DNA from: Lentimicrobiaceae bacterium
GTDB lineage: Bacteria > Bacteroidota > Bacteroidia > Bacteroidales > F082
DNA length: 64,000 nucleotides
Assembly: GCA_015061335.1 (NCBI GenBank)
Contig: SUWT01000007.1
Coordinates: forward strand, 897-64,896
Direction: 5' to 3'
The position numbers and the translations under genes are program-made. Positions 1 to 64,000 of this stretch are shown here, one piece after another; position 1 is the stretch's first letter, and the number at the start of each line of letters is the position of its first letter. Below the pieces are notes generated by a model. The model saw nothing but the letters and a program-made list of their open reading frames with translations, did not search any database and had not been told where the DNA came from.

Positions 1-578
1 AATGTCGCCAAGGAAGCTCCTTTCACGCCCATGCCCATGTCTAAGATAAATATCGAGTCTAAGATGATGTTGAGCACCGCTCCCGATATGATTCCAATCA
101 TGGCGTAGTTGGCGTTGCCCTGTAGTCGGAGTTGACTGTTCAATGCTAATGCCGACATCATAAACGGCGTTCCTATCAGGATGAAAAACAGATATTCGTT
201 TGACAGGGACAAAATATCTGGTGTAGCTCCGATGGCTTTCGACAATGGCGTGATGAAGATAAGTCCCAATATTCCTGTGATGGCACCTAAGATGAAAGGC
301 GACAAGAATCCTGTCGCTGCCATTTTCTCGGCATCGGAATAGTTTTTGGCACCCAAAGCCTGAGAAATGAAGTTGCCCGAGCCATGACCGAAGAAAAATC
401 CGAAAGCGTTGATGAAAGTCATATATGCGAACGACACACCGACGGCTGCAGCGGCTTCGGTACTGATATGTCCGACAAAGGCAGCGTCGATAATGTTGTA
501 TAGCGAGGTGACCAACATGCTGACGATAGTAGGTCCCGACATCTTGAGGACGAGCTTCTTCACAGGAGCCTGCGTCAT
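1..578 (-). CDS. MATE family efflux transporter, N-terminal part (gene continues past window start)
   Basis: Manual translation of the minus strand from ATG at 578 gives MTQAPVKKLVLKMSGPTIVSMLVTSLYNIIDAAFVGHISTEAAAAVGVSFAYM..GHGSGNFISQALGAKNY, a typical MATE N-terminus. It is absent from the ORF track because it runs off the edge. A GTG at 644 is an alternative start. Confidence 0.7.
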   Translation of the reverse strand, partial: MTQAPVKKLVLKMSGPTIVSMLVTSLYNIIDAAFVGHISTEAAAAVGVSFAYMTFINAFGFFFGHGSGNFISQALGAKNYSDAEKMAATGFLSPFILGAITGILGLIFITPLSKAIGATPDILSLSNEYLFFILIGTPFMMSALALNSQLRLQGNANYAMIGIISGAVLNIILDSIFILDMGMGVKGASLAT

Positions 579-652
579 CAAGGTGTAACGTTCGTCTCGC
601 TTACGTTCGTCGTCTTCGATATTATGACTTCTTATATGTGCCACTGATGTTA

Positions 653-2248
653 TTATTTTTTAACAATCGGCATTTCTCTCATCGCAAAAGGCATAGGCGA
701 GATCGCCAAGACAGGCGCAAGTTGGAAACGCTTGAAGTCGTTACGGTAAACCATCTTCACGACCTTGTTAACAACAACTTCATCGTAACCTTGTTCAACG
801 ATTTCTTCAGCACTTTTTGATAGTTCAATATGTTGATATAAAATAGCGTCCAATATTGGATAATCCGGCAGACTGTCGGTGTCTTTCTGGTCGGGGCGCA
901 ACTCTGCTGATGGTGGTTTGTTGATTGTATGCCAAGGAATTATCTCTTTGTCACGGTTTATGTAACGGCAAAGTTCAAAGGCTTCTGTCTTATAAAGGTC
1001 GCCGATGACGGAGAGACTTCCGCAGAGGTCGCCGTATAAAGTTCCGTAGCCGACGGATGCCTCGCTTTTATTGCTTGTATTCAATAAGATGTTGCCGAAT
1101 TTATTTGAAATCGCCATCACGATAACGCCTCTGCTTCTTGCCTGAAGATTCTCTTCCGTCACATCGAAAGGCAAGTCTTTGAATATCGGTTTCAAAGTCT
1201 CTTCAAAAGCGTCGTATGCAGTTTTTATCGGCACGATGTGATAAGGACATCCGAGGTTTTCCGCTGATGCGATGGCATCGGTGACAGAATGGTCTGACGA
1301 ATATTGTGATGGCATCAAGATTCCCATTACGTTTTCCGGACCTAAAGCCTTTGCTGCCAATGCTATTACGAGAGCTGAGTCTAATCCGCCTGACAATCCT
1401 AAGACAGCTTTCTTGAAACCTTGTTTTTGGAAGAAGTCGCGGATGCCGAGAACCAAAGCATCGTGGATGAGTTCCATCTTTGAAGGAATGAGCTGATTGT
1501 CTTCTCTCTTCATCGAGATGAAAAGTTCGCAGTCGAACGTCGATATTTCCTCTTTGAAGAAAGGCAGACTTTTGATGACGTAGCCCATATAACCGAAAAC
1601 CATGGAGCCGCCGTCGTAAATAAGATTAGCATTTCCACCGACTTGATTTACGTAAATCAATGGTATCTCGTGTTTTAAGGCTGTCATGCGGAGAATCTCT
1701 CTTCTCTTGGCAGCACGTTGATAGTCGAAGCGGTCGGCGGCGAGGTTGACGATAATCTCAGGTTTCTCTTCAAAGTCGTCGATGCGGTTTGTCATCAGGA
1801 ATTCGTCTTCGCCAATATTATAAAGGTCTTCGCCAATAGTGACTGCGACTTTCATACAACCAAGTTGAAGTATGTTGGTTTCGTCGGCAGGTTCGAAATA
1901 ATTTGTTAAACCTACGTTTTTCTTTTTGAAGATCTGTCGTTTGCCTTGATGCAGGAATATTGCTGCGTTGAAGAGCGGCTTGCCTTTACCGGAAGTGTTT
2001 CTTACAGGCGCGCCTATTAATAGAGGTATGGTATCACATCGTTCAGCTATTTCGTCGATGGCTTTCTCGCAGCGGTCAATAAAGTCGGTGTATCCTAATA
2101 GATTAGAAGGAGGGAAACCGCAGAGCGATAATTCCGAAAATACCACTAAAGAAGAACCTTTCGACTGTTGAGCTGCGGCGATGATTTTTTCCTTGTTGCC
2201 ATCAATGTCGCCGACGATGAAGTTTATCTGAGCTAATGTTATCTTCAT
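653..2248 (-). CDS. nadE: glutamine-dependent NAD+ synthetase
   Basis: 531 aa. The N-terminal half is CN-hydrolase-like. The C-terminal half carries the PP-loop motif LGLSGGLDSA of NAD synthases. Confidence 0.9.
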   Translation of the reverse strand: MKITLAQINFIVGDIDGNKEKIIAAAQQSKGSSLVVFSELSLCGFPPSNLLGYTDFIDRCEKAIDEIAERCDTIPLLIGAPVRNTSGKGKPLFNAAIFLHQGKRQIFKKKNVGLTNYFEPADETNILQLGCMKVAVTIGEDLYNIGEDEFLMTNRIDDFEEKPEIIVNLAADRFDYQRAAKRREILRMTALKHEIPLIYVNQVGGNANLIYDGGSMVFGYMGYVIKSLPFFKEEISTFDCELFISMKREDNQLIPSKMELIHDALVLGIRDFFQKQGFKKAVLGLSGGLDSALVIALAAKALGPENVMGILMPSQYSSDHSVTDAIASAENLGCPYHIVPIKTAYDAFEETLKPIFKDLPFDVTEENLQARSRGVIVMAISNKFGNILLNTSNKSEASVGYGTLYGDLCGSLSVIGDLYKTEAFELCRYINRDKEIIPWHTINKPPSAELRPDQKDTDSLPDYPILDAILYQHIELSKSAEEIVEQGYDEVVVNKVVKMVYRNDFKRFQLAPVLAISPMPFAMREMPIVKK

Positions 2249-2253
2249 TTTAA

Positions 2254-2892
2254 TTAAAATAAGAATCCTATTTCGATGCCAATGTTGTTTAGCATAACAT
2301 CATGATTAAGATTGTTGTTGTTTTTATAAATGTTAACGAAATTATTATTATAGACTAAAGATGCTGTGATGCAACTCGATTTATACACATAATATTCTAC
2401 GCCTAATTTAACGATAAGAGCATGTCGCAATGAGTTAAATGCATTGTCTATCATAAGGTCATTGCCTTGATTGTCAATATGTTTATCGCTGCTGTTAAGT
2501 TTTATTCCTAATCCGTAACCTATGTTGCCAGTTATCCTAAGGTCACCGATTTTCTCTGTTCTCATCATAAGACTAAGAGGAATTTCTAGATATTGGTTTT
2601 TAATATTACAATCTATAATCTGTTGTTTTTCATTGTTATATGAGTAAGATGCATCAATATATTTAATGTTAAAACCTGTGGAGAAGCCGTAATTTTCAAC
2701 AAAATAGAAATTGCCAACGAAGCCCCAGTTAAAAGAAAAATCATTAGGTTCTTTGATCAGATTATCGGAATTGAGTTTTGCCCAGCCTATTCCTGGCTCA
2801 ACCTTTAATCCGAATTGAAATGGTTTGAATTGTGCTAATACACTGGTGGTCAGAGCTATAACTAAAGCTAGTGTTAAAAATATCTTTTTCAT
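2254..2892 (-). CDS. small outer-membrane beta-barrel protein
   Basis: 212 aa with signal peptide MKKIFLTLALVIALTTSVLAQ. Alternating aromatic/hydrophobic strand pattern and a C-terminal ..IGFLF. Confidence 0.6.
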   Translation of the reverse strand: MKKIFLTLALVIALTTSVLAQFKPFQFGLKVEPGIGWAKLNSDNLIKEPNDFSFNWGFVGNFYFVENYGFSTGFNIKYIDASYSYNNEKQQIIDCNIKNQYLEIPLSLMMRTEKIGDLRITGNIGYGLGIKLNSSDKHIDNQGNDLMIDNAFNSLRHALIVKLGVEYYVYKSSCITASLVYNNNFVNIYKNNNNLNHDVMLNNIGIEIGFLF

Positions 2893-2971
2893 ATTGAACT
2901 AAATTTTAAACGACTAAATTACAATTTTTTTTAAAAATAATTGCAAAATACTTTATTTAATAATTTTTCGT

Positions 2972-2979
2972 TATCTTTG
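2972..2979 (+). promoter_or_regulatory. Bacteroides-type -7 box TATCTTTG
   Basis: Exact TAnnTTTG match 24 nt upstream of the ATG at 3004. Confidence 0.45.
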
Positions 2980-3003
2980 TGGTAAATTTAAAAAAGAACA
3001 AAA

Positions 3004-3681
3004 ATGAAAAAAGTACTGTTATTATTCGCTGCGCTTTTCGTGGCAACAATCGCTAATGCGCAATTTGACATCTGTGTAGGTCCTAAAGTAGGTTACCAAG
3101 CAACAAAATTATCTTTAGATAAGCAAAGCATCAAATCGAGTTTCAAAGGCAATATGACATTCGGTGTTTTCGGTCGTGTGACCATCAAGAAATTTATCGT
3201 CCAGCCTGAGCTTTTATATTTCAAATCTGGTAAAGTCTTTGAAGTCAGTGTGTTAGGAGATAATTTTGGCATCGATAATCCGGCTTTAAATCCAACATTC
3301 ACTATCAACCAAGCTAATTTGGCTCTTCCTATTTTTCTAGGATATCAATTCCTTGATTTAGATTTGATTAAGATGAGAGCCAATGTTGGTCCTGTGTTTT
3401 ATTTTGCTGTAGGTGGAACGGAATATGTCTATCCGAGTCCTATAGGTAATGGAACGAGTTATGTAACAAATAACACTTCTCCTAATGAAGAAATGACGTT
3501 AGGTGCAGCTCTTAACCTTGGTGTTGATGTGTGGCGCTTTACTTTGGATATCAACTATAGCTTAGGTTTGACAGATGCTTTCGACGATGAGATTGAGATA
3601 CCTGGAGTTGGAGAGTTTGAGGTTGATGACGATACAAAACAAAATATCTTTACAGTAACATTAGGATTTAAACTTCTATAA
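3004..3681 (+). CDS. small outer-membrane beta-barrel protein
   Basis: 225 aa with signal peptide MKKVLLLFAALFVATIANAQ. Beta-strand periodicity and a C-terminal ..VTLGFKLL. Confidence 0.6.
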   Translation: MKKVLLLFAALFVATIANAQFDICVGPKVGYQATKLSLDKQSIKSSFKGNMTFGVFGRVTIKKFIVQPELLYFKSGKVFEVSVLGDNFGIDNPALNPTFTINQANLALPIFLGYQFLDLDLIKMRANVGPVFYFAVGGTEYVYPSPIGNGTSYVTNNTSPNEEMTLGAALNLGVDVWRFTLDINYSLGLTDAFDDEIEIPGVGEFEVDDDTKQNIFTVTLGFKLL

Positions 3682-3708
3682 TAGTCATAAAGACATAAAG
3701 TCTAAAGG

Positions 3709-3768
3709 ACGCAAAGTGGTGGAGTGATAAATCTTAAAATATGATTCTCTGCAACTTTGCGTTTTTTT
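3709..3768 (+). terminator. hairpin (ACGCAAAGT / ACTTTGCGT) followed by a T7 run
   Basis: 9-bp perfect stem (3709-3717 / 3754-3762) around a long 36-nt loop, then TTTTTTT. It lies 28 nt after the stop at 3681. Confidence 0.5.
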
Positions 3769-3780
3769 GTATAAAACTCT

Positions 3781-3812
3781 GCGACCTTGCGACCTTGCGA
3801 CCTTGTGACTCT
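3781..3812. repeat. octamer tandem array (GCGACCTT)x3 plus one degenerate unit
   Basis: The sequence reads GCGACCTT GCGACCTT GCGACCTT GTGACTCT directly. Confidence 0.9.
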
Positions 3813-3826
3813 AAAACTTAAAATAA

Positions 3827-5107
3827 ATGAATATAGATAACACCCTTTTCATAAATAACAGGAAGAACTTCGCTGAGAAGATGGCGAAAAATTCAATGGC
3901 TGTTTTCTGTGCCAACGAAGAGATGCCTCGTAATGGCGACCAGTTTTATCCATATCGCCAGCAGTCGGATTTCTTCTATCTCACAGGCATCGACCGCGAC
4001 TGCGCATACCTTATTATATACCCTGACCATCCGAATCCGGAGATGCGCGAGATTCTCTTCGTGGAACCTTATAGCGAATCGAAAGTGATTTGGCGCGGCG
4101 AGATGATTGACGCTAAAGAAGCCGCTGAAATATCAGGAGCCGCCAAGGTGATGTATAGCGACAAATTCAACTCGACACTTCAAGACCTCGCCCTTTCTTG
4201 CGAGACGATCTATCTCAACACTTACGAATATCCTCGTTATGAGTGTCCAGTCGTGACAATACAACAACGTTTCATCGATGAGATAAAAGCGAAATTCCCT
4301 CTGCATAAATTTGAACGCTCGGCACCTATATTAAATAAGCTCCGCATGGTTAAGTCGCAAGAGGAAATCGAAGTCACGAAACAAGCCTGTGACATCACGG
4401 CAGAAGCATTCCGTCGTTGCCTTAAAACAGTGAAACCGGAACGTTACGAATATCAGATACAAGCAGAGATAGAATACATATTCAAATATAACGGTGCAAA
4501 CGGTAATGCCTATCACCCGATAGTTGCTGCCGGTAAGAACGCCTGCTGTCTGCATTATTCGGCAAACAATAAAATTTTAAAAGACGGCGACCTAATTCTC
4601 TTCGACATAGGCTGCGAATTGAAGAACTATTCTTCTGACCTAAGCCGCACCATTCCTATCAACGGAAAATTCACTCAGAGACAGAAAGATTGTTATAACG
4701 CAGTCCTTCGTGTGATGAAAGAAATCACGAAGCTCTATAAACCGGGCGGAACCATCGACGAGATAAACAGGACGACATATAAGTTGATGGAAGAAGAGAT
4801 GATAAAACTCGGACTCTTCACTGCGGAAGATGTCGTTAATCAAGACCCGGATTTTCCATTGTATAGAAAATATCTCATGCACGGCATGGCGCATCATATC
4901 GGATTAGATGTTCACGACAGCGTTGATAAGTTCGAACCTTTCAAGCCGGGCATGATTCTCACCTGCGAGCCGGGAATCTACATCAGAGAAGAAGGCATCG
5001 GAATCAGGATCGAGAACGATTTGCTCATCACAGAAGGTGAACCGATAAACCTCTTTGAAGGACTTCCGATTGAGGTGGAGGAAATTGAGGGGTTAATGAG
5101 GAATTAG
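3827..5107 (+). CDS. Xaa-Pro aminopeptidase, M24B family (paralog 1)
   Basis: 426 aa. AMP_N-like N-terminus (YPYRQQSDFFYLTG) and M24 motifs DIGCE..SDLSRT, HGMAHHIGLDVHD, EPGIY, IRIEND. Confidence 0.85.
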   Translation: MNIDNTLFINNRKNFAEKMAKNSMAVFCANEEMPRNGDQFYPYRQQSDFFYLTGIDRDCAYLIIYPDHPNPEMREILFVEPYSESKVIWRGEMIDAKEAAEISGAAKVMYSDKFNSTLQDLALSCETIYLNTYEYPRYECPVVTIQQRFIDEIKAKFPLHKFERSAPILNKLRMVKSQEEIEVTKQACDITAEAFRRCLKTVKPERYEYQIQAEIEYIFKYNGANGNAYHPIVAAGKNACCLHYSANNKILKDGDLILFDIGCELKNYSSDLSRTIPINGKFTQRQKDCYNAVLRVMKEITKLYKPGGTIDEINRTTYKLMEEEMIKLGLFTAEDVVNQDPDFPLYRKYLMHGMAHHIGLDVHDSVDKFEPFKPGMILTCEPGIYIREEGIGIRIENDLLITEGEPINLFEGLPIEVEEIEGLMRN

Positions 5108-5251
5108 GAATTAGGAATTAGGAATTAGGAATGAGGAATGAGGAATGAGGAATGAGGAATTGTTGTAGAGACGCGTTAATGTAACCTGCAAAATAAAAAT
5201 ACATTGACACGTCTCAAATAATGAACAATTAACAATTGACAATTAATTATT
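5099..5251 (+). repeat. composite intergenic element, copy 1: (AGGAATT/AGGAATG)x9 - GTAGAGACG hairpin core - (AACAATT/GACAATT)x4
   Basis: Heptamer array at 5099-5161 (4x AGGAATT, 4x AGGAATG, 1x AGGAATT) contains the TAG stop of the upstream gene (5105-5107). Core arms are GAGACGCGTTAATGT (5168-5182) and ACATTGACACGTCTC (5201-5215), separated by an 18-nt loop. Second array at 5224-5251. Confidence 0.9.
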
Positions 5252-5294
5252 AACAAAATGGGCTAGTACTATTGTCCTTAAAAAAAGAAATACT

Positions 5295-6716
5295 ATGTTT
5301 TCAAAAGAAGTTTTCGCGTGCCGTCGCGCCGCTTTATTAAAATCTGGTCTCAAAGGTATAGCATTCTTTCCTGCTAACGACGAGGCTTCTCTCAATTATC
5401 CTGATAACACTTACCGCTATCGTCAAGACAGCAACTTCGCTTATTTCTTCGGTCTCGACACTCCTGACCTTGTCGGTGTCATCGACTTCGAATCAGGCGA
5501 GGAAATCCTCTTCGGTAGAGAAATAACAATCGACGATATTATCTGGTGCGGTAACCTTCCTTCTCTCACCGAACAAGGCGAGATGATCGCTGTGAAACAA
5601 ACCCGTGACATCAACGGTTTCGGCGAATATCTCCGCGAGGCTGTAGCTAAAGGAAGACAAATCCACATGCTTCCTCCTTACCGCGGCGATATGAAGATAA
5701 AACTCGCCAAATGGTTCAACACCGACATCGACAGTCTCTCAAAATATGTAAGTCAAGAACTTATCGCTGAGGTTGTTAAACTTCGTGAGATAAAATCTGA
5801 TGTCGAGATTGAAGATATGGAAAAAGCTGCCAACACAGCATATTTCATGCATACCACGGCGATGAAGATGTGTAAGCCAGGCGTCATCGAGCAAGAAATT
5901 GCTGGCGCTGTTGAAGGCATCGCTATCTCAAACGGTTATGGCGTTTCTTTCCCTGTGATATTAAGCGTCGATGGTCAGACATTGCACAACCACAGTCATA
6001 ACAACGTGCTTCAAGAAGGAAGAATGATGGTCTGTGACGCCGGCGCTGAGACTAAGAACTACTACGCTTCCGACTTCACACGTACAATTCCGGTAGGCGG
6101 CAAGTTCAACGCTCGTCAGGCTGACATCTACAATATCGTCTTGAAAGCCAATATGGAAGTCATCAACAACACACGTCCTTTCAACAGATATTTCGATATG
6201 CACGTCTTGGCTTGTCGTACCATCATTGAAGGCTTGAATGCAGTAGGTCTTATGAAAGGCAATGTCGATGACGCTCTCGCAGCAGGCGCACATTATTTAT
6301 TTATGCCTCACGGACTTGGTCATGCTCTCGGCATGGACGTTCACGATATGGAAGGTCTCGGTGAAAACAATGTAGGTTATGATGCAGAAACACCTCGTGC
6401 CACAAAAGAAGGCTTCAGAGGCTTACGCTGCGGCAAGGTTCTAAAACCTGGAATGGTTGTCACCGACGAACCTGGAATATATTTCATTCCGACATTAATC
6501 GATATCTGGAAGGCAGAAGGCAAACATAAAGACTTCATCAATTATGATAAGGTGGAGACTTACAAAGACTTCGGAGGAATCAGAATTGAAGACGATTTGT
6601 TAGTTACCAACGACGGCATCAGAGTTCTCGGTCGTCCGATACCAAAGACAGTGGCAGAGGTAGAAGCCTGCTGTGCTGAAGGCAGAGAATGGATGAGAAT
6701 TCCAGGAATTATTTGA
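5295..6716 (+). CDS. Xaa-Pro aminopeptidase, M24B family (paralog 2)
   Basis: 473 aa. Motifs YRYRQDSNFAYFFG, CDAGAE..SDFTRT, HGLGHALGMDVHD, EPGIYF, GIRIEDD. Confidence 0.85.
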   Translation: MFSKEVFACRRAALLKSGLKGIAFFPANDEASLNYPDNTYRYRQDSNFAYFFGLDTPDLVGVIDFESGEEILFGREITIDDIIWCGNLPSLTEQGEMIAVKQTRDINGFGEYLREAVAKGRQIHMLPPYRGDMKIKLAKWFNTDIDSLSKYVSQELIAEVVKLREIKSDVEIEDMEKAANTAYFMHTTAMKMCKPGVIEQEIAGAVEGIAISNGYGVSFPVILSVDGQTLHNHSHNNVLQEGRMMVCDAGAETKNYYASDFTRTIPVGGKFNARQADIYNIVLKANMEVINNTRPFNRYFDMHVLACRTIIEGLNAVGLMKGNVDDALAAGAHYLFMPHGLGHALGMDVHDMEGLGENNVGYDAETPRATKEGFRGLRCGKVLKPGMVVTDEPGIYFIPTLIDIWKAEGKHKDFINYDKVETYKDFGGIRIEDDLLVTNDGIRVLGRPIPKTVAEVEACCAEGREWMRIPGII

Positions 6717-6726
6717 TATTATTGCG

Positions 6727-6791
6727 ATGAGCAGTGAGCTATGAGCGGTGAGATAAATATTCTGCTCATGGCTTATGGCTCAAGGCTTATG
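6727..6791. repeat. inverted pair of heptamer arrays (RTGAGCN)x4 / (GCTYAWG)x4
   Basis: 6727-6754 reads ATGAGCA GTGAGCT ATGAGCG GTGAGAT. 6764-6791 reads GCTCATG GCTTATG GCTCAAG GCTTATG. The arms are reverse complements allowing G-U pairs. The last unit contains the ATG at 6789. Confidence 0.85.
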
Positions 6792-7178
6792 AAAGGCATC
6801 TTTAAAATATTGTCGATCCTTCTTGTTTTATCAGCGATGTTTTCGTGTTCATCGCCAGATTTTTCTTTGCAAGGCAGATGGATTGTCGAGAGAGTGAATT
6901 TTGATTTTGATGAGAGAAGGAACACTCCAGAGATGATTTCTCAGTTTGGCAGTGAGGAAAGCAAGGATGAGCTGATATTTAAAAACGATAGTGTTGTATA
7001 TATCAGCATGTTGGATTATAATGGTGATTATCAGTATATGATGAATGAGAATTCAGAGATTTTTTTTAAGGATAAAGCAGATGTCAATAGGTTAGGATTT
7101 TTGAAAGACAATAAGATTTATTCTGAACATAATACAGCTATAGGGAAGATGAGGATCACCTTTATCAAAGAAGATTGA
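6789..7178 (+). CDS. small lipoprotein, unknown function
   Basis: From the internal ATG the protein starts MKGIFKILSILLVLSAMFSCSS (signal peptide plus lipobox Cys). The 6741 start would translate the repeat array. Confidence 0.55.
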   Translation: MKGIFKILSILLVLSAMFSCSSPDFSLQGRWIVERVNFDFDERRNTPEMISQFGSEESKDELIFKNDSVVYISMLDYNGDYQYMMNENSEIFFKDKADVNRLGFLKDNKIYSEHNTAIGKMRITFIKED

Positions 7179-7245
7179 GGATATTAAGACTAAAAGCGGA
7201 AGACGAAAACTCAAGAGTGTTATTTAGATATTTTCAGCTTTTGTT

Positions 7246-7893
7246 TCATTCCGGGATGTCATAATTACATCTTTTTTCATCACCTATTGTTGTTTCAGGA
7301 CCGTGACCGCAATAGCATACTGTCTCGTTGGGAAGTTCATAAAGTTTATTTTTTATGCTATCCACGAGTTCTGTATATGAGCCGCCTGGCAAATCGGTGC
7401 GTCCTACGCCTCTGCAAAAGAGAGTATCGCCTGTGATTAAGAAGCCTTGTGCTTTGTTATAGAAGCAGCAGCAACCTTTAGCGTGTCCAGGTGTGTGTAT
7501 TACCTCTAATATGTCATCTCCGATATTAATAATTTGCTTGTCGTATAAACTGATAGTTGGATATATTGTGTTTTCATCCTCATAATATATTCCAAATGCT
7601 CCAGCGTATGCGTAAGCGGTCTTGAAATAATCGTAACCATCAGGATGAGAAGCCAGGGGAATATCATATTTTTTGACGGTGGCGAAGTTGCCTAAGATAT
7701 GGTCGATATGAGCATGGGTATTTAAAATCATTATTGGTTTTAGATGATTATTGTCGATGAATTCAAATATGGCATTATCTTCTCTGCTATTGCAGTTTCC
7801 TGCATCAATAATGATACAATCGTTTGATTCGTTGTAAATTACAAAAGTATTTACGCTAATTGGGTTAAATACGAAGCATTTTATTTTCAACAT
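7246..7893 (-). CDS. MBL-fold metallo-hydrolase (glyoxalase II-like)
   Basis: 215 aa. THAHIDH metal motif, TPGHAKG, GDTLF. Confidence 0.8.
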   Translation of the reverse strand: MLKIKCFVFNPISVNTFVIYNESNDCIIIDAGNCNSREDNAIFEFIDNNHLKPIMILNTHAHIDHILGNFATVKKYDIPLASHPDGYDYFKTAYAYAGAFGIYYEDENTIYPTISLYDKQIINIGDDILEVIHTPGHAKGCCCFYNKAQGFLITGDTLFCRGVGRTDLPGGSYTELVDSIKNKLYELPNETVCYCGHGPETTIGDEKRCNYDIPE

Positions 7894-8132
7894 GGAGGCT
7901 AATTTTTGATAGCTGTAAATATAGACATATTATTAACAAAAAGAGCACCAAAATGATTTTTTTTTAATGTTTTTTTTCAACAAATAGGGTTGATAAAATC
8001 TTAATTTTTTTTAATAATTTTTGTTCTGACATGTGTTTGTATTGATATAAATTTTATAATTTAGCAAACGCAAAAAAATGCTTCGGAAATAATTTAATAA
8101 AGAAATAATTCATTCAAAATCAATATTTAGCG

Positions 8133-10835
8133 ATGGGAAAGATCAAAACAGAAGAGCAAGATTTATTTTCTGCGATGGAATCTAAAGATATTAATATCGA
8201 GGATATGCAATTAACTCATGATGTTAACTTTCATTCTGGCATTAAGGATGAGGAGGTGACAGATTCTAAGGATGTCGTTGCTAATAGTGGTATGCCTAAG
8301 AAAGAGTATAAGGTTTATTCTGTAGAGGAAGTCAAGAAGGCTGCTTCGGAGTATTTTAAAGGAGATCAGTTGGCTGCTGATGTATGGATGAATAAATATG
8401 CTTTGAAGGATAGTGATGGAAATATTTTTGAGTTGACTCCAGATGATATGCATCATCGTATAGCGTCGGAGATTGCTCGTATAGAAGAGAAGTATCCTAA
8501 TCCTATGTCGGAAGGGGAGATTTTTGATGTTTTGAAGGATTTCAAATATATAGTGCCTCAAGGCAGTCCTATGGCGGGAATAGGAAATAATTTTCAGATA
8601 TCATCATTATCGAATTGCTTTGTAATAGGAACTAATGGCAGTTCTGACTCATATGGTGCTATTATGAAGATAGATCAGGAGCAGGTACAGCTTATGAAGC
8701 GTCGTGGAGGTGTTGGTCATGATCTTTCTCATATTCGTCCTGCAGGAAGTCCTGTGAAGAATTGTGCTCTTACATCAACGGGAGTAGTGCCTTTCATGGA
8801 GCGTTATTCTAATTCTACCAAGGAGGTCGCACAAGATGGTAGAAGGGGAGCTTTGATGATGAGTATTAGTATTAATCACCCTGATTCTGAATCGTTTATT
8901 GATTCAAAGATGGAGCAAGGTCGTATCACTAATGCTAATGTATCGGTACGTATCAGTGATGCTTTTATGCAATCGGTCAAGGAGAACAAGCCATTTGTTC
9001 AAAAATATCCTATTGATTCGGTAAATCCTCAATTTACGAAAGAGATAGATGCTAAGAAGTTGTGGGACAAGATTATACATAATGCATGGCAGTCGGCGGA
9101 ACCTGGTGTTCTTTTCTGGGATACAATAACACGTGAGTCTATTCCTGATTGTTATGCTGACTTGGGTTTCAAGACATTAAGTACTAATCCTTGTGGAGAG
9201 ATACCTTTGTGTGCATATGATAGTTGTCGTCTTTTGGCGATAAATCTTTATAGTTATGTTGAAAATCCATTTACACCAAAGGCACGTTTCAATGCAGAAT
9301 TATTCTCCAGACATGTTGCCATAGCTCAAAGAATGATGGACGACATTATTGATCTTGAGATAGAGAAGATTGATGCCATTTTAGCCAAAGTATATTCTGA
9401 TCCTGAAGATGATAATGTGAAGAAATGTGAGGTGGATTTATGGAATAATATCCGTAAGAAGGCACTTCAAGGTCGTCGTACAGGTATTGGTATCACAGCT
9501 GAAGGAGATATGTTAGCTGCTTTAGGTAAGCGTTATGCTTCTGATGAAGCTATCGAATTCTCCACATCTGTACAGAAACTCCTTGCTTTTGAGGCATATA
9601 GATCATCAGTGAGACTTGCTAAGGAGCGTGGAGCTTTTGAGATCTATGACGCTAAACGTGAAGAGAATAATCCTTTTATCAACCGTCTTCGCGAGATGGA
9701 TGAGAGTTTCTATCAAGATATGGTAAAATATGGACGTCGTAATATTGCGATGTTGACCATAGCTCCTACAGGAACGGTAAGTATCTGTACACAAACCACT
9801 TCTGGTATAGAGCCTGTGTTTATGGTTTCGTACAAACGTCGTCGTAAAGTCAATCCTAACGATAAAAATGCCAAGGTGTCTTTCACTGATAATGATGGTA
9901 ATTCATTTGAAGAATATAATGTATTTCATCCAAAATTTATCACATGGCTGGAAGTAAACGGTTATGATGTTGAAGAGGTTAAGAATTATAACGATGAGCA
10001 ACTTCAAGAGATAATTAATAAGTCGCCGTATTACAAGGCAACAGCAAATGATATTGATTGGGTCAGCAAGGTGAAGATGCAGGGTGAGATGCAGAAGTGG
10101 GTTGACCATTCAATCAGTGTTACGGTCAATATTCCTGCTGAGACGACAGAAGAATTGGTAAGTCAGATATATCTGACGGCATGGGAATGTGGATGTAAAG
10201 GTATGACTATCTATCGTGATGGTTCCCGTACAGGAGTTCTTGTTTCTAATAAATCTAAAGAAGATAAGAAAGTTTCTGATAATGATATTATTGAAACGCA
10301 TTCACCGGTTCGTCCTAAGACATTGGAATGTGATGTTGTTCGTTTCCAGAATAATTATGAGAAATGGATCGCATTTGTTGGTAAGATTAATAACAAGCCA
10401 TACGAGATATTCCTAGGTCAACAGGATGACTTTTATTTGCCTCCGTTTGTTGAAACTGCATGGATTATTAAGAATAAGGATGAAAATAATAAGACGAGAT
10501 ATGATTTGCAGTATGTTGATAGACAAGGATTTAAAGTCACGATGGAAGGTTTGTCTCGTTCGTTCAACAAAGAATTCTGGAATTATGCTAAGTTAATATC
10601 TGGAATTTTACGCCACGGAATGCCAATCAATAGTGTTGTCAATTTGATTCAAAACTTGAATGTTGATGAAGATAATATCAACACATGGAAGAATGGTATT
10701 GCACGAGCTTTGAAACGTTATATTCCTGATGGTACGAAAGTTGATAAGGAAGTTTGTCCTACATGTGGAGATCCACTAGTATATGAAGATGGTTGCAAGC
10801 ATTGCAAGAACTGTGGTTATTCAAAATGTGGATGA
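8133..10835 (+). CDS. nrdJ: adenosylcobalamin-dependent (class II) ribonucleotide reductase
   Basis: 900 aa. RNR barrel motifs (SLSNCFV, NPCGEIPL, TIAPTGT) and a C-terminal Cys-rich tail CPTCGDPLVYEDGCKHCKNCG. The first ~53 aa are acidic and low-complexity; ATG 8292 is an alternative start. Confidence 0.85.
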   Translation: MGKIKTEEQDLFSAMESKDINIEDMQLTHDVNFHSGIKDEEVTDSKDVVANSGMPKKEYKVYSVEEVKKAASEYFKGDQLAADVWMNKYALKDSDGNIFELTPDDMHHRIASEIARIEEKYPNPMSEGEIFDVLKDFKYIVPQGSPMAGIGNNFQISSLSNCFVIGTNGSSDSYGAIMKIDQEQVQLMKRRGGVGHDLSHIRPAGSPVKNCALTSTGVVPFMERYSNSTKEVAQDGRRGALMMSISINHPDSESFIDSKMEQGRITNANVSVRISDAFMQSVKENKPFVQKYPIDSVNPQFTKEIDAKKLWDKIIHNAWQSAEPGVLFWDTITRESIPDCYADLGFKTLSTNPCGEIPLCAYDSCRLLAINLYSYVENPFTPKARFNAELFSRHVAIAQRMMDDIIDLEIEKIDAILAKVYSDPEDDNVKKCEVDLWNNIRKKALQGRRTGIGITAEGDMLAALGKRYASDEAIEFSTSVQKLLAFEAYRSSVRLAKERGAFEIYDAKREENNPFINRLREMDESFYQDMVKYGRRNIAMLTIAPTGTVSICTQTTSGIEPVFMVSYKRRRKVNPNDKNAKVSFTDNDGNSFEEYNVFHPKFITWLEVNGYDVEEVKNYNDEQLQEIINKSPYYKATANDIDWVSKVKMQGEMQKWVDHSISVTVNIPAETTEELVSQIYLTAWECGCKGMTIYRDGSRTGVLVSNKSKEDKKVSDNDIIETHSPVRPKTLECDVVRFQNNYEKWIAFVGKINNKPYEIFLGQQDDFYLPPFVETAWIIKNKDENNKTRYDLQYVDRQGFKVTMEGLSRSFNKEFWNYAKLISGILRHGMPINSVVNLIQNLNVDEDNINTWKNGIARALKRYIPDGTKVDKEVCPTCGDPLVYEDGCKHCKNCGYSKCG

Positions 10836-10850
10836 TATTTGTTTTATTTG

Positions 10851-10894
10851 AGGATATTCGCAGGTTGAGCTAGGGTATCATCTGCGAATATCCT
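10851..10894. terminator. bidirectional hairpin between convergent genes
   Basis: Perfect 13-bp stem AGGATATTCGCAG (10851-10863) / CTGCGAATATCCT (10882-10894) with an 18-nt loop. It lies between the nrdJ stop and the stop of the minus-strand lipoprotein gene. Confidence 0.6.
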
Positions 10895-10899
10895 TGAAA

Positions 10900-11898
10900 T
10901 TACTTCGCAAACTGTAAGCTATACAAGATACTTTCTTGTTGTCTTAATAAATCTCTTTTATCTTTATTAGGGTAATAGACCCAGCCTTCTGCTGTAACGA
11001 TTTTATTTCTTTCTGGGTTGACTATGCTGTAAGATACGAAAGGACCAGCCATAAAGTCGCCAACTACGTTCCACAAGCCACGAGTTTCTACAGCGTAACC
11101 TGCTGGAAATTCAGGTAATGTCTTTGAAATTGGTTTCAGGAATTCTTTGTCTGTAGTCATATACGAACCATCGATGGGACCTGGGATATATTTTTTAACA
11201 ATAGAATCTCTCACTCTGATTATATTTTCCGGGTTCAAATCAGCAGTATCTTTATAAGGCAGCTCATAGATCAGGAACGCCATGCTCATATCTTGTGTCT
11301 CTTTACGGATCCACATGAAGTCGTTCTCGTCTATGCCGATGAAATATCCTTCGGGAACGTTCATAGTCACGCCGAATTGTTCCTTTAGCTGTGCGATAAT
11401 CTTGTGATCTCTCGTGGGACGGAAGAACTCATTGAAACGTTCTCTTTCATTTTCATCGAACATAAGTTTCAGCTTGTCTTTTTGTGAATCGAAAACCTTT
11501 GCCCATGACTCTTCTGATGGTGCTGTGATTCTTATTACAAATTGAGGTTCTGAAACCCAATTTTTCTGTGTTTCCACTAAAGGACTTTTTATATCTCTGT
11601 CGATTTTGGCGATGATGAGATTACGGTGTTTTTTGAACATATCGTTCAGAGCTTCTGTATTAATATGAGACACTCTGAAGTTTTTTTCAGGCTGAGGTAA
11701 ACCATATTGTTCCTGTTCAAAGAAATCACGTACAGTCTGTCCTAGCAAACCATTCCATTGATTATCGTTTTGTGTGACGAGGAGAATTTCTGATGTGCCG
11801 CCAACAGACCGGTCTTTTCTAGCATCTTTTATTTCTTCCTCGCATGATACTAAAGCGAAAAGTATCATTACCAATGTTAATATATTTCTACTTTTCAT
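10900..11898 (-). CDS. lipoprotein, unknown function (possibly DUF4837-like)
   Basis: 332 aa. Signal peptide plus lipobox MKSRNILTLVMILFALVSCEEE. The family assignment is from memory of Bacteroidota neighbourhoods only. Confidence 0.4.
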   Translation of the reverse strand: MKSRNILTLVMILFALVSCEEEIKDARKDRSVGGTSEILLVTQNDNQWNGLLGQTVRDFFEQEQYGLPQPEKNFRVSHINTEALNDMFKKHRNLIIAKIDRDIKSPLVETQKNWVSEPQFVIRITAPSEESWAKVFDSQKDKLKLMFDENERERFNEFFRPTRDHKIIAQLKEQFGVTMNVPEGYFIGIDENDFMWIRKETQDMSMAFLIYELPYKDTADLNPENIIRVRDSIVKKYIPGPIDGSYMTTDKEFLKPISKTLPEFPAGYAVETRGLWNVVGDFMAGPFVSYSIVNPERNKIVTAEGWVYYPNKDKRDLLRQQESILYSLQFAK

Positions 11899-11917
11899 AA
11901 AAAATTTAATTTGATTA

Positions 11918-13825
11918 TTATGCCTTTTTAATTTTTAACTTTTGTCCTACTTTAAGAATCGTATTCTTATTTAAACCATTGAGTTGCATGATTTGTTCTA
12001 CAGTGACACCATCAAACTTCTTTGCTATGGTCCATAAGCTATCGCCTGATTTTACGGTATAAATCACATAACCATTACTTGTTGTGGTATTTATATTTGC
12101 AGGTGGATATACCTTGAGTTTCTGTCCGATCTGTAGTGTGTTGGTTTTTAGATTATTCCATCTTTTTATTTCAGTGACGCTACATTTATATTTCTTGGCG
12201 ATAAGACTTAGGTTCTCGCCGGATTTTACAGTATGTATTTTCTGTTCTGTTGAGCGTTCTACAGGGCTACTATTTCCAGCTTGTGCCATAGGAGCTCCTG
12301 AACTATAGACAATGAGTTTTTGTCCTGGATAGATAGTGGTGCCTTTTAAATTATTCCATGCCTTTAACTGATTGACACTGATACGATATCTTTTAGCTAT
12401 GCTGCCAAGGTTCTCACCGCTCTTCACGATATGAACGCTTCTGTCGCTAACTTTTTTCATTTCTTCCTCTAGTTTCTCCTTGTCGATACCTCTTTTTGTC
12501 TTGAAGTTATAAAGTTCTTTTTCATGGACGATGAAGCTGTCGATATATTTTTCTGGGAGTCGTAATGACATAGGATTTTTTGCGTTAGCAGGGATGATAT
12601 TGGCTTTATATTGCGGGTTGAAGAACTTGATGTCTTCCATCGGGATGTTTAACATTTCGTTAAGTTGTTCAAAATGAAGAGGTTCGTGTACTGTGACGGT
12701 ATCTACACCATCTATTATTATTCCAGGATCAGTAGGATATAAGTTATGTTCTTGAGAATAGCTCATCACATAATTGACTGCGATGAAAGCCGGTACATAA
12801 CCTCTTGTTTCTTTCGGTAGGAACGGCCATATAGCCCAGTAGTTCTTCAAACCTCCTGCGCGATGAATAGCTTTGTTTACGTTGCCGGCACCTGAGTTAT
12901 ATGCTGCCAATGCCAAGAACCAGTCGTCATATTTATTATAAAGGTCGAGGAGATGCTGGCAGGCGGCTTCTGTGGCTTTCACCGGATCCATGCGGTCGTC
13001 AACCAATGATGTCACGTTTAACTTATAATTCTTTCCCGTTGCATACATAAACTGCCACAGACCTTTAGCTCCGGCATGAGAACCTGCGCGAGGATTTAAT
13101 GCAGACTCGACAACGGCGAGATACTTTATCTCTAACGGCATATCATATTTGTCTAAAGCCTGTTCGAACATAGGAAAATAAATGTCGGCGAGACCTAAGA
13201 TTCTGCTCGTATGATCGCGTTTCTTTACAGCATAAACATCAATAAAAGACTTGACATGCTTGTTGTAAACCAATTCTATTGTTGTCTGTCTTCTAAGTAT
13301 GTCGATACGTTCAGCGTAAACGCTGTCGGGGAAACTCGGTACATAATTTTCCGGATAATTATATATGTTCTCCGACTTGGAACTCGATTCCAATTTGTTT
13401 TGCTCGAAATAAGGAATGTCGGCTAAATCTTCTATCATTCCTAACATTACATCAGATTCTTCAACGATAGCCTCGCCGGAATTCTCCGAATCGATGCGTT
13501 CTTGCAAAGCTAAGGTAAGACTGTCAAGAGTGGTAGGGTCGGTGATGGAATCTGGAATCATTAAATCTATGTCGTTGGAAAAAATCAATGTGCTGTCGTG
13601 AAAAGCAATCTCATCTTCGTCAAATGTCTCTTCGTAAATATCTTCTTCATCGTAAAAAGAGATGGTGTCTGTACTTATATCATCGTCGGCGTGAGCTATA
13701 GTGTCTGTTCCTGCGTTAGCATCGATGTTCAGGAACGTTACTTTATCAAGCATAGAGCATGATGAAATTGATGTTAATAATATAAATAAGGAAATAATAG
13801 ATAGTTGATATATATGTCTTTTCAT
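11918..13825 (-). CDS. LysM-domain lytic murein transglycosylase (MltD-like)
   Basis: 635 aa. SLT catalytic motif [29 protein letters not shown] and three C-terminal LysM repeats (H/YxVKSGExLxxIAKxY...). Confidence 0.85.
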
Positions 13826-13866
13826 CTATGAATAATGATTTTACGAAACAATGATATTAATGTCTG

Positions 13867-13874
13867 CAAAGATA
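13867..13874 (-). promoter_or_regulatory. -7 box TATCTTTG (minus strand)
   Basis: Exact TAnnTTTG match 41 nt upstream of the ATG at 13825. Confidence 0.45.
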
Positions 13875-13896
13875 ACGTAATAATGTGAAAAAATTA

Positions 13897-13904
13897 TATT
13901 TTTG
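13897..13904 (+). promoter_or_regulatory. -7 box TATTTTTG
   Basis: Exact TAnnTTTG match 21 nt upstream of the ATG at 13926. This argues against the TTG start at 13902. Confidence 0.45.
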
Positions 13905-13925
13905 CAGAACAAAATTATAAAAAAA

Positions 13926-15920
13926 ATGAAGAGAAATTTTACTATTACAGTATTGTTTTTATGTTTAGTGTTGGGTTTGGGACTCAATGCTTTCTCGCAA
14001 CAACAAGAACTTCCTGAATGGAGATTGAAGAAATATCTTTCAGAGGAGGAGATGAGAATGCCAGTCAGAAACATTAATTTCACAGAGACGGATCCTCCGA
14101 CGGCTGAGGTTCGTTTTCCGGGCGAATATGAGCCAATGCAGGCTGCAATGGTTGTATATCCTCTTGGTATCCCTGTGGAGCTTGTAAGAGAGATGGCGGA
14201 AGATTGTAAAGTCATTGTTGTTGCAAGATCATCAGACCAATCGTATGCTGAGAATGAGTTTCAATCAGCAAATGTTAATATGGACAACATAGAATTCCTG
14301 AATGCTAATACAGATTCATACTGGATTCGTGACTTTGGTCCTTGGTATATCTTTAATGGCAAAGAGCCTGCTATTGTTGATAACAGATACAATCGTCCTC
14401 GTCCTAATGACGATGAAATTCCTGGACATTTTGCGGAATACTGGGATATTGAGATGTTCGGGATGAATGTTGTTCATACAGGAGGTAACATGATGGAAGA
14501 TGGTCGCTGTCATGGGGTTTCCGATGATATTGTTATTACAGAGAGTGCGTCATACGGCATCACTGAGGATGAGGTTTATGAAAGGATGAAAGCTTATCTT
14601 GGCATTGATCCTTATCATGTGACAATCGACCCACAAGGTGATTATATTGCTCACGTTGACTGCTGGGGAAAATATCTCGCTCCTGATAAGATCTTGTTGG
14701 CACGTGTTCCGGAGTCAAATCCTCGTTACCCTTACTATGAGGAGGTAGCAGAATATTTCGCCACCACAAATTGTTGCTGGGGTTATCCATATAAGATATA
14801 TCGTGTTGATATACCAGGTGGAAGTGTTATCTCTCCTTATACTAATAGTTTGATTCTCAATAATAAAGTTCTTATGCCATTGGGGTCTAACTCGGCATAT
14901 AATGAAGCTGCTCTCAATATATATCGTGAGGCGATGCCTGGTTATGAAGTTATAGGCGTAGAAAATAATAGTTATTGGGATGGCTGGTTAAATACCGACG
15001 CTCTCCACTGCCGTGTTCGTGGTGTGATGGATTTCAATATGTTCTATGTAGATCATCGTGATGTTGTTTTCGGTGAACAGGAATGGCAAGATTCTGTCGC
15101 CATCACATCTAAGTTCATCGCTTATAGCGGCGCTGAACTGAAACAAGATTCTCTCCTCGTATATTATAGCATCGACGGTGGGGAATATCAGACAGCAAAG
15201 ATGACTTCAACAGGAAATCCGGACGAATATGTAGGTTATATCAAAGGTTATAACGGAGGATCGAAAATAGATTATTATGTGTTCGGTGCTGATGAGTCAA
15301 ACCGCAGATACCAACAACCGGTCTTTGGTGAACTCGACCCTCATACATTTACAATGGGAGAACACGTAGAAACATTGTTGACTTTAAATCCTGAAGAGAT
15401 TGTTTTCGATGAGACTTATGAACATAATGTTCCACAAATCCTGACAATAACAAATAATACAGCTGCCGATGTCGTCATAAACGATATTATGATAAAAGAT
15501 CAAGATAGTTATAATATAGAATTTGATTTTTCATTGCCATATACAATTGCCGTTGGTGAATCGGCAGAAGTTGATGTTTATGCTACGTATGTATTCAAAT
15601 GGATCGGTTTCGAAACAGAAATCGTCATCACTTCATCAGTAGGCGAACAGGTAGTTACTGTTATGTATGACGGCACAGTCGGTCTCGAAGAAAACAGTTT
15701 CGCATCGACTGAGATTTATCCGAATCCTATGAACGATGTCCTTTATATCGAGTCTGAAAATATTATAAGTGTAACAATCTTCAATGCTGTAGGACAACAA
15801 GTATTATTCGTCGAAAACAGAAATGAAATTGATGTGACCGAATTAAATGACGGACTTTATTTCGTAAGACTTGTTGACGACAAAGGTAATACATTAACAA
15901 AGAAAATCATTAAGCAATAA
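13926..15920 (+). CDS. secreted agmatine deiminase / Porphyromonas-type peptidylarginine deiminase family protein with T9SS C-terminal sorting domain
   Basis: Signal peptide MKRNFTITVLFLCLVLGLGLNAFSQ. Guanidino-modifying motifs PGEYEP, WIRDFGPW, HTGGNMMEDG, AHVDCW, TDALHCR (Cys nucleophile). Ig-like middle region. Type-A CTD IYPNPMNDVLYIE...GLYFVRLVDDKGNTLTKKIIKQ. Confidence 0.8.
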   Translation: MKRNFTITVLFLCLVLGLGLNAFSQQQELPEWRLKKYLSEEEMRMPVRNINFTETDPPTAEVRFPGEYEPMQAAMVVYPLGIPVELVREMAEDCKVIVVARSSDQSYAENEFQSANVNMDNIEFLNANTDSYWIRDFGPWYIFNGKEPAIVDNRYNRPRPNDDEIPGHFAEYWDIEMFGMNVVHTGGNMMEDGRCHGVSDDIVITESASYGITEDEVYERMKAYLGIDPYHVTIDPQGDYIAHVDCWGKYLAPDKILLARVPESNPRYPYYEEVAEYFATTNCCWGYPYKIYRVDIPGGSVISPYTNSLILNNKVLMPLGSNSAYNEAALNIYREAMPGYEVIGVENNSYWDGWLNTDALHCRVRGVMDFNMFYVDHRDVVFGEQEWQDSVAITSKFIAYSGAELKQDSLLVYYSIDGGEYQTAKMTSTGNPDEYVGYIKGYNGGSKIDYYVFGADESNRRYQQPVFGELDPHTFTMGEHVETLLTLNPEEIVFDETYEHNVPQILTITNNTAADVVINDIMIKDQDSYNIEFDFSLPYTIAVGESAEVDVYATYVFKWIGFETEIVITSSVGEQVVTVMYDGTVGLEENSFASTEIYPNPMNDVLYIESENIISVTIFNAVGQQVLFVENRNEIDVTELNDGLYFVRLVDDKGNTLTKKIIKQ

Positions 15921-15929
15921 TTATTATTT

Positions 15930-15957
15930 GGGACGTTTTTATACGTCCCTTTTTTTT
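15930..15957 (+). terminator. rho-independent terminator GGGACG-loop-CGTCCC + T8
   Basis: Perfect 6-bp GC-rich stem with an 8-nt loop, then TTTTTTTT. It starts 10 nt after the stop at 15920. Confidence 0.75.
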
Positions 15958-15963
15958 ACCATT

Positions 15964-17031
15964 ATGAGACGCTTCATACAATTATCATCCATTTTAATAA
16001 TCTTAATATTTTTAGGAGGGTGTACATCAAATGCACTATATGATGATGTGTCCGACATCTCGGAAAAGAATATCGGCATACTTCATTCTAATGTTGAGAA
16101 GGATGTTATGAACGTTCTCTTTCCTCATGCCTCGGTTATGGAATATGACAAAGTGATTTCACTATTTCTTGATATGGAATCTAATCGTTGTGATGTTGCG
16201 GTGATGACGCAAGAAATCGCCGATATGGTTGTAAAACGTAATCAGGATTATGTGTTGCTTGGTTCTGTTGCAACGCCAGATGGCGAGGATTTTTTTGTTG
16301 TCGTACCACGTGAAAATATTGCGGTTGGCGAGGATATTTCAATCAAAGAGATATCTTTTTTCGAGAAGATAAAAGGCAGCCTTAGTCGTAACTTATTTAA
16401 TGAAAAGGCGATGCATCTGATATGGGGCGGTTTCAAGACTACCGTCATCATATTCTTCTTCGGCGCCATTTTAGCTATAATATTAGGTGCGTTCTTGGCG
16501 TATCTATCTATAAGTCATAAATGTCTTTGGCTATATAAACCTCTCAGTTGGTTTGTGATGACGATTCACGACATTCCGTCTGTCGTGCTGATGATGTTTT
16601 TCTTCTATGTCGTTTTTGCCGGAGCGATGAACGGAATATTCGTCTCAATAATAGCTCTCGGCATATATGCCTCTGGAGCGTTATATAAAGTATTTAAGAT
16701 ACATATCACGCAAGTCGGGAAAGGACAACTTGAGGCTGGACGTATGTTAGGGCTCAGCTCCTATAAATGTTATCGTTACATCATACTGCCTCAGGCTGTC
16801 AAGACGATGTTGCCTTTGGTGGGAGGCGAACTTAAGCTTTTGTTGAGAGCAACTTCCTACGCAGGTTACATAGCTCAGAAAGATCTGGTAAAAGCCGTCG
16901 ATGCCATAAGAGGATTCACCTACGATGCTTTCGTGCCTTTGTTGTTAGTATCGCTACTATATCTCCTCTTGTCATGGCTTATAGTGAAATCATTAGATTA
17001 TATATCAAAAAAAGTATTTAACAATGATTGA
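15964..17031 (+). CDS. ABC permease (polar amino acid HisM/GlnP-type TMD) with N-terminal lipoprotein signal and partial SBP_bac_3-like domain
   Basis: Starts MRRFIQLSSILIILIFLGGCTSN. About 130 aa are periplasmic-binding-like (CDVAVMTQEIADMVVKRNQDYVLLG). The TMD has an EAA-type loop GQLEAGRMLGLSSYKCYRYIILPQA. The TTG start at 15928 lies inside the terminator. Confidence 0.7.
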   Translation: MRRFIQLSSILIILIFLGGCTSNALYDDVSDISEKNIGILHSNVEKDVMNVLFPHASVMEYDKVISLFLDMESNRCDVAVMTQEIADMVVKRNQDYVLLGSVATPDGEDFFVVVPRENIAVGEDISIKEISFFEKIKGSLSRNLFNEKAMHLIWGGFKTTVIIFFFGAILAIILGAFLAYLSISHKCLWLYKPLSWFVMTIHDIPSVVLMMFFFYVVFAGAMNGIFVSIIALGIYASGALYKVFKIHITQVGKGQLEAGRMLGLSSYKCYRYIILPQAVKTMLPLVGGELKLLLRATSYAGYIAQKDLVKAVDAIRGFTYDAFVPLLLVSLLYLLLSWLIVKSLDYISKKVFNND

Positions 17032-18094
17032 ATTCTTACATATCAGTAAATCGTTTCAGGGTAAGGAGATTCTTCATGATGTGTCGTTGTCTGTCGAGGA
17101 AGGTCAGACGGTATGTATCATAGGAGCGTCAGGATGTGGTAAGACGACATTGTTACGTTGCATCGCAGGATTGGAAAGCAATCATCGCAGTCAGCTGTCG
17201 GCTGTCAGCTGTCAGCTAAAAGCTAAAATCGGTATGGTGTTCCAGAAATTCAATCTTTTTGAGAATATGAATGTATTGGATAATCTCACTTTTGCTCCTA
17301 TCCATGTTTTGAATATGAAGAAGGAAGATGCCGAACGTCTTGCGATGGAACATCTTAAGATGGTCGGCATGTCGGAGAGAGTCGCATATTATCCGAATCA
17401 GCTTTCGTCAGGACAGCAGCAGCGTGTCGCCATAGCACGATGTTTAGTGATGAAACCGGAGCTTCTGCTTCTCGACGAGCCGCTGTCATCTCTCGACCCT
17501 ATATCTCGCAGCGAGGTGATGGATGTCTTGCGTATAATAAAGAAAGATATAACAATGATAATGGTGTCGCACGACCTCGATGCCGTTGCTGAACTTGCAG
17601 ATCGCGTCATCTTTGTCAATAACGGCTCGATATGTGAAGAGGGAAAACCTGAGCAAATCTTGTCGTTACCTTTAAAAGAAGAGACACGGCATTTTATCAA
17701 CAGCCGGAAAAACCTTTTCTATACGATAAAGTCACATGACTTCGACCGTCCTGAACTTAATGCGCGTATCGAACACTATTGTAATAGATTCGGATTAGGC
17801 GGACAAGCGCATAGATTCGTACAGTTGGCAGTAGAAGAATCGCTTAATATCATACCTTTAGATAATAAAGTGGAACTCGTTTTGTCGAAGAAAAATGACG
17901 AGGTGAGAATGTCGTTGGATCTTACTTTTGATGATACAGGACATGATTGTCTTAATGAAGAAAATGTGTCGGAAGAGAATTTCTTAAGCCTCAATATCCT
18001 TCAAGGCTTATGCGATATAATAGAAGAGAAAGTAGAAAAAGATATGCGTCATATTCATCTTGAATTGAATCAAGAGAGACTGTTGTTGAGGTGA
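17024..18094 (+). CDS. ABC transporter ATP-binding protein with shortened beta-subdomain and C-terminal RsbW/GHKL-like (degenerate) domain
   Basis: Walker A GASGCGKT, Q-loop IGMVFQKF, signature LSSGQQQRV, Walker B LLLLDEP, H-loop VSHD. Only 17 aa lie between ..GLE and IGMVFQ, and they are encoded by a heptamer array. The C-terminal ~130 aa align to the kinase domain of the 19061 gene. Confidence 0.75.
   Translation: MIEFLHISKSFQGKEILHDVSLSVEEGQTVCIIGASGCGKTTLLRCIAGLESNHRSQLSAVSCQLKAKIGMVFQKFNLFENMNVLDNLTFAPIHVLNMKKEDAERLAMEHLKMVGMSERVAYYPNQLSSGQQQRVAIARCLVMKPELLLLDEPLSSLDPISRSEVMDVLRIIKKDITMIMVSHDLDAVAELADRVIFVNNGSICEEGKPEQILSLPLKEETRHFINSRKNLFYTIKSHDFDRPELNARIEHYCNRFGLGGQAHRFVQLAVEESLNIIPLDNKVELVLSKKNDEVRMSLDLTFDDTGHDCLNEENVSEENFLSLNILQGLCDIIEEKVEKDMRHIHLELNQERLLLR
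17192..17226 (+). repeat. intragenic heptamer array CAGCTGT CGGCTGT CAGCTGT CAGCTAA AAGCTAA
   Basis: Read directly from the sequence. It encodes ..QLSAVSCQLKAK.. inside the ATPase gene. The same unit family occurs at 22615-22677, 34395-34428 and 39438-39465. Confidence 0.9.
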
Positions 18095-18126
18095 TTGATA
18101 GTTGACAATTGACAATTAACAATTAA
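18093..18126 (+). repeat. heptamer array (GACAATT/AACAATT family) filling the intra-operon spacer
   Basis: TGATTGATAGTT GACAATT GACAATT AACAATT. It starts inside the TGA stop (18092-18094) and ends 2 nt before the ATG at 18129. Confidence 0.85.
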
Positions 18127-18128
18127 GG

Positions 18129-19064
18129 ATGAGAAAGATATTGTTTTTATTATTGATGTTTTTTATGATGATGGATGCTGTTGCTCAGCGGATAGTCTTC
18201 ACTCCGCAGTGGCTGCCTCAGAGTCAGTTTGCCGGTTATTACGTCGCGCAGGAAAAAGGATTCTATGAAGAGGTCGGTCTCGATGTCGTGATAGAACATG
18301 TGTCGGCTTCTGACTTTGCCATCAATCGTCTCAAGGAAGGAAAATGCGACGCCATCACCATGACGTTGTTCGACGCGATTGTCAATATCGACGCTGGCTT
18401 GGATATAGTCAATGTTCTACAGACGGCTATGCATACAGGTCTCGTTATCGTCCCTCGTAATAATGATATAAAGTCATTGGAGGATCTGCGTGATAAGCGT
18501 GTCGGGATTTGGCGAACTCATTACAACTATCTTTCTGAGATTATGGATAAAGACCATAACCTAAATATCGAATGGATACCTTTTGTACAAAGTATAAATC
18601 TTTATATCTCAGGTGCTGTCGATGCAACGATGGCGATGATTTATAACGAAGCATATCAGATTTATGCCTCAGGTTTTGAAGATGTTGAGTTTATCTCGCT
18701 TGCCGATTGCGGCTATGATTTCCCTGAAGAAGGAATATATTTTACAAAAGAATTCTATGAACAATATCCCGACAAGGCAAAAGCCTTTGCTCAGGCGTCG
18801 CGTCGTGGCTGGGAGTGGGCGCATCAGCATCCTGAAGAGACTCTCGACATCGTGATGAAAGTTGTTGAAGATAATAATATGCCCGCTGGTCGCCAGCATC
18901 AGGAATGGATGTTGAGAGAAGTCCTTAAACTTCAACTTGATAAAGATTTAAACATGCCAGCCTTCGAACTCAAGGAAGAGAAGATTAAACAGATTAATGA
19001 GTTGCTGTTAGAGAATAATCGTATCAAAAAAGCAGTGACAAAATCAAAGATTATAGGAGAATGA
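18129..19064 (+). CDS. NMT1/THI5-like (SsuA-type) periplasmic substrate-binding protein
   Basis: 311 aa with signal peptide MRKILFLLLMFFMMMDAVAQ. N-terminal motif FTPQWLPQSQFAGYYVAQEKGFYEEVGLDV is typical of this SBP class. Confidence 0.7.
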   Translation: MRKILFLLLMFFMMMDAVAQRIVFTPQWLPQSQFAGYYVAQEKGFYEEVGLDVVIEHVSASDFAINRLKEGKCDAITMTLFDAIVNIDAGLDIVNVLQTAMHTGLVIVPRNNDIKSLEDLRDKRVGIWRTHYNYLSEIMDKDHNLNIEWIPFVQSINLYISGAVDATMAMIYNEAYQIYASGFEDVEFISLADCGYDFPEEGIYFTKEFYEQYPDKAKAFAQASRRGWEWAHQHPEETLDIVMKVVEDNNMPAGRQHQEWMLREVLKLQLDKDLNMPAFELKEEKIKQINELLLENNRIKKAVTKSKIIGE

Positions 19065-21409
19065 CGATGAAACGTAAAAGAAATATATTGAATTCTTTGT
19101 CAACACGACTCAGTCTCTTCATATTGGCAGTCACAACATCATTGTTGATAACCATCGTTATTCTTAACTACAACTCATCGCGTAATCTCGTGAAAGAAGA
19201 ATCTATAGAGCGTGCGCAGTCGGTGCTCGACAATACTATCTTGCGAATCGACAATGTTCTGAACTCTGTAGAGACGGCGGTACATAATATCTCATGGACT
19301 GTGAAGGAGAATGTCGATAATCCGGAGTATATGTATGATGTGACAAAACGACTTATAGAAAGTGACGACTTTATTAGCGGTAGCGCCGTTGCTTTTGAAC
19401 CTGATTTCTATCCCGATAAAGGTCATTTCTATTCGCCTTATTCCTATCGTGACGGAGAAAAAATCGTAAGTAAACAACTTGGAAATCAGGATTACGACTA
19501 TCATTATATGGATTGGTATCAGATTCCAAAGCTGTTAGACAAGCCATATTGGAGCGAACCTTATTTCGATCAAGGTGGAGCCGATGTCATTATGACTACA
19601 TATTCATATCCTTTATATGACAGTGACGGAAAATTGTTCGCCATCATCACTGCCGACATCTCTTTGGAATGGTTCGCAGAACAGGTTAACTCTATCAAGA
19701 CTTATCCTAACTCGTTCAACCTGATGATTGGTCGTGGTGGAACGTATCTCGTTCATAAAGATACAAAAGCAATTCTGAATAAGACTATGTTTGAGGCAGC
19801 ATTGGCAAATGATGATGAAGTGATTTTCGAGACTGCTCACGAGATGGTAGAAGGTAAACGAGGAATGGCATATTTTGATTATGGTGAGAAATCGTATCTC
19901 TTCTATGCTCCTATTCAAGCGACGGGATGGTCGGTGGCAGTGACATGTTTGCAACAAGATATTTTCGCTAAAGTTGATGATATGAGAGCTCATGTCATGA
20001 TGGTGGCGATACCGGGATTGGTTTTGTTGGTGGTGTTATGTTATCTTCTTATTCGCTATATGATGAATCCTCTCAATGAGTTTGCTCTGTCGGCAATGGA
20101 GATAGCGAAAGGTAATTTCAAGGCTGAACTGCCAAAACGTAAGAAAAACTACGAGATGAGAACCCTGCATAACTCGTTCAGTTTTATGCAGAAGTCATTG
20201 CAGAATTATATTGACGAACTGCAACTCACGACGGTGAATAAAGAACGTATCGAGAGTGAGTTGCGTATCGCTCGCGACATACAGATGGGGATGGTTCCTA
20301 AGATTTTCCCTCCTTTCCCAAAACGCGATGACGTGGATTTATACGGTATGCTTATCCCCGCCAAAGAAGTAGGAGGCGACTTATACGACTTTTTTATCGA
20401 AGATGATAAGTTGCATTTCATTATCGGTGACGTCTCCGGAAAAGGTGTGCCCGCTTCATTGGTCATGGCTGTGACATGTCGTCTGTTCAGAACTGTAGCA
20501 TCGAGTGTTCACTCTCCTTCGCAGATAATAAATATATTGAACAACGCGATAGCAGAGTCTAACGAATCGAATATGTTCTGTACGGCTTTTGTCGGCGTAT
20601 TGGATCTGAGAACAGGACATCTGCAATATTGTAACGCTGGACATAATCCTCCTGTCGTCATAACATCTGAAGGAAAGACTTCTTTCTTGTCGGTGAAACC
20701 TAATCTCGCCATGGGACTTTGGGAAGGCTTTGAATATCAAGAACAAGAATGTGTGATAGAGAAAGGAACAAATATCTTCCTTTATACCGATGGCGTGAAC
20801 GAGGCGGAAAATATCACGAAAGAATTATATGGCGACGACAGATTGCTGCAATTCTTGTCGAGACATTTTAAGAGCAAACCTCGTAATATAGTTGAAGAAT
20901 TATATGACGACATTAAACTTCATTCGAAAGATGCTGAACAAAATGACGACATTACGATGCTGTGTTTTACCGTGCTTGAGGATCTGCCTAAATCAGATTC
21001 TTGTAAAAGACTCGTGATGCGTAACGATATAGCCGACATTGCTCTTATGGCGGAATTCATAGAAACATTATGCGATGAGAACCAACTTCCGATGGATGTT
21101 TGTTTCAACCTCAATCTCGCTCTGGAAGAAGCCGTATCTAACGTGATGAAATATGCCTATCCCGAAAATGAAACGCATGAGATTATGCTTACTGCAGACA
21201 TAAAAGACAATAGCATCATATTCGAGTTGAGCGATACGGGCAAGCCTTTTGATCCTACAGAAGTGGAAGATGCCGACGTGACTCTTTCTGCCGAAGAACG
21301 TCCTATCGGCGGATTAGGAATATTCCTCATAAGAAAGATAATGAAATCTGTGGCATATAAAAGAGATGGGAATAGGAATGTATTGACTATGATATTTACT
21401 TTAAACTGA
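19061..21409 (+). CDS. membrane sensor: dCache - HAMP - PP2C (SpoIIE/RsbU-type) phosphatase - RsbW-like anti-sigma kinase domain
   Basis: 782 aa with two TM segments flanking a Cache-like domain (YMDWYQIP..PYWSEPYFDQGG..YSYPLYDSDGKLFAIITADISLEWF). PP2C motifs GGDLYDF, GDVSGKGVPASL, AGHNPP, LYTDGVNEA, DDITMLC. GHKL motifs LEEAVSNVMKYA, SDTGKPFDP, GGLGIFLIRK. ATGA overlap with the upstream gene. Confidence 0.8.
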   Translation: MTMKRKRNILNSLSTRLSLFILAVTTSLLITIVILNYNSSRNLVKEESIERAQSVLDNTILRIDNVLNSVETAVHNISWTVKENVDNPEYMYDVTKRLIESDDFISGSAVAFEPDFYPDKGHFYSPYSYRDGEKIVSKQLGNQDYDYHYMDWYQIPKLLDKPYWSEPYFDQGGADVIMTTYSYPLYDSDGKLFAIITADISLEWFAEQVNSIKTYPNSFNLMIGRGGTYLVHKDTKAILNKTMFEAALANDDEVIFETAHEMVEGKRGMAYFDYGEKSYLFYAPIQATGWSVAVTCLQQDIFAKVDDMRAHVMMVAIPGLVLLVVLCYLLIRYMMNPLNEFALSAMEIAKGNFKAELPKRKKNYEMRTLHNSFSFMQKSLQNYIDELQLTTVNKERIESELRIARDIQMGMVPKIFPPFPKRDDVDLYGMLIPAKEVGGDLYDFFIEDDKLHFIIGDVSGKGVPASLVMAVTCRLFRTVASSVHSPSQIINILNNAIAESNESNMFCTAFVGVLDLRTGHLQYCNAGHNPPVVITSEGKTSFLSVKPNLAMGLWEGFEYQEQECVIEKGTNIFLYTDGVNEAENITKELYGDDRLLQFLSRHFKSKPRNIVEELYDDIKLHSKDAEQNDDITMLCFTVLEDLPKSDSCKRLVMRNDIADIALMAEFIETLCDENQLPMDVCFNLNLALEEAVSNVMKYAYPENETHEIMLTADIKDNSIIFELSDTGKPFDPTEVEDADVTLSAEERPIGGLGIFLIRKIMKSVAYKRDGNRNVLTMIFTLN

Positions 21410-21417
21410 CAAAAACT

Positions 21418-21717
21418 ATGGAATTAAAGATTCGTCAAGAAAATGCAGCGACTGTTGTTGAGATTATAGGTCGCTTAGATACTATCACAGCCCCTGACTT
21501 GGATGCAGCTGTGAAACCGCTTATCGTCGATGGAGTGGAGCTTATCTTCGATTGCGAGGGATTAGAATATATCAGCAGTTCGGGATTGAGAGTCGTCATC
21601 GCGACGCACAAACAGATGATGACATGCTCCGGAAAACTTATAATACGTCATCTCAATAGAGAGGTGAAATCGGTTTTTGACCTCACAGGATTTTCAAATA
21701 TCCTGAATATCTGTTAA
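21418..21717 (+). CDS. STAS-domain anti-sigma-factor antagonist (RsbV/SpoIIAA-like)
   Basis: 99 aa. Contains the conserved phosphorylatable serine context LEYISSSGLRVVI. Confidence 0.85.
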   Translation: MELKIRQENAATVVEIIGRLDTITAPDLDAAVKPLIVDGVELIFDCEGLEYISSSGLRVVIATHKQMMTCSGKLIIRHLNREVKSVFDLTGFSNILNIC

Positions 21718-21883
21718 CGGGAACGGGGATTGCGGGGACGGGATTTAGTAGAGACACACGGACGTGTATCTTAAATTGAAAATTCAGGTAGAGACGCGTC
21801 AATGACACCTTAAAAAAATAAACAAGATGTCATTGACACGTCTCAACTTATTCCCCGTTCCCCGCTCCCCGTTCCCCGCTCCC
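21716..21883 (+). repeat. composite intergenic element, copy 2: inverted CCCCGTT-type arrays bracketing a truncated and a full GTAGAGACG hairpin core
   Basis: Left array (AACGGGG-type) at 21716-21746. Mini core GTAGAGACACACG-GA-CGTGTATCT at 21748-21771. Full core arms GAGACGCGTCAATGACA (21791-21807) and TGTCATTGACACGTCTC (21828-21844). Right array TTCCCCG TTCCCCG CTCCCCG TTCCCCG CTCCC at 21851-21883. Confidence 0.9.
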
Positions 21884-21954
21884 AATGGTTATGAATTTGG
21901 CGGTGTAAAAATAAAAAAATGGCGGTGTAAATAAATTCGTATGACAAAAAGTAT

Positions 21955-21962
21955 TATCTTTG
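21955..21962 (+). promoter_or_regulatory. -7 box TATCTTTG
   Basis: Exact TAnnTTTG match 36 nt upstream of the ATG at 21999. Confidence 0.45.
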
Positions 21963-21998
21963 TTATTGAGGTTAAATCACTTTAAATAATAATGATTT

Positions 21999-22610
21999 AT
22001 GAAGAAAATACTTCTCCATATCACAATGATTCTGCTCGTGACTATCATGTCGTCGTGCAGAGCGGTTTGGGATATGGCGGTAATGCCTTTCGTGGAATAT
22101 GATATGGAAGAGACCGATATCAAATGGCCTAAATATTATCCCGATTGCGATTATCTTTCATTTAAAGTCGATTCATCGTTGCGAGACGTTCTGTTAAATG
22201 ACGAAAGATTTCGCACCTACAGATGGAAATTGAAATACGACGAACCGGCATCACCGATTCAGACCATCATGTTCGATAAAGACAAGAAGTGCTGCGGAGG
22301 ATACGAATTCTGTTACGGAAATGCGGAGATGCTCGATGTCTATGACGATGTTCCAATCTTTAAAAAGAACATTTACAACGACACCATCTTTGAGATTATC
22401 AGATTTGAAAACTACATCGAGTTGTTCGTTACAGACAAAGAGGACAAAGACGAAATCGTAAAGTCGTATCATGATTACGATTATCACATCATTGTCGTCT
22501 GGAGTTTTTACGGCGGCTATTACATGAAACGCCATCTTCGTCAAGTAAGAAATTACATCAAAAAGTTCAATGAAGAATATGATTTCAGGGTGATATATTT
22601 GGAAGTTTAG
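21999..22610 (+). CDS. lipoprotein, unknown function
   Basis: 203 aa, starting MKKILLHITMILLVTIMSSCRAV (lipobox). I recognise no family motif. Confidence 0.5.
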   Translation: MKKILLHITMILLVTIMSSCRAVWDMAVMPFVEYDMEETDIKWPKYYPDCDYLSFKVDSSLRDVLLNDERFRTYRWKLKYDEPASPIQTIMFDKDKKCCGGYEFCYGNAEMLDVYDDVPIFKKNIYNDTIFEIIRFENYIELFVTDKEDKDEIVKSYHDYDYHIIVVWSFYGGYYMKRHLRQVRNYIKKFNEEYDFRVIYLEV

Positions 22611-22614
22611 CAAA

Positions 22615-22708
22615 CAGCTGTCAGTATCTAAAGTCACATATTGCTGAAAGCTGATAGCTAAAAGCCAAAAGCTAAAAAAATCTGTTGTCCGTTGTCTGTA
22701 GTCTGTTG
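22615..22708. repeat. two adjacent heptamer arrays (CAGCTGT..GCTNAAA x9; TCYGTWG x4)
   Basis: 7-nt periodicity runs across 22615-22677 and ends GCTGAAA GCTGATA GCTAAAA GCCAAAA GCTAAAA. 22681-22708 reads TCTGTTG TCCGTTG TCTGTAG TCTGTTG. Confidence 0.8.
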
Positions 22709-22716
22709 ACTTTTTG

Positions 22717-22724
22717 TATATTTG
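22717..22724 (+). promoter_or_regulatory. -7 box TATATTTG
   Basis: Exact TAnnTTTG match 37 nt upstream of the lysS ATG at 22762. Confidence 0.5.
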
Positions 22725-22761
22725 CAACTTCCCGAAATGTAGATAAACAATTCAATATATT

Positions 22762-24483
22762 ATGTTAAGCGAACAAGAACAAATAAGAAGAAACTCCTTA
22801 AACGAGTTATACAAATTAGGTATCAATCCTTATCCACAGGCAGCTTTTGAAGTCAATGTCAACACTGCTCAGATTGCTGAAGAATTTGATGACAACGACT
22901 TGACAAAATTCGAGAACGTAAGCATAGGCGGTCGTATCATGAGCCGTCGTATCATGGGCGCAGCTTCGTTCTGCGAACTTCAAGATGCTCACGGTCGCGT
23001 ACAGATCTATATCAAACGTGACGAGATCTGTCCTGGCGAGGATAAGACTTTATATAACGTGGCTTTCAAACGTCTCTTAGACATCGGCGACTTCATCGGC
23101 GTTAAAGGTTTCGTCTTCCGCACACAAGCCGGCGAGGTGTCAATCCACGTAAAAGAATTGACAGTGCTCAGCAAGTCATTGCGTCCGCTTCCAATAGTGA
23201 AAGAGAAAGACGGCGTTGTCTATGACGCTTTCACAGATCCTGAACAACGCTATCGTATGCGTTACGTCGATTTGGTGGTTAACGAAAACGTGAAGAACAT
23301 CTTCATCGCTCGTACCAAAATCATCAACTCGATGCGTAACTTCTTCAACGAAAACGGATACTTAGAAGTAGAGACTCCGATATTACAATCTATCCCTGGC
23401 GGCGCTACAGCACGTCCTTTCATCACTCACCACAACGCTCTCGACATCCCGATGTATATGCGTATCGCTAACGAGCTTTACCTTAAACGTCTCATCGTAG
23501 GTGGTTTCGACGGAGTTTATGAGTTTTCACGTAACTTCCGTAACGAAGGTATGGACCGCACTCATAACCCAGAGTTCACATGTATGGAAATTTACGTCGC
23601 TTATAAAGACTACATCTGGATGATGGACTTCACAGAAAGAATGATAGAACGCGTCGTGACAGAAGTGTTCGGCACTGATACAGTGAAAGTCGGCGACAAT
23701 GAAATATGCTTCAAACGTCCTTTCAAACGTATCTCCATGATCGACTCTATCAAGGAAAAGACAGGCGTTGACATCACTGGCATGGACGAAGCTCAACTTC
23801 GTGAAGTATGTAAAAACCTCGATATTGAAATCGACGACACTATGGGTAAAGGCAAGTTGATTGACGAGATCTTCGGAGCAAAATGCGAAGGCACTTATAT
23901 CCAACCAACTTTCATCACCGACTATCCTGTCGAGATGTCGCCATTATGTAAACGTCACCGCGAGAATCCGGAACTCACAGAACGTTTCGAGTTGATGGTC
24001 AACGGCAAAGAACTCGCTAACGCATATACAGAGTTGAACGACCCTATCGACCAACGTGCTCGTTTCGAGGAACAGATGAAACTCTCGGAACGTGGCGACA
24101 ACGAAGCTATGTTCATCGACCAAGACTTCTTACGTGCTATGGAATATGGTATGCCTCCAACATCAGGTATGGGTATCGGCATCGACCGTCTCGTGATGTT
24201 GCTCACTGGTCAGCTCGCAATACAGGAAGTTCTTTTCTTCCCGACAATGCGTCCTGAAAAAGTCAAGAAAATAGCTACAGAACAAGACTTCATGGCAATC
24301 GGCGTCCCAGAGGTGTGGGCTGGCGTTTTGGTAAAAGCAGGTTATACTTCCATCGATATGATGAAGTCGGAGAAACCTGCTGCTCTCCGTGAGAAACTGA
24401 ACGGACTTCGTAAGAAAAACAAAATGGATGTCCCGGCTCTTCAGTTGGAGGAAGTGACACAATGGATTGAAGGTAACGAATAA
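22762..24483 (+). CDS. lysS: lysine--tRNA ligase (class II) with C-terminal extension
   Basis: 573 aa. OB-fold N-domain and class II motifs ([25 protein letters not shown]). About 70 extra aa at the C-terminus. Confidence 0.9.
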
Positions 24484-24556
24484 TTCATAATGCATAATTC
24501 ATAATTTGTAGAGACGTGTCAATGTGTTTTAATTGCATGATACATTGACGCGTTTC
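24481..24556 (+). repeat. composite intergenic element, copy 3: (TAATTCA/TAATGCA)x4 - GTAGAGACG hairpin core
   Basis: The array TAATTCA TAATGCA TAATTCA TAATTTG (24481-24508) begins with the lysS TAA stop. Core arms are GAGACGTGTCAATGT (24511-24525) and ACATTGACGCGTTTC (24542-24556), with a 16-nt loop. Confidence 0.9.
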
Positions 24557-24581
24557 CATGATAAAAAATAATAATCACAAT

Positions 24582-27500
24582 ATGAAGAAGATTTTACTGA
24601 CATTAGGTCTGATGTTAATGCTGGTCTTTTCACTCTCTGCACAGATGGTCGAGAAGACTTTCTTTTTTAACAACCCGCAATTTGAACAATATCAAAATTA
24701 TGAACAAATCACTTTGGATTGTTCCGTAGGTACACTCTCATTAGAATCTGTACAAGGAGCTGAAGTGGGAAATCCTAACCTTCCTTGGTATTCAGTGTCA
24801 TTGCTACTACCGCAAAATACGGAAGCACAGGAAGTCGAATTTGAATTCTCAGATTTCATAGAAATAGAAGGATCACATCTTTTGTATCCTTATCAGGCAC
24901 CGCGCCCGCTTTCTGTGACAAAGGATATTCCTTTTGCAAAAAATGAAAACGTCTATGCTTCAGAAGATTTATATCCTACAAAATATTCTTCTGATGTCGA
25001 GACACAGTATCTTAACGGTTATTCTATCGCATTATCAGGATTTACTCCTGTGAGATATGTGCCTTCTACAGGAAAATTGTCGTACGCACAGAATGTTACA
25101 GTAAGAATTTCATATACAACATCAAGAGTTGACAAAAGTAAGATGTTGAACACAGCTCCAGAGATAAAATCACGTGTTGAGCGTTTGGCGCAAAATCCTG
25201 AGTTATTAGTGTTATATGCTGATAATCAAAAACAAAGATCTATAAGTGGATATGAGTTGTTGGTTATAACACCGGAAGAATGGGTCTCTCATTTTGATGA
25301 ATATAAATCTTTTTATGATGCAAAAGGTTTAAGAACTAGAGTAAGGTCTCTCGAAGAGATTTATTCTTCTACAGATGGTCGTGATGATCAAGAGAAGATC
25401 CGTACGTATATTGCGCAAGAATATGAAAATGAAGGTGTTATGATGGTCCTCCTTGGCGGTGACTCTAATGTGGTGCCTTATCGTTCTTTGTATTGTTATG
25501 TGTCTTCAGAATATGTTGATAATCTCCCTGCTGATATGTATTACGTATGTTTAGATGGTTCTTGGGATGATGATAATGATGGATTATGGGGTGAAGTAGG
25601 TGAGGATGACTTATTGCCGGAATTAGCTATCGCTCGTATGCCTTTTAATAATGAGGATCAGTTTAATAATATGATGCACAAGACATTAGAATATCAAGCT
25701 AATCCTGTCTTGGGTGAATTTAACGATATCGTTTTCGGAGGAGAACACCTAGGTGATGGTTATTATGGCAGCAACGACTTAGAACTTCTTATCGGAGAAC
25801 ATGATGATGATGGCTATACTACTATCGGTATCCCTGAGCATTATACCTTCCATCGCATCTATTCCGATGGTCCTTCCGGATGGAATGGAACTATCTTCAG
25901 GAACAAAATCAATGAGGTAGGAGGAGGTTATGTACATCACGTAGGTCATGCTAATACTGATTATGTGGCAGGTTGGTATGTAAACTCTACTAATGATAAT
26001 TCTTTCATACACCTGAATGGTGAAACGCATAACTATAACTTCTTCCATTCACATGGCTGTATTTGCGGCGACTTCACAAGCACATGTATTCTTGAAAGAT
26101 TGGTGAATATATCAACAGGTTTTGTAGCAGCGACAGGTAACTCACGTTATGGATGGTATATCCCATGGGGCGATGGACCAGCTCGTCACCTTCATCGTGA
26201 GTTCGTTGATTCATATTACCACGATAGACTTCCTTATATCGGTACAGCCTTTGTGGAAATGAAAATAATGACAGCACCTTTGGTTAATATGGCTTGGGGA
26301 GAGAATGCTGCTCTCCGCTGGAACTTCTATTGTATCAATATTTTAGGTGATGTAGCTGTCAGTCCGTGGCTCGACGAACCTTTTATCCCTGAGATTGAAT
26401 ACGAAAAAGCTCTCGTCAATGGAACAACCTCAACAAATATAATTGTTAACAAAGAAGGTGAAGCTCAAAGTAATTTCCGTTGTAGTTTGTTCTATGGTGA
26501 TGATCTTATCGCTTTCGCAATGACAGATGAAAATGGACTCGCTTCTCTAGAACTTGCTGAACCTCTTGATATAGTGGATACTTTGCAGTTGATAATAACA
26601 GGTCCTAACGCATGGTGTCAGAATTATGATGTTATTGCTATGGCAGAAAATTCAGCATACGTTTATGCTGATGACATTCAGATAGATGATGCCCAGTGTA
26701 ATGGTAATGAACAACTGGATTATGATGAGACTGTTAGCCTTAATATCAATTTCTATAATCCAGGCACAATAGCTGCTAATAACGTAAGTGCAACACTTAC
26801 AACACTTTCTCCAGAATATGTAGAGATGATTGATACTGAAGCTAATGTGGGTAATGTCTCAGCTAACTCTAGTATCTCTGTAAACGAAGCTTTTAGCTTC
26901 AAAATTTCTGATAACATACAAGATCAGGAATATGTTTATTTCATTCTTGAATGCAATGACGGTACTAATACCTGGGCACAAGAACTATTATTCAAAGTGT
27001 TAGCTCCTGTTTTTGATGTTCACGAGTTAATTTATGATGATAGCATGGGTAATAATAATGGTTTTGTTGATCCTGGTGAAACAATACAAATTCATTTCTC
27101 AGGTAAAAATGTTGGACATAGCCTATGCCATGATCTATTAGTGCATGCTAGTTCTGCTAATCCTTATATCACTTTTGTAGAGAATGATATAAATATTGAG
27201 GAACTTGACGTAAACGAAGAGTTTACGGCAACAATGCTGCTGCAAATAGATGATAACACTCCTGATGGAGAATTCTTTACCGTCAATGTTAATATGACCT
27301 CAGGATCTTATCAGATAGAGAAAAACCTGATGTTTACTGTCGGTACTGTTAAAGAGGACTTTGAAGTCGGTGATTTCTCTCATCTTAATTGGCAGTTTGC
27401 TTATGATAAACCTTGGTTAGTTACAGATAATCAGGTATTTAATGGAAATTATGCCGCTGAGTCAGGACATATCGGCGATGATGAGATAAGTTCTCTTATT

Positions 27501-28019
27501 GTTGAAATTAGCACTACTACTGATGGCGTCATATCATATTACTTTAAGACATCAACGGAAGAGAACAGAGACTATCTGGTGTTTTATATTGATGGTCAGA
27601 TGCAAGATCGCTGGAGTGGAGAAAACGATTGGCAACAAATTTCTTATGACATCCCTTCAGGACTCCATACTCTGGAATGGCGTTACGATAAAAATCAAAG
27701 AGATTCAGAAGGTGAGGATCGTTGCTGGATAGATGACATCGTATTCCCTGGTAACTGTATGATAATGGATATTAATTCAGTAACAGAGAATAAGAACTTT
27801 ATCATTTATCCTAATCCTGCAAATAATTTCGTTGTTGTAGAAGGTGATGATATTCAGGAAGTTGAGCTTTATAATATCATGGGTGTAAAACTTTATTCCC
27901 AAGAAGTCGAAAACTCAAAAATAGTTATGGATCTAGATGATGTTTCTAATGGAATGTATCTTATTCGTATCTTAGATTCAGATGCTAAGGTCTATACAAA
28001 AAAAATAGTTAAGAAATAA
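24582..28019 (+). CDS. C25 (gingipain-like) cysteine peptidase with T9SS C-terminal sorting domain
   Basis: Signal peptide MKKILLTLGLMLMLVFSLSAQ. C25 catalytic-domain pattern (YELLVITPEEW..VLLGGDSNVVPYR..HHVGHAN..FFHSHGCICGDF). Several Ig/lectin-like domains. CTD IIYPNPANNFVVVEG...GMYLIRILDSDAKVYTKKIVKK. Confidence 0.75.
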   Translation: MKKILLTLGLMLMLVFSLSAQMVEKTFFFNNPQFEQYQNYEQITLDCSVGTLSLESVQGAEVGNPNLPWYSVSLLLPQNTEAQEVEFEFSDFIEIEGSHLLYPYQAPRPLSVTKDIPFAKNENVYASEDLYPTKYSSDVETQYLNGYSIALSGFTPVRYVPSTGKLSYAQNVTVRISYTTSRVDKSKMLNTAPEIKSRVERLAQNPELLVLYADNQKQRSISGYELLVITPEEWVSHFDEYKSFYDAKGLRTRVRSLEEIYSSTDGRDDQEKIRTYIAQEYENEGVMMVLLGGDSNVVPYRSLYCYVSSEYVDNLPADMYYVCLDGSWDDDNDGLWGEVGEDDLLPELAIARMPFNNEDQFNNMMHKTLEYQANPVLGEFNDIVFGGEHLGDGYYGSNDLELLIGEHDDDGYTTIGIPEHYTFHRIYSDGPSGWNGTIFRNKINEVGGGYVHHVGHANTDYVAGWYVNSTNDNSFIHLNGETHNYNFFHSHGCICGDFTSTCILERLVNISTGFVAATGNSRYGWYIPWGDGPARHLHREFVDSYYHDRLPYIGTAFVEMKIMTAPLVNMAWGENAALRWNFYCINILGDVAVSPWLDEPFIPEIEYEKALVNGTTSTNIIVNKEGEAQSNFRCSLFYGDDLIAFAMTDENGLASLELAEPLDIVDTLQLIITGPNAWCQNYDVIAMAENSAYVYADDIQIDDAQCNGNEQLDYDETVSLNINFYNPGTIAANNVSATLTTLSPEYVEMIDTEANVGNVSANSSISVNEAFSFKISDNIQDQEYVYFILECNDGTNTWAQELLFKVLAPVFDVHELIYDDSMGNNNGFVDPGETIQIHFSGKNVGHSLCHDLLVHASSANPYITFVENDINIEELDVNEEFTATMLLQIDDNTPDGEFFTVNVNMTSGSYQIEKNLMFTVGTVKEDFEVGDFSHLNWQFAYDKPWLVTDNQVFNGNYAAESGHIGDDEISSLIVEISTTTDGVISYYFKTSTEENRDYLVFYIDGQMQDRWSGENDWQQISYDIPSGLHTLEWRYDKNQRDSEGEDRCWIDDIVFPGNCMIMDINSVTENKNFIIYPNPANNFVVVEGDDIQEVELYNIMGVKLYSQEVENSKIVMDLDDVSNGMYLIRILDSDAKVYTKKIVKK

Positions 28020-28027
28020 TAAATTTG
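28020..28027 (+). promoter_or_regulatory. -7 box TAAATTTG
   Basis: Exact TAnnTTTG match only 5 nt upstream of the ATG at 28033. Confidence 0.35.
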
Positions 28028-28032
28028 CTGAG

Positions 28033-29169
28033 ATGTTATTTTCTGAAATTATTGGTCATGATGATATAAAACAGAAACTCATTCAGAGTGTTAAGGAGAG
28101 CAGGGTGGCTCATGCACAATTATTCCTTGGTCCGGATGGTACAGGAAAGCTGGCTTTGGCTATAGCTTACGCTCAATATATCAATTGCACCAATAAGAAA
28201 GATAATGACAGCTGTGGCGAATGTCCTTCGTGTAGGAAATATAATGCTTTGGCTCATCCTGATACTCACTTTATATTTCCTACCGTCACAAATAAGACAG
28301 TGAAAAAAGAACCCGAATCGGATCTCTTTCTGTCAGAATGGCGTGATTATCTTATCTCATGCAAAGGATATGCTTCATTATCATCATGGTATGATACCCT
28401 TGGTATAGAGAACAAACAAGGTGTCATCAATGTGCGAGATGCCGCAAACATAATGAAAAAACTGAGCCTTAAGTCTTATGAAGCAGAGTATAAAATTGCC
28501 ATAATATGGATGGCAGAGAAACTTAATAATCAAGCTGCCAATAAACTACTTAAGCTTCTTGAGGAACCTGCTGAGAAAACAGTTTTTATCCTGGTCGCTG
28601 AAAATCAAGAGGAACTGCTTGCCACCGTGCGCTCTCGTACAGTCTTGGTGAAAATCCCTAAATTGAGACTGCATGATGTGGAAAATGCTCTGATGAAACA
28701 ACATAACTGTACTGAGCAGGAAGCAAATAAAGCTGCGTCTTTGGCAAATGGTAATTGGTCGTTGGCTCTTCATTATCTTAATGATCAGGAAAATGAGAAC
28801 TTTTACTCTCGCTGCTTCCAAAAATGGATGCGTTACTGCTTCAGATTCAGTGCTTCAGAATTGATAGATTTTATAGCTAATGATATCAAACCATTGGGAC
28901 GCGAGAAACAAAAAGACTTCCTGACATACGGACTTAATATGTTTCATAATGTGCTGTTGGTTAATAATGGATTGATTAACCATGTATTAATTCCTGATGA
29001 TGAGAAAACCTTCCTTAATAATTTCGCTCCTTTTGTCACCTATAATAATATAGATCTGATATGTGAACTATTCGAAGAGAGTATTAATCAGATCGAACGT
29101 AACGGTAATGCTTCTTTGATATTCTTAGACAATAGCTTCAAAATTTATAATTATTTTAAAATGAAATAA
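28033..29169 (+). CDS. holB: DNA polymerase III subunit delta-prime
   Basis: 378 aa. AAA+ clamp-loader pattern (AHAQLFLGPDGTGK, Zn module CGECPSCRK, LLKLLEEP, SRT). Confidence 0.8.
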   Translation: MLFSEIIGHDDIKQKLIQSVKESRVAHAQLFLGPDGTGKLALAIAYAQYINCTNKKDNDSCGECPSCRKYNALAHPDTHFIFPTVTNKTVKKEPESDLFLSEWRDYLISCKGYASLSSWYDTLGIENKQGVINVRDAANIMKKLSLKSYEAEYKIAIIWMAEKLNNQAANKLLKLLEEPAEKTVFILVAENQEELLATVRSRTVLVKIPKLRLHDVENALMKQHNCTEQEANKAASLANGNWSLALHYLNDQENENFYSRCFQKWMRYCFRFSASELIDFIANDIKPLGREKQKDFLTYGLNMFHNVLLVNNGLINHVLIPDDEKTFLNNFAPFVTYNNIDLICELFEESINQIERNGNASLIFLDNSFKIYNYFKMK

Positions 29170-30792
29170 ATGAAAAGTATTACAAAGATAGCACTGGCAT
29201 TGTTAAGTGGTTTGTTGATTGCCTTTTCATGGCCGACATACGGTTTTACTCCTTTGATTTTCATAGCATTTGTTCCTTTGTTGTTTTTACAGGATCGTAT
29301 TGGAGATAAAAATAATAACGAGAAGGGAAGTGTATTCTGGCTTTCTTTCCTGACTTTCTTGGTATGGAATAGTATCACAACATGGTGGGTGTGGAATAGT
29401 ACTGCTGCAGGTGCGGTTGCTATGTTACTGCTAAATAGTGTTTTTATGGCTACAATATTTTGGCTCTATCATTTTACCAGAAAACACATCTTCTTCAATA
29501 AAAATGGTTTCTTCTTGTTGATATTTTTCTTTTTAGCTTTTGAATATCTTCATTATAACTGGCAGCTTAATTGGCCCTGGCTCTCATTGGGAAATGTATT
29601 TTCCAGTACACATAGCTGGATACAATGGTATGAGTTTACAGGTGTTGCGGGAGGAACAATATGGGTACTACTTTCAAATATCTTGGTGTATAAGGTTATC
29701 ATAGGACTTAAGACAAAAGACAAAAGACAAACGATTCTGTTAATGATATCACTTTTGGCATTACTTTTTATTCCATTAATAATAAGTAAGATAATGTATA
29801 ATACGTACGATACTCGTAAAGACTCTGATGTTGCTGAATCTAATGAGGTTGAAGTCGTTGTTGTTCAGCCAAATATAGATCCATATAATGAAGAGTTTTC
29901 TCTAACACCCGCAGAGATCCTATGGAGAAACTTTTCTCTTGCAGATACTTGTATCACTGACAAGACCCGTTTCGTAATAAGTCCAGAATCTTCTATACAT
30001 GAGAATATTTGGTTAGATAAGTTTGATAAATATTATTCAATTAAGAAGATAAGAGAATTCTCAGGAAAACATAATAACATAGCATATATCATAGGAGCCA
30101 GTACTTTCGGAATGGTGCCTGAAGGAGATGAAGATGATTTTGCTGCGCGAAAGTTCTATGATGCTGATGAGTATTATTATGCTTATAATACTGCCTTGAT
30201 GATCAGTGATAGTGCTGATATTCAGTATCATCAGAAATCAAGGCTTACTCCTGGAGTAGAGATGATGCCTTCATGGTGGTTTTTGCGACCAATACGTAAT
30301 TATGCTATTGATCTTGGGGGTATAGTAGGTACTCTTAAAAGAGAGAATGAGCCCACTGTTTTATCATTTGATGATTATAATATAGCTACTCTTATATGTT
30401 ATGAATCTGTTTTTGGCGACTATGTAACTCAATTTGCTAGAGAAGGAGCTAATCTGTTTTTCGTTATCACCAATGATGGCTGGTGGGGAGATACGGAGGG
30501 ACATAGACAACATCTTGAACTTTCCAAATTACGTGCTATTGAGAACCGACGCAGTATCGCTCGCTCGGCTAACACAGGTATCTCTGCGATTATCAATGAA
30601 AGAGGTGATATTGTAGAACAGACATCTTATTGGGAACCTGATGCTATATGCAGTAATATCACGGTAAATGACGAACTTACTTTCTATTCAAAACATGGAG
30701 ATTATCTCTATAGAGTAGCTACATTCCTCGCTATAATTACTTTATGTTTTAGTATTGTTTTATGTATTATGAACAAAAAATGGTACAATTAA
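29170..30792 (+). CDS. lnt: apolipoprotein N-acyltransferase
   Basis: 540 aa. N-terminal polytopic membrane domain plus a C-terminal CN-hydrolase domain (VVQPNIDPY, LICYESVF, TNDGWW). The ATG immediately follows the holB stop. Confidence 0.85.
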   Translation: MKSITKIALALLSGLLIAFSWPTYGFTPLIFIAFVPLLFLQDRIGDKNNNEKGSVFWLSFLTFLVWNSITTWWVWNSTAAGAVAMLLLNSVFMATIFWLYHFTRKHIFFNKNGFFLLIFFFLAFEYLHYNWQLNWPWLSLGNVFSSTHSWIQWYEFTGVAGGTIWVLLSNILVYKVIIGLKTKDKRQTILLMISLLALLFIPLIISKIMYNTYDTRKDSDVAESNEVEVVVVQPNIDPYNEEFSLTPAEILWRNFSLADTCITDKTRFVISPESSIHENIWLDKFDKYYSIKKIREFSGKHNNIAYIIGASTFGMVPEGDEDDFAARKFYDADEYYYAYNTALMISDSADIQYHQKSRLTPGVEMMPSWWFLRPIRNYAIDLGGIVGTLKRENEPTVLSFDDYNIATLICYESVFGDYVTQFAREGANLFFVITNDGWWGDTEGHRQHLELSKLRAIENRRSIARSANTGISAIINERGDIVEQTSYWEPDAICSNITVNDELTFYSKHGDYLYRVATFLAIITLCFSIVLCIMNKKWYN

Positions 30793-31733
30793 GTTTAGCA
30801 CCTTTTCAAGGGATCACCGATTCTGTTTATCGTAATTTATATCAGAATTATTTTTCTGGGATAGATAAATTTTATACCCCTTTCTTCACGGGAATTCATA
30901 AGGATAATAGTAGAAGTTTAAAGGGAGAAGAGATTGACATAAGCTGTAATGATGTCAATATTTTAACACCGCAGATACTTGGTAATGACGCAGATGAAAT
31001 TATTAGATTTGCAAATCAATGTCAGTCAATGGGTTATAAGGAGATAAATCTTAATATGGGATGTCCTTTCCCAAGAGTTGCCAATAAGGTGAGAGGTTGT
31101 GGTCTTATGGCTGAGCCTCAGAGGGTTAGAGAGATATTCGACAAGGTGTTTAATAATATCACAATAAAATTTAGTCTCAAATGCCGTCTTGGATATTTTA
31201 GAGATACTGAAATAAATGAATTAATAGAGAGTTTTAATACTTATCCGTTTAGCGAGATTATTATTCATCCTAGGATTGGTAAACAATTATATACAGGATG
31301 TGCCGATGTCGATAGATTTGCCGAAGTAGCAGCTCAAATCAAACGTCCGTTGGTTTATAATGGAGATATCTTTTCTGTTGGCGATTTCCAAAAGATTAGC
31401 GCTAAATTGCCACAGGTATCAATGTTTATGTTGGGAAGAGGTATTCTCACAAATCCTTTCCTGGCAGATGAGATAAAAGGATATATCGTGAAAGATGATG
31501 AGAAAATAGAGATACTTCATCGATTTGTAGTATCTCTATATCTCGAAAGATTACGTCATGCAGGAGGAAGCCCTAAAATTATAGGCTGTATGAAAGAATT
31601 GTGGTCATATCTGATGAATTCGTTTGAAGATCCTCAGAATATATGGCGTAAAATCAAGAAGATAAATAACTTGGATGTTTATGAAGAAACGGTAGAACGT
31701 ATCTTCAGAGATGAGAAACTTAAAGTTAATTAG
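30780..31733 (+). CDS. tRNA-dihydrouridine synthase family protein
   Basis: Starts LAPFQGITD. Contains NLNMGCP (catalytic Cys context) and a TIM-barrel pattern. The start is either 30762 or 30780; both overlap the lnt 3' end. Confidence 0.7.
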   Translation: MVQLSLAPFQGITDSVYRNLYQNYFSGIDKFYTPFFTGIHKDNSRSLKGEEIDISCNDVNILTPQILGNDADEIIRFANQCQSMGYKEINLNMGCPFPRVANKVRGCGLMAEPQRVREIFDKVFNNITIKFSLKCRLGYFRDTEINELIESFNTYPFSEIIIHPRIGKQLYTGCADVDRFAEVAAQIKRPLVYNGDIFSVGDFQKISAKLPQVSMFMLGRGILTNPFLADEIKGYIVKDDEKIEILHRFVVSLYLERLRHAGGSPKIIGCMKELWSYLMNSFEDPQNIWRKIKKINNLDVYEETVERIFRDEKLKVN

Positions 31734-31831
31734 GAATTAGGAATTAGGAATTAGGAATTATTGTAGAGACGTGTCAATTACACCGATGAAAATGATAATA
31801 TGTAATTGATGCGTCTGATTAATTAGGAATT
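31732..31831 (+). repeat. composite intergenic element, copy 4: (AGGAATT)x4 - GTAGAGACG hairpin core - AGGAATT
   Basis: The array at 31732-31759 overlaps the TAG stop (31731-31733). Core arms are GAGACGTGTCAATTACA (31766-31782) and TGTAATTGATGCGTCTG (31801-31817), with an 18-nt loop. A single AGGAATT unit lies at 31825-31831. Confidence 0.9.
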
Positions 31832-31841
31832 TATAATTATT

Positions 31842-32897
31842 ATGAAAAAGATTCTTGTAATTCGGTTTAGTTCTATAGGTGATATTGTTTTGACAACGCC
31901 TGTGATCCGTTGCTTGAAGAATCAACTTCAGGAGGCAGAGATTCATGTCCTGACAAAAAAGAAATTCAGCGGTCTTTATAAGACAAACCCACACATTGAT
32001 AAGGTGTATGAATTTGATTCTTCATTGAAAGACAATATTACAGAACTGAAGCTGGAGAATTACGATTATGTTGTTGATTTACAGAAGAACAAACGTAGTG
32101 TGAGAGTGACGCGAGCATTGTCATGCCCACATTCTTCATTTCCTAAACTTAATTTCAGAAAGTTTCTGCTTTCAACGTTTAAGATTAACATAATGCCTGA
32201 TATTCATATCGTTGACAGATATTTCAAAGCGGTTGAGAAATTGGGAGTTAAAAATGATTATCAAGGACTTGATTTCTTTATCTCAGAGAAAAACAATTAT
32301 AATTTAACAGAATTGCCCCAAGAATTTCATAATGGATATTATGCTTTTGTTATTGGCGGAACATATAAAACCAAAATTCTACCTGCCGTAAAAGTCGCTG
32401 AAGTCATACAAAAAATTAATAAACCTGTAGTACTTCTTGGTGGACCTGATGATGTGGAGAGAGCGGAAGAGATTCTTTCTTTAGTCAACAAGTCAACAAG
32501 TCAACAAGTCAACAAGTTGAGGGAGCAGGGAACAGGGAATAAGGAGCTTGATGATTTACAACTCTATTGCTCCAAAGTCCTTAATCTAGTCGGCAAGATA
32601 AACCTTGAGCGGTCGGCTTCTCTTGTAAAGAATGCGGAATCTGTCTTGACGAACGACACCGGTTTGATGCACATAGCGGCTGCTTTTCATAAGAATATAG
32701 TATCTGTCTGGGGAAATACCGTCCCTGAATTGGGAATGTATCCGTATCTTCCTAAAGAGCCGGAGAAATGTCATATTGTTGAATGTAAGTGTGTTAGATG
32801 TCGCCCGTGCAGCAAATTGGGATTTAAAGAATGTCCAAGGAAACATTTTAAATGTATGATGGATATTGACGTTAGGTTTATAGTTGATAGTTTATAG
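31842..32897 (+). CDS. glycosyltransferase family 9 (LPS heptosyltransferase-like) with repeat-encoded insertion
   Basis: 351 aa. GT9 pattern MKKILVIRFSSIGDIVLTTPVIRCLK ... VVLLGGPDDVERAEEI ... NDTGLMHIAAAF..VSVWGNT. Residues VNKSTSQQVNKLREQGTGNKE are encoded by tandem arrays. Confidence 0.8.
   Translation: MKKILVIRFSSIGDIVLTTPVIRCLKNQLQEAEIHVLTKKKFSGLYKTNPHIDKVYEFDSSLKDNITELKLENYDYVVDLQKNKRSVRVTRALSCPHSSFPKLNFRKFLLSTFKINIMPDIHIVDRYFKAVEKLGVKNDYQGLDFFISEKNNYNLTELPQEFHNGYYAFVIGGTYKTKILPAVKVAEVIQKINKPVVLLGGPDDVERAEEILSLVNKSTSQQVNKLREQGTGNKELDDLQLYCSKVLNLVGKINLERSASLVKNAESVLTNDTGLMHIAAAFHKNIVSVWGNTVPELGMYPYLPKEPEKCHIVECKCVRCRPCSKLGFKECPRKHFKCMMDIDVRFIVDSL
32484..32548 (+). repeat. intragenic arrays: (GTCAACAA)x4 perfect octamers, then GGGAGCA GGGAACA GGGAATA AGGAGCT heptamers
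   Basis: Four perfect 8-nt units at 32484-32515 (+GT). Heptamers at 32521-32548. Confidence 0.95.
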
Positions 32898-32933
32898 TCT
32901 AATAATTGTTGGTTCGTCGTGAGTGAAAATATT

Positions 32934-33644
32934 ATGTCTCAGATATTTGATGCCATGATTTCTCGTTCTGATGATGAGAAGAAGGTCGTTTTGCCTCGTT
33001 TTTTCAAGACGGGGAAAGGACAGTATGGTGAGGGTGATAAATTTATTGGCGTGACGGTCCCAAATATCAGAGTTGTAGCAAAGGAATTCAAAGATGTTGA
33101 TTTTGAAGTCATCAGAGAATTGATGAAAAGTCCATGGCATGAGATGCGCATGTGTGCATTGTTAATTCTTGTTAATAATTCTAAAAAGAATGTCTCAAAA
33201 GAAACATTCGATTTCTATCTCATGCAGACTAAATATATAAACAATTGGGATTTGGTAGATTTAAGTGCACCACAGATTGTTGGGAAATACCTTCTTAACA
33301 AAGAGTGTGATGTTCTTTATAGATTAGCAGAGAGTGAGTTGTTGTGGGACAATAGAATAGCTATTGTTTCTACACTTGCTTTTATAAGAAACAACGACTT
33401 GGAAGATACTTATAATCTGTCTATTAAGATGATGCGGCATAAACATGATTTAATGCATAAGGCTATAGGATGGATGTTACGTGAGGCTGGTAAGCGTGAT
33501 CCTGAACGATTATATTTTTTTGTTAAAGAATGGAAATCGCAGATGCCAAGGACAATGCTCCGCTACGCTATAGAGAAATTTGATGTCGAGATACGCAAAG
33601 AGTTGATGTCAAAGCCTCTTCATACCGCAAATAAACGCAAATGA
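32934..33644 (+). CDS. DNA alkylation repair protein (AlkD/AlkC-like HEAT-repeat family)
   Basis: FFKTGKGQYGEGDKFIGVTVPNIR, NNWDLVDLSAPQIVG, HKAIGWMLREAGKRD. A GTG at 32919 is an alternative start. Confidence 0.7.
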   Translation: MSQIFDAMISRSDDEKKVVLPRFFKTGKGQYGEGDKFIGVTVPNIRVVAKEFKDVDFEVIRELMKSPWHEMRMCALLILVNNSKKNVSKETFDFYLMQTKYINNWDLVDLSAPQIVGKYLLNKECDVLYRLAESELLWDNRIAIVSTLAFIRNNDLEDTYNLSIKMMRHKHDLMHKAIGWMLREAGKRDPERLYFFVKEWKSQMPRTMLRYAIEKFDVEIRKELMSKPLHTANKRK

Positions 33645-33789
33645 AACGCTAAGCTATATGTTATTTGTAGCAACCTCCCGGCTATAAGTTTCATAAAAAT
33701 GATATTTTAAGGTTCTTCTTTTACCGCTAATCAGAGCGAAGTTATGTTATAGATATGTGAAAGCTATAGCCTTTATGATCATAAACAAA

Positions 33790-33816
33790 AAAGAATCACC
33801 ATTACAGCAATTCTTT
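33790..33816 (-). terminator. hairpin plus T-run downstream of tRNA-Glu
   Basis: The minus strand reads AAGAAT-loop-ATTCTT followed by TTTTTTG. It starts 7 nt after the tRNA 3' end. Confidence 0.45.
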
Positions 33817-33822
33817 TTCTTG

Positions 33823-33895
33823 TATCGGGTAGGGGATTCGAACCCCTGTTTCGACAGTGAGAGTGTCGTTACCTGACCGACTAGTAGAACCCGAC
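33823..33895 (-). tRNA. tRNA-Glu (anticodon CUC)
   Basis: Manual cloverleaf of 73 nt. Acceptor GTCGGGT/ACCCGAT (G1-U72 wobble), D arm TACT/GGTA, anticodon stem CGACA/TGTCG with loop CTCTCAC, 4-nt variable loop, T arm AGGGG-TTCGAAT-CCCCT. No encoded CCA. Confidence 0.85.
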
Positions 33896-33905
33896 AATTT
33901 CGCTG

Positions 33906-33913
33906 CAAAGATA
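33906..33913 (-). promoter_or_regulatory. -7 box TATCTTTG (minus strand) for tRNA-Glu
   Basis: Exact TAnnTTTG match 10 nt upstream of the tRNA 5' end. Confidence 0.55.
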
Positions 33914-33955
33914 AATATTTTTTTTATAAACAGCATTTATTTTTTTAGTTTTTTT

Positions 33956-33963
33956 TATCTTTG
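33956..33963 (+). promoter_or_regulatory. -7 box TATCTTTG
   Basis: Exact TAnnTTTG match 5 nt upstream of the ATG at 33969. Confidence 0.4.
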
Positions 33964-33968
33964 TATGC

Positions 33969-34391
33969 ATGAATTGGTTTAATACAATATCAGAGAATGA
34001 TAAGATTAAAGTCTTCGATCCTATTCGCAAGATTTATTGTATATTAACTCCAGAAGAAGAGGTTAGACAAAAGACCCTTTATTATCTTGTGGAAAAGAAA
34101 AGATACCCTGTTGGTCGTATTGCTGTTGAATATTCCATTAGGGTTAATAATTTGCCGAAACGTTGCGATATTGTTGTTTTTAACAAAACAGCTCGTCCGT
34201 TGATGATAGTGGAGTGTAAAGCTGAGACTATACCGATAACACAAAAAGTCCTCGATCAGGCAATACGTTATTATTCAGGATTGAATGCAGATTATCTTTT
34301 GCTTACAAATGGAAAGACAATGTTCTGCTATCATATTGATGTTGAGAACAAGAAGATCGAGGCGATGAAGGAAGTGCCGAATATTAATTGA
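33969..34391 (+). CDS. stand-alone type I restriction enzyme HsdR N-terminal-like (PD-(D/E)xK) domain protein
   Basis: 140 aa. Pattern EEEVRQKTLYYLVEKKRYP..CDIVVF..PLMIVECKAE..QAIRYY..YLLLTNG matches the HSDR_N-type nuclease-fold module. Confidence 0.6.
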   Translation: MNWFNTISENDKIKVFDPIRKIYCILTPEEEVRQKTLYYLVEKKRYPVGRIAVEYSIRVNNLPKRCDIVVFNKTARPLMIVECKAETIPITQKVLDQAIRYYSGLNADYLLLTNGKTMFCYHIDVENKKIEAMKEVPNIN

Positions 34392-34394
34392 AAA

Positions 34395-34466
34395 TTAGCT
34401 GTCAGCTATTAGCTGTCAGTACTTAGTTCCACGTTCCCGTTTCCCGTCCCCCGTTCCCCGTTCCCC
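34395..34466. repeat. adjacent heptamer arrays (TTAGCTG/TCAGCTA type, then TTCCCCG type)
   Basis: TTAGCTG TCAGCTA TTAGCTG TCAGTAC TTAGTTC, then TTCCACG TTCCCGT TTCCCGT CCCCCG TTCCCCG TTCCCC. It begins 4 nt after the TGA at 34389-34391. Confidence 0.85.
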
Positions 34467-34605
34467 AAAATTGCGTTAGGGATTGAAGCGGCATCCTTGC
34501 TTCCTCTCTTTGCCAATAATTTATCTATGCCGAAGACGGCGGAAGTTGCCTATATTAATTAATAAAAGGTAATAAATGATGACTTTTGTTAGCAAGATTG
34601 TGAAA

Positions 34606-34655
34606 GTCAACAAGACAACAAGACAACAAGCTTGTTGTCCTGTTGTCTCGTTGTC
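34606..34655. repeat. 50-nt near-perfect palindrome made of (GACAACAA)x3 / (TTGTTGTC)x3, centred on AAGCTT
   Basis: 22 of 25 base pairs form, with no loop. It ends 6 nt from the rocD stop (34662-34664) and is a likely rocD terminator or stabiliser. Confidence 0.85.
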
Positions 34656-34661
34656 TTAATA

Positions 34662-35888
34662 TTAGAACGACAAAATTGTTTCTTTGATGATTTCTATCGC
34701 TGCGCGTAATTCTTCCTCAGTGATTACTAATGGAGGAGCGAAGCGGATGATATGTTGGTGTGTTGGTTTTGCCAAGACGCCGTTTTCTTTCATCTTCATA
34801 CAGACATCCCATGCTTCCTTACCGTCTTTAGGTTTGATGATGACTGCGTTGAGGAGACCTTTACCACGTACCAATTCAATCATCGGGCTGTCGATCTTTC
34901 TCATCTCTTCACGGAAGATATTACCGAGATATTCTGCTTTTTCCATGAGGTTTTCGTCTTTGATGACTTGAAGAGCAGCCATACTTACCTTAGCGGCGAT
35001 TGGGTTTCCGCCGAATGTTGAGCCGTGTTCTCCTGGTTTGATGTTCATCATGATGTAGTCGTCAGCCAATACTGCTGATACTGGAACTACGCCGCCGCTC
35101 AAAGCCTTACCTAATATTAATATGTCAGGGCGGACGTTTTCGTGGTCGCAAGCCAACATCTTACCTGTACGTGCGATACCGCTTTGTACTTCGTCGGCCA
35201 TGAACAAGACGTTGTATTTCTTACAGATGTCGTAGCATTTTTTGAGATAACCTTCATCTGGGACATAAACACCAGCTTCACCTTGGATAGGTTCTAACAA
35301 GAAACCTGCGATTTTGTGACCATGTTCTTTCAATACAGCTTCCAATGCGTCAGGATCGTTATAAGGAATACGGATGAAACCTGGTGTGAGAGGACCATAA
35401 TTCGCGTATGAGTCAGGGTCGTTCGACATGGTGATGATGGTGATGGTACGACCGTGGAAGTTGCCTTCGCAGCAGACTATCGTTACTTCGTCATTCGGTA
35501 TGCCTTTGCAGACGGTACCCCAACGACGTGCTAACTTAAGAGCTGTCTCGTCAGCCTCAGCACCGGTGTTCATAGGAAGAACTTTGTCGTAACCGAAATA
35601 TTCTGTGATGTATTTTTCCCAAACGCCGAGACTGTCGTTATAGAAAGCACGTGAACTTAAAGTGAGATTTTCAGCTTGCTCGCATAAAGCCTTAATGATA
35701 GCAGGATGACAGTGTCCTTGATTTACAGCGGAATAAGCTGATAAGAAATCGTAATATTCTTTTCCTTCAACATCCCATACCTTTGCGCCTTTACCTTTTG
35801 CTAAAACTACAGGAAGTGGATGGTAGTTGTGAGCGCCGTATTTAGCTTCCAACTCCATGGCTAATTGTGAAGTCATTTTTTCTGACAT
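34662..35888 (-). CDS. rocD: ornithine aminotransferase (class III PLP aminotransferase)
   Basis: 408 aa. N-terminus [55 protein letters not shown], and the PLP-Lys region ILGKALSGG. Confidence 0.85.
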
Positions 35889-35932
35889 AATGTTATGATT
35901 TAAAGTGTTTTACCTAGTTTATTTTAACTTTT

Positions 35933-35964
35933 CAGATTCTCAGATACTCCGATTCTCATGTTCT
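35933..35964. repeat. octamer array CAGATTCT CAGATACT CCGATTCT CATGTTCT
   Basis: Read directly from the sequence. It lies between the rocD ATG and its candidate -7 box, so it would fall in the rocD 5' leader. Confidence 0.75.
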
Positions 35965-35978
35965 GAAAAAGTCACTCA

Positions 35979-35986
35979 CAAAGATA
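35979..35986 (-). promoter_or_regulatory. -7 box TATCTTTG (minus strand)
   Basis: Exact TAnnTTTG match 90 nt upstream of the rocD ATG at 35888. Confidence 0.4.
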
Positions 35987-36020
35987 TGAATTTTTTTTGG
36001 AGAAAAAAAGAATTTTGGAT

Positions 36021-36028
36021 TATCTTTG
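36021..36028 (+). promoter_or_regulatory. -7 box TATCTTTG
   Basis: Exact TAnnTTTG match 17 nt upstream of the ATG at 36046. Confidence 0.5.
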
Positions 36029-36045
36029 CGACAAAATTCATCACC

Positions 36046-36918
36046 ATGATCAAATCAATGACTGGCTACGGAAAAGCCGAACAGATATATCTCACAAAAA
36101 AAATCGTTGTTGAAATAAAGACATTGAACTCTAAACAATTAGATCTGTCTGTAAAATTACCTCAAGAGATAAGACCTCAGGAATTGGATTATAGAAACCT
36201 GATATCTTCTGCTTTGCAGAGAGGTAAAATCGATGTGGTTGTTTCTATTACCGATACTAATGTGGAGCAAAACACTCATATCGAGAAAGAAGTCATCGCT
36301 TCTTATCTTAAACAAGTGAAAGAGATTTCTGAAGAATATAATATTCCCCAATCTTCTGATTTAGCGATGCTTCTCTTTAAGATGCCTGGAATCTTCGTCA
36401 CGCCGGAACAAGAATATGATGAGACTTTCTTAGAAAAAGTCAAGGAAACCTTGCTTTCCGCTATTACAACGACAGACGACTTCCGTCAAAAAGAGGGCGA
36501 GATTCTTAAAAAAGATTTGCTTAAAAGAAAAGACCTCATCATGCAATATCTTGGCGAAGTCGCTCCTTACGAACAAAACCGTCACGAGAATATTAAAAAT
36601 AAATTAATTAAGAATCTTACAGAACTCACTGCTTCCGGTCAATATGACGAAAATCGTTTTGAACAAGAGCTGATTTTCTATCTTGAAAAACTTGACATTA
36701 CGGAAGAGAAAGTACGTCTCGAAAAACATTGCTCCTATTTTGATGAGACAATCGATGAAGAAGGCGCAGGTAAGAAATTAGGTTTCATCGCTCAGGAAAT
36801 GGGTCGTGAGATAAACACTCTCGGTTCTAAAGCCAACGACGCTGATATTCAACGTATCGTTGTTAATATGAAAGACGAACTCGAGAAAATTAAAGAGCAA
36901 CTCTTCAATATACTTTAA
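36046..36918 (+). CDS. yicC: YicC family stress-induced protein
   Basis: Starts MIKSMTGYGKAE (canonical YicC N-terminus) and has the C-terminal motif EMGREINTLGSKAND. The GTG start at 35905 is rejected (see rejected list). Confidence 0.85.
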   Translation: MIKSMTGYGKAEQIYLTKKIVVEIKTLNSKQLDLSVKLPQEIRPQELDYRNLISSALQRGKIDVVVSITDTNVEQNTHIEKEVIASYLKQVKEISEEYNIPQSSDLAMLLFKMPGIFVTPEQEYDETFLEKVKETLLSAITTTDDFRQKEGEILKKDLLKRKDLIMQYLGEVAPYEQNRHENIKNKLIKNLTELTASGQYDENRFEQELIFYLEKLDITEEKVRLEKHCSYFDETIDEEGAGKKLGFIAQEMGREINTLGSKANDADIQRIVVNMKDELEKIKEQLFNIL

Positions 36919-36921
36919 AAT

Positions 36922-37506
36922 ATGAGACATAATAAGATCGGTCTGTTCTTCGGTTCGTTCAATCCTGTTCATAACGGACATTTGATACTCGCTAATTATT
37001 TAGTGGAATATGCCGATCTTGATCATGTATGGTTCGTGATAAGCCCTCATAATCCTTTTAAAGAAAAGAAATCATTACTCACAGATCATCATCGTCGCGA
37101 TATGCTAGAAGTGGCAATAAAAGACGATCCTCGTTTCGAAGTCTGTGATATAGAGTTCTTTATGCCTCAGCCGTCTTATACTATCGACACCCTTGTGCGT
37201 CTCTCAGAACGTTATCCTAATACCGACTTCTATCTTATTTGCGGAATGGATAACCTGACGAACTTTAAGAAATGGAAAAACTATCAGCTGATATTGGATA
37301 ATTATCATCTTTTGGTTTATCCAAGAAAAGGCTATGAAGGTGGCGAATTGATGAATCATAATTCAGTGCAAGTTGTTGACGCTCCAATAATTGAAATCTC
37401 TTCAACATTTATAAGAAAAGCCAGATCCGAAAATAAAGATGTCAGGCATTTTATGCCGGAAAAAGCATATAAGTATATGATAGACATGCACTTCTATGAA
37501 TATTGA
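36922..37506 (+). CDS. nadD: nicotinate-nucleotide adenylyltransferase
   Basis: 194 aa. GLFFGSFNPVHNGH (HxGH motif) and ISSTFIR. Confidence 0.85.
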   Translation: MRHNKIGLFFGSFNPVHNGHLILANYLVEYADLDHVWFVISPHNPFKEKKSLLTDHHRRDMLEVAIKDDPRFEVCDIEFFMPQPSYTIDTLVRLSERYPNTDFYLICGMDNLTNFKKWKNYQLILDNYHLLVYPRKGYEGGELMNHNSVQVVDAPIIEISSTFIRKARSENKDVRHFMPEKAYKYMIDMHFYEY

Positions 37507-37561
37507 CATGTATTAGAACTTTATTAATACTTCGTTGTTTTTCATATAAAAATCTATCAAT

Positions 37562-38398
37562 ATGAAAACAACAATCGATTTGTCCTCACCTAAATTACTG
37601 AACTCCCTGATTTTTCTCACCGATGAACCTGATGAACATCTGTATATCAGTATAGCGAATGAGATACTTGCATACGGTACGGCTGCTCTCCCTTTCTTGA
37701 AAGAGAAAATAAAATCTATTTCTAATGTTTTTCATGAGGAAAGATTAAATAATCTGATTTATAGTATTGAACAACAGAGTGTTAGGGAGAAGCTTCAGCT
37801 GTGGAGTGAGAAAAGAGAAAATGATCTCATGGAACCTTATTTCATATTGTCGAGAAATCGTTTCCCAGAAGAAGACTGGGCATGGATAGGTTTTCAGATG
37901 GTGATGTTGATAGAACAGGCAGAGAAAGAACTAAATCCTGACCTTACACCATTGGAGCAGGTTAAAATACTGAACCATATTATTTATGATGTAAATAAAT
38001 TTCGTGCTGATATGAATACAATCAACGTCTCTGATTATTATTACATCAACACATTATTTGAGACACATTTGGGAAATCCTCTATCACTGGGAATGTTATA
38101 TTGTATTGTGGCAGAACGCCTTAATATCCCAATCTATGGTATAGATCTGCCGAATCATTTTATACTTGCTTTCTGTAAGAAAACAGAACGACATCCTCGG
38201 TTAGAAGATGTCCTATTCTATATAAACCCTTTTAACAAGGGTAACGTGCTGACAAGAAAAGACATACGTAATTATCTTTATGAGTTGAGAATCAATCCTG
38301 AACTAAAATATTTCGAACCTACAAGAAATATCTCTATCATAAAGAAACTGCTGAAAACTGTGAAAAATGTAGAAACAATACTGAAAAATGAGGAATGA
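37562..38398 (+). CDS. transglutaminase-like / SirB1-type family protein
   Basis: 278 aa. The region GNPLSLGMLYCIVAERLNIPIYGIDLPNHFIL resembles the SirB1/UPF0162 family. Confidence 0.45.
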   Translation: MKTTIDLSSPKLLNSLIFLTDEPDEHLYISIANEILAYGTAALPFLKEKIKSISNVFHEERLNNLIYSIEQQSVREKLQLWSEKRENDLMEPYFILSRNRFPEEDWAWIGFQMVMLIEQAEKELNPDLTPLEQVKILNHIIYDVNKFRADMNTINVSDYYYINTLFETHLGNPLSLGMLYCIVAERLNIPIYGIDLPNHFILAFCKKTERHPRLEDVLFYINPFNKGNVLTRKDIRNYLYELRINPELKYFEPTRNISIIKKLLKTVKNVETILKNEE

Positions 38399-38424
38399 AA
38401 AATTAGTAATAATATAGTAAAAAC

Positions 38425-38463
38425 AATTCCTAATTCCTAATTCCTCATTCCTAATTCCTAATT
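38425..38463 (-). repeat. (AGGAATT/AGGAATG)x5 array in purC sense orientation
   Basis: The plus strand reads AATTCCT AATTCCT AATTCCT CATTCCT AATTCCT AATT. On the minus strand the array directly follows the purC TAA stop. A single AGGAATGA unit supplies the TGA of the convergent gene (38391-38398). Confidence 0.9.
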
Positions 38464-39412
38464 AATCAAGTTTTTCAAGACAATCAGCGATATTCTTTTC
38501 TATACGTGTCAAAATATCGTCAGAATCGTCGGCTTTCTCAAATTTCTTGCCTGTAACCTTTTCGTAAAGTTCTATATAACGTTCAGAAATACTATTTACG
38601 ATTTCAGCTGTCATTTCTGGAACTTGCTGTCCTTCTTGACCTTGGAATCCGTTTGCCATCAACCATTCGCGTACGAATTCCTTTGAGAGTTGTTTTACAG
38701 GGAGACCTTTTTCGAAACATTCCTCATATTGGTCGGCGATGAAATAACGTGACGAGTCAGGAGTATGAATCTCGTCCATGAGATAAATCTGATCGCCTAT
38801 TTTACCGAACTCGTACTTTGTATCAACGAGGATAAGTCCGTGTTTAGCTGCTATTTCACTTCCGCGTTGGAACAATTTATAAGTTATTTCTTCAATTTGT
38901 TTGTAATCCTCTTCGCTGATAAGACCTTGACGGATAATCTCTTCGCGGGAGATGTCTTCATCGTGACCTTCATCGGCTTTTGTTGTAGGGGTGATGATTG
39001 GTTTTTCAAAACGTTGATGTTCTCTCATGCCGTCAGGAATTGGCACGCCGCATATTTCACGTTTGCCGCTTTTGTATGTGCGCCAAGAACTTCCGGTGAG
39101 GTAGCCACGGATAATCATCTCTACAGGAAAAGGTTTGCAAAGTTTACCGACAGTCACCATCGGGTCTGGTGTGGCGATTTTCCAGTTTGGAACGATGTCG
39201 CTGGTCTCGTCTAAAAACAAAGCAGCTATCTGGTTTAAAACCTGACCTTTATAAGGAATACCTTCTGGAAGAATGACATCGAAAGCAGAGATACGATCGC
39301 TGGCAACCATCACAAGATATTTATCATCAATGAAATATACATCACGAACCTTGCCATGATATACTTTTGTCTGTCTTTTGAAATTAAATTCTGTTTTTGT
39401 TAAAGCATTCAT
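38462..39412 (-). CDS. purC: phosphoribosylaminoimidazole-succinocarboxamide synthase
   Basis: 316 aa. [27 protein letters not shown]. Confidence 0.9.
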
Positions 39413-39437
39413 TTTTATATTTTTTAAGTTAATTCTT

Positions 39438-39514
39438 CAGTTGTTAGCTGTCAGTCTTTAGCTATCAGTGTGGTCTTGCTGACCACTGACCACTGACGGC
39501 TGATTGCTGATCGT
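39438..39514. repeat. eleven-unit heptamer array (CAGYTNT type then TGACCAC type) spanning the phoH stop
   Basis: CAGTTGT TAGCTGT CAGTCTT TAGCTAT CAGTGTG GTCTTGC TGACCAC TGACCAC TGACGGC TGATTGC TGATCGT. Includes a 6-bp hairpin GTGGTC-TTGCT-GACCAC. Confidence 0.85.
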
Positions 39515-40477
39515 TTTTTCATTATCATCAAATTGATAAAACTTCTTATACGCATTCACAATATCGGTGACGAGTTTATGGCGAACAACATCTTTTTCAT
39601 TAAGATAAATAAATTCAATGCCTTTAACATCTTTTAACACTTCCATTGCCTGTGGCAAACCAGAAGGCTGGTTTTTAGGCAGGTCAATCTGTGTAATGTC
39701 ACCTGTAATAACGAATTTTGCTGAGCGACCCATTCTTGTCAGGAACATTTTCAGTTGCGATTGCGTGGCATTCTGAGCTTCGTCAAGAATTACGAAAGCA
39801 TGGTCGAGGGTGCGTCCTCTCATGAACGCCAATGGAGCAATCTCAATGGTTCTGTCCTCCATAAAAGCTTCTAACTTCGATTGTGGCAACATATCGCGCA
39901 AAGCATCATAAAGAGGTTGTAAATATGGATCTAACTTCTCTTTTAAGTCGCCAGGTAAGAAACCTAAATTCTCACCAGCTTCAACGGCTGGACGTGTTAA
40001 GATTATACGACGTACTTCCTTGTTTTTCAATGCTCTCACCGCCAATGCCACAGCAGTATATGTCTTTCCTGTTCCAGCTGGTCCAATGGCGAATATCATG
40101 TCTTTTTCCTCTGAGGCTTTGACCATCAACTTCTGATTCGCCGTCATGGCTTTAATCTGTAATCCATTACGACCATAAACAAGAACTTCGCTATCGTTGA
40201 GACTCTTGATATAATCCGACTCCCCGGCACATAACATGATCTCTTCTATGACCTTGGAACTGATGTTGCCATATCGCTCCAAATGCGTATTCAGCAAATT
40301 CAACCTATTGATGAAATATTCAACTTCTTCATCCTTACCTATGACCTTGATAAAATCGCCTCTCGCAATGATCTTGATCTTCGGAAATAATGATTTTATC
40401 ATCGTAAGATGTTGATCATTAGGACCATATAAATCACTAGGATTGATATTCTCTATTTGAACAATTTGTTCCGACAT
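39458..40477 (-). CDS. phoH: PhoH family ATPase with repeat-encoded C-terminal tail
   Basis: 339 aa. Walker A GPAGTGKT and FVILDEAQN. The last ~17 aa (ISNQPSVVSGQQDHTDS) are encoded by the heptamer array. Confidence 0.85.
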   Translation of the reverse strand: MSEQIVQIENINPSDLYGPNDQHLTMIKSLFPKIKIIARGDFIKVIGKDEEVEYFINRLNLLNTHLERYGNISSKVIEEIMLCAGESDYIKSLNDSEVLVYGRNGLQIKAMTANQKLMVKASEEKDMIFAIGPAGTGKTYTAVALAVRALKNKEVRRIILTRPAVEAGENLGFLPGDLKEKLDPYLQPLYDALRDMLPQSKLEAFMEDRTIEIAPLAFMRGRTLDHAFVILDEAQNATQSQLKMFLTRMGRSAKFVITGDITQIDLPKNQPSGLPQAMEVLKDVKGIEFIYLNEKDVVRHKLVTDIVNAYKKFYQFDDNEKTISNQPSVVSGQQDHTDS

Positions 40478-40507
40478 CCTTAATATTTATAATTTCAAAA
40501 ATATCTA

Positions 40508-40515
40508 CAAAGATA
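40508..40515 (-). promoter_or_regulatory. -7 box TATCTTTG (minus strand)
   Basis: Exact TAnnTTTG match 30 nt upstream of the phoH ATG at 40477. Confidence 0.45.
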
Positions 40516-40590
40516 AATCATATATTTTATCTGATGAAAAAATGTTTATAAAATTTTTAAGAATGAGTTATTTTAATTTTCCTAAAGATG

Positions 40591-40598
40591 TATATTTG
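40591..40598 (+). promoter_or_regulatory. -7 box TATATTTG
   Basis: Exact TAnnTTTG match 50 nt upstream of the ATG at 40649. Confidence 0.4.
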
Positions 40599-40648
40599 CA
40601 TGAGTAGTTTCTATTATAATATTTTTATTACTTTTTAACATAATATCA

Positions 40649-41431
40649 ATGGCAATCATTACATTAACAAGCGACTGGGGACTTTCAGATTATTATGTTC
40701 CGGCGGTAAAAGGTGCATTGTATTCTGCTCTGCCAGATGCAAATGTCGTTGATATTACTCATAATATCGATTCCTTCGATATTCGCTCAGCAGCCTTCAT
40801 AGTGAAAAATAGCTACCGTCACTTCCCGGAAGGTACAATTCATATCTTGGCTATAGAGACTGAAGAGTCGCTGAATAATCCTCATGCCGTGGTGAAAGTT
40901 AATGGTCATTATTTCGTCGGAACGGATAACGATATATTCTCCTTAATAGTAGAAGGTGATGATTATGAGGCTGTTATGATAGATGTGGTGCAGGATACCG
41001 ACTTCTTTACCTTCAGTACACGCGATCGCTTCGTAAAAGTGGCGGTAATGTTGTCGCAAGGTAAAACCCTCTCAGAAATAGGCTCCCCTTATACTATTAA
41101 GGAAAAAATCGCTTTCCAACCAGCATTCGACTCTAACTCAATTCATGGAATCGTAATATTTGTCGATGCCTACGAAAATCTGGTCACCAATATCACAAAA
41201 TCATTGTTTGAAAAAGTTAGAGCAGGTAGAAACTTCTCTATAAAATTGTGCTGCGGCCTTTATTCTATAAATAAAATCAGAAAAAGCTATAAAGAAGTCC
41301 AAGAACCCGACCTGCTCGCTCTCTTCGGAACACACGGATTTCTCGAAATAGCCCTTAACCACGGTAAAGCATCTTCTCTGTTGGGCATAGAACGCGACTC
41401 CGCCATCGATATTTATTTCTATGATGAATAA
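40649..41431 (+). CDS. SAM hydrolase / SAM hydroxide adenosyltransferase (DUF62) family protein
   Basis: 260 aa. N-terminus ITLTSDWGLSDYYVPAVKGAL..VVDITHNI. Confidence 0.7.
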   Translation: MAIITLTSDWGLSDYYVPAVKGALYSALPDANVVDITHNIDSFDIRSAAFIVKNSYRHFPEGTIHILAIETEESLNNPHAVVKVNGHYFVGTDNDIFSLIVEGDDYEAVMIDVVQDTDFFTFSTRDRFVKVAVMLSQGKTLSEIGSPYTIKEKIAFQPAFDSNSIHGIVIFVDAYENLVTNITKSLFEKVRAGRNFSIKLCCGLYSINKIRKSYKEVQEPDLLALFGTHGFLEIALNHGKASSLLGIERDSAIDIYFYDE

Positions 41432-41478
41432 AATTCTTAAAAAAAGTTAAAAAATTCATTACCAATTTCTTTTAGTCG

Positions 41479-41486
41479 TATATTTG
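41479..41486 (+). promoter_or_regulatory. -7 box TATATTTG
   Basis: Exact TAnnTTTG match 66 nt upstream of the ATG at 41553. Confidence 0.35.
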
Positions 41487-41552
41487 TAAATCGTGAATCA
41501 GATTTTCTTTGTCATGATTCTCTGAATTATATATGATTTGAATTATAAATAA

Positions 41553-42572
41553 TTGATTATGAATAGGATAATAATTTTTGCGATTGTAATATCTGCTTCT
41601 TTGCTTCTTTCTTGTAAAGATAATAGGACTTATAAGAACAAATTGAACGTCCATTATGAAAACCTTGAACCTCAAGTGCTGGAAATAAAGAGTTATAACT
41701 CAGCCTTGTTTGAATTGGATACGGCAAATTTTGAAGAGGAATTGAAATCAATTCAGAATGAGTATTCTTTATTCATTGGCGATAATCTCGATAATCCTGC
41801 TGCGATAACTTATATCAGAAATTTTGTCACCGACACCTTCTGTATTAGGATAAATGAAATGGTTGAGCAGAAATTCAAAGATAAATCATCTCTTAATAAA
41901 GATATAAGATCCGTATATCAACGTTTTAGATATTATTATCCTGAGATTGAACTTCCTCAGCCTTATTTTTATATCTCAGGTATTGATTATGAGACTCCAA
42001 CAGTCATTGTCGCTCCGGAGGGCGTGGCGATAAGTCTTGATTATTATCTGACTAATGACGATAAGATTTATGATTACGTCGGAATGCCTCGTTTTCGTTC
42101 CCTTCGTTGTCAGCCATTATATATCACACGCGATCTGGCGATGTCTTTATATGGCACATTCGTTGAGAAAGCTCATAGACAGAAAGATGTTTTGTCGGAG
42201 ATGATATATCTTGGAAAAAAATATTATTTTGTTGAAGCCATGAATCCTAATTTGCCGGACTCTGTCTTGCTGGGTTATTCTTCAAAACAGATGCAGTGGG
42301 CTTACGATCATGAGGGCGATGTCTGGGCTTCTATAGTAGGCAATGATATGTTGTATGCAAAGGGACTTGATGTTTTCCGTAACCTCTTCGGCGATGGTCC
42401 TTTTACTCAGGCTTTCTCTAATGATGCTCCGGCACGACTGGGTGAATTTATCGGTTTGCAAATAGTTCGTTCTTTTATGACTAATAACGAGATGAGCTTG
42501 CAAGACTTGATGCTTAATGATGATGTTCAACAAATATTCCAATCTTCTATGTATAAACCATTAAAACAATAG
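41553..42572 (+). CDS. lipoprotein, GldB-like / DUF2268-like
   Basis: 339 aa with lipobox ASLLLSCKDN. The overall pattern resembles GldB-family lipoproteins of Bacteroidota, recalled from memory only. Confidence 0.4.
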   Translation: MIMNRIIIFAIVISASLLLSCKDNRTYKNKLNVHYENLEPQVLEIKSYNSALFELDTANFEEELKSIQNEYSLFIGDNLDNPAAITYIRNFVTDTFCIRINEMVEQKFKDKSSLNKDIRSVYQRFRYYYPEIELPQPYFYISGIDYETPTVIVAPEGVAISLDYYLTNDDKIYDYVGMPRFRSLRCQPLYITRDLAMSLYGTFVEKAHRQKDVLSEMIYLGKKYYFVEAMNPNLPDSVLLGYSSKQMQWAYDHEGDVWASIVGNDMLYAKGLDVFRNLFGDGPFTQAFSNDAPARLGEFIGLQIVRSFMTNNEMSLQDLMLNDDVQQIFQSSMYKPLKQ

Positions 42573-42602
42573 AAATTATTTCTAAACCAAAACCAAAATA
42601 TC

Positions 42603-44135
42603 ATGTTAGTAAAAACATTTGGAAGTGCCTTAAATGGCATAGAGGCTATTACTGTCACCATAGAGGTAAATATTGACAGAGGCGTTCAATTTTTTTTAGT
42701 AGGTCTGCCTGATAGTGCAGTCAAAGAGAGTCAGCAGCGTATTGAAGCCGCATTGAGTAATAACGGTTTGAAGTATCCTAAGAGGAAGATTACCATCAAT
42801 ATGGCTCCAGCCGACATCAGAAAAGAGGGCTCATCGTACGATCTGCCTATTGCCATAGCTATTTTGGCGGCGTCGGAGCAGATAAGTGCCGACCTTCTTG
42901 ATAAATATATAATCATGGGCGAGCTCTCTCTCGATGGAAGCCTTAATCCTATTAAAGGTGTACTCCCCATTGCTATACGTGCCATGCAGGATGGCTTTAA
43001 AGGTTTGATACTGCCTGCCGCTAATGCCAAAGAGGCCGCTGTGGTGGAAGATATTGAAGTATATGGACTTAATGATATTAAAGAAGTAATATCTTTCCTG
43101 AACGGCGCTTCTGACTTTGTTCCCGTAGAAATATCAAAATATGAGGAGGAAGTCGATGATATATATGCCTTCGACTTTGCAGATGTACGTGGACAGGAAA
43201 ATATAAAAAGAGCTCTTGAGGTCTCTGCCGCAGGCTCTCATAACGTCATCCTTATCGGAAGCCCAGGAAGCGGTAAGACAATGTTAGCCAAACGTTTACC
43301 AACAATAATGCCTCCCATGACATTGAAAGAGGCTCTGGAGACTACCAAGATACATTCCGTGGTGGGACTGCTAGGTCATGGATTGTCGCTGCTTAAGACA
43401 CGACCTTTCAGAAGCCCGCATCATACAACATCTTACGTCGGTCTGGTGGGAGGAGGTACCTATCCTCAACCTGGTGAAATATCTCTGGCTCATAACGGCG
43501 TGCTCTTCCTCGATGAGCTGCCGGAATTTAAACGCTCCGTATTAGAAGTGCTGCGACAACCTATGGAGGATAGAGTGGTGACAATAGCTCGTGCTCGCCA
43601 AACAATAGAATTCCCTTCTAACTTCATGCTCGTTGCCGCTATGAACCCCTGCCCATGCGGATATTATAACCACCCTACACAAGAATGTACCTGCCAGCCT
43701 GGCTCAGTGGAAAAATATCTTAACAAAATATCAGGACCTCTTCTCGACAGAATAGACCTCCATGTGGAAGTGGTGCCTGTCCCCTTTGAAGAATTATCGA
43801 AACATAATACCGGAGAAAATAGTAAAACCGTCAGAGAAAGAGTTATAAAAGCTCGTAAAATTCAAACAGAACGCTTCGCTGATGTGCCTAACGTGCACTC
43901 TAATGCTCAAATGACTACCAAACTGATTCAACGTTATTGCCATCTCGATGAGAAATGCTCCTTATTACTAAAAAATGCTATGGAAAAACTGGATCTCTCA
44001 GCTAGGGCATACGACAGAATATTAAAGGTGGCAAGGACAATAGCCGATCTGGATGCTTCCGAAAATATACAAACTCAACATCTTGCAGAAGCTATTCAGT
44101 ATAGAAGCCTCGATAGAGAAAACTGGGGTAAATAG
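42603..44135 (+). CDS. YifB/ComM family Mg-chelatase-like AAA+ ATPase
   Basis: 510 aa. Lon-protease-like N-domain, Walker [17 protein letters not shown], and a C-terminal ChlI-type domain. Confidence 0.85.
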
Positions 44136-44190
44136 TATTACATAAAGAAAAATTCTGCCTCTGATCGTCTGCTGCCTGTCGTATTTTTAC

Positions 44191-44198
44191 TATATTTG
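44191..44198 (+). promoter_or_regulatory. -7 box TATATTTG
   Basis: Exact TAnnTTTG match 31 nt upstream of the ATG at 44230. Confidence 0.45.
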
Positions 44199-44229
44199 TG
44201 ACAAATTTGACTTGCAGACTTAATTAATT

Positions 44230-44643
44230 ATGTTGTCGTTGGAAGAAATAAAAGAGATTAACGAGGGTACTATGATGGAGGCTCTCGGTATAGAATATCT
44301 TGAACTAAGAGAAGGTTTCGTCTATGCTCGTATGTTTGTGAAGAAAGAGTTGTCGCAGCCTTATGGAATGCTTCATGGTGGCGCCAGCATGGCAATGGCG
44401 GAAAGTATAGGTGGAGTAGGCTCCGCTTATTATCTCGGTATTAAAGATTATATCATAAGAGGTATGCAGTTTAGCGCTAATCATGTTAAAGCCGCTAAGG
44501 TCGGAACATACGTGTATGCTACAGCAACAATTATTCATAAAGGACGACAGACTCATGTGTGGAATATCGATATAAAGAATGAGGATGATGAGCTGGTGTC
44601 AAGCTGCCGTCTTACTAACTTTATCCTAAAAGTAGAGAAATAA
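44230..44643 (+). CDS. PaaI-family hotdog-fold thioesterase
   Basis: 137 aa. MLHGGASMAMAESIG motif. Confidence 0.75.
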   Translation: MLSLEEIKEINEGTMMEALGIEYLELREGFVYARMFVKKELSQPYGMLHGGASMAMAESIGGVGSAYYLGIKDYIIRGMQFSANHVKAAKVGTYVYATATIIHKGRQTHVWNIDIKNEDDELVSSCRLTNFILKVEK

Positions 44644-44647
44644 AAAA

Positions 44648-44672
44648 AACGGAGCTTAAAAAACTCCGTTTT
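44648..44672. terminator. bidirectional terminator AACGGAG-loop-CTCCGTT flanked by A-run and T-run
   Basis: 7-bp stem (44648-44654 / 44664-44670) between convergent genes. Confidence 0.7.
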
Positions 44673-44686
44673 CCTTATCATTGCTC

Positions 44687-44935
44687 TTAGTCTTTCTTTC
44701 TCCTGATGCCATACAAAACACCCATGCCAGCTAATAGTAGCAAACCGCTTCCTAGTGGCGCCGCTACAGTATAATCTAAACCATGTTGTCCTGGAAGTGC
44801 AGGAAGATCTCCCCAGTCTGGTTCACCATCACGGTATTCCGTATAATTAGTGGTGAAAAAACCATCTGTTCCCTGTGCATTAACATTCAAACTTAATGCT
44901 GCTATTATTGATATTGTTATTAAGAATCTTTTCAT
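44687..44935 (-). CDS. small secreted protein with C-terminal hydrophobic segment plus basic tail (sorting-signal-like)
   Basis: 82 aa. Signal peptide MKRFLITISIIAALSLNVNAQ and C-terminus APLGSGLLLLAGMGVLYGIRRKKD. Confidence 0.55.
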   Translation of the reverse strand: MKRFLITISIIAALSLNVNAQGTDGFFTTNYTEYRDGEPDWGDLPALPGQHGLDYTVAAPLGSGLLLLAGMGVLYGIRRKKD

Positions 44936-44982
44936 TTCTCTGTTTCCTTTATCATGACCTTGAGCTAAATGCTCTTGGCAAA

Positions 44983-47898
44983 TTAATCAATTATAACTTT
45001 TTGTACCTTAATTCCGTTCTCGTCAATCATTCTGACTACATAGACACCATCACTGAATGATGCCGTTGGGATATTTGCAGAAGAACTGACGTTATATTCT
45101 GCAACAGGGCGTCCAAGAATATCGTAGATCTGGATAAATCCTTGACCTTCTATATCGTTGATAATCAATTCCTCATTGCTAATGTATATAAAATGACTGT
45201 TGTCTGATGTCCCTTGACTGTTGTCTAATCTTATCATGAAACGATTAGGATTATCATTTGATTTAGCAATGAAACTATATGTGTCTGTAAGCATATTTGT
45301 TTCTTTTCCTGTGAGAAGGTCAACTAAGATGATGTCTTCTAATGTACAGTCTTGTGCCTTAATGCCGATGGTGTATTCTCCCATGTTTTTGACTTCAACA
45401 CAAAGTGGTATCTCTTTGATTTCGCTATCCACTGATGCAATAGCATAGTTGATGCCATCTATAGGAATATAAACCATAGGTATGTTCTCATTACGGTGAT
45501 TTATCTTGTCGAGACCTATAGCTTCGCTAAATGTGACGTATGCCACATCTTGATAATCTTTACCTGATAAGTCTATCTTTAACATAGCATCTTGTGATGA
45601 CTTGGCTGTTACTGCTTGATTATTTTTTTTGATAGTGAGATTTTCAATTCCTGCATTAGCCTTTGTTAGGAAGCCTTCTCCTGCTTTGATAGCTTGGGTA
45701 TTTGTTCTTGCTGTCCATTCTCCTGCATTTCCTAATACATAATAACCTGTAGCAAGAGAAGTGTTGTTTATAGCAGCAAGTTGCTTTTCACTCTTATAAA
45801 TATCATGAGTGAAAGGATTGCCTATAAGATGTATTCCTGCTAACGCTCCGCTTGTGCTTGTGAAAGTAAGAGGTCCAATATTAACATCTTTGGTATTCTC
45901 TATACCTGTAAATGTGAGTTCTGTGTCATCAGAGTTGGCATACAAATAACCATGCCCGACTTCTAATTCATTAAAACCTTCTCCTTGTTTATAGTTTAAC
46001 CAATAATTATATTCTTCAACATAACTATAAAGGTCGTATGTATTATCTAGCAAATTTTCTACATCTGTTACAGCAACATTAGTATTTAAAGGTGAACTGA
46101 TAGTGTACCAGCCGCTTTTAGTATTATTATCACTACCAAATCCAGTAATACTTTTTGTTATTTTGATGTCTTTGCCGTATCTGCTGCCGCTGATTAATTG
46201 TCCATTATCCATATCTAGTGTGAGAGATGCACTCTCGTTATTCATTACGTAGTATGATGCAACATCAAAAACATTGTTTGTAATTTCATAGTGAGCTGAT
46301 ATTACAACATTCATGTCTGTTATATCTGTAATGTTTTCAAGACTACTATTATCCTTATTATACATTTTCCAACTTCCAGTTCCTTTACTATCTACACTAT
46401 AATAAGGCATAAAATGAGTAATATTTTTATATGGATTTTCTATATATTTAACATAATACTGGCTGGAAACATATATTCCTGATGGAGAATTATAGAATAT
46501 ATTTTCACTTATAGTGGTATTTTCACCATAGATAATAAGTTTTGTTTTATCTTTACTAGATGATGAAGCGAATTTAAATGCAGAATATCCTATGTATGAT
46601 ATACTTTCAGGAAGGAATAATTCTTTAAGTGTAGAACTAGAAAATGCATTATTTCCAATATATGATATAGAACTATTATATGGGAAGTTAATCTCATTAA
46701 ACTGACCTCTTTCACCTTCTTCTAAATCTTCAATAGTTGTAATTGTATAATCTTCTTCTAAGATCTTTACTGTATTTTTTAGATTTAATGGATAAGATAC
46801 AGATTCATTTCCGCAAATAAATTTGTTTATAGCACATTTTTTATTATTCAAGTCTGTGATGGAATATACAATGCTGTATTTGTAATCTGGATAATCTTCT
46901 TTTACTGAAGCATTTTTTATTTCATTAAAGTAAGCTCTCCAGCTGTTATATGATTCATCAATAATTAGAGAATTATCATCATTCAATTTACCTCTTACGT
47001 ATAGCGTTGGTTTATTAGTTTGATTAAAACCAGATAAAGCATTTTCTCCTAATAATGTAGGTGCAGTCTCTGAATCAGATAAAACGTTTGTGAAGTAGGA
47101 GCAATATTCATTTGCAAAGCCATCTGCTGCAATAGCAGTAACATTAAAAGATGTACCACTGATAACAATCTTGCTTGGTATTGTTAAAGAACATGGCGCA
47201 GTTGGCGCATCACCTAATTTAACATTTAAAGATTCATAATTAGTATTATTATAGTTGAAAACTAGAGAATAATTATCATATTCTACCTCTTTATTATCTA
47301 TAAGTTGTTTATAATATGGATAATTTTGACCTTGTGCTAAACCCCATGCCGTCTTATATGCTTCTGGATCATTAACAAATATATGCATATGTCTTACAAA
47401 AGGATTTGTCTCACCTACAGTAGGTGGGGTGGCAGCTTTACAAATAAGGGTAGTAAATTTTTCACCTGCATATGCGAAAGCTCCATTTCCAATTACCATT
47501 TCATTACCTTCGTATAAAATTATTAATTTTGTGTTAAGAAATTCAAATGCATGCTCCCCTATGGTTACGACAGTGGCAGGTATGGTTAATGTACCTTCTA
47601 ACCATATCGCTTGAGTAAAAAAATCTGAAAACGCATTGTCAGCAATAGCGGTTACAGAATATTCTTTTTCTCCATAACTTGCTTTTTCTGGGATGCTTAA
47701 TTCTATTGCACTTTGGGGAGCGCTTGAAAATCCTAATAATGTACATGTACGGTTTGTTTCGCTGATAATTTTATATCCTAAACCATAAGCATAATCACCA
47801 CTGCCATAACTAACTGTGAACTCCGTATTATCTTGCGCACACAGATTGGTAGTAAAAAGCAACAATAATGTTAACAAAAAGGTAAATCGTTTCATCAT
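44983..47898 (-). CDS. BspA-type leucine-rich-repeat surface protein with T9SS C-terminal sorting domain
   Basis: 971 aa with a signal peptide. Repeated ..IGxxAFxxC.. LRR_5-like units (TAIADNAFS, IGNGAFAY, IGNNAFSS, IGYSAFKF). CTD IQIYDILGRPV...DGVYVVRMIDENGIKVQKVIID. Confidence 0.7.
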   Translation of the reverse strand: MMKRFTFLLTLLLLFTTNLCAQDNTEFTVSYGSGDYAYGLGYKIISETNRTCTLLGFSSAPQSAIELSIPEKASYGEKEYSVTAIADNAFSDFFTQAIWLEGTLTIPATVVTIGEHAFEFLNTKLIILYEGNEMVIGNGAFAYAGEKFTTLICKAATPPTVGETNPFVRHMHIFVNDPEAYKTAWGLAQGQNYPYYKQLIDNKEVEYDNYSLVFNYNNTNYESLNVKLGDAPTAPCSLTIPSKIVISGTSFNVTAIAADGFANEYCSYFTNVLSDSETAPTLLGENALSGFNQTNKPTLYVRGKLNDDNSLIIDESYNSWRAYFNEIKNASVKEDYPDYKYSIVYSITDLNNKKCAINKFICGNESVSYPLNLKNTVKILEEDYTITTIEDLEEGERGQFNEINFPYNSSISYIGNNAFSSSTLKELFLPESISYIGYSAFKFASSSSKDKTKLIIYGENTTISENIFYNSPSGIYVSSQYYVKYIENPYKNITHFMPYYSVDSKGTGSWKMYNKDNSSLENITDITDMNVVISAHYEITNNVFDVASYYVMNNESASLTLDMDNGQLISGSRYGKDIKITKSITGFGSDNNTKSGWYTISSPLNTNVAVTDVENLLDNTYDLYSYVEEYNYWLNYKQGEGFNELEVGHGYLYANSDDTELTFTGIENTKDVNIGPLTFTSTSGALAGIHLIGNPFTHDIYKSEKQLAAINNTSLATGYYVLGNAGEWTARTNTQAIKAGEGFLTKANAGIENLTIKKNNQAVTAKSSQDAMLKIDLSGKDYQDVAYVTFSEAIGLDKINHRNENIPMVYIPIDGINYAIASVDSEIKEIPLCVEVKNMGEYTIGIKAQDCTLEDIILVDLLTGKETNMLTDTYSFIAKSNDNPNRFMIRLDNSQGTSDNSHFIYISNEELIINDIEGQGFIQIYDILGRPVAEYNVSSSANIPTASFSDGVYVVRMIDENGIKVQKVIID

Positions 47899-48049
47899 AT
47901 TCTTAAAAATTAATTAATAATTCAAACTCATACAACAATAATTAATAACAACATCAGCTGAAACAAGTCAGCTATTATTGTTACCTAAAACTTTTATCTT
48001 ATTTAAAATCAACAACATAGTCTCTTGTTATTGAGAGGCTATGAGTGTG

Positions 48050-48057
48050 CAAAGATA
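48050..48057 (-). promoter_or_regulatory. -7 box TATCTTTG (minus strand)
   Basis: Exact TAnnTTTG match 151 nt upstream of the ATG at 47898 and 10 nt from the stop of the upstream TonB-dependent receptor gene. Confidence 0.35.
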
Positions 48058-48067
48058 TAAATAAATT

Positions 48068-50590
48068 TTAGAATTCAGCTACTAATTTTAAATTAATTTG
48101 TCTTGGTGTAAGATAATTTGGTACTGCATATTGTATATTGTAAATATCTGTCACCCACATATAAGAGCTTACGTTATTAATGCCAAGCAGGTTGAAGATT
48201 TCCAGGCTTATCCAGCTGTTTCTTATAAATCTGAGCGGGTTGTTTTTGTCGAAGCTGGTTTTGTCGCTTATTAGCTGTTTGCTGAAGCCTATGTCTATTC
48301 TTCTGTAAGCCGACATTCTTCTTGTTTGTTGATAACGTTCGCTATGAGGAGCTCCAAAAGGCATGCCTGTTCCAAAGACAAGTTTCAGGTTTACTTTAAA
48401 TGAAGGTATGAAAGGAACATAGTCTTGGAAGAACAAGGAGAAGTTAAGTCTTTGGTCGGAAGGGCGTGGTATTCCTTTTATGAGGGTGTCGCTTACGAAG
48501 ATTTCTCCATTATTCACATCTGTTTGTGATAGTATGGTTCCGTTAGGGGAGATATAATATCTTATGTTCTCTTCAGATTTCATGATAGAGAGGCTTGCCC
48601 AGCTTTCTATTCCTTTCACGAATTCGCCGTTGAGGCGTAAATCCAGGCCTGTTGCGTAGCCCTGTGCTTTCTGGTCGGCGTAATAGCGGATACGGATATT
48701 ATCCACTTCGTAAGGGATGATGTCTTTGAGATATTTGTAATAGAGTTCTGTTGTGAGCACGAAAGGTCTGTCCCATGCTCTGAAGTTATATTCGTGTGTG
48801 AAGACCAGCTGATAGGATTTCTGTGTCGATGCTTCTTCAGGGCTTATAAGGCTTCCGTCGAACATGCGTAATTCGCGGTAGAAAGGAGGCTGTACATAAA
48901 CGCCGCCGGAGATGCGGAAAAGCATGTCGTTATTCCATCCGGGTCTGAATGCGAATCCCGCACGAGGACTTATGTTGACCTTTTTGTTATAACCCCAATA
49001 GTTGGCTCTCAATCCTAAGGAGAATGTCATGACATCGGCATTTGCGCTATTGAATGTCCATTCATTATGTATGAAGCCGTCTAGATTATTGATACGTAAT
49101 ATGTTATTTCCTTTGGAGAGATTGTTTATCTCGAAAGGATATACAGGTGGATTAGGGCTGCCTATGGAGTCATGAGGATGAGGCAGGCTGAATCCTGCCG
49201 AGTCGATGAGCTCCCATTCTTTTATGACATCGTCGAAGTACTGATGTTGATAACGTGCTCCCCATTTTATGGTGTAGAAGTCCTTCTTATAGGCACCTTT
49301 ATGGTCGATATTAAACACCTGTGAGTAGAAGTCGTTACGTGCATGTTCAATGAAGGTTCCAATACCTTGATTGGATATGACATCACCGCTTTGTTCACTT
49401 CCGGGGTTCGTCTCCAGTTGCCCGATCCAATATTGTCCCATGATGTCATAATTCTCGGCTTCTACAGCGGAATATGTTGAAGCTATGAGTTTCAGGTTAA
49501 GATCCTCATGAGGACTGTAATTGAGGGTTATAGCACCTAGTCCGACATTATAATTGCTAGCTTCTTTACCGTCGAAATATATTGTCAGTCGATGAGCGGC
49601 TTGGATGTTGCCGAAGTCGGTCTGACGTGTTTCCGGTATCATCTTATAGCTGTTACGAGAGTAATATCCAAAGGCAGATATTTCAAGTTTGGTGTTGATA
49701 TTATACGACATGACACCCTGTACATCGGTGAAGTTAGGCTGATAAGAGCCTTTGGTCTCCATATTGCCAAGGATATACTTGTTGTTTTTATATCTCGCTC
49801 CTATGAGGTATGACAGTCTGTGATGTAGGGCAGAGCCTTCTGTGTGGGCTTCTACGCCAAGGAAGCTAAGTGTTAGGGAAGCTGCCGGTATTAGAGGCTT
49901 TTTGTAAGTGATGTCGAGAGCTGATGATAATTTATCGCCGTATTCTGCGGAGAAGCCTCCTGCTGAGAAGTCGATGTTAGAGACGAGTTTGGGGTTGATG
50001 ATGCTCATTCCTTCTTGTTGACCTGAGCCTACGAGGAAAGGCTTATAAACTTCGATTCCATTGATGTAGATGAGGTTCTCATCGAAGTTGCCGCCTCTCA
50101 CATTATACTGGGAACTTAGTTCGTTAGTTGACGATACTCCGGGTAAGGTCTTTACCAGGTCTTCCACGCCACCCGCTCCGGAAGAAGGTACCATGTCGAT
50201 CTTGCGAGCGTCAAGACGTGTGATTGATGCCGATTTTATCTGGCGGTCTGATACTATGGCATCGGGAAGAGTGGTGGAGATGGATTGCATGACGACATCA
50301 AGCTTACGTTCTTCACCTTTTCTCAGTGTGATGTCGCGTTTCTCTTGTTGATAGCCTACAAAAGAAAAAACGACCTCCAATGTGGTGTCGGAAGGAAGAT
50401 GCAACTCATATTGCCCACGAGCGTTCGATGAGGTGCCGTATGATGTGCCCATCACCGCAATGTTGACAAGTTCAATAACATTATTGTTATTATCAACGAC
50501 TTTGCCATAGATAGAAGCATCGTCTTTCCGCTGAGCAAAAAGCACGATAGGAATCATCAATAATATCAATAATGTATATCTCAATCTCAT
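48068..50590 (-). CDS. TonB-dependent receptor with N-terminal carboxypeptidase-regulatory-like domain
   Basis: 840 aa. Signal peptide, CarbopepD_reg-like start (IYGKVVDNNNNVIELVNIAV), plug region (..VRGGNFDENLIYINGIEVY), and a terminal ..LKLVAEF. Confidence 0.8.
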   Translation of the reverse strand: MRLRYTLLILLMIPIVLFAQRKDDASIYGKVVDNNNNVIELVNIAVMGTSYGTSSNARGQYELHLPSDTTLEVVFSFVGYQQEKRDITLRKGEERKLDVVMQSISTTLPDAIVSDRQIKSASITRLDARKIDMVPSSGAGGVEDLVKTLPGVSSTNELSSQYNVRGGNFDENLIYINGIEVYKPFLVGSGQQEGMSIINPKLVSNIDFSAGGFSAEYGDKLSSALDITYKKPLIPAASLTLSFLGVEAHTEGSALHHRLSYLIGARYKNNKYILGNMETKGSYQPNFTDVQGVMSYNINTKLEISAFGYYSRNSYKMIPETRQTDFGNIQAAHRLTIYFDGKEASNYNVGLGAITLNYSPHEDLNLKLIASTYSAVEAENYDIMGQYWIGQLETNPGSEQSGDVISNQGIGTFIEHARNDFYSQVFNIDHKGAYKKDFYTIKWGARYQHQYFDDVIKEWELIDSAGFSLPHPHDSIGSPNPPVYPFEINNLSKGNNILRINNLDGFIHNEWTFNSANADVMTFSLGLRANYWGYNKKVNISPRAGFAFRPGWNNDMLFRISGGVYVQPPFYRELRMFDGSLISPEEASTQKSYQLVFTHEYNFRAWDRPFVLTTELYYKYLKDIIPYEVDNIRIRYYADQKAQGYATGLDLRLNGEFVKGIESWASLSIMKSEENIRYYISPNGTILSQTDVNNGEIFVSDTLIKGIPRPSDQRLNFSLFFQDYVPFIPSFKVNLKLVFGTGMPFGAPHSERYQQTRRMSAYRRIDIGFSKQLISDKTSFDKNNPLRFIRNSWISLEIFNLLGINNVSSYMWVTDIYNIQYAVPNYLTPRQINLKLVAEF

Positions 50591-50658
50591 CTGAATATTT
50601 TATGTAATAACTTTAAATAATTAAAATTATTGTCTCTTTCCCTGTTGACTTCTTGTCT

Positions 50659-50690
50659 AAAAAAAAAGTCGTCAAAAAAGACGACTTTTT
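50659..50690. terminator. bidirectional terminator AGTCGTC-A6-GACGACT with flanking A/T runs
   Basis: 7-bp stem (50667-50673 / 50680-50686), 22 nt downstream of the rpmB stop on the minus strand. Confidence 0.7.
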
Positions 50691-50712
50691 CATTCTTATT
50701 TCGAAAAAATTA

Positions 50713-50955
50713 TTACCAACGGTTTAAATTACCTTGAGCTGATGCGTCAAGAATAGCTTGGTAAATACCTTTCTTGTCAATTGTACGTAAGCCAGCTGCA
50801 GAAACTTTTAATACAACCCATTCATCCCATTCTGGAACGTAGAATCTCTTTATCTGTAAATTAGGTTTGAATGTTCTCTTTGTCTTTCTGTTTGAGTGAG
50901 AAACGTTATTTCCGGTAATGACTTTTTTACCTGTGATTTGACAAATTTTTGACAT
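50713..50955 (-). CDS. rpmB: 50S ribosomal protein L28
   Basis: 80 aa. [34 protein letters not shown]. Confidence 0.9.
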
Positions 50956-51124
50956 GACTCTTATATTTTTATGTTAAATTATATACCCTGAAAATTGGAG
51001 TGCAAAATAACGATTAATTTTTGAAATACGCAAGAGTTTTTTAAAAAAAGTTTAAACTTTTTTGTTACAATCATTTACATCATATTTTTCTATATAAAAC
51101 CGCCCGATTTTTAATATAATTTTT

Positions 51125-51132
51125 TATTTTTG
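51125..51132 (+). promoter_or_regulatory. -7 box TATTTTTG
   Basis: Exact TAnnTTTG match 18 nt upstream of the ATG at 51151. It overlaps the TTG start of the ORF-track call. Confidence 0.45.
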
Positions 51133-51150
51133 CAAAAATATATAATTAAT

Positions 51151-52278
51151 ATGTATAACATACCTATGGTTGACCTTGTAGGTCAATATAATAAGATAAA
51201 AACAGAGGTCGATGCCTCTATTCAGGACATCTTATCTAAGGCTTCTTTCATTGGAGGTCCTTATGTGAAACAGTTTCAAGAGAATTTACAGTCTTATCTG
51301 AACGTAAAACATGTGATTCCATGTGCTAATGGAACTGATGCTTTGCAGGTTGCAATGATGGCTCTTAATCTTCAGCCGGGAGATGAGGTTATCACCACAA
51401 CTTTTACTTTTATAGCAACTGCCGAGGTGATTGCGCTTCTTCGTTTGACGCCTGTTCTGGTTGATATTGAGAAAGATTCGTATAATATTGACCCTCAGGC
51501 TATTGAGAGAGCTATCACGCCTAAGACCAAGGCTATTGTGCCCGTTCATATTTTTGGTCAGTGCGCTAATATGGAGGCTATCTTGGATATAGCAAAGCGT
51601 CATAATCTTTATGTGATAGAAGATAATGCGCAGGCGATAGGTGCTGACTATTCTTTCAGTGACGGGTCTGTGATGAAGTCGGGAACTATAGGAACTATCG
51701 GATGTACCTCGTTTTTCCCGTCAAAGAATCTGGGCTGCTATGGAGATGGAGGCGCTCTCTTTACCAACGACGATGAACTGGCAGATCAGATACGTATTGT
51801 GGTAAATCACGGTATGAAAACACGTTATTATCACGATTATGTGGGTGTCAACTCACGCCTCGATGCTATACAAGCTGCCGTTCTTGACATTAAACTAAAA
51901 CATCTTGACGAATATATAGCGGCTCGTCAGTATGCGGCTGCTTATTATGACAAGGCTTTCTCAATTACCGATAAAATCATCACTCCCAAGAAATCTGCTT
52001 TTACAACTCATGTTTATCATCAATATGTGATTGTTCTCAATGGTGTTGATAGAGCGAAATTGATGGAACATCTTCAATCTAAAGGTATTTCCTGCGCTAT
52101 ATATTATCCTGTGCCTCTCCATGAACAAAAGGCTTATCAGGATCCTCGTTATAAAAAAGGCGATTTCCCGGTTAGCGAATATCTGTGTGACAACGTTATC
52201 GCTCTTCCAATGCATACCGAATTTACAGATGAACAACTAGAGTATGTGACAAAATCAGTTTTGGAATTCATAGGATAA
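51151..52278 (+). CDS. DegT/DnrJ/EryC1/StrS family sugar aminotransferase
   Basis: PLP-Lys context FFPSKNLGCYGDGGA and DNAQAIGA. The start is ATG 51151 (or 51166) rather than TTG 51130. Confidence 0.8.
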   Translation: MYNIPMVDLVGQYNKIKTEVDASIQDILSKASFIGGPYVKQFQENLQSYLNVKHVIPCANGTDALQVAMMALNLQPGDEVITTTFTFIATAEVIALLRLTPVLVDIEKDSYNIDPQAIERAITPKTKAIVPVHIFGQCANMEAILDIAKRHNLYVIEDNAQAIGADYSFSDGSVMKSGTIGTIGCTSFFPSKNLGCYGDGGALFTNDDELADQIRIVVNHGMKTRYYHDYVGVNSRLDAIQAAVLDIKLKHLDEYIAARQYAAAYYDKAFSITDKIITPKKSAFTTHVYHQYVIVLNGVDRAKLMEHLQSKGISCAIYYPVPLHEQKAYQDPRYKKGDFPVSEYLCDNVIALPMHTEFTDEQLEYVTKSVLEFIG

Positions 52279-52289
52279 AATATAAGATA

Positions 52290-53330
52290 ATGAGAATTTT
52301 AGTAACAGGAGGAACAGGATATATAGGTTCTCATACAGTTGTAGAATTGCAGAAAAAAGGCTTCGAAGTCATAATAGTTGATGCCTTGTTTAATTCTCGT
52401 AAGGAATCTCTGGATGCAATAGAGAAAATCTCAGGCATCCGTCCGCAGTTTGAGTGCTTCGATCTTGCCGATAGCACCTTAACAGATGATTTCTTTGCCC
52501 GTCATAACGATATCAAAGGCATTATTCATTTCGCAGCTCATAAGGCTGTGGGTGAGTCGGTGGAACAACCGATAAAGTATTATCGTAACAACCTCGACTC
52601 TTTGATGAATATTCTGGATGCAATGCGTAAATATAGTGTGCAAAATCTGGTCTTCTCTTCTTCATGTACTGTTTATGGACAACCTGATGCCGAACATCTT
52701 CCTGTGTCGGAACGAGCTCCGATAAAAAAGGCGGAGAGCCCTTATGGTAATACAAAACAGATCGCTGAAGAGATTATCAGTGAGTCAATATCTGCCTATA
52801 AAGGCTTGAACGCTATAGCATTACGTTATTTTAATCCTGTAGGTGCTCACGATAGCGCCATGTTGGGCGAACTGCCTCTCGGAGTGCCTAACAACCTTAT
52901 GCCTTTTATCACTCAGACTGCCTACGGTATTAGAAAATGCCTCAAAGTCTTTGGTGATGATTATCCAACTCCTGATGGAACAGCAATACGCGATTATATC
53001 CATATTATGGACCTCGCCAAAGCCCACGTCATTGCAGTGGAGAGAATGATAGGGGAGAGGATGAAAAACAGTTTTGAAATCTTTAACCTTGGAACAGGAA
53101 CAGGTTATTCTGTATTGGAAGTCATAAAATCATTCGAGAAGGTCTCAGGTGTAAAACTGAATTATGAAATTGTAGGACGACGTAGCGGCGATATAGAAAA
53201 AGTATGGGCTGATCCTACCTATTCCAATAATGAGTTGGGCTGGAAAGCAGAACGTTGTCTTGATGAGATGACTTTATCAGCATGGAAATGGGAACAAGCT
53301 TACCGTAAAGGTGAAACCTGCTTTGAATAA
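52290..53330 (+). CDS. galE: UDP-glucose 4-epimerase
   Basis: 346 aa. GGTGYIGSH, SSSCTVYG, YGNTK (YxxxK). Confidence 0.9.
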   Translation: MRILVTGGTGYIGSHTVVELQKKGFEVIIVDALFNSRKESLDAIEKISGIRPQFECFDLADSTLTDDFFARHNDIKGIIHFAAHKAVGESVEQPIKYYRNNLDSLMNILDAMRKYSVQNLVFSSSCTVYGQPDAEHLPVSERAPIKKAESPYGNTKQIAEEIISESISAYKGLNAIALRYFNPVGAHDSAMLGELPLGVPNNLMPFITQTAYGIRKCLKVFGDDYPTPDGTAIRDYIHIMDLAKAHVIAVERMIGERMKNSFEIFNLGTGTGYSVLEVIKSFEKVSGVKLNYEIVGRRSGDIEKVWADPTYSNNELGWKAERCLDEMTLSAWKWEQAYRKGETCFE

Positions 53331-53350
53331 TTATTATCAGGTATAAAAAA

Positions 53351-53385
53351 AACTCCTGATTCATTTGAATCAGGAGTTTTTTTAT
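53351..53385. terminator. bidirectional terminator, 13-bp stem AACTCCTGATTCA / TGAATCAGGAGTT plus T7
   Basis: Perfect stem at 53351-53363 / 53366-53378, flanked by A8 and T7. It lies between convergent galE and the PpiD-like gene. Confidence 0.85.
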
Positions 53386-53400
53386 CGTGTTACTTATCAA

Positions 53401-55512
53401 TTAGAAGAATAATACGCTGTTATCTTCAATCTTGACATTTTCTTTAATGGCTGAGAATGCAACGTTGTTGTTAATATTGTTATTATATTTTGAACGTTGT
53501 TCTTTAATAATATTGTCATAGTTCTGTGGTGTTGCTGCGGCTTCGTGTTTGTTAACTTTTACAACGAAGAAACCGTTGCCACCGATTATAGGTTCTGATA
53601 TTTCACCTTCTTTCATACCCATTACTGTACCAATGACTTTATCTTCAACGCCGAAGTTGCCGAAGCCACGACCTTCAAATGTGATGTTATCTACTGTTGT
53701 GTTTTCACCTTTGAGGTTATCAACCATCTTCTTGTAATCGTTGCCGTAAGCCTTAGCTTTTTCTGCTATGAGTTCACCTTTCTTATCTTTTATGATGACA
53801 TATTTATAACGATCAACGATGTCTTCATAAACTGGATCACCTTCTTCAACGCTCTTTGTGAGAACTGCTACCACATACATATCATCGAGGTCAAAGATTG
53901 TTGACATATCACCAACTTTAGTGTTTTCATCAAATGCCCAACGTACTATCTGACGTGGATTGCTGATTCCTGTGATAAAGTTTGTAGTTGTTCTTAATGA
54001 AGGGTAAGTACGTTTGTTAAGTCCTTGAGCCTCGATAGCTTTGTTAAAATCTTCAGCTGTTGTGTTTTCTGTGACGAATCTGTTAGCTTCAGCGAAGATA
54101 TTGTGGTAAGTGTTTGTACTTGCTGTGATTTCGTGTGCCAAGACAGCAACGCGAGCTTTAGGTTGAGCTTCTGTGCGGTCTGTGACTTTAATAATATGGA
54201 AACCGAAAGGAGTTTCAACCATGCCTACTGTACCTACCTTATTGTTTTGTACGAATTCATTAAATGTGTGTACCATTGTGCCGTCTGTGAACCAGCCGAG
54301 ATCACCGTTGTTTGTTTGTGCACTTGGGTCGTCTGATAATGACTTAGCCAATGTCTCGATCTTTGAGCTGTCTTTCTTAACAACGTTGTAAATACTGTCT
54401 GCAAGAGCTTGAGCTTCTTCCTTAGTACGTGTCTCGGTGCTGCGTAAGGCATTAGCGTAGCTTACTAAAATGTGTGAAGCCATCAATGAATCTGAACGTT
54501 CTGATAAGTCCATGATTCTTGCGATGTTGTAATAACCTTCGTTTTCGTATGGTCCATAAACGAAACCAACGCCATTGTTTTCATCGAATATTGCTGTCTC
54601 AAGTTCTACAGGAAAATCTTTTCTTGCTTTCCATGCACTGTCGTATGGAAGATCTGAATTTGCATTGACAAAGTTAGCTGCATTTTGAATTTCAGCGAAG
54701 TCATTCTTTAAATCAGCTACATAATTTTTTGAATATTCAATATCAGCTTCTGATGGTTCGATCTCAAATATGATATAGTCGATTGCGCGTGTGGCATCTG
54801 TCTGATATTTTTTCTTGTTCTTTTCGTAGAAAGCTTTGTTGTCAGCTTCAGCTACAACTACTGTCGAGTCGGCAATAGTGTTGTAACGAACAGCATAAAC
54901 TTCAGCTGATGTTTTGTCGTTCTTGTCAGCATAATAACGTGCTGCCAATTTGTTAGGAAGATAGTAAGCTTTCTTAAGGAGATTATCGTATTTCGTGTTT
55001 AATCTGTCGTTTTTAATAGCTTGTTCAAAATTAAGCCATGATGACTTCATCTCTGGTGAAAGAGTTTGGAAGTCTCTGATGTATGTAGTGACGAGTTCTC
55101 TGTTAAACTTGCCATCTGCATCTGTAAAGCTTTGAACTACATATTGGTTAGGATTTTCACCTAAAAATTGATCATATAACTCATCAGATGACACGGTGAC
55201 ACCAAGTTTGTCATATTCGTTTGTCATGATAATTTCTCTAATCATCTGATCCAAGGTATTAGCATGGATTGAGTAGTTATCTTGTGAACTTAATGATCCA
55301 CCATTGTTAGCTTTTGCATTTTCAAGATTCATGTTGACTACATTGCTGTAATCTTGATAAGTGATTTTTTCCTTGCCAACAGTAGCTACGTTTGTTCTTT
55401 GACCGCTGTTAGTGCTCTTTAAAAGGTCACCCATAACAAAAGCCAAAAGTGCAAGACCTACAATGACTACTAACAGTCCATAATGCTTTCTAATGTTTCC
55501 AATTGCTGCCAT
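53401..55512 (-). CDS. periplasmic chaperone / peptidyl-prolyl isomerase (PpiD/SurA-like)
   Basis: 703 aa. N-terminal membrane anchor and a parvulin domain (ASHILVSY...GDLGWFTDGTMVHTFNEFV..GFHIIKV). Confidence 0.75.
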   Translation of the reverse strand: MAAIGNIRKHYGLLVVIVGLALLAFVMGDLLKSTNSGQRTNVATVGKEKITYQDYSNVVNMNLENAKANNGGSLSSQDNYSIHANTLDQMIREIIMTNEYDKLGVTVSSDELYDQFLGENPNQYVVQSFTDADGKFNRELVTTYIRDFQTLSPEMKSSWLNFEQAIKNDRLNTKYDNLLKKAYYLPNKLAARYYADKNDKTSAEVYAVRYNTIADSTVVVAEADNKAFYEKNKKKYQTDATRAIDYIIFEIEPSEADIEYSKNYVADLKNDFAEIQNAANFVNANSDLPYDSAWKARKDFPVELETAIFDENNGVGFVYGPYENEGYYNIARIMDLSERSDSLMASHILVSYANALRSTETRTKEEAQALADSIYNVVKKDSSKIETLAKSLSDDPSAQTNNGDLGWFTDGTMVHTFNEFVQNNKVGTVGMVETPFGFHIIKVTDRTEAQPKARVAVLAHEITASTNTYHNIFAEANRFVTENTTAEDFNKAIEAQGLNKRTYPSLRTTTNFITGISNPRQIVRWAFDENTKVGDMSTIFDLDDMYVVAVLTKSVEEGDPVYEDIVDRYKYVIIKDKKGELIAEKAKAYGNDYKKMVDNLKGENTTVDNITFEGRGFGNFGVEDKVIGTVMGMKEGEISEPIIGGNGFFVVKVNKHEAAATPQNYDNIIKEQRSKYNNNINNNVAFSAIKENVKIEDNSVLFF

Positions 55513-55558
55513 AATTCTATGCTATTATTTATTTAAATTTATTTCTTTTTTAAGTCTG

Positions 55559-55566
55559 CAAATTTA
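55559..55566 (-). promoter_or_regulatory. -7 box TAAATTTG (minus strand)
   Basis: Exact TAnnTTTG match 46 nt upstream of the ATG at 55512. Confidence 0.4.
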
Positions 55567-55644
55567 CAAAACCATTCGATATAATCGACATTTTTATTAA
55601 AATTTTCTTTATGCTTTTAAAATGCCTGTTGAGTATTATATAAC

Positions 55645-56910
55645 TCATTGATTATTCTTGATTTCCACTTCCTCCAGCTTGGTGTCGGAGGCTTTTATAA
55701 TTTTGAAAATATAGTTCCCAATACTTATCTCTTCATCTTTTTTGGGGATACTTTCATGATAATGAATTATATAACCTGCTAATGTTTCATAGTCGTCCGA
55801 CTCAGGAAAATTGAACTTGTAATTCTTGTTTAAATAATCAATTTCCAATCGTGCTGAAAAGATATGGTCATTGGCATTAATGGTCTTTTCTACGGTATCT
55901 TCCTCATCAAATTCGTCTTCTATCTCACCGAAAATCTCTTCAATAAGATCTTCAATGCTGATAATTCCTGATGTTCCTCCAAATTCATCAACTACAACCG
56001 CTATACTTTGATGATGTTTTGACAATTTCTTTAATAATTCCTGTGCCGAATACGACTCGGGATAAAATTCTATAGGACGTATCTTCTGCCTCAGATCTGT
56101 TGTTGTCGTAAGCACGTCGTTTATATGGATATAACCTATTATGTTATCTATATTACCTTCAAATACAAGCAGTTTTGAGTGTTTCGTCTCTTGAAAGACT
56201 GTCTTAACTTCATTAATATCGTTTTCTATGTTGATTGCCTGAATCTCAGTCCTCGGAACCATACATTCTCTTAATTTTACATTGTGAAACTCTATGGCGT
56301 TTTGAAATAACTCTATTCCTTGCTGAACATCCTCATTGACCTCATCGGGATTAGCATATTCCTTGATGTAATCGTTGAGATCGACAGTGTTTAGTTTATA
56401 ATCGTCATGAGGTATGTCAACTCTTAGTATATACTTGATTACCAATTCTGAAATACTTATAAAGATAAGGATGATAGGATATAAAACCACGAATAATATC
56501 ATTGCGGGCAATGCGAATATCTGCATGCTTTTATTAGGATTGATTCCAAATATCATCTTCGGTAAGAACTCGCCTGTTATAAGTACCAGAATCGTTGATA
56601 AGATGGTTTGACATAATAATACGACAAAGTCGTTGTTTAATGCGCTTGGTAGTATATTAATCAGGAATGGTTCTAGTATTCTTGCTATAGCGATACCGTA
56701 AATTACGTTTGCGATATTGTTGCATAGTAATAAAAGTCCAATAAATTGCGATTGATTTTTAAAGAATTTATTGATTATTTTTGCTGAGAATTTTGATTTC
56801 TTTAGATCTAGCTCTAGCTGTAACCTATTGGTGCTCAGGAATGCTATTTCCATTCCTGAAAACATTGCCGATGCTGTCAAAGATAATATTACAATATATA
56901 TGTCTTTCAT
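55645..56910 (-). CDS. CNNM/hemolysin-family membrane protein (DUF21-CBS-CorC_HlyC; GldE-like)
   Basis: 421 aa. Four N-terminal TM helices, a CBS pair, and a C-terminal CorC/HlyC transporter-associated domain. Confidence 0.75.
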   Translation of the reverse strand: MKDIYIVILSLTASAMFSGMEIAFLSTNRLQLELDLKKSKFSAKIINKFFKNQSQFIGLLLLCNNIANVIYGIAIARILEPFLINILPSALNNDFVVLLCQTILSTILVLITGEFLPKMIFGINPNKSMQIFALPAMILFVVLYPIILIFISISELVIKYILRVDIPHDDYKLNTVDLNDYIKEYANPDEVNEDVQQGIELFQNAIEFHNVKLRECMVPRTEIQAINIENDINEVKTVFQETKHSKLLVFEGNIDNIIGYIHINDVLTTTTDLRQKIRPIEFYPESYSAQELLKKLSKHHQSIAVVVDEFGGTSGIISIEDLIEEIFGEIEDEFDEEDTVEKTINANDHIFSARLEIDYLNKNYKFNFPESDDYETLAGYIIHYHESIPKKDEEISIGNYIFKIIKASDTKLEEVEIKNNQ

Positions 56911-56919
56911 TTTTCGATC

Positions 56920-57492
56920 TTAGAAGCCGTTTTCGTCATCTTCAATTTCGAGAGTAGCTCTCATTCCATGGATGACTCTTTGTGTAAAATCTTCATTTGC
57001 TGTGAGGCTGTCGCCATAGATGATTTTATCGGGGCTGGTTATTTTAACGAAGTTGTTGGTATAAATTTTTTTATTTTTTTGGTTCCAGAATAATGTTTCT
57101 GTCGAGAGGGTCTCCTGTGTTTCGAGATTCTCTACCACTACGCTGTCACGGGCAAAAAGAAGCTCTTCTTTCTCATAACGTATCCCGTATTCTGCTCTTA
57201 TTTTTGATTCTGCCGTGCTGTCTTTGTCGTATATGTATGCTAAAAATCCTTTGGGAAATTCCAATATGGCACTGTCGCCTTCAACCTTATGCATTATAGG
57301 CGCAAAAAGTCGGGCTTGTATATAACCGGAATCGCTCCTTGTGAATACCACATCGTATGCCAAAACTCCATTGATGGTGTCGGTGTCAATAAATTGTTTG
57401 ACTTTATCCAGTGAGTTTTCACAAGAAAACAACACCATAGCCATATTAGCTATGATGTTGATTCCTATAAATATTTTAAATATACTTTTCAA
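56920..57492 (-). CDS. lptC: LPS export periplasmic protein LptC-like lipoprotein
   Basis: 190 aa with lipobox VLFSCENS. The pattern LFWNQKNKKIYTNNFVKITSPDKIIYGDSLTANEDF is typical of Bacteroidota LptC. GldD is an alternative. Confidence 0.5.
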   Translation of the reverse strand: MKSIFKIFIGINIIANMAMVLFSCENSLDKVKQFIDTDTINGVLAYDVVFTRSDSGYIQARLFAPIMHKVEGDSAILEFPKGFLAYIYDKDSTAESKIRAEYGIRYEKEELLFARDSVVVENLETQETLSTETLFWNQKNKKIYTNNFVKITSPDKIIYGDSLTANEDFTQRVIHGMRATLEIEDDENGF

Positions 57493-57494
57493 AA

Positions 57495-58844
57495 TTACTT
57501 AGCTGCTCTAACTTTTGTTGTTTCCTTGATCCAGCAGTTGTCGAGTGTGAAATCTTGACCTTCTTCAAAACCATTGAAGAAAATAGTTTCTACTGTCGGG
57601 AAATAATGTGAGTATGAATTGATGAGTTCGTCAGCTTTTTCTTTCAATGAAGAATCAATTTGTTTAGCTTTTTGGAATTGGTCAACAGCTGCCCAAAATG
57701 CTGTCTTTGAATAGAAATCACCTGAACCACAATCTTTTGCACCTGCTGCATACAACTGACCAATGATGATGAAAGGCTCACCTTTGCTGTTATCAAGAGC
57801 GTATGCTTTTCTTGCATATTCACGACCTTTTTCGTAGTTTTTATACATGTTCATGATTTGAGCGAGGTAAATATATGACTGATAAGCCCATTCTTTGTTT
57901 TCACATTTTGTTGCTTCACCAAGGTATAATATTGCTTTGTCATAATCTTTGTCGCTGATGTATCTTTTGCCGATAAGGTATGCTGATTCCGGTGATGGGT
58001 TGAACTTGTGTAAGTTAACAGCTACGCTGAGATATAAGTCAGTGTTGTCGCAGCCTCTTTTCTCAAGAATCTCAGCAATTTTTGTCAATAACTCAACATC
58101 ATTAGGATTAGCATTGAATTTAGGTTGGTATATACGAACTAAATCTTCACAATTAGCATATGGCTGAACTGCTACATCAAGATTGCTCTTTGCTGAGTTG
58201 AAATTGTTTAATGCTTTCTCGTTACCGCTTTCTGTTAAATTTTTGATGTTGAAATCAAGAATTTCCATGAGACGTCCGTATTCGTCGAGGATAACACTCT
58301 CTTCTAACTTGCCGTTTTTTACCATTGTGATGACTGAGTTGAAGTATGAGTCGATGAATGCGTAACTGCTGTTATTACCGTCTAAATCAATAGCTTGTTT
58401 AAGAGCGTTGTATGCTTCTTCATAACGATGTGGTGCTACTGTCAATAAATCGAGACCTTTACGACCCATGATGTTACCAACTTGTGAACCCTTAGAATTT
58501 GTTGGGAAATATTCAGCTCTCTTGTCATAAATCATAACGAGAGTGTCAATATATTTATCTTTTAATGCTTGATCTTTGGTTGTTCTGATGAATGCATACT
58601 TCATGATATTAACACCATCAAGATATGTGTTTTGCTTGAATGTCGGACAATTGAGATAAACATTTCTCCATGATGTGATCATTTGAGGATTAATGTTCTC
58701 TGGATTGTACTTGGTTTGTTCCCATTGCTTGATGTATTCACGATAAAGTGAATAATCAACTTCACAATTTTCCTGTGCTTTCAATGAAACTGTTCCTGCA
58801 AGAAGGAATGTTACACCTAATAGTAAAAATCTTCTAATTTTCAT
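57495..58844 (-). CDS. TPR-like secreted protein, unknown function
   Basis: 449 aa with a signal peptide and helical-repeat composition (Y/A/L-rich 34-aa-like units). Confidence 0.4.
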   Translation of the reverse strand: MKIRRFLLLGVTFLLAGTVSLKAQENCEVDYSLYREYIKQWEQTKYNPENINPQMITSWRNVYLNCPTFKQNTYLDGVNIMKYAFIRTTKDQALKDKYIDTLVMIYDKRAEYFPTNSKGSQVGNIMGRKGLDLLTVAPHRYEEAYNALKQAIDLDGNNSSYAFIDSYFNSVITMVKNGKLEESVILDEYGRLMEILDFNIKNLTESGNEKALNNFNSAKSNLDVAVQPYANCEDLVRIYQPKFNANPNDVELLTKIAEILEKRGCDNTDLYLSVAVNLHKFNPSPESAYLIGKRYISDKDYDKAILYLGEATKCENKEWAYQSYIYLAQIMNMYKNYEKGREYARKAYALDNSKGEPFIIIGQLYAAGAKDCGSGDFYSKTAFWAAVDQFQKAKQIDSSLKEKADELINSYSHYFPTVETIFFNGFEEGQDFTLDNCWIKETTKVRAAK

Positions 58845-58876
58845 TTTTAATAATTTTGTTTATTGATTTTTTTATT

Positions 58877-60157
58877 CTATTTGTATTTCTTTTTAATGAA
58901 CCATCTGTCGTAAATAGACATGCTTATTGATATGTTGAAATATGATTCTTTGACAAGATTGTTGTTGGTTGTACCTAATGCACCGAATTCTACAGCTACA
59001 TTAAATGTTGTAAGTGATCTCTGAACAGGCAAGCCGAGACCTAATGTTACACCATATTTATTTATGGATGTGCCATACACATTATAATAGGTCTGGTCAT
59101 AATGAAAACCTGCTCTATATGTTATCTTCTTGAAATAACTTGAAATAGATGTGGAAGCTGGTTTATACGAACCTCCTATTGCAATGTTCCATGCATTTTG
59201 TAAGGAGTCGTTAACGCCATTCATGCTGAATCCTTTCCATCCCGACCAGTTAAAATCTGCACCAAGAAGCCAACGATTGTTCTTCTCCAATGTGAAACCT
59301 ACACCAAAACCATCAGGAATACTTATTTCCACTTTCTCATCTTGTTCAAATTCAAGAGTATCAATTGGATTCTCTGATTGTCCCTCAAATCCCTTGAACA
59401 TATTCCTTATGAATAGATCTCTTTTCGATGATAGATTGGTGTTTTGTGAATATGTCGCTCCAATATTTAACTTACAACTATTGATAGGAATAGAATAAAT
59501 AAATCCATAGTCGAACTTGAAATCACTCACTCTCGTATCTATAGAACGTCTTCCGTTGATAAAGAACACAGAATCAGGATAATAGACAGATGTGATGTCA
59601 GATAGTTTTCCGAATAGATATGATGCTGTTACACCTAATGACAAGTTTTTACCTATCTTGAATCCATTGGCAATATAAACCTTAGTTATTCCACCTTCGC
59701 CTTGGAAAGATACATTATATGAGCCTAAATCGTTATGATTAGTTATGACATTATATTCTTTGTTGCTGTATGGTGTGACACCAACACCTAATTTCCACCA
59801 TTTTGTGGCACTTAATCCTATGTTGGCGTATTCAAATGAGGCATTTGATCCGCTTTCTGTCATTGATGTTGTTGAAAATGAAGCTGTTTTAATATAAAAA
59901 CCAGCGTCAAAAAGTATTGACAAAGTGTCTATCGCGGCAAAAGAAGCAGGATTGTTAGGGCTGAGTATGGTGTTATTACTGATAGCGTTAGAGATGCCTC
60001 CCATACCTTTTAGCTTTGTATTTGGACTGCCGACGAAGAGGTCTCCCAAACCAAATCTTGAATAAGGAGAACTTAAATCAGCCTGCCCAAACGCATTAAT
60101 TCCTATCGTAAAGATGGAAATGAGTAAGATAAAATATTTAAATTTTTTATATGTCAT
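58877..60157 (-). CDS. putative outer-membrane beta-barrel protein
   Basis: 426 aa. Signal peptide, conserved SPYSRFGLGDL start of the mature protein, and amphipathic beta-strand periodicity. Confidence 0.5.
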   Translation of the reverse strand: MTYKKFKYFILLISIFTIGINAFGQADLSSPYSRFGLGDLFVGSPNTKLKGMGGISNAISNNTILSPNNPASFAAIDTLSILFDAGFYIKTASFSTTSMTESGSNASFEYANIGLSATKWWKLGVGVTPYSNKEYNVITNHNDLGSYNVSFQGEGGITKVYIANGFKIGKNLSLGVTASYLFGKLSDITSVYYPDSVFFINGRRSIDTRVSDFKFDYGFIYSIPINSCKLNIGATYSQNTNLSSKRDLFIRNMFKGFEGQSENPIDTLEFEQDEKVEISIPDGFGVGFTLEKNNRWLLGADFNWSGWKGFSMNGVNDSLQNAWNIAIGGSYKPASTSISSYFKKITYRAGFHYDQTYYNVYGTSINKYGVTLGLGLPVQRSLTTFNVAVEFGALGTTNNNLVKESYFNISISMSIYDRWFIKKKYK

Positions 60158-60867
60158 TGATAATCAAGAATATATCTTAAACCGTTAAAAGTAAACTTTG
60201 CGTCTGCAAATATGCAACATTTTAACATATTTTCAAAGAAAATATTGTCTCCACCTATAATAAAAACATTTAAATTTTTAAAAATGTTTGAATATGCTCT
60301 AATAAAGCCCTCAATTTCAAAGGCAATGCCATTCATGACCCCAGATCGCAGACAAGCTTCTGTAGTTTTATGAATGTAATTTATCTCATCTTTCTTCGGC
60401 ATACATAAGGGAAGTTTATTGGTATAATCATTCATCGATTTAAACCTCAGATTTATTCCCGGACTTATGGATCCTGCATAGTGAATTTTGTCGGACGTAA
60501 TAATATCGTATGTGATGCATGTCCCGATGTCAATGACAAGACTATTTTGATGTGGTTTTTCTTTTATTGCAGCTGCTACAGCCACAATTCTGTCGCTGCC
60601 TATCTCATTATATGCTAATTTAAATGGCAGTGGAGTAGTGCCGGATAGTGTGATAACTTCTATCTTTTGTAGTTGTTTCAAGCATTCTTCTATCTTTCCA
60701 CCTACTGAAGACAAAATACCTTTCTCTATGTTGGGATATTTCTGTAAAACTCTTTCTAAATCATCACTATAAGGGTCGAAGACGGACAATTCTATCATGA
60801 TGTCATCTTCAAATATGGCATATTTCGCTCTTGTATTTCCAATATCTATAGTTATGATTTGTTTCAT
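60154..60867 (-). CDS. coaX: type III pantothenate kinase
   Basis: Starts MKQIITIDIGNTRAKYAIF (the DxGNT motif). The ORF-track N-terminal extension reads through the tRNA-Phe gene and is rejected. Confidence 0.85.
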   Translation of the reverse strand: MKQIITIDIGNTRAKYAIFEDDIMIELSVFDPYSDDLERVLQKYPNIEKGILSSVGGKIEECLKQLQKIEVITLSGTTPLPFKLAYNEIGSDRIVAVAAAIKEKPHQNSLVIDIGTCITYDIITSDKIHYAGSISPGINLRFKSMNDYTNKLPLCMPKKDEINYIHKTTEACLRSGVMNGIAFEIEGFIRAYSNIFKNLNVFIIGGDNIFFENMLKCCIFADAKFTFNGLRYILDYQ

Positions 60868-60878
60868 TATTTTTTTTG

Positions 60879-60886
60879 CAAATATA
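60879..60886 (-). promoter_or_regulatory. -7 box TATATTTG (minus strand)
   Basis: Exact TAnnTTTG match 11 nt upstream of the coaX ATG at 60867. Confidence 0.45.
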
Positions 60887-60958
60887 CTGATAATCAGAAT
60901 ATGTATATATTTTTTAAAAAAAATTATTTTTTTTTGTTGAATGTATAAAAAAATGTTG

Positions 60959-60966
60959 TACCTTTG
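60959..60966 (+). promoter_or_regulatory. -7 box TACCTTTG for tRNA-Phe
   Basis: Exact TAnnTTTG match 18 nt upstream of the tRNA 5' end. Confidence 0.5.
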
Positions 60967-60984
60967 CACTCGCAAACCGACGGA

Positions 60985-61057
60985 GGTACCATAGCTCAGT
61001 TGGTAGAGCAATGGACTGAAAATCCATGTGTCGCTGGTTCGAATCCCGCTGGTACCA
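60985..61057 (+). tRNA. tRNA-Phe (anticodon GAA)
   Basis: Manual cloverleaf. Acceptor GGTACCA/TGGTACC, D arm GCTC-AGTTGGTA-GAGC, anticodon stem ATGGA/TCCAT with loop CTGAAAA, T loop TTCGAAT (one T-C mismatch in the T stem), discriminator A. No encoded CCA. Confidence 0.9.
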
Positions 61058-61065
61058 CAAAAAAA

Positions 61066-61092
61066 AGCTGACCTTTAGGTCAGCTTTTTTTG
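61066..61092. terminator. bidirectional terminator AGCTGACC-TTTA-GGTCAGCT plus T-run
   Basis: Perfect 8-bp stem flanked by an A-run and a T-run. It lies between tRNA-Phe (+) and the convergent dipeptidase gene (-). Confidence 0.8.
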
Positions 61093-61096
61093 TTTC

Positions 61097-62686
61097 TTAG
61101 AAGTTCACCCAGAATTTCTCCCAGAAGCTATGTTCCATCTCTTTCCAAGCTTGAGCTGTGGCTGCTTCGAAATCGGCTGTATATCTGTTGAGTAATTTCT
61201 GTGCATCTTCTTTCTTGCCTTCATCTAATAACGCTTTCACTTCCTCTTCCAATGCAGGAATTTCTTTGAATGCTTTGTCTTCAAAACGTAAGATATTGTC
61301 TATCATAGTTTTCTTAGTGCTGCCCCATTGTATTTGAGCAAGTTTATTCGCTTTACGATAGCGCCATAATGCTGTTTCTTCGTTATAATTGCCATGACCG
61401 CATTGATCAAAACATGACGGTAATTGTGTTGAGCCAGTGAAGATAGGTATTCTTGGGCTTTGACCTGGATTCTCTACGCCAAACCAGCAGATACCGCCAA
61501 TCTCGTTAGGCATCCAGCTTCTTAATTGAGCCACGAATGAGTATGAGCACCATGAAACAGATACCGTACGTTTTGAATCAACTGTGCCAGGAACTATGAA
61601 ATTGTATGTGTTGATGTCATTGCCTCCCATCCATGGATTGGCGATTGGGCTAACAATGGTATCGCCTTTTCTGTTGACGATCTTTAAGTTGCGAGTCATG
61701 TCCATATCAGTTCCTTCGTAAGTACTTCTGAGTAATTCCATTACTTTACGTACATCTACTTTTTCATCTGGTTTTACTGAGAAAGGCAGATCAGGGTCAT
61801 CCATACTTAATCCTAATGATGGTGCTAATGAGTTGAGTATAAACCATTCGCGTTCACGGAAATTCTTACCGTTAGAATAGTCATTACCAAAGGCTTTGTA
61901 CCAGATAAATTCGCCTTCTCCATCCCATAATCCATGTTTCTTTGCGACTTTCTCTATATTGTCGGAGCATAGGAAGTTATCAGGGTCGTCTCTGTTGATA
62001 TATTTTATTCTTGGAATATTAGCTGACACACTGACTTCACCGTCAGGTACTCTTTGTGCTGCCCAGATACCTCCAATTTTTTTCTTGCCTTCGCCCATGA
62101 TTTCCATGCACCATACCTCATTTGGGTCAGCGATTGTGATGCATTCTCCGCCATCACCATAGCCGTATTCGGCTACAAGTTCGCCTATAAGTTTAATGGC
62201 ATCTCTTGCGTTATCACAGCGTTGAAGAGCGATACGTTCTAATTCCTCAATCATGAATAAACCATCAGGGTTGACAAGTGTATCAGGTCCTGAGAAAGTC
62301 GTTTCTCCTATTGCTAATTGTTTCTCGTTAAGACAAGGATAAGCGGTGTTGAGATAAGAATAGGTGTAAGGAACTTGTGGAATCTCACCTACTTCTTTTA
62401 AACCTTTACTATCGTATGGATCTTGTGTATGCATAGTGCCTTTATAGATCTTTTGCATATCACCTTTTTTGTGTTCTTGAGCCTTCTCCCAACGAACCCA
62501 TGTGCGATACCAGCTGTCGCAGGTATGTGAGGTGATGACAGAACCATCGGATGAGGCTTCTTTTCCTACCATGATACTAGTGCAACTTGCACCTTCAAAA
62601 TCTTGTGCATCAACATCTTGCGCATTGATATTGAATGTTAGCGACATCAATGCCAATAATGCTAACAATGATAATCTTGTTTTCAT
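61097..62686 (-). CDS. C69 family dipeptidase (Ntn-hydrolase type)
   Basis: From ATG 62686 the protein starts MKTRLSLLALLALMSLTFNINAQ (signal peptide), followed by CTSIMVGKEASSDGSVITSHTCD (nucleophile Cys context). The longer ORF-track start overlaps rsmD. Confidence 0.75.
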   Translation of the reverse strand: MKTRLSLLALLALMSLTFNINAQDVDAQDFEGASCTSIMVGKEASSDGSVITSHTCDSWYRTWVRWEKAQEHKKGDMQKIYKGTMHTQDPYDSKGLKEVGEIPQVPYTYSYLNTAYPCLNEKQLAIGETTFSGPDTLVNPDGLFMIEELERIALQRCDNARDAIKLIGELVAEYGYGDGGECITIADPNEVWCMEIMGEGKKKIGGIWAAQRVPDGEVSVSANIPRIKYINRDDPDNFLCSDNIEKVAKKHGLWDGEGEFIWYKAFGNDYSNGKNFREREWFILNSLAPSLGLSMDDPDLPFSVKPDEKVDVRKVMELLRSTYEGTDMDMTRNLKIVNRKGDTIVSPIANPWMGGNDINTYNFIVPGTVDSKRTVSVSWCSYSFVAQLRSWMPNEIGGICWFGVENPGQSPRIPIFTGSTQLPSCFDQCGHGNYNEETALWRYRKANKLAQIQWGSTKKTMIDNILRFEDKAFKEIPALEEEVKALLDEGKKEDAQKLLNRYTADFEAATAQAWKEMEHSFWEKFWVNF

Positions 62687-62696
62687 AAGCATAAAT

Positions 62697-63227
62697 TTAT
62701 TTGAAAAAACTAAAATTAACTTTACCATATCTGCGTTGTTCAAAGAAACGCGGATGATCCTTGAAATCAAGGAATTTGTTATGTTCAACCACGAATAAAC
62801 CTCCTTCATTGAGAAGCTCGTTTTCGAAAACTAATTTTACGAGTAGGTCATAATGCTGACTGTCATACGGAGGATCCGCAAAAATCAGGTCATATTTGAT
62901 CCTTTGCATTGGGATGAAACGGAATACGTCGGAACGTACTACCAGAAGCTCTTCCATTTCCAACTTGCTGGCTGTATCTCTCATAAATTTCACGCAATTA
63001 TTGTTCTCATCAACAGCAGTGACGCGCGGACAACCTCTTGAAACTAATTCATAGGAAATGTTTCCTGTGCCAGCAAAGAGATCTAGTGCTATAATATCTT
63101 CAAAATCAATATGATTTTCTAAAATGTTGAATAAACTCTCTTTTGCCATGTCTGTGGTAGGACGTACCGGCAAACTGCTTGGAGCAGTGATTTGTCGTCT
63201 CTGATATCTTCCTCTTATTATTCGCAT
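62697..63227 (-). CDS. rsmD: 16S rRNA (guanine966-N2)-methyltransferase
   Basis: 176 aa. RPTTDMAKESLFNIL, DLFAGTGNISYE, FADPPY. Confidence 0.85.
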   Translation of the reverse strand: MRIIRGRYQRRQITAPSSLPVRPTTDMAKESLFNILENHIDFEDIIALDLFAGTGNISYELVSRGCPRVTAVDENNNCVKFMRDTASKLEMEELLVVRSDVFRFIPMQRIKYDLIFADPPYDSQHYDLLVKLVFENELLNEGGLFVVEHNKFLDFKDHPRFFEQRRYGKVNFSFFK

Positions 63228-64000
63228 GAAACTGAATTGTATAAGGTGTAATAATAATAATAAGGTACGGAATCTAATTCCGTGATGTATTCGTAATCAT
63301 TGTTTCTGTTGTAAAAACGAATGTTTCTTATGAAACGAGAACAGAGTTCCACAATGGTCGATTTTTCTTCAATAAATCCCATGAAATATAGGGGAACTAT
63401 TTCATTATCTAGATGCAATTGCTCAAAAGTGAATAGAATGAAATACAGGAAATCTTCCTTTGTATTGAAATAAAAATAATTATGGAAGATCAAGTCACAG
63501 TTGTTTATGATGGTCAGTTCGTAATAATTATTCTTTACATTGACGAAGGCTCTTGCTTCAGGGGTTCTGTTCTTGAATTCTTTTATGAGGCTTTCGACAA
63601 GTATTGTAGATGAATGTCGTATCTTTATTGTATCATTAAAACTACTTATTGAGCTTTCAATATCTTTAAAAATAGGATAAACATTACGAATGTTGAAATA
63701 TGATATATCATCTGTCTCAATGAGATCGTCATGAGGGATATTGAGCAGGTCTAAATATCTTTCTTTGAGATTATTTTGATATAATTGAGATGGGATGAAG
63801 GTATTATATTGATTATCAATGATGAAATATACTTTGTAAAAGTCATTTATTTTCCATCCCTCATTATCTTGTAGTTCTGAAAGAAGAATGTCTAGTGGTA
63901 TGTTCTTTTCTGTCTTATAATGTTTTAGGCTTACGAACTTTTGATTCTCTATGTCAAAAATGATAAAACAAAGACCATCCAATGAGTATTGGATGGTCAA
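63218..64000 (-). CDS. DUF3822-like protein, C-terminal part (gene continues past window end)
   Basis: The ORF is open to the window edge, so the TTG start there is an artefact. It sits just upstream of and overlaps rsmD, as I recall for DUF3822 genes in Bacteroidota. Confidence 0.45.
   Translation of the reverse strand: MTIQYSLDGLCFIIFDIENQKFVSLKHYKTEKNIPLDILLSELQDNEGWKINDFYKVYFIIDNQYNTFIPSQLYQNNLKERYLDLLNIPHDDLIETDDISYFNIRNVYPIFKDIESSISSFNDTIKIRHSSTILVESLIKEFKNRTPEARAFVNVKNNYYELTIINNCDLIFHNYFYFNTKEDFLYFILFTFEQLHLDNEIVPLYFMGFIEEKSTIVELCSRFIRNIRFYNRNNDYEYITELDSVPYYYYYTLYNSVSCE

Follow-up and report, generated by a model that had tools for sequence, protein, structure and literature searches.

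A tract of tandem 7- and 8-nt repeats inside a GT9-family glycosyltransferase gene is most probably a translated microsatellite complex that was born in place by slippage, filtered for reading frame, and housed in a tolerant loop of the enzyme, rather than a maintained switch or a mobile element. The gene occupies positions 31842–32897 (+ strand) of the window, by which we mean the whole 64-kb stretch of DNA that was analyzed. We propose that arrays seed on native codons (GTC AAC) and would then grow and turn over by replication slippage, which would raise, to some degree, the rate at which frameshifts produce GT9-null cells. Purifying selection would remove these cells, and what persists would be an enzyme that is expressed constitutively and carries a hypervariable, probably functionless loop peptide. 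Because GT9-null cells would be selected against, any ON/OFF switching would be a mutational side effect and not a maintained contingency mechanism. The apparent insertion would, on the same proposal, be growth of simple sequence in a lineage with unusually array-rich genomes.

The repeat tract lies in a loop of the C-terminal domain

Direct reading of the window gave four perfect copies of GTCAACAA at 32484–32515 (+ strand), which start on native Val-Asn codons and are translated in all three phases (VNKSTSQQVNK). A GTTGA spacer follows, and then four degenerate heptamers, GGGAGCA GGGAACA GGGAATA AGGAGCT, at 32521–32548 (+ strand; ..EQGTGNKE..). TRF reported the octamers at 32483–32517 (period 8, 4.4 copies, 100% matches, score 70) and the heptamers at 32520–32539 (period 7, 2.9 copies). 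Within the 351-aa ORF the tract is read in frame as ..ERAEEILSLVNKSTSQQVNKLREQGTGNKELDDLQLYCSKVLNLVGK.., and extraction between the anchors ..ERA and LVGKINLE defined a hypervariable loop tract of 120 nt at 32466–32585 (+ strand). These data confirm the core observation of a sequence-only reading of the window, namely four perfect octamers and related heptamers in frame inside a GT9 ORF. An Rfam scan of the window found two tRNAs only and no match at the tract. Tandem repeats can be mis-sized by short-read assemblers, and one apparent split gene among relatives (L174) was merely a scaffold gap, but an assembly artefact or a chance low-complexity run is a practically negligible explanation: the identical tract is present on 12 contigs, including loci read from JGI and ENA assemblies (L001 and L002), the 32-nt array is far below read length or k=141, and by our own arithmetic the chance expectation of a perfect 4 × 8 array in 64 kb is 64,000 × 4^-24, or about 1e-10 to 2e-10.

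The ORF matches Pfam PF01075 (Glyco_transf_9) with E=2.1e-24, and its best PDB matches by both sequence and fold are 3tov, 1psw, and WaaC; the window protein has a GT-B fold with the PF01075 signature. Orthologs are single-copy and conserved throughout Bacteroidota at 48–81% identity, and the gene order at the locus is Lnt-Dus-GT9. The NCBIfam heptosyltransferase equivalogs (WaaC, WaaF, and WaaQ) scored 47–100 bits, all below their cutoffs of 135–569 bits, and the earlier designation of the enzyme as 'LPS-core type' is an assumption.

The tract had been assigned to the linker between the two domains. Alignment to 3tov and an AF2 model instead place it within the C-terminal Rossmann domain, where it follows strand VVLLGG and helix DDVERAEEIL and precedes strand LNLVGK. 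The loop has 32 residues here and 5 in 3tov, and the tract measures 39 nt in basal orthologs, in agreement with the expectation that other GT9 enzymes have only a short loop; the view that the tract is a lineage-specific addition to this loop is supported by these sequence comparisons. The AF2 model, built from a shallow 30-sequence alignment, was poor (mean pLDDT 59.8, pTM 0.52) and was used solely for fold class and secondary-structure order (E196-199, H202.., E246-248), not for loop geometry. Structure prediction had been suggested as a check on a surface location; its secondary-structure order does put the insert between a C-domain helix and a strand, and because the model is poor, the description 'surface loop' relies mainly on the 3tov alignment and on tolerance among natural alleles. 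The best reading is that the site is a putative surface-tolerant loop after helix 2 and before strand 3 of the C-terminal domain.

Arrays turn over between strains and the reading frame is kept

Between strains that have diverged by 0.4–0.9% over 7 kb, all indels larger than 2 nt fall in repeat arrays. Most of these indels are whole units (7 or 14 nt), with 13- and 22-nt indels in an imperfect GTTCCCC array, and a perfect AATTAGG × 4.7 array in the Dus-GT9 gap (31728–31760, + strand), whose first unit supplies the Dus stop codon, differs by one unit between strains. At the GT9 array, a 99%-identical strain carries GTCAACGA GACAACGA GACAACTA GACAACGA in place of the four GTCAACAA copies, such that all units are replaced while the remaining gene is 99% identical, and another strain has at least 6.6 units of GACAACGA, making octamer copy number at least 6.6 versus 4 in the window's own species cluster. 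The GTTGAGGGA junction at 32516–32524 (+ strand) has a 9-nt duplication in some strains: loci L172 and L173 carry TTGAGGGAGTTGAGGGAG, and their 354-aa proteins (P0124 and P0130) have an extra LRE. Tract length heterogeneity between strains, and between orthologs as described below, had been anticipated from the sequence and was found. Among intergenic arrays of similar size, which we take as neutral, 3–5 of about 11 differ at 0.4–0.9% divergence; this corresponds, roughly and by our own estimate, to turnover at ~50–75 times the per-site substitution rate, far below classical switching rates.

Anchor extraction from 31 species-level alleles (30 genomes and the window) gave loop tracts of 39–198 nt, 39 nt in seven basal genomes and 45–198 nt in the other 24, and every length was divisible by three. 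None of the 31 alleles is out of frame. If frame were neutral, the probability that 24 of 24 array-bearing alleles would be in frame is (1/3)^24, or about 4e-12, which points to selection on frame; assemblies show the majority allele only, and minority OFF subpopulations would be invisible in these counts. No truncation was seen among the 120 closest relatives of the N-terminal domain (all 325–368 aa) in protein databases, which under-represent split genes. Length variants of GT9 within clusters are in frame, with differences of 3, 5, 8, 12, or 14 aa. True frameshifts amounted to ~1 of roughly 73 cluster members listed, the sole case being L003, an allele on a 48-kb contig that lacks one heptamer unit and runs into a premature TAG. 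Three other candidates were rejected: in L174 (P0132) the Ns of the scaffold gap lie inside the tract, and the sequences of P0131 and of the Logan contigs for P0187 begin no earlier than the tract and are probably contig ends.

Contingency loci are familiar from LOS/LPS glycosyltransferase genes, as in the tetranucleotide tracts of Haemophilus influenzae lic2A/lgtC and the poly-G tracts of Neisseria lgt. Like these loci, the GT9 tract is an array of units not divisible by three in a glycosyltransferase ORF, where a single-unit slip must shift the frame, and one natural frameshift allele was found. Unlike them, it has 4 units, occupies a mid-gene loop rather than a position near the 5' end, and is ON in all species-level alleles; GT9 is moreover a conserved core ortholog, and its arrays are also present in housekeeping/cytoplasmic genes and intergenic DNA. 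At known switching loci, rates drop steeply at low copy number. Simple-sequence contingency loci have been treated in general elsewhere (PMC2651432, PMC4679880), and the closest comparison in unit length is neuO of the E. coli K1 prophage CUS-3, an (AAGACTC)n heptanucleotide VNTR of 3–53 units that is OFF in 65.6% of complete genomes and whose minority repeat lengths are measurable in culture (PMC13001214). As in neuO, the repeat-encoded peptide is tolerated within the enzyme, and in both genes all three phases of the 7-nt units are translated, so protein is made only if the total length keeps frame. GT9 differs from neuO in having 0/31 alleles OFF, 3–20 units drawn from both 7- and 8-nt families, and unit sequences that vary by species.

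The sequence-only reading had proposed that the tract is a classic ON/OFF substrate. A genuine contingency locus, in which arrays are maintained for slipped-strand switching of a GT9 surface glycan and generate subpopulations that escape phage or host factors, is consistent with perfect copies of a unit not divisible by three inside a glycosyltransferase ORF (8-nt × 4 with additional 7-nt units), with unit content and copy number that vary within species, and with single-unit array changes between strains. Indeed, the L003 allele and the copy-number differences within clusters indicate that switching does occur and could be exploited. We nevertheless judge this explanation unlikely. Mixed ON and OFF repeat numbers were not seen among species-level alleles, the N-domain relatives are full length, and the frequency of true frameshifts is small compared to the OFF fraction of neuO. 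The array has only four units, intergenic arrays turn over far too slowly for classical switching, and the gene is a conserved core ortholog rather than an accessory decoration gene. Within the 64-kb window and the 9-kb loci of relatives, tracts are not concentrated in surface genes, and identical arrays occur in housekeeping genes.

The Lnt gene served as a housekeeping-gene control. It carries a perfect heptamer array, (AAGACAA) × 3.1, at 29710–29731 (+ strand), read in frame as ..KTKDKRQ.., and many related species have variable arrays at this site and at a second Lnt site. Lnt is frameshifted inside an array in 2/29 related species genomes (L018 and L023), and array frameshifts are therefore not peculiar to GT9. 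An ABC-transporter ATPase domain contains GTCAGCT × 4 and AGCTAAA × 2 arrays at 17190–17228 (+ strand), read in frame as ..SQLSAVSCQLKAK.., and the PhoH tail contains an in-frame array too. Thus, in-frame arrays are not specific to glycan genes.

Arrays start on native codons and encode unrelated peptides

Among 216 orthologs we found 130 distinct loop peptides, with 14–122 aa between anchors, and both the units and the copy numbers at the site differ from species to species. The first array of the loop (GTCAACA, GACAACR, GTCAACAA, or GACAACGA, by species) is always anchored at GTC AAC, and insert-free relatives already encode Val-Asn at its start (GTAAAT/GTCAAT). The second array (TCAGATTY, TCAGAATC, or CTCAGCAA) sits before ..LN LVGK. 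Other native codons of insert-free relatives also seed arrays, as TCAGCTGTC (Ser-Ala-Val) does for the TCAGCTG arrays of L028 and L029. By sequence comparison, the GT9 loop is a hot spot for 7–8-nt arrays in ruminant-gut Lentimicrobiaceae ('Ca. Limimorpha'-like). A scan of metagenome contigs with the GT9 alignment returned, among the matches listed, one at 74% identity and otherwise orthologs at ≤56% identity.

The activity of NeuO is tuned by repeat number, and the GT9 peptide could likewise have a selected role at the protein level, for example as a spacer of tunable length or a modulator of GT9 activity. The frame is always kept, inserts reach 122 aa between anchors, and AF2 continues the adjacent helix into part of the insert with pLDDT of about 60–80. 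We regard such a role as very unlikely, however, in view of the short loop in seven close species and all distant orthologs, the lack of relationship between the loop peptides of different species (130 variants), the occurrence of the same phenomenon in unrelated proteins, and the low confidence of the AF2 model. Diversity-generating retroelements, inteins, and programmed frameshifting were dismissed, as the variation comes in whole tandem units, the tract is read through without interruption, and a search of the sequence for accompanying genes or signals turned up none.

Unrelated loci share a few unit families

TRF listed 27 period-7/8 rows in the window, corresponding to 21 arrays of ≥2.8 copies once overlaps are removed. 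Ten of the 27 rows lie wholly between ORFs, and five more straddle an ORF 3' end or stop codon; ORFs cover about 93% of the window on a crude map (first start codons, likely over-extended), and on this map the arrays are mainly intergenic. The sequence-only reading had linked the tract to intergenic families, and both proposed matches hold up above chance. Two oppositely oriented octamer arrays between genes, AAGTCAACAAGACAACAAGACAACAAG / GTTGTCCTGTTGTCTCGTTGTCT at 34604–34656 (no strand assigned), were assigned to the GT9 octamer family by TRF and cross-matching: GTCAACAAGTCAACAA matches at 34606 with 1 mismatch, and 8 matches at ≤3 mismatches were found versus 1.03 expected. As RNA, this pair has a predicted fold of -27.7 kcal/mol (z=-6.06). 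The intergenic heptamer array TTCCCCG/CTCCCCG at 21851–21883 (- strand) is the reverse complement of the GT9 heptamer family, and the 19-nt heptamer core GGGAGCAGGGAACAGGGAA matches its minus strand with 2/19 mismatches, with 0 expected in shuffles.

Overall, 188 arrays come from 69 canonical units, and the GWCAACR(A) family is present at ≥5 non-homologous sites, comprising three Lnt/Dus sites, the GT9 loop, and intergenic sites. Chance would give 0–1 cross-matches. This recurrence of the same few unit families at unrelated sites goes beyond in-place slippage alone. One source could be copying of arrays by ectopic recombination or gene conversion, or by a small mobile or templated 'repeat cassette' that spreads unit families. 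The distribution of G[T/A]CAAC[A/G](A) arrays, the presence of the GGGAGCR-GGGAACR core at both 32521 and 21851, the small number of canonical units, and frequent side-by-side pairing of the same two families would fit such copying, but the arrays lack shared flanks, terminal repeats, and target duplications, the start of the GT9 array coincides exactly with native codons that insert-free relatives already have, and many recurrences are orthologous positions rather than independent events. We therefore consider copy-in distinctly improbable. Comparison of 15 array sites revealed no shared flanks outside the arrays of the kind expected for a mobile element or MITE, and the earlier suggestion that an element inserted into the gene is unsupported on the same point, as there is no discrete element and array 1 starts on native GTC AAC.

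Array content tracks lineage. Close species that carry the GT9 insert have a strict array density of 4.36 per 10 kb and those whose loop is basal 0.36, a difference of about 12-fold at this locus with only ~9 kb sampled per genome; in distant Bacteroidota the density is 0.31–0.39 per 10 kb. A more speculative reading, which we think has a modest chance of being correct, is that this subclade acquired a sequence-biased repeat-generating process, or lost its suppressor, that writes a few 7–8-nt families at many loci, some of them similar to STRR units of cyanobacteria, and continuously gives rise to new translated segments where essential enzymes (GT9, Lnt, and an ABC ATPase among them) have permissive loops. 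If true, this would be a bacterial case of microsatellite-driven birth of coding sequence in which the GT9 and Lnt loops are recurrent hot spots, and latent low-rate null switching would be a consequence of the repeat-generating process.

Relation to short tandem repeat arrays of other bacteria

The arrays resemble LSSR/STRR-type repeats in being many, short, and mostly intergenic, with 7-nt (here also 8-nt) units in recurrent families, in numbers beyond chance, and in a sporadic, lineage-specific distribution. Rotating the unit of (GTCAACA)n gives CAACAGT, the STRR3 unit of cyanobacteria. Like STRRs, for which hairpins have been described (PMC2670836), the inverted arrays at 34604–34656 are predicted to form hairpins. 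Unlike LSSRs/STRRs, they occur in an uncultured ruminant-gut Lentimicrobiaceae clade and have no single dominant unit, and in-frame arrays of units not divisible by three are found again and again in the same permissive loops of housekeeping ORFs; an LSSR survey found that coding regions tolerate mainly 3n units (PMC4679880). The papers that came up for Limimorpha are microbiome surveys, in which no account of such arrays was found short of a full-text search for 'repeat'.

If our reading holds, the locus offers a view of rampant 7–8-nt slippage reshaping proteins and not another pathogen-style glycan switch: one loop of a conserved enzyme carries, in sister species, dozens of repeat-encoded peptides that are unrelated to one another, all in frame. 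It would provide a natural series for array birth, turnover, and decay, for the strength of selection against frameshifts, and for the tolerance of a loop to random sequence. What causes heptamer and octamer arrays in prokaryotes has been a standing question ever since STRRs were described in cyanobacteria, and the sharp contrast of array-rich and array-poor sister species makes it testable by comparative genomics. For annotators, a tandem repeat of non-3n units in a glycosyltransferase should not on its own be taken as evidence for phase variation.

GT9 also ends in an array. GTTTATA GTTGATA GTTTATA at 32876–32898 (+ strand), listed by TRF, encodes the C-terminal residues RFIVDSL* together with the stop, and the C-termini of GT9 orthologs part ways exactly after ..MMEIDV, where this heptamer array makes the tail.

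A repeat tract translated in frame within the GT9 C-domain

By direct read, the tract consists of four GTCAACAA octamers with no mismatches (32484-32515, + strand), a GTTGA spacer directly after them, and the four related heptamers GGGAGCA GGGAACA GGGAATA AGGAGCT (32521-32548, + strand). TRF reported the octamers at 32483-32517 (period 8, 4.4 copies, 100% matches, score 70) and the heptamers at 32520-32539 (period 7, 2.9 copies). The tract is in frame with a 351-aa ORF (31842..32897, + strand) encoding a family-9 glycosyltransferase (GT9; PF01075, E=2.1e-24) and is translated as ..GGPDDVERAEEILSLVNKSTSQQVNKLREQGTGNKELDDLQLYCSKVLNLVGKINLE.., confirming the repeats and frame described in the sequence-only reading. 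That reading called the enzyme LPS-core-type, which is an assumption, because GT9 scores below every NCBIfam heptosyltransferase equivalog cutoff. It also placed the repeats in the inter-domain linker; they lie instead within the C-domain, C-terminal to strand VVLLGG and helix DDVERAEEIL and N-terminal to strand LNLVGK. An AF2 model put the loop between this helix and strand (E196-199, H202.., E246-248), although the model was poor (pLDDT 59.8); its best fold matches were the GT9 structures 3tov, 1psw and WaaC. A phmmer alignment set 32 residues of the window protein against 5 in 3tov, as expected if other GT9 enzymes have a short loop here.

The exact GT9 protein occurs on 12 contigs, among them JGI 3300018493 Ga0187909_10001224. 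Ruminant-gut MAGs labelled Lentimicrobiaceae, Bacteroidales or 'Candidatus Limimorpha' supply the orthologs at 70-81% identity, and those at ~50% identity span Bacteroidales, Flavobacteriales and Cytophagales. The genes for apolipoprotein N-acyltransferase (Lnt) and Dus lie directly upstream in all close-clade loci examined, and GT9 looks, from sequence comparison, like a conserved core gene. Near its C-terminus (32790-32870, residues ~310-340) is a Cys-rich motif, C-H-x3-C-x2-x-R-C-R-P-C-S-K-L-G-F-K-E-C-P-x-K-H-F-x-C, which is invariant among orthologs of this Bacteroidota subfamily, has AF2 confidence <50 and may bind metal; to our knowledge, it is not associated with WaaC or WaaF. The C-terminal end, ..RFIVDSL*, and its stop codon are a GTTTATA x3 array (GTTTATA GTTGATA GTTTATA, 32876-32898). 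This tail likewise seems to be repeat-derived, as ortholog C-termini part ways exactly past ..MMEIDV.

The GT9 loop is a hot spot for array formation

When 30 ortholog proteins were aligned, length variation (327-440 aa) was confined essentially to one site, the tract loop. We compared the loop DNA bounded by the ..ERA and LVGKINLE anchors in the window and 30 species-representative genomes. Seven genomes carry a basal, array-free loop of 39 nt, NEILAAVNDNVVS; non-basal loops are 45-198 nt long and consist of discernible arrays. Without exception, the first array begins at the native Val-Asn codons GTC AAC and has units of 7 nt (GTCAACA or GACAACR) or 8 nt (GTCAACAA or GACAACGA), and in two relatives (L028 and L029) native TCA GCT GTC (Ser-Ala-Val) has turned into a (TCAGCTR)n array. 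A second array, with units TCAGATTY, TCAGAATC or CTCAGCAA, lies upstream of the LN-LVGK strand. The odd loop peptides are array units translated in three phases; (TCAGATTC)3, for example, gives SDSQILRF. Among 216 full-length orthologs, the loop segment ranges from 14 to 122 aa, with 130 distinct sequences. The loop thus shows simple sequence born in place and turning over rapidly; that it is a functional spacer tuned in length is very unlikely.

Slippage in place, combined with a frame filter, is probably the source of the tract. Replication slippage would be seeded on short chance duplications of native sequence, the resulting arrays would expand, contract and re-homogenise, and point mutations would give rise to adjacent variant arrays. 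The perfect copies point to recent turnover. Inside genes, an array would survive only if it kept the frame and had no stop codon in any of the three phases, so that arrays would gather in permissive loops and C-terminal tails; we infer that the loop peptide itself is neutral. The suggestion that an element had inserted into the gene was not supported: comparing the flanks of 15 same-family arrays revealed no shared sequence beyond the arrays, and hence no sign of a mobile element, and the first array begins on native codons. The same lack of shared flanks makes ectopic copying of arrays, or spread of a repeat cassette, quite unlikely.

Array lengths change between strains, but species-level GT9 alleles stay in frame

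With units of 7 and 8 nt, any single-unit slip in the tract is a frameshift, and the tract had been proposed as an ON/OFF switch. In strains that differ by 0.4-0.9% over 7 kb, all indels >2 nt fall within repeat arrays; the majority are whole units of 7 or 14 nt, and those of 13 and 22 nt lie in an imperfect GTTCCCC array. A 99%-identical gene has GTCAACGA GACAACGA GACAACTA GACAACGA in place of the four GTCAACAA units, and another sample has at least 6.6 GACAACGA units. That the tract itself is an artefact is extremely improbable. One GT9 allele (L003, a 48-kb contig) is a heptamer shorter and has a premature TAG that splits the gene. These whole-unit changes, the unit lengths and the OFF allele are what a true contingency locus would display, but frame is intact in 31/31 species-level alleles, including 24 that carry arrays. 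The chance of all 24 being in frame if frame were neutral is (1/3)^24 or ~4e-12, which shows a frame filter. Because the N-terminal motifs that seeded our genome search lie upstream of the tract, the search should have picked up frameshifted alleles as well. In a protein search with the N-terminal 212 residues, the 120 nearest cluster representatives were all 325-368 aa. Of the 75 members listed for five 90% clusters, 3 were short, and a contig end or N-gap explains two of them; within-cluster length variants differed by whole codons (3, 5, 8, 12 or 14 aa).

By comparison, the established E. coli K1 heptamer switch neuO is OFF in 42/64 complete genomes (65.6%), and its minority repeat lengths are detectable within a single culture (PMC13001214). 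Lnt, a housekeeping gene, has its frame similarly broken within an array in 2/29 related species genomes (L018 and L023); a lone GT9 OFF allele thus matches the background level for array-bearing genes, whether such frameshifts are real or assembly errors. From ~3-5 differences in ~11 arrays at 0.4-0.9% divergence, we roughly estimate that each array changes at ~50-75 times the per-site substitution rate, a soft figure because assemblies display modal alleles only. Classical contingency loci switch at rates orders of magnitude higher. GT9 null mutants are bound to appear at an elevated rate, and a latent switch thus exists; nothing in the alleles examined suggests that switching is what maintains it. 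As a candidate for phase variation the locus is ordinary or negative, and a true contingency locus is unlikely. Overall, the sequence-only interpretation is supported in part.

Relation to known repeat systems

The tract consists of microsatellite/LSSR arrays translated at a recurrent hot spot. It resembles the neuO VNTR in having heptamers translated in three phases and behaves similarly to classical glycosyltransferase contingency tracts, but lacks the population signature of both. Compared with described LSSR/STRR arrays, those of the GT9 clade differ in host clade and in mixing 7- and 8-nt families, repeatedly fill the same housekeeping-enzyme loops in frame, and use non-3n units in genes; coding regions in an LSSR survey, as summarised in PMC4679880, tolerate mainly 3n units. 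Our literature search found no published description of these arrays in Limimorpha or Lentimicrobiaceae. Its moderate interest lies in offering a natural series of loops evolving through repeats, and a lead on the cause of heptamer arrays.

Unit families GWCAACR(A), CTCAGAWW-type, AATTMRK-type and GGGGAAC-type recur at unrelated loci, and 188 arrays reduce to only 69 canonical units. Orthology accounts for part of this recurrence and the requirement for stop-free units perhaps for another part; the generating process may also prefer certain units, or arrays may undergo conversion with one another. (GTCAACA)n rotates to CAACAGT, the unit of cyanobacterial STRR3.

Arrays across the window and related lineages

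TRF returned 55 rows for the window, of which 27 are 7- or 8-nt arrays that collapse to 21 non-overlapping arrays with at least 2.8 copies. Ten of the 27 are wholly intergenic and 5/27 straddle an ORF 3' end or stop codon, in a window that is ~93% ORF on a crude map taking first start codons and probably over-extending some ORFs. Other arrays are in frame in Lnt (AAGACAA x3, KTKDKRQ, 29710-29731), in the ABC_tran ATPase domain of ORF 17024-18094 between Walker A and the Q-loop region (GTCAGCT x4 + AGCTAAA x2, ..ESNHRSQLSAVSCQLKAKIGMVFQ.., 17190-17228) and in the PhoH C-terminal tail (CTGACCA); together with the GT9 tail, these make the tract one case of a genome-wide feature. Two proposed cross-matches are genuine and not random: GTCAACAA/GACAACAA is found again at 34606 (8 matches at <=3 mismatches, 1.03 expected), and a 19-nt GT9 heptamer core pairs, at 2 mismatches, with the 21851 array on its minus strand (0 expected).

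Two GACAACAA-family octamer arrays in opposite orientation (34604-34656) separate convergent HSDR_N and aminotransferase genes; as RNA they form a strong predicted hairpin (-27.7 kcal/mol, z=-6.06), which may be a bidirectional terminator made of repeats. Arrays seem to favour gene 3' ends: those at 5095-5160, 18094-18124, 24480-24506, 31728-31760 and 38425-38463 start at or a few bases from a stop codon, an AATGAGG/AATTAGG x9.4 array overlaps the M24 peptidase gene end, and in some cases the array supplies the stop, as AATTAGG does the TAG of Dus. Rfam identified two tRNA genes, 33823-33895 (-) and 60985-61057 (+), unrelated to the tract.

Arrays were counted strictly (period of 7 or 8, >=3.5 copies, >=85% matches; looser criteria were also run). 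Per 10 kb, the 24 close species with an expanded GT9 loop have 4.36 arrays, against 0.36 for the 7 close loci whose loop is basal and 0.31-0.39 for the 129 loci from distant Bacteroidota. Around residues 50 and 185, Lnt has two more hot spots, where arrays of the same families vary across species; these in-frame 7/8-nt arrays (related loci L010-L029, at about 1270-1940) vary in unit and length by species, reaching 15.5 copies. The GT9 insert therefore follows a genomic propensity, not a property of the gene. Array-rich lineages may have more than one origin within the phylum, since some distant Bacteroidota loci, L040 (uncultured Bacteroidales binchicken_co115_320, 3057-5060) and L085 (830), carry long heptamer arrays with different units (GGTCATT x10.3, GGCTTGT x7.4 and CAGGAGT x12).
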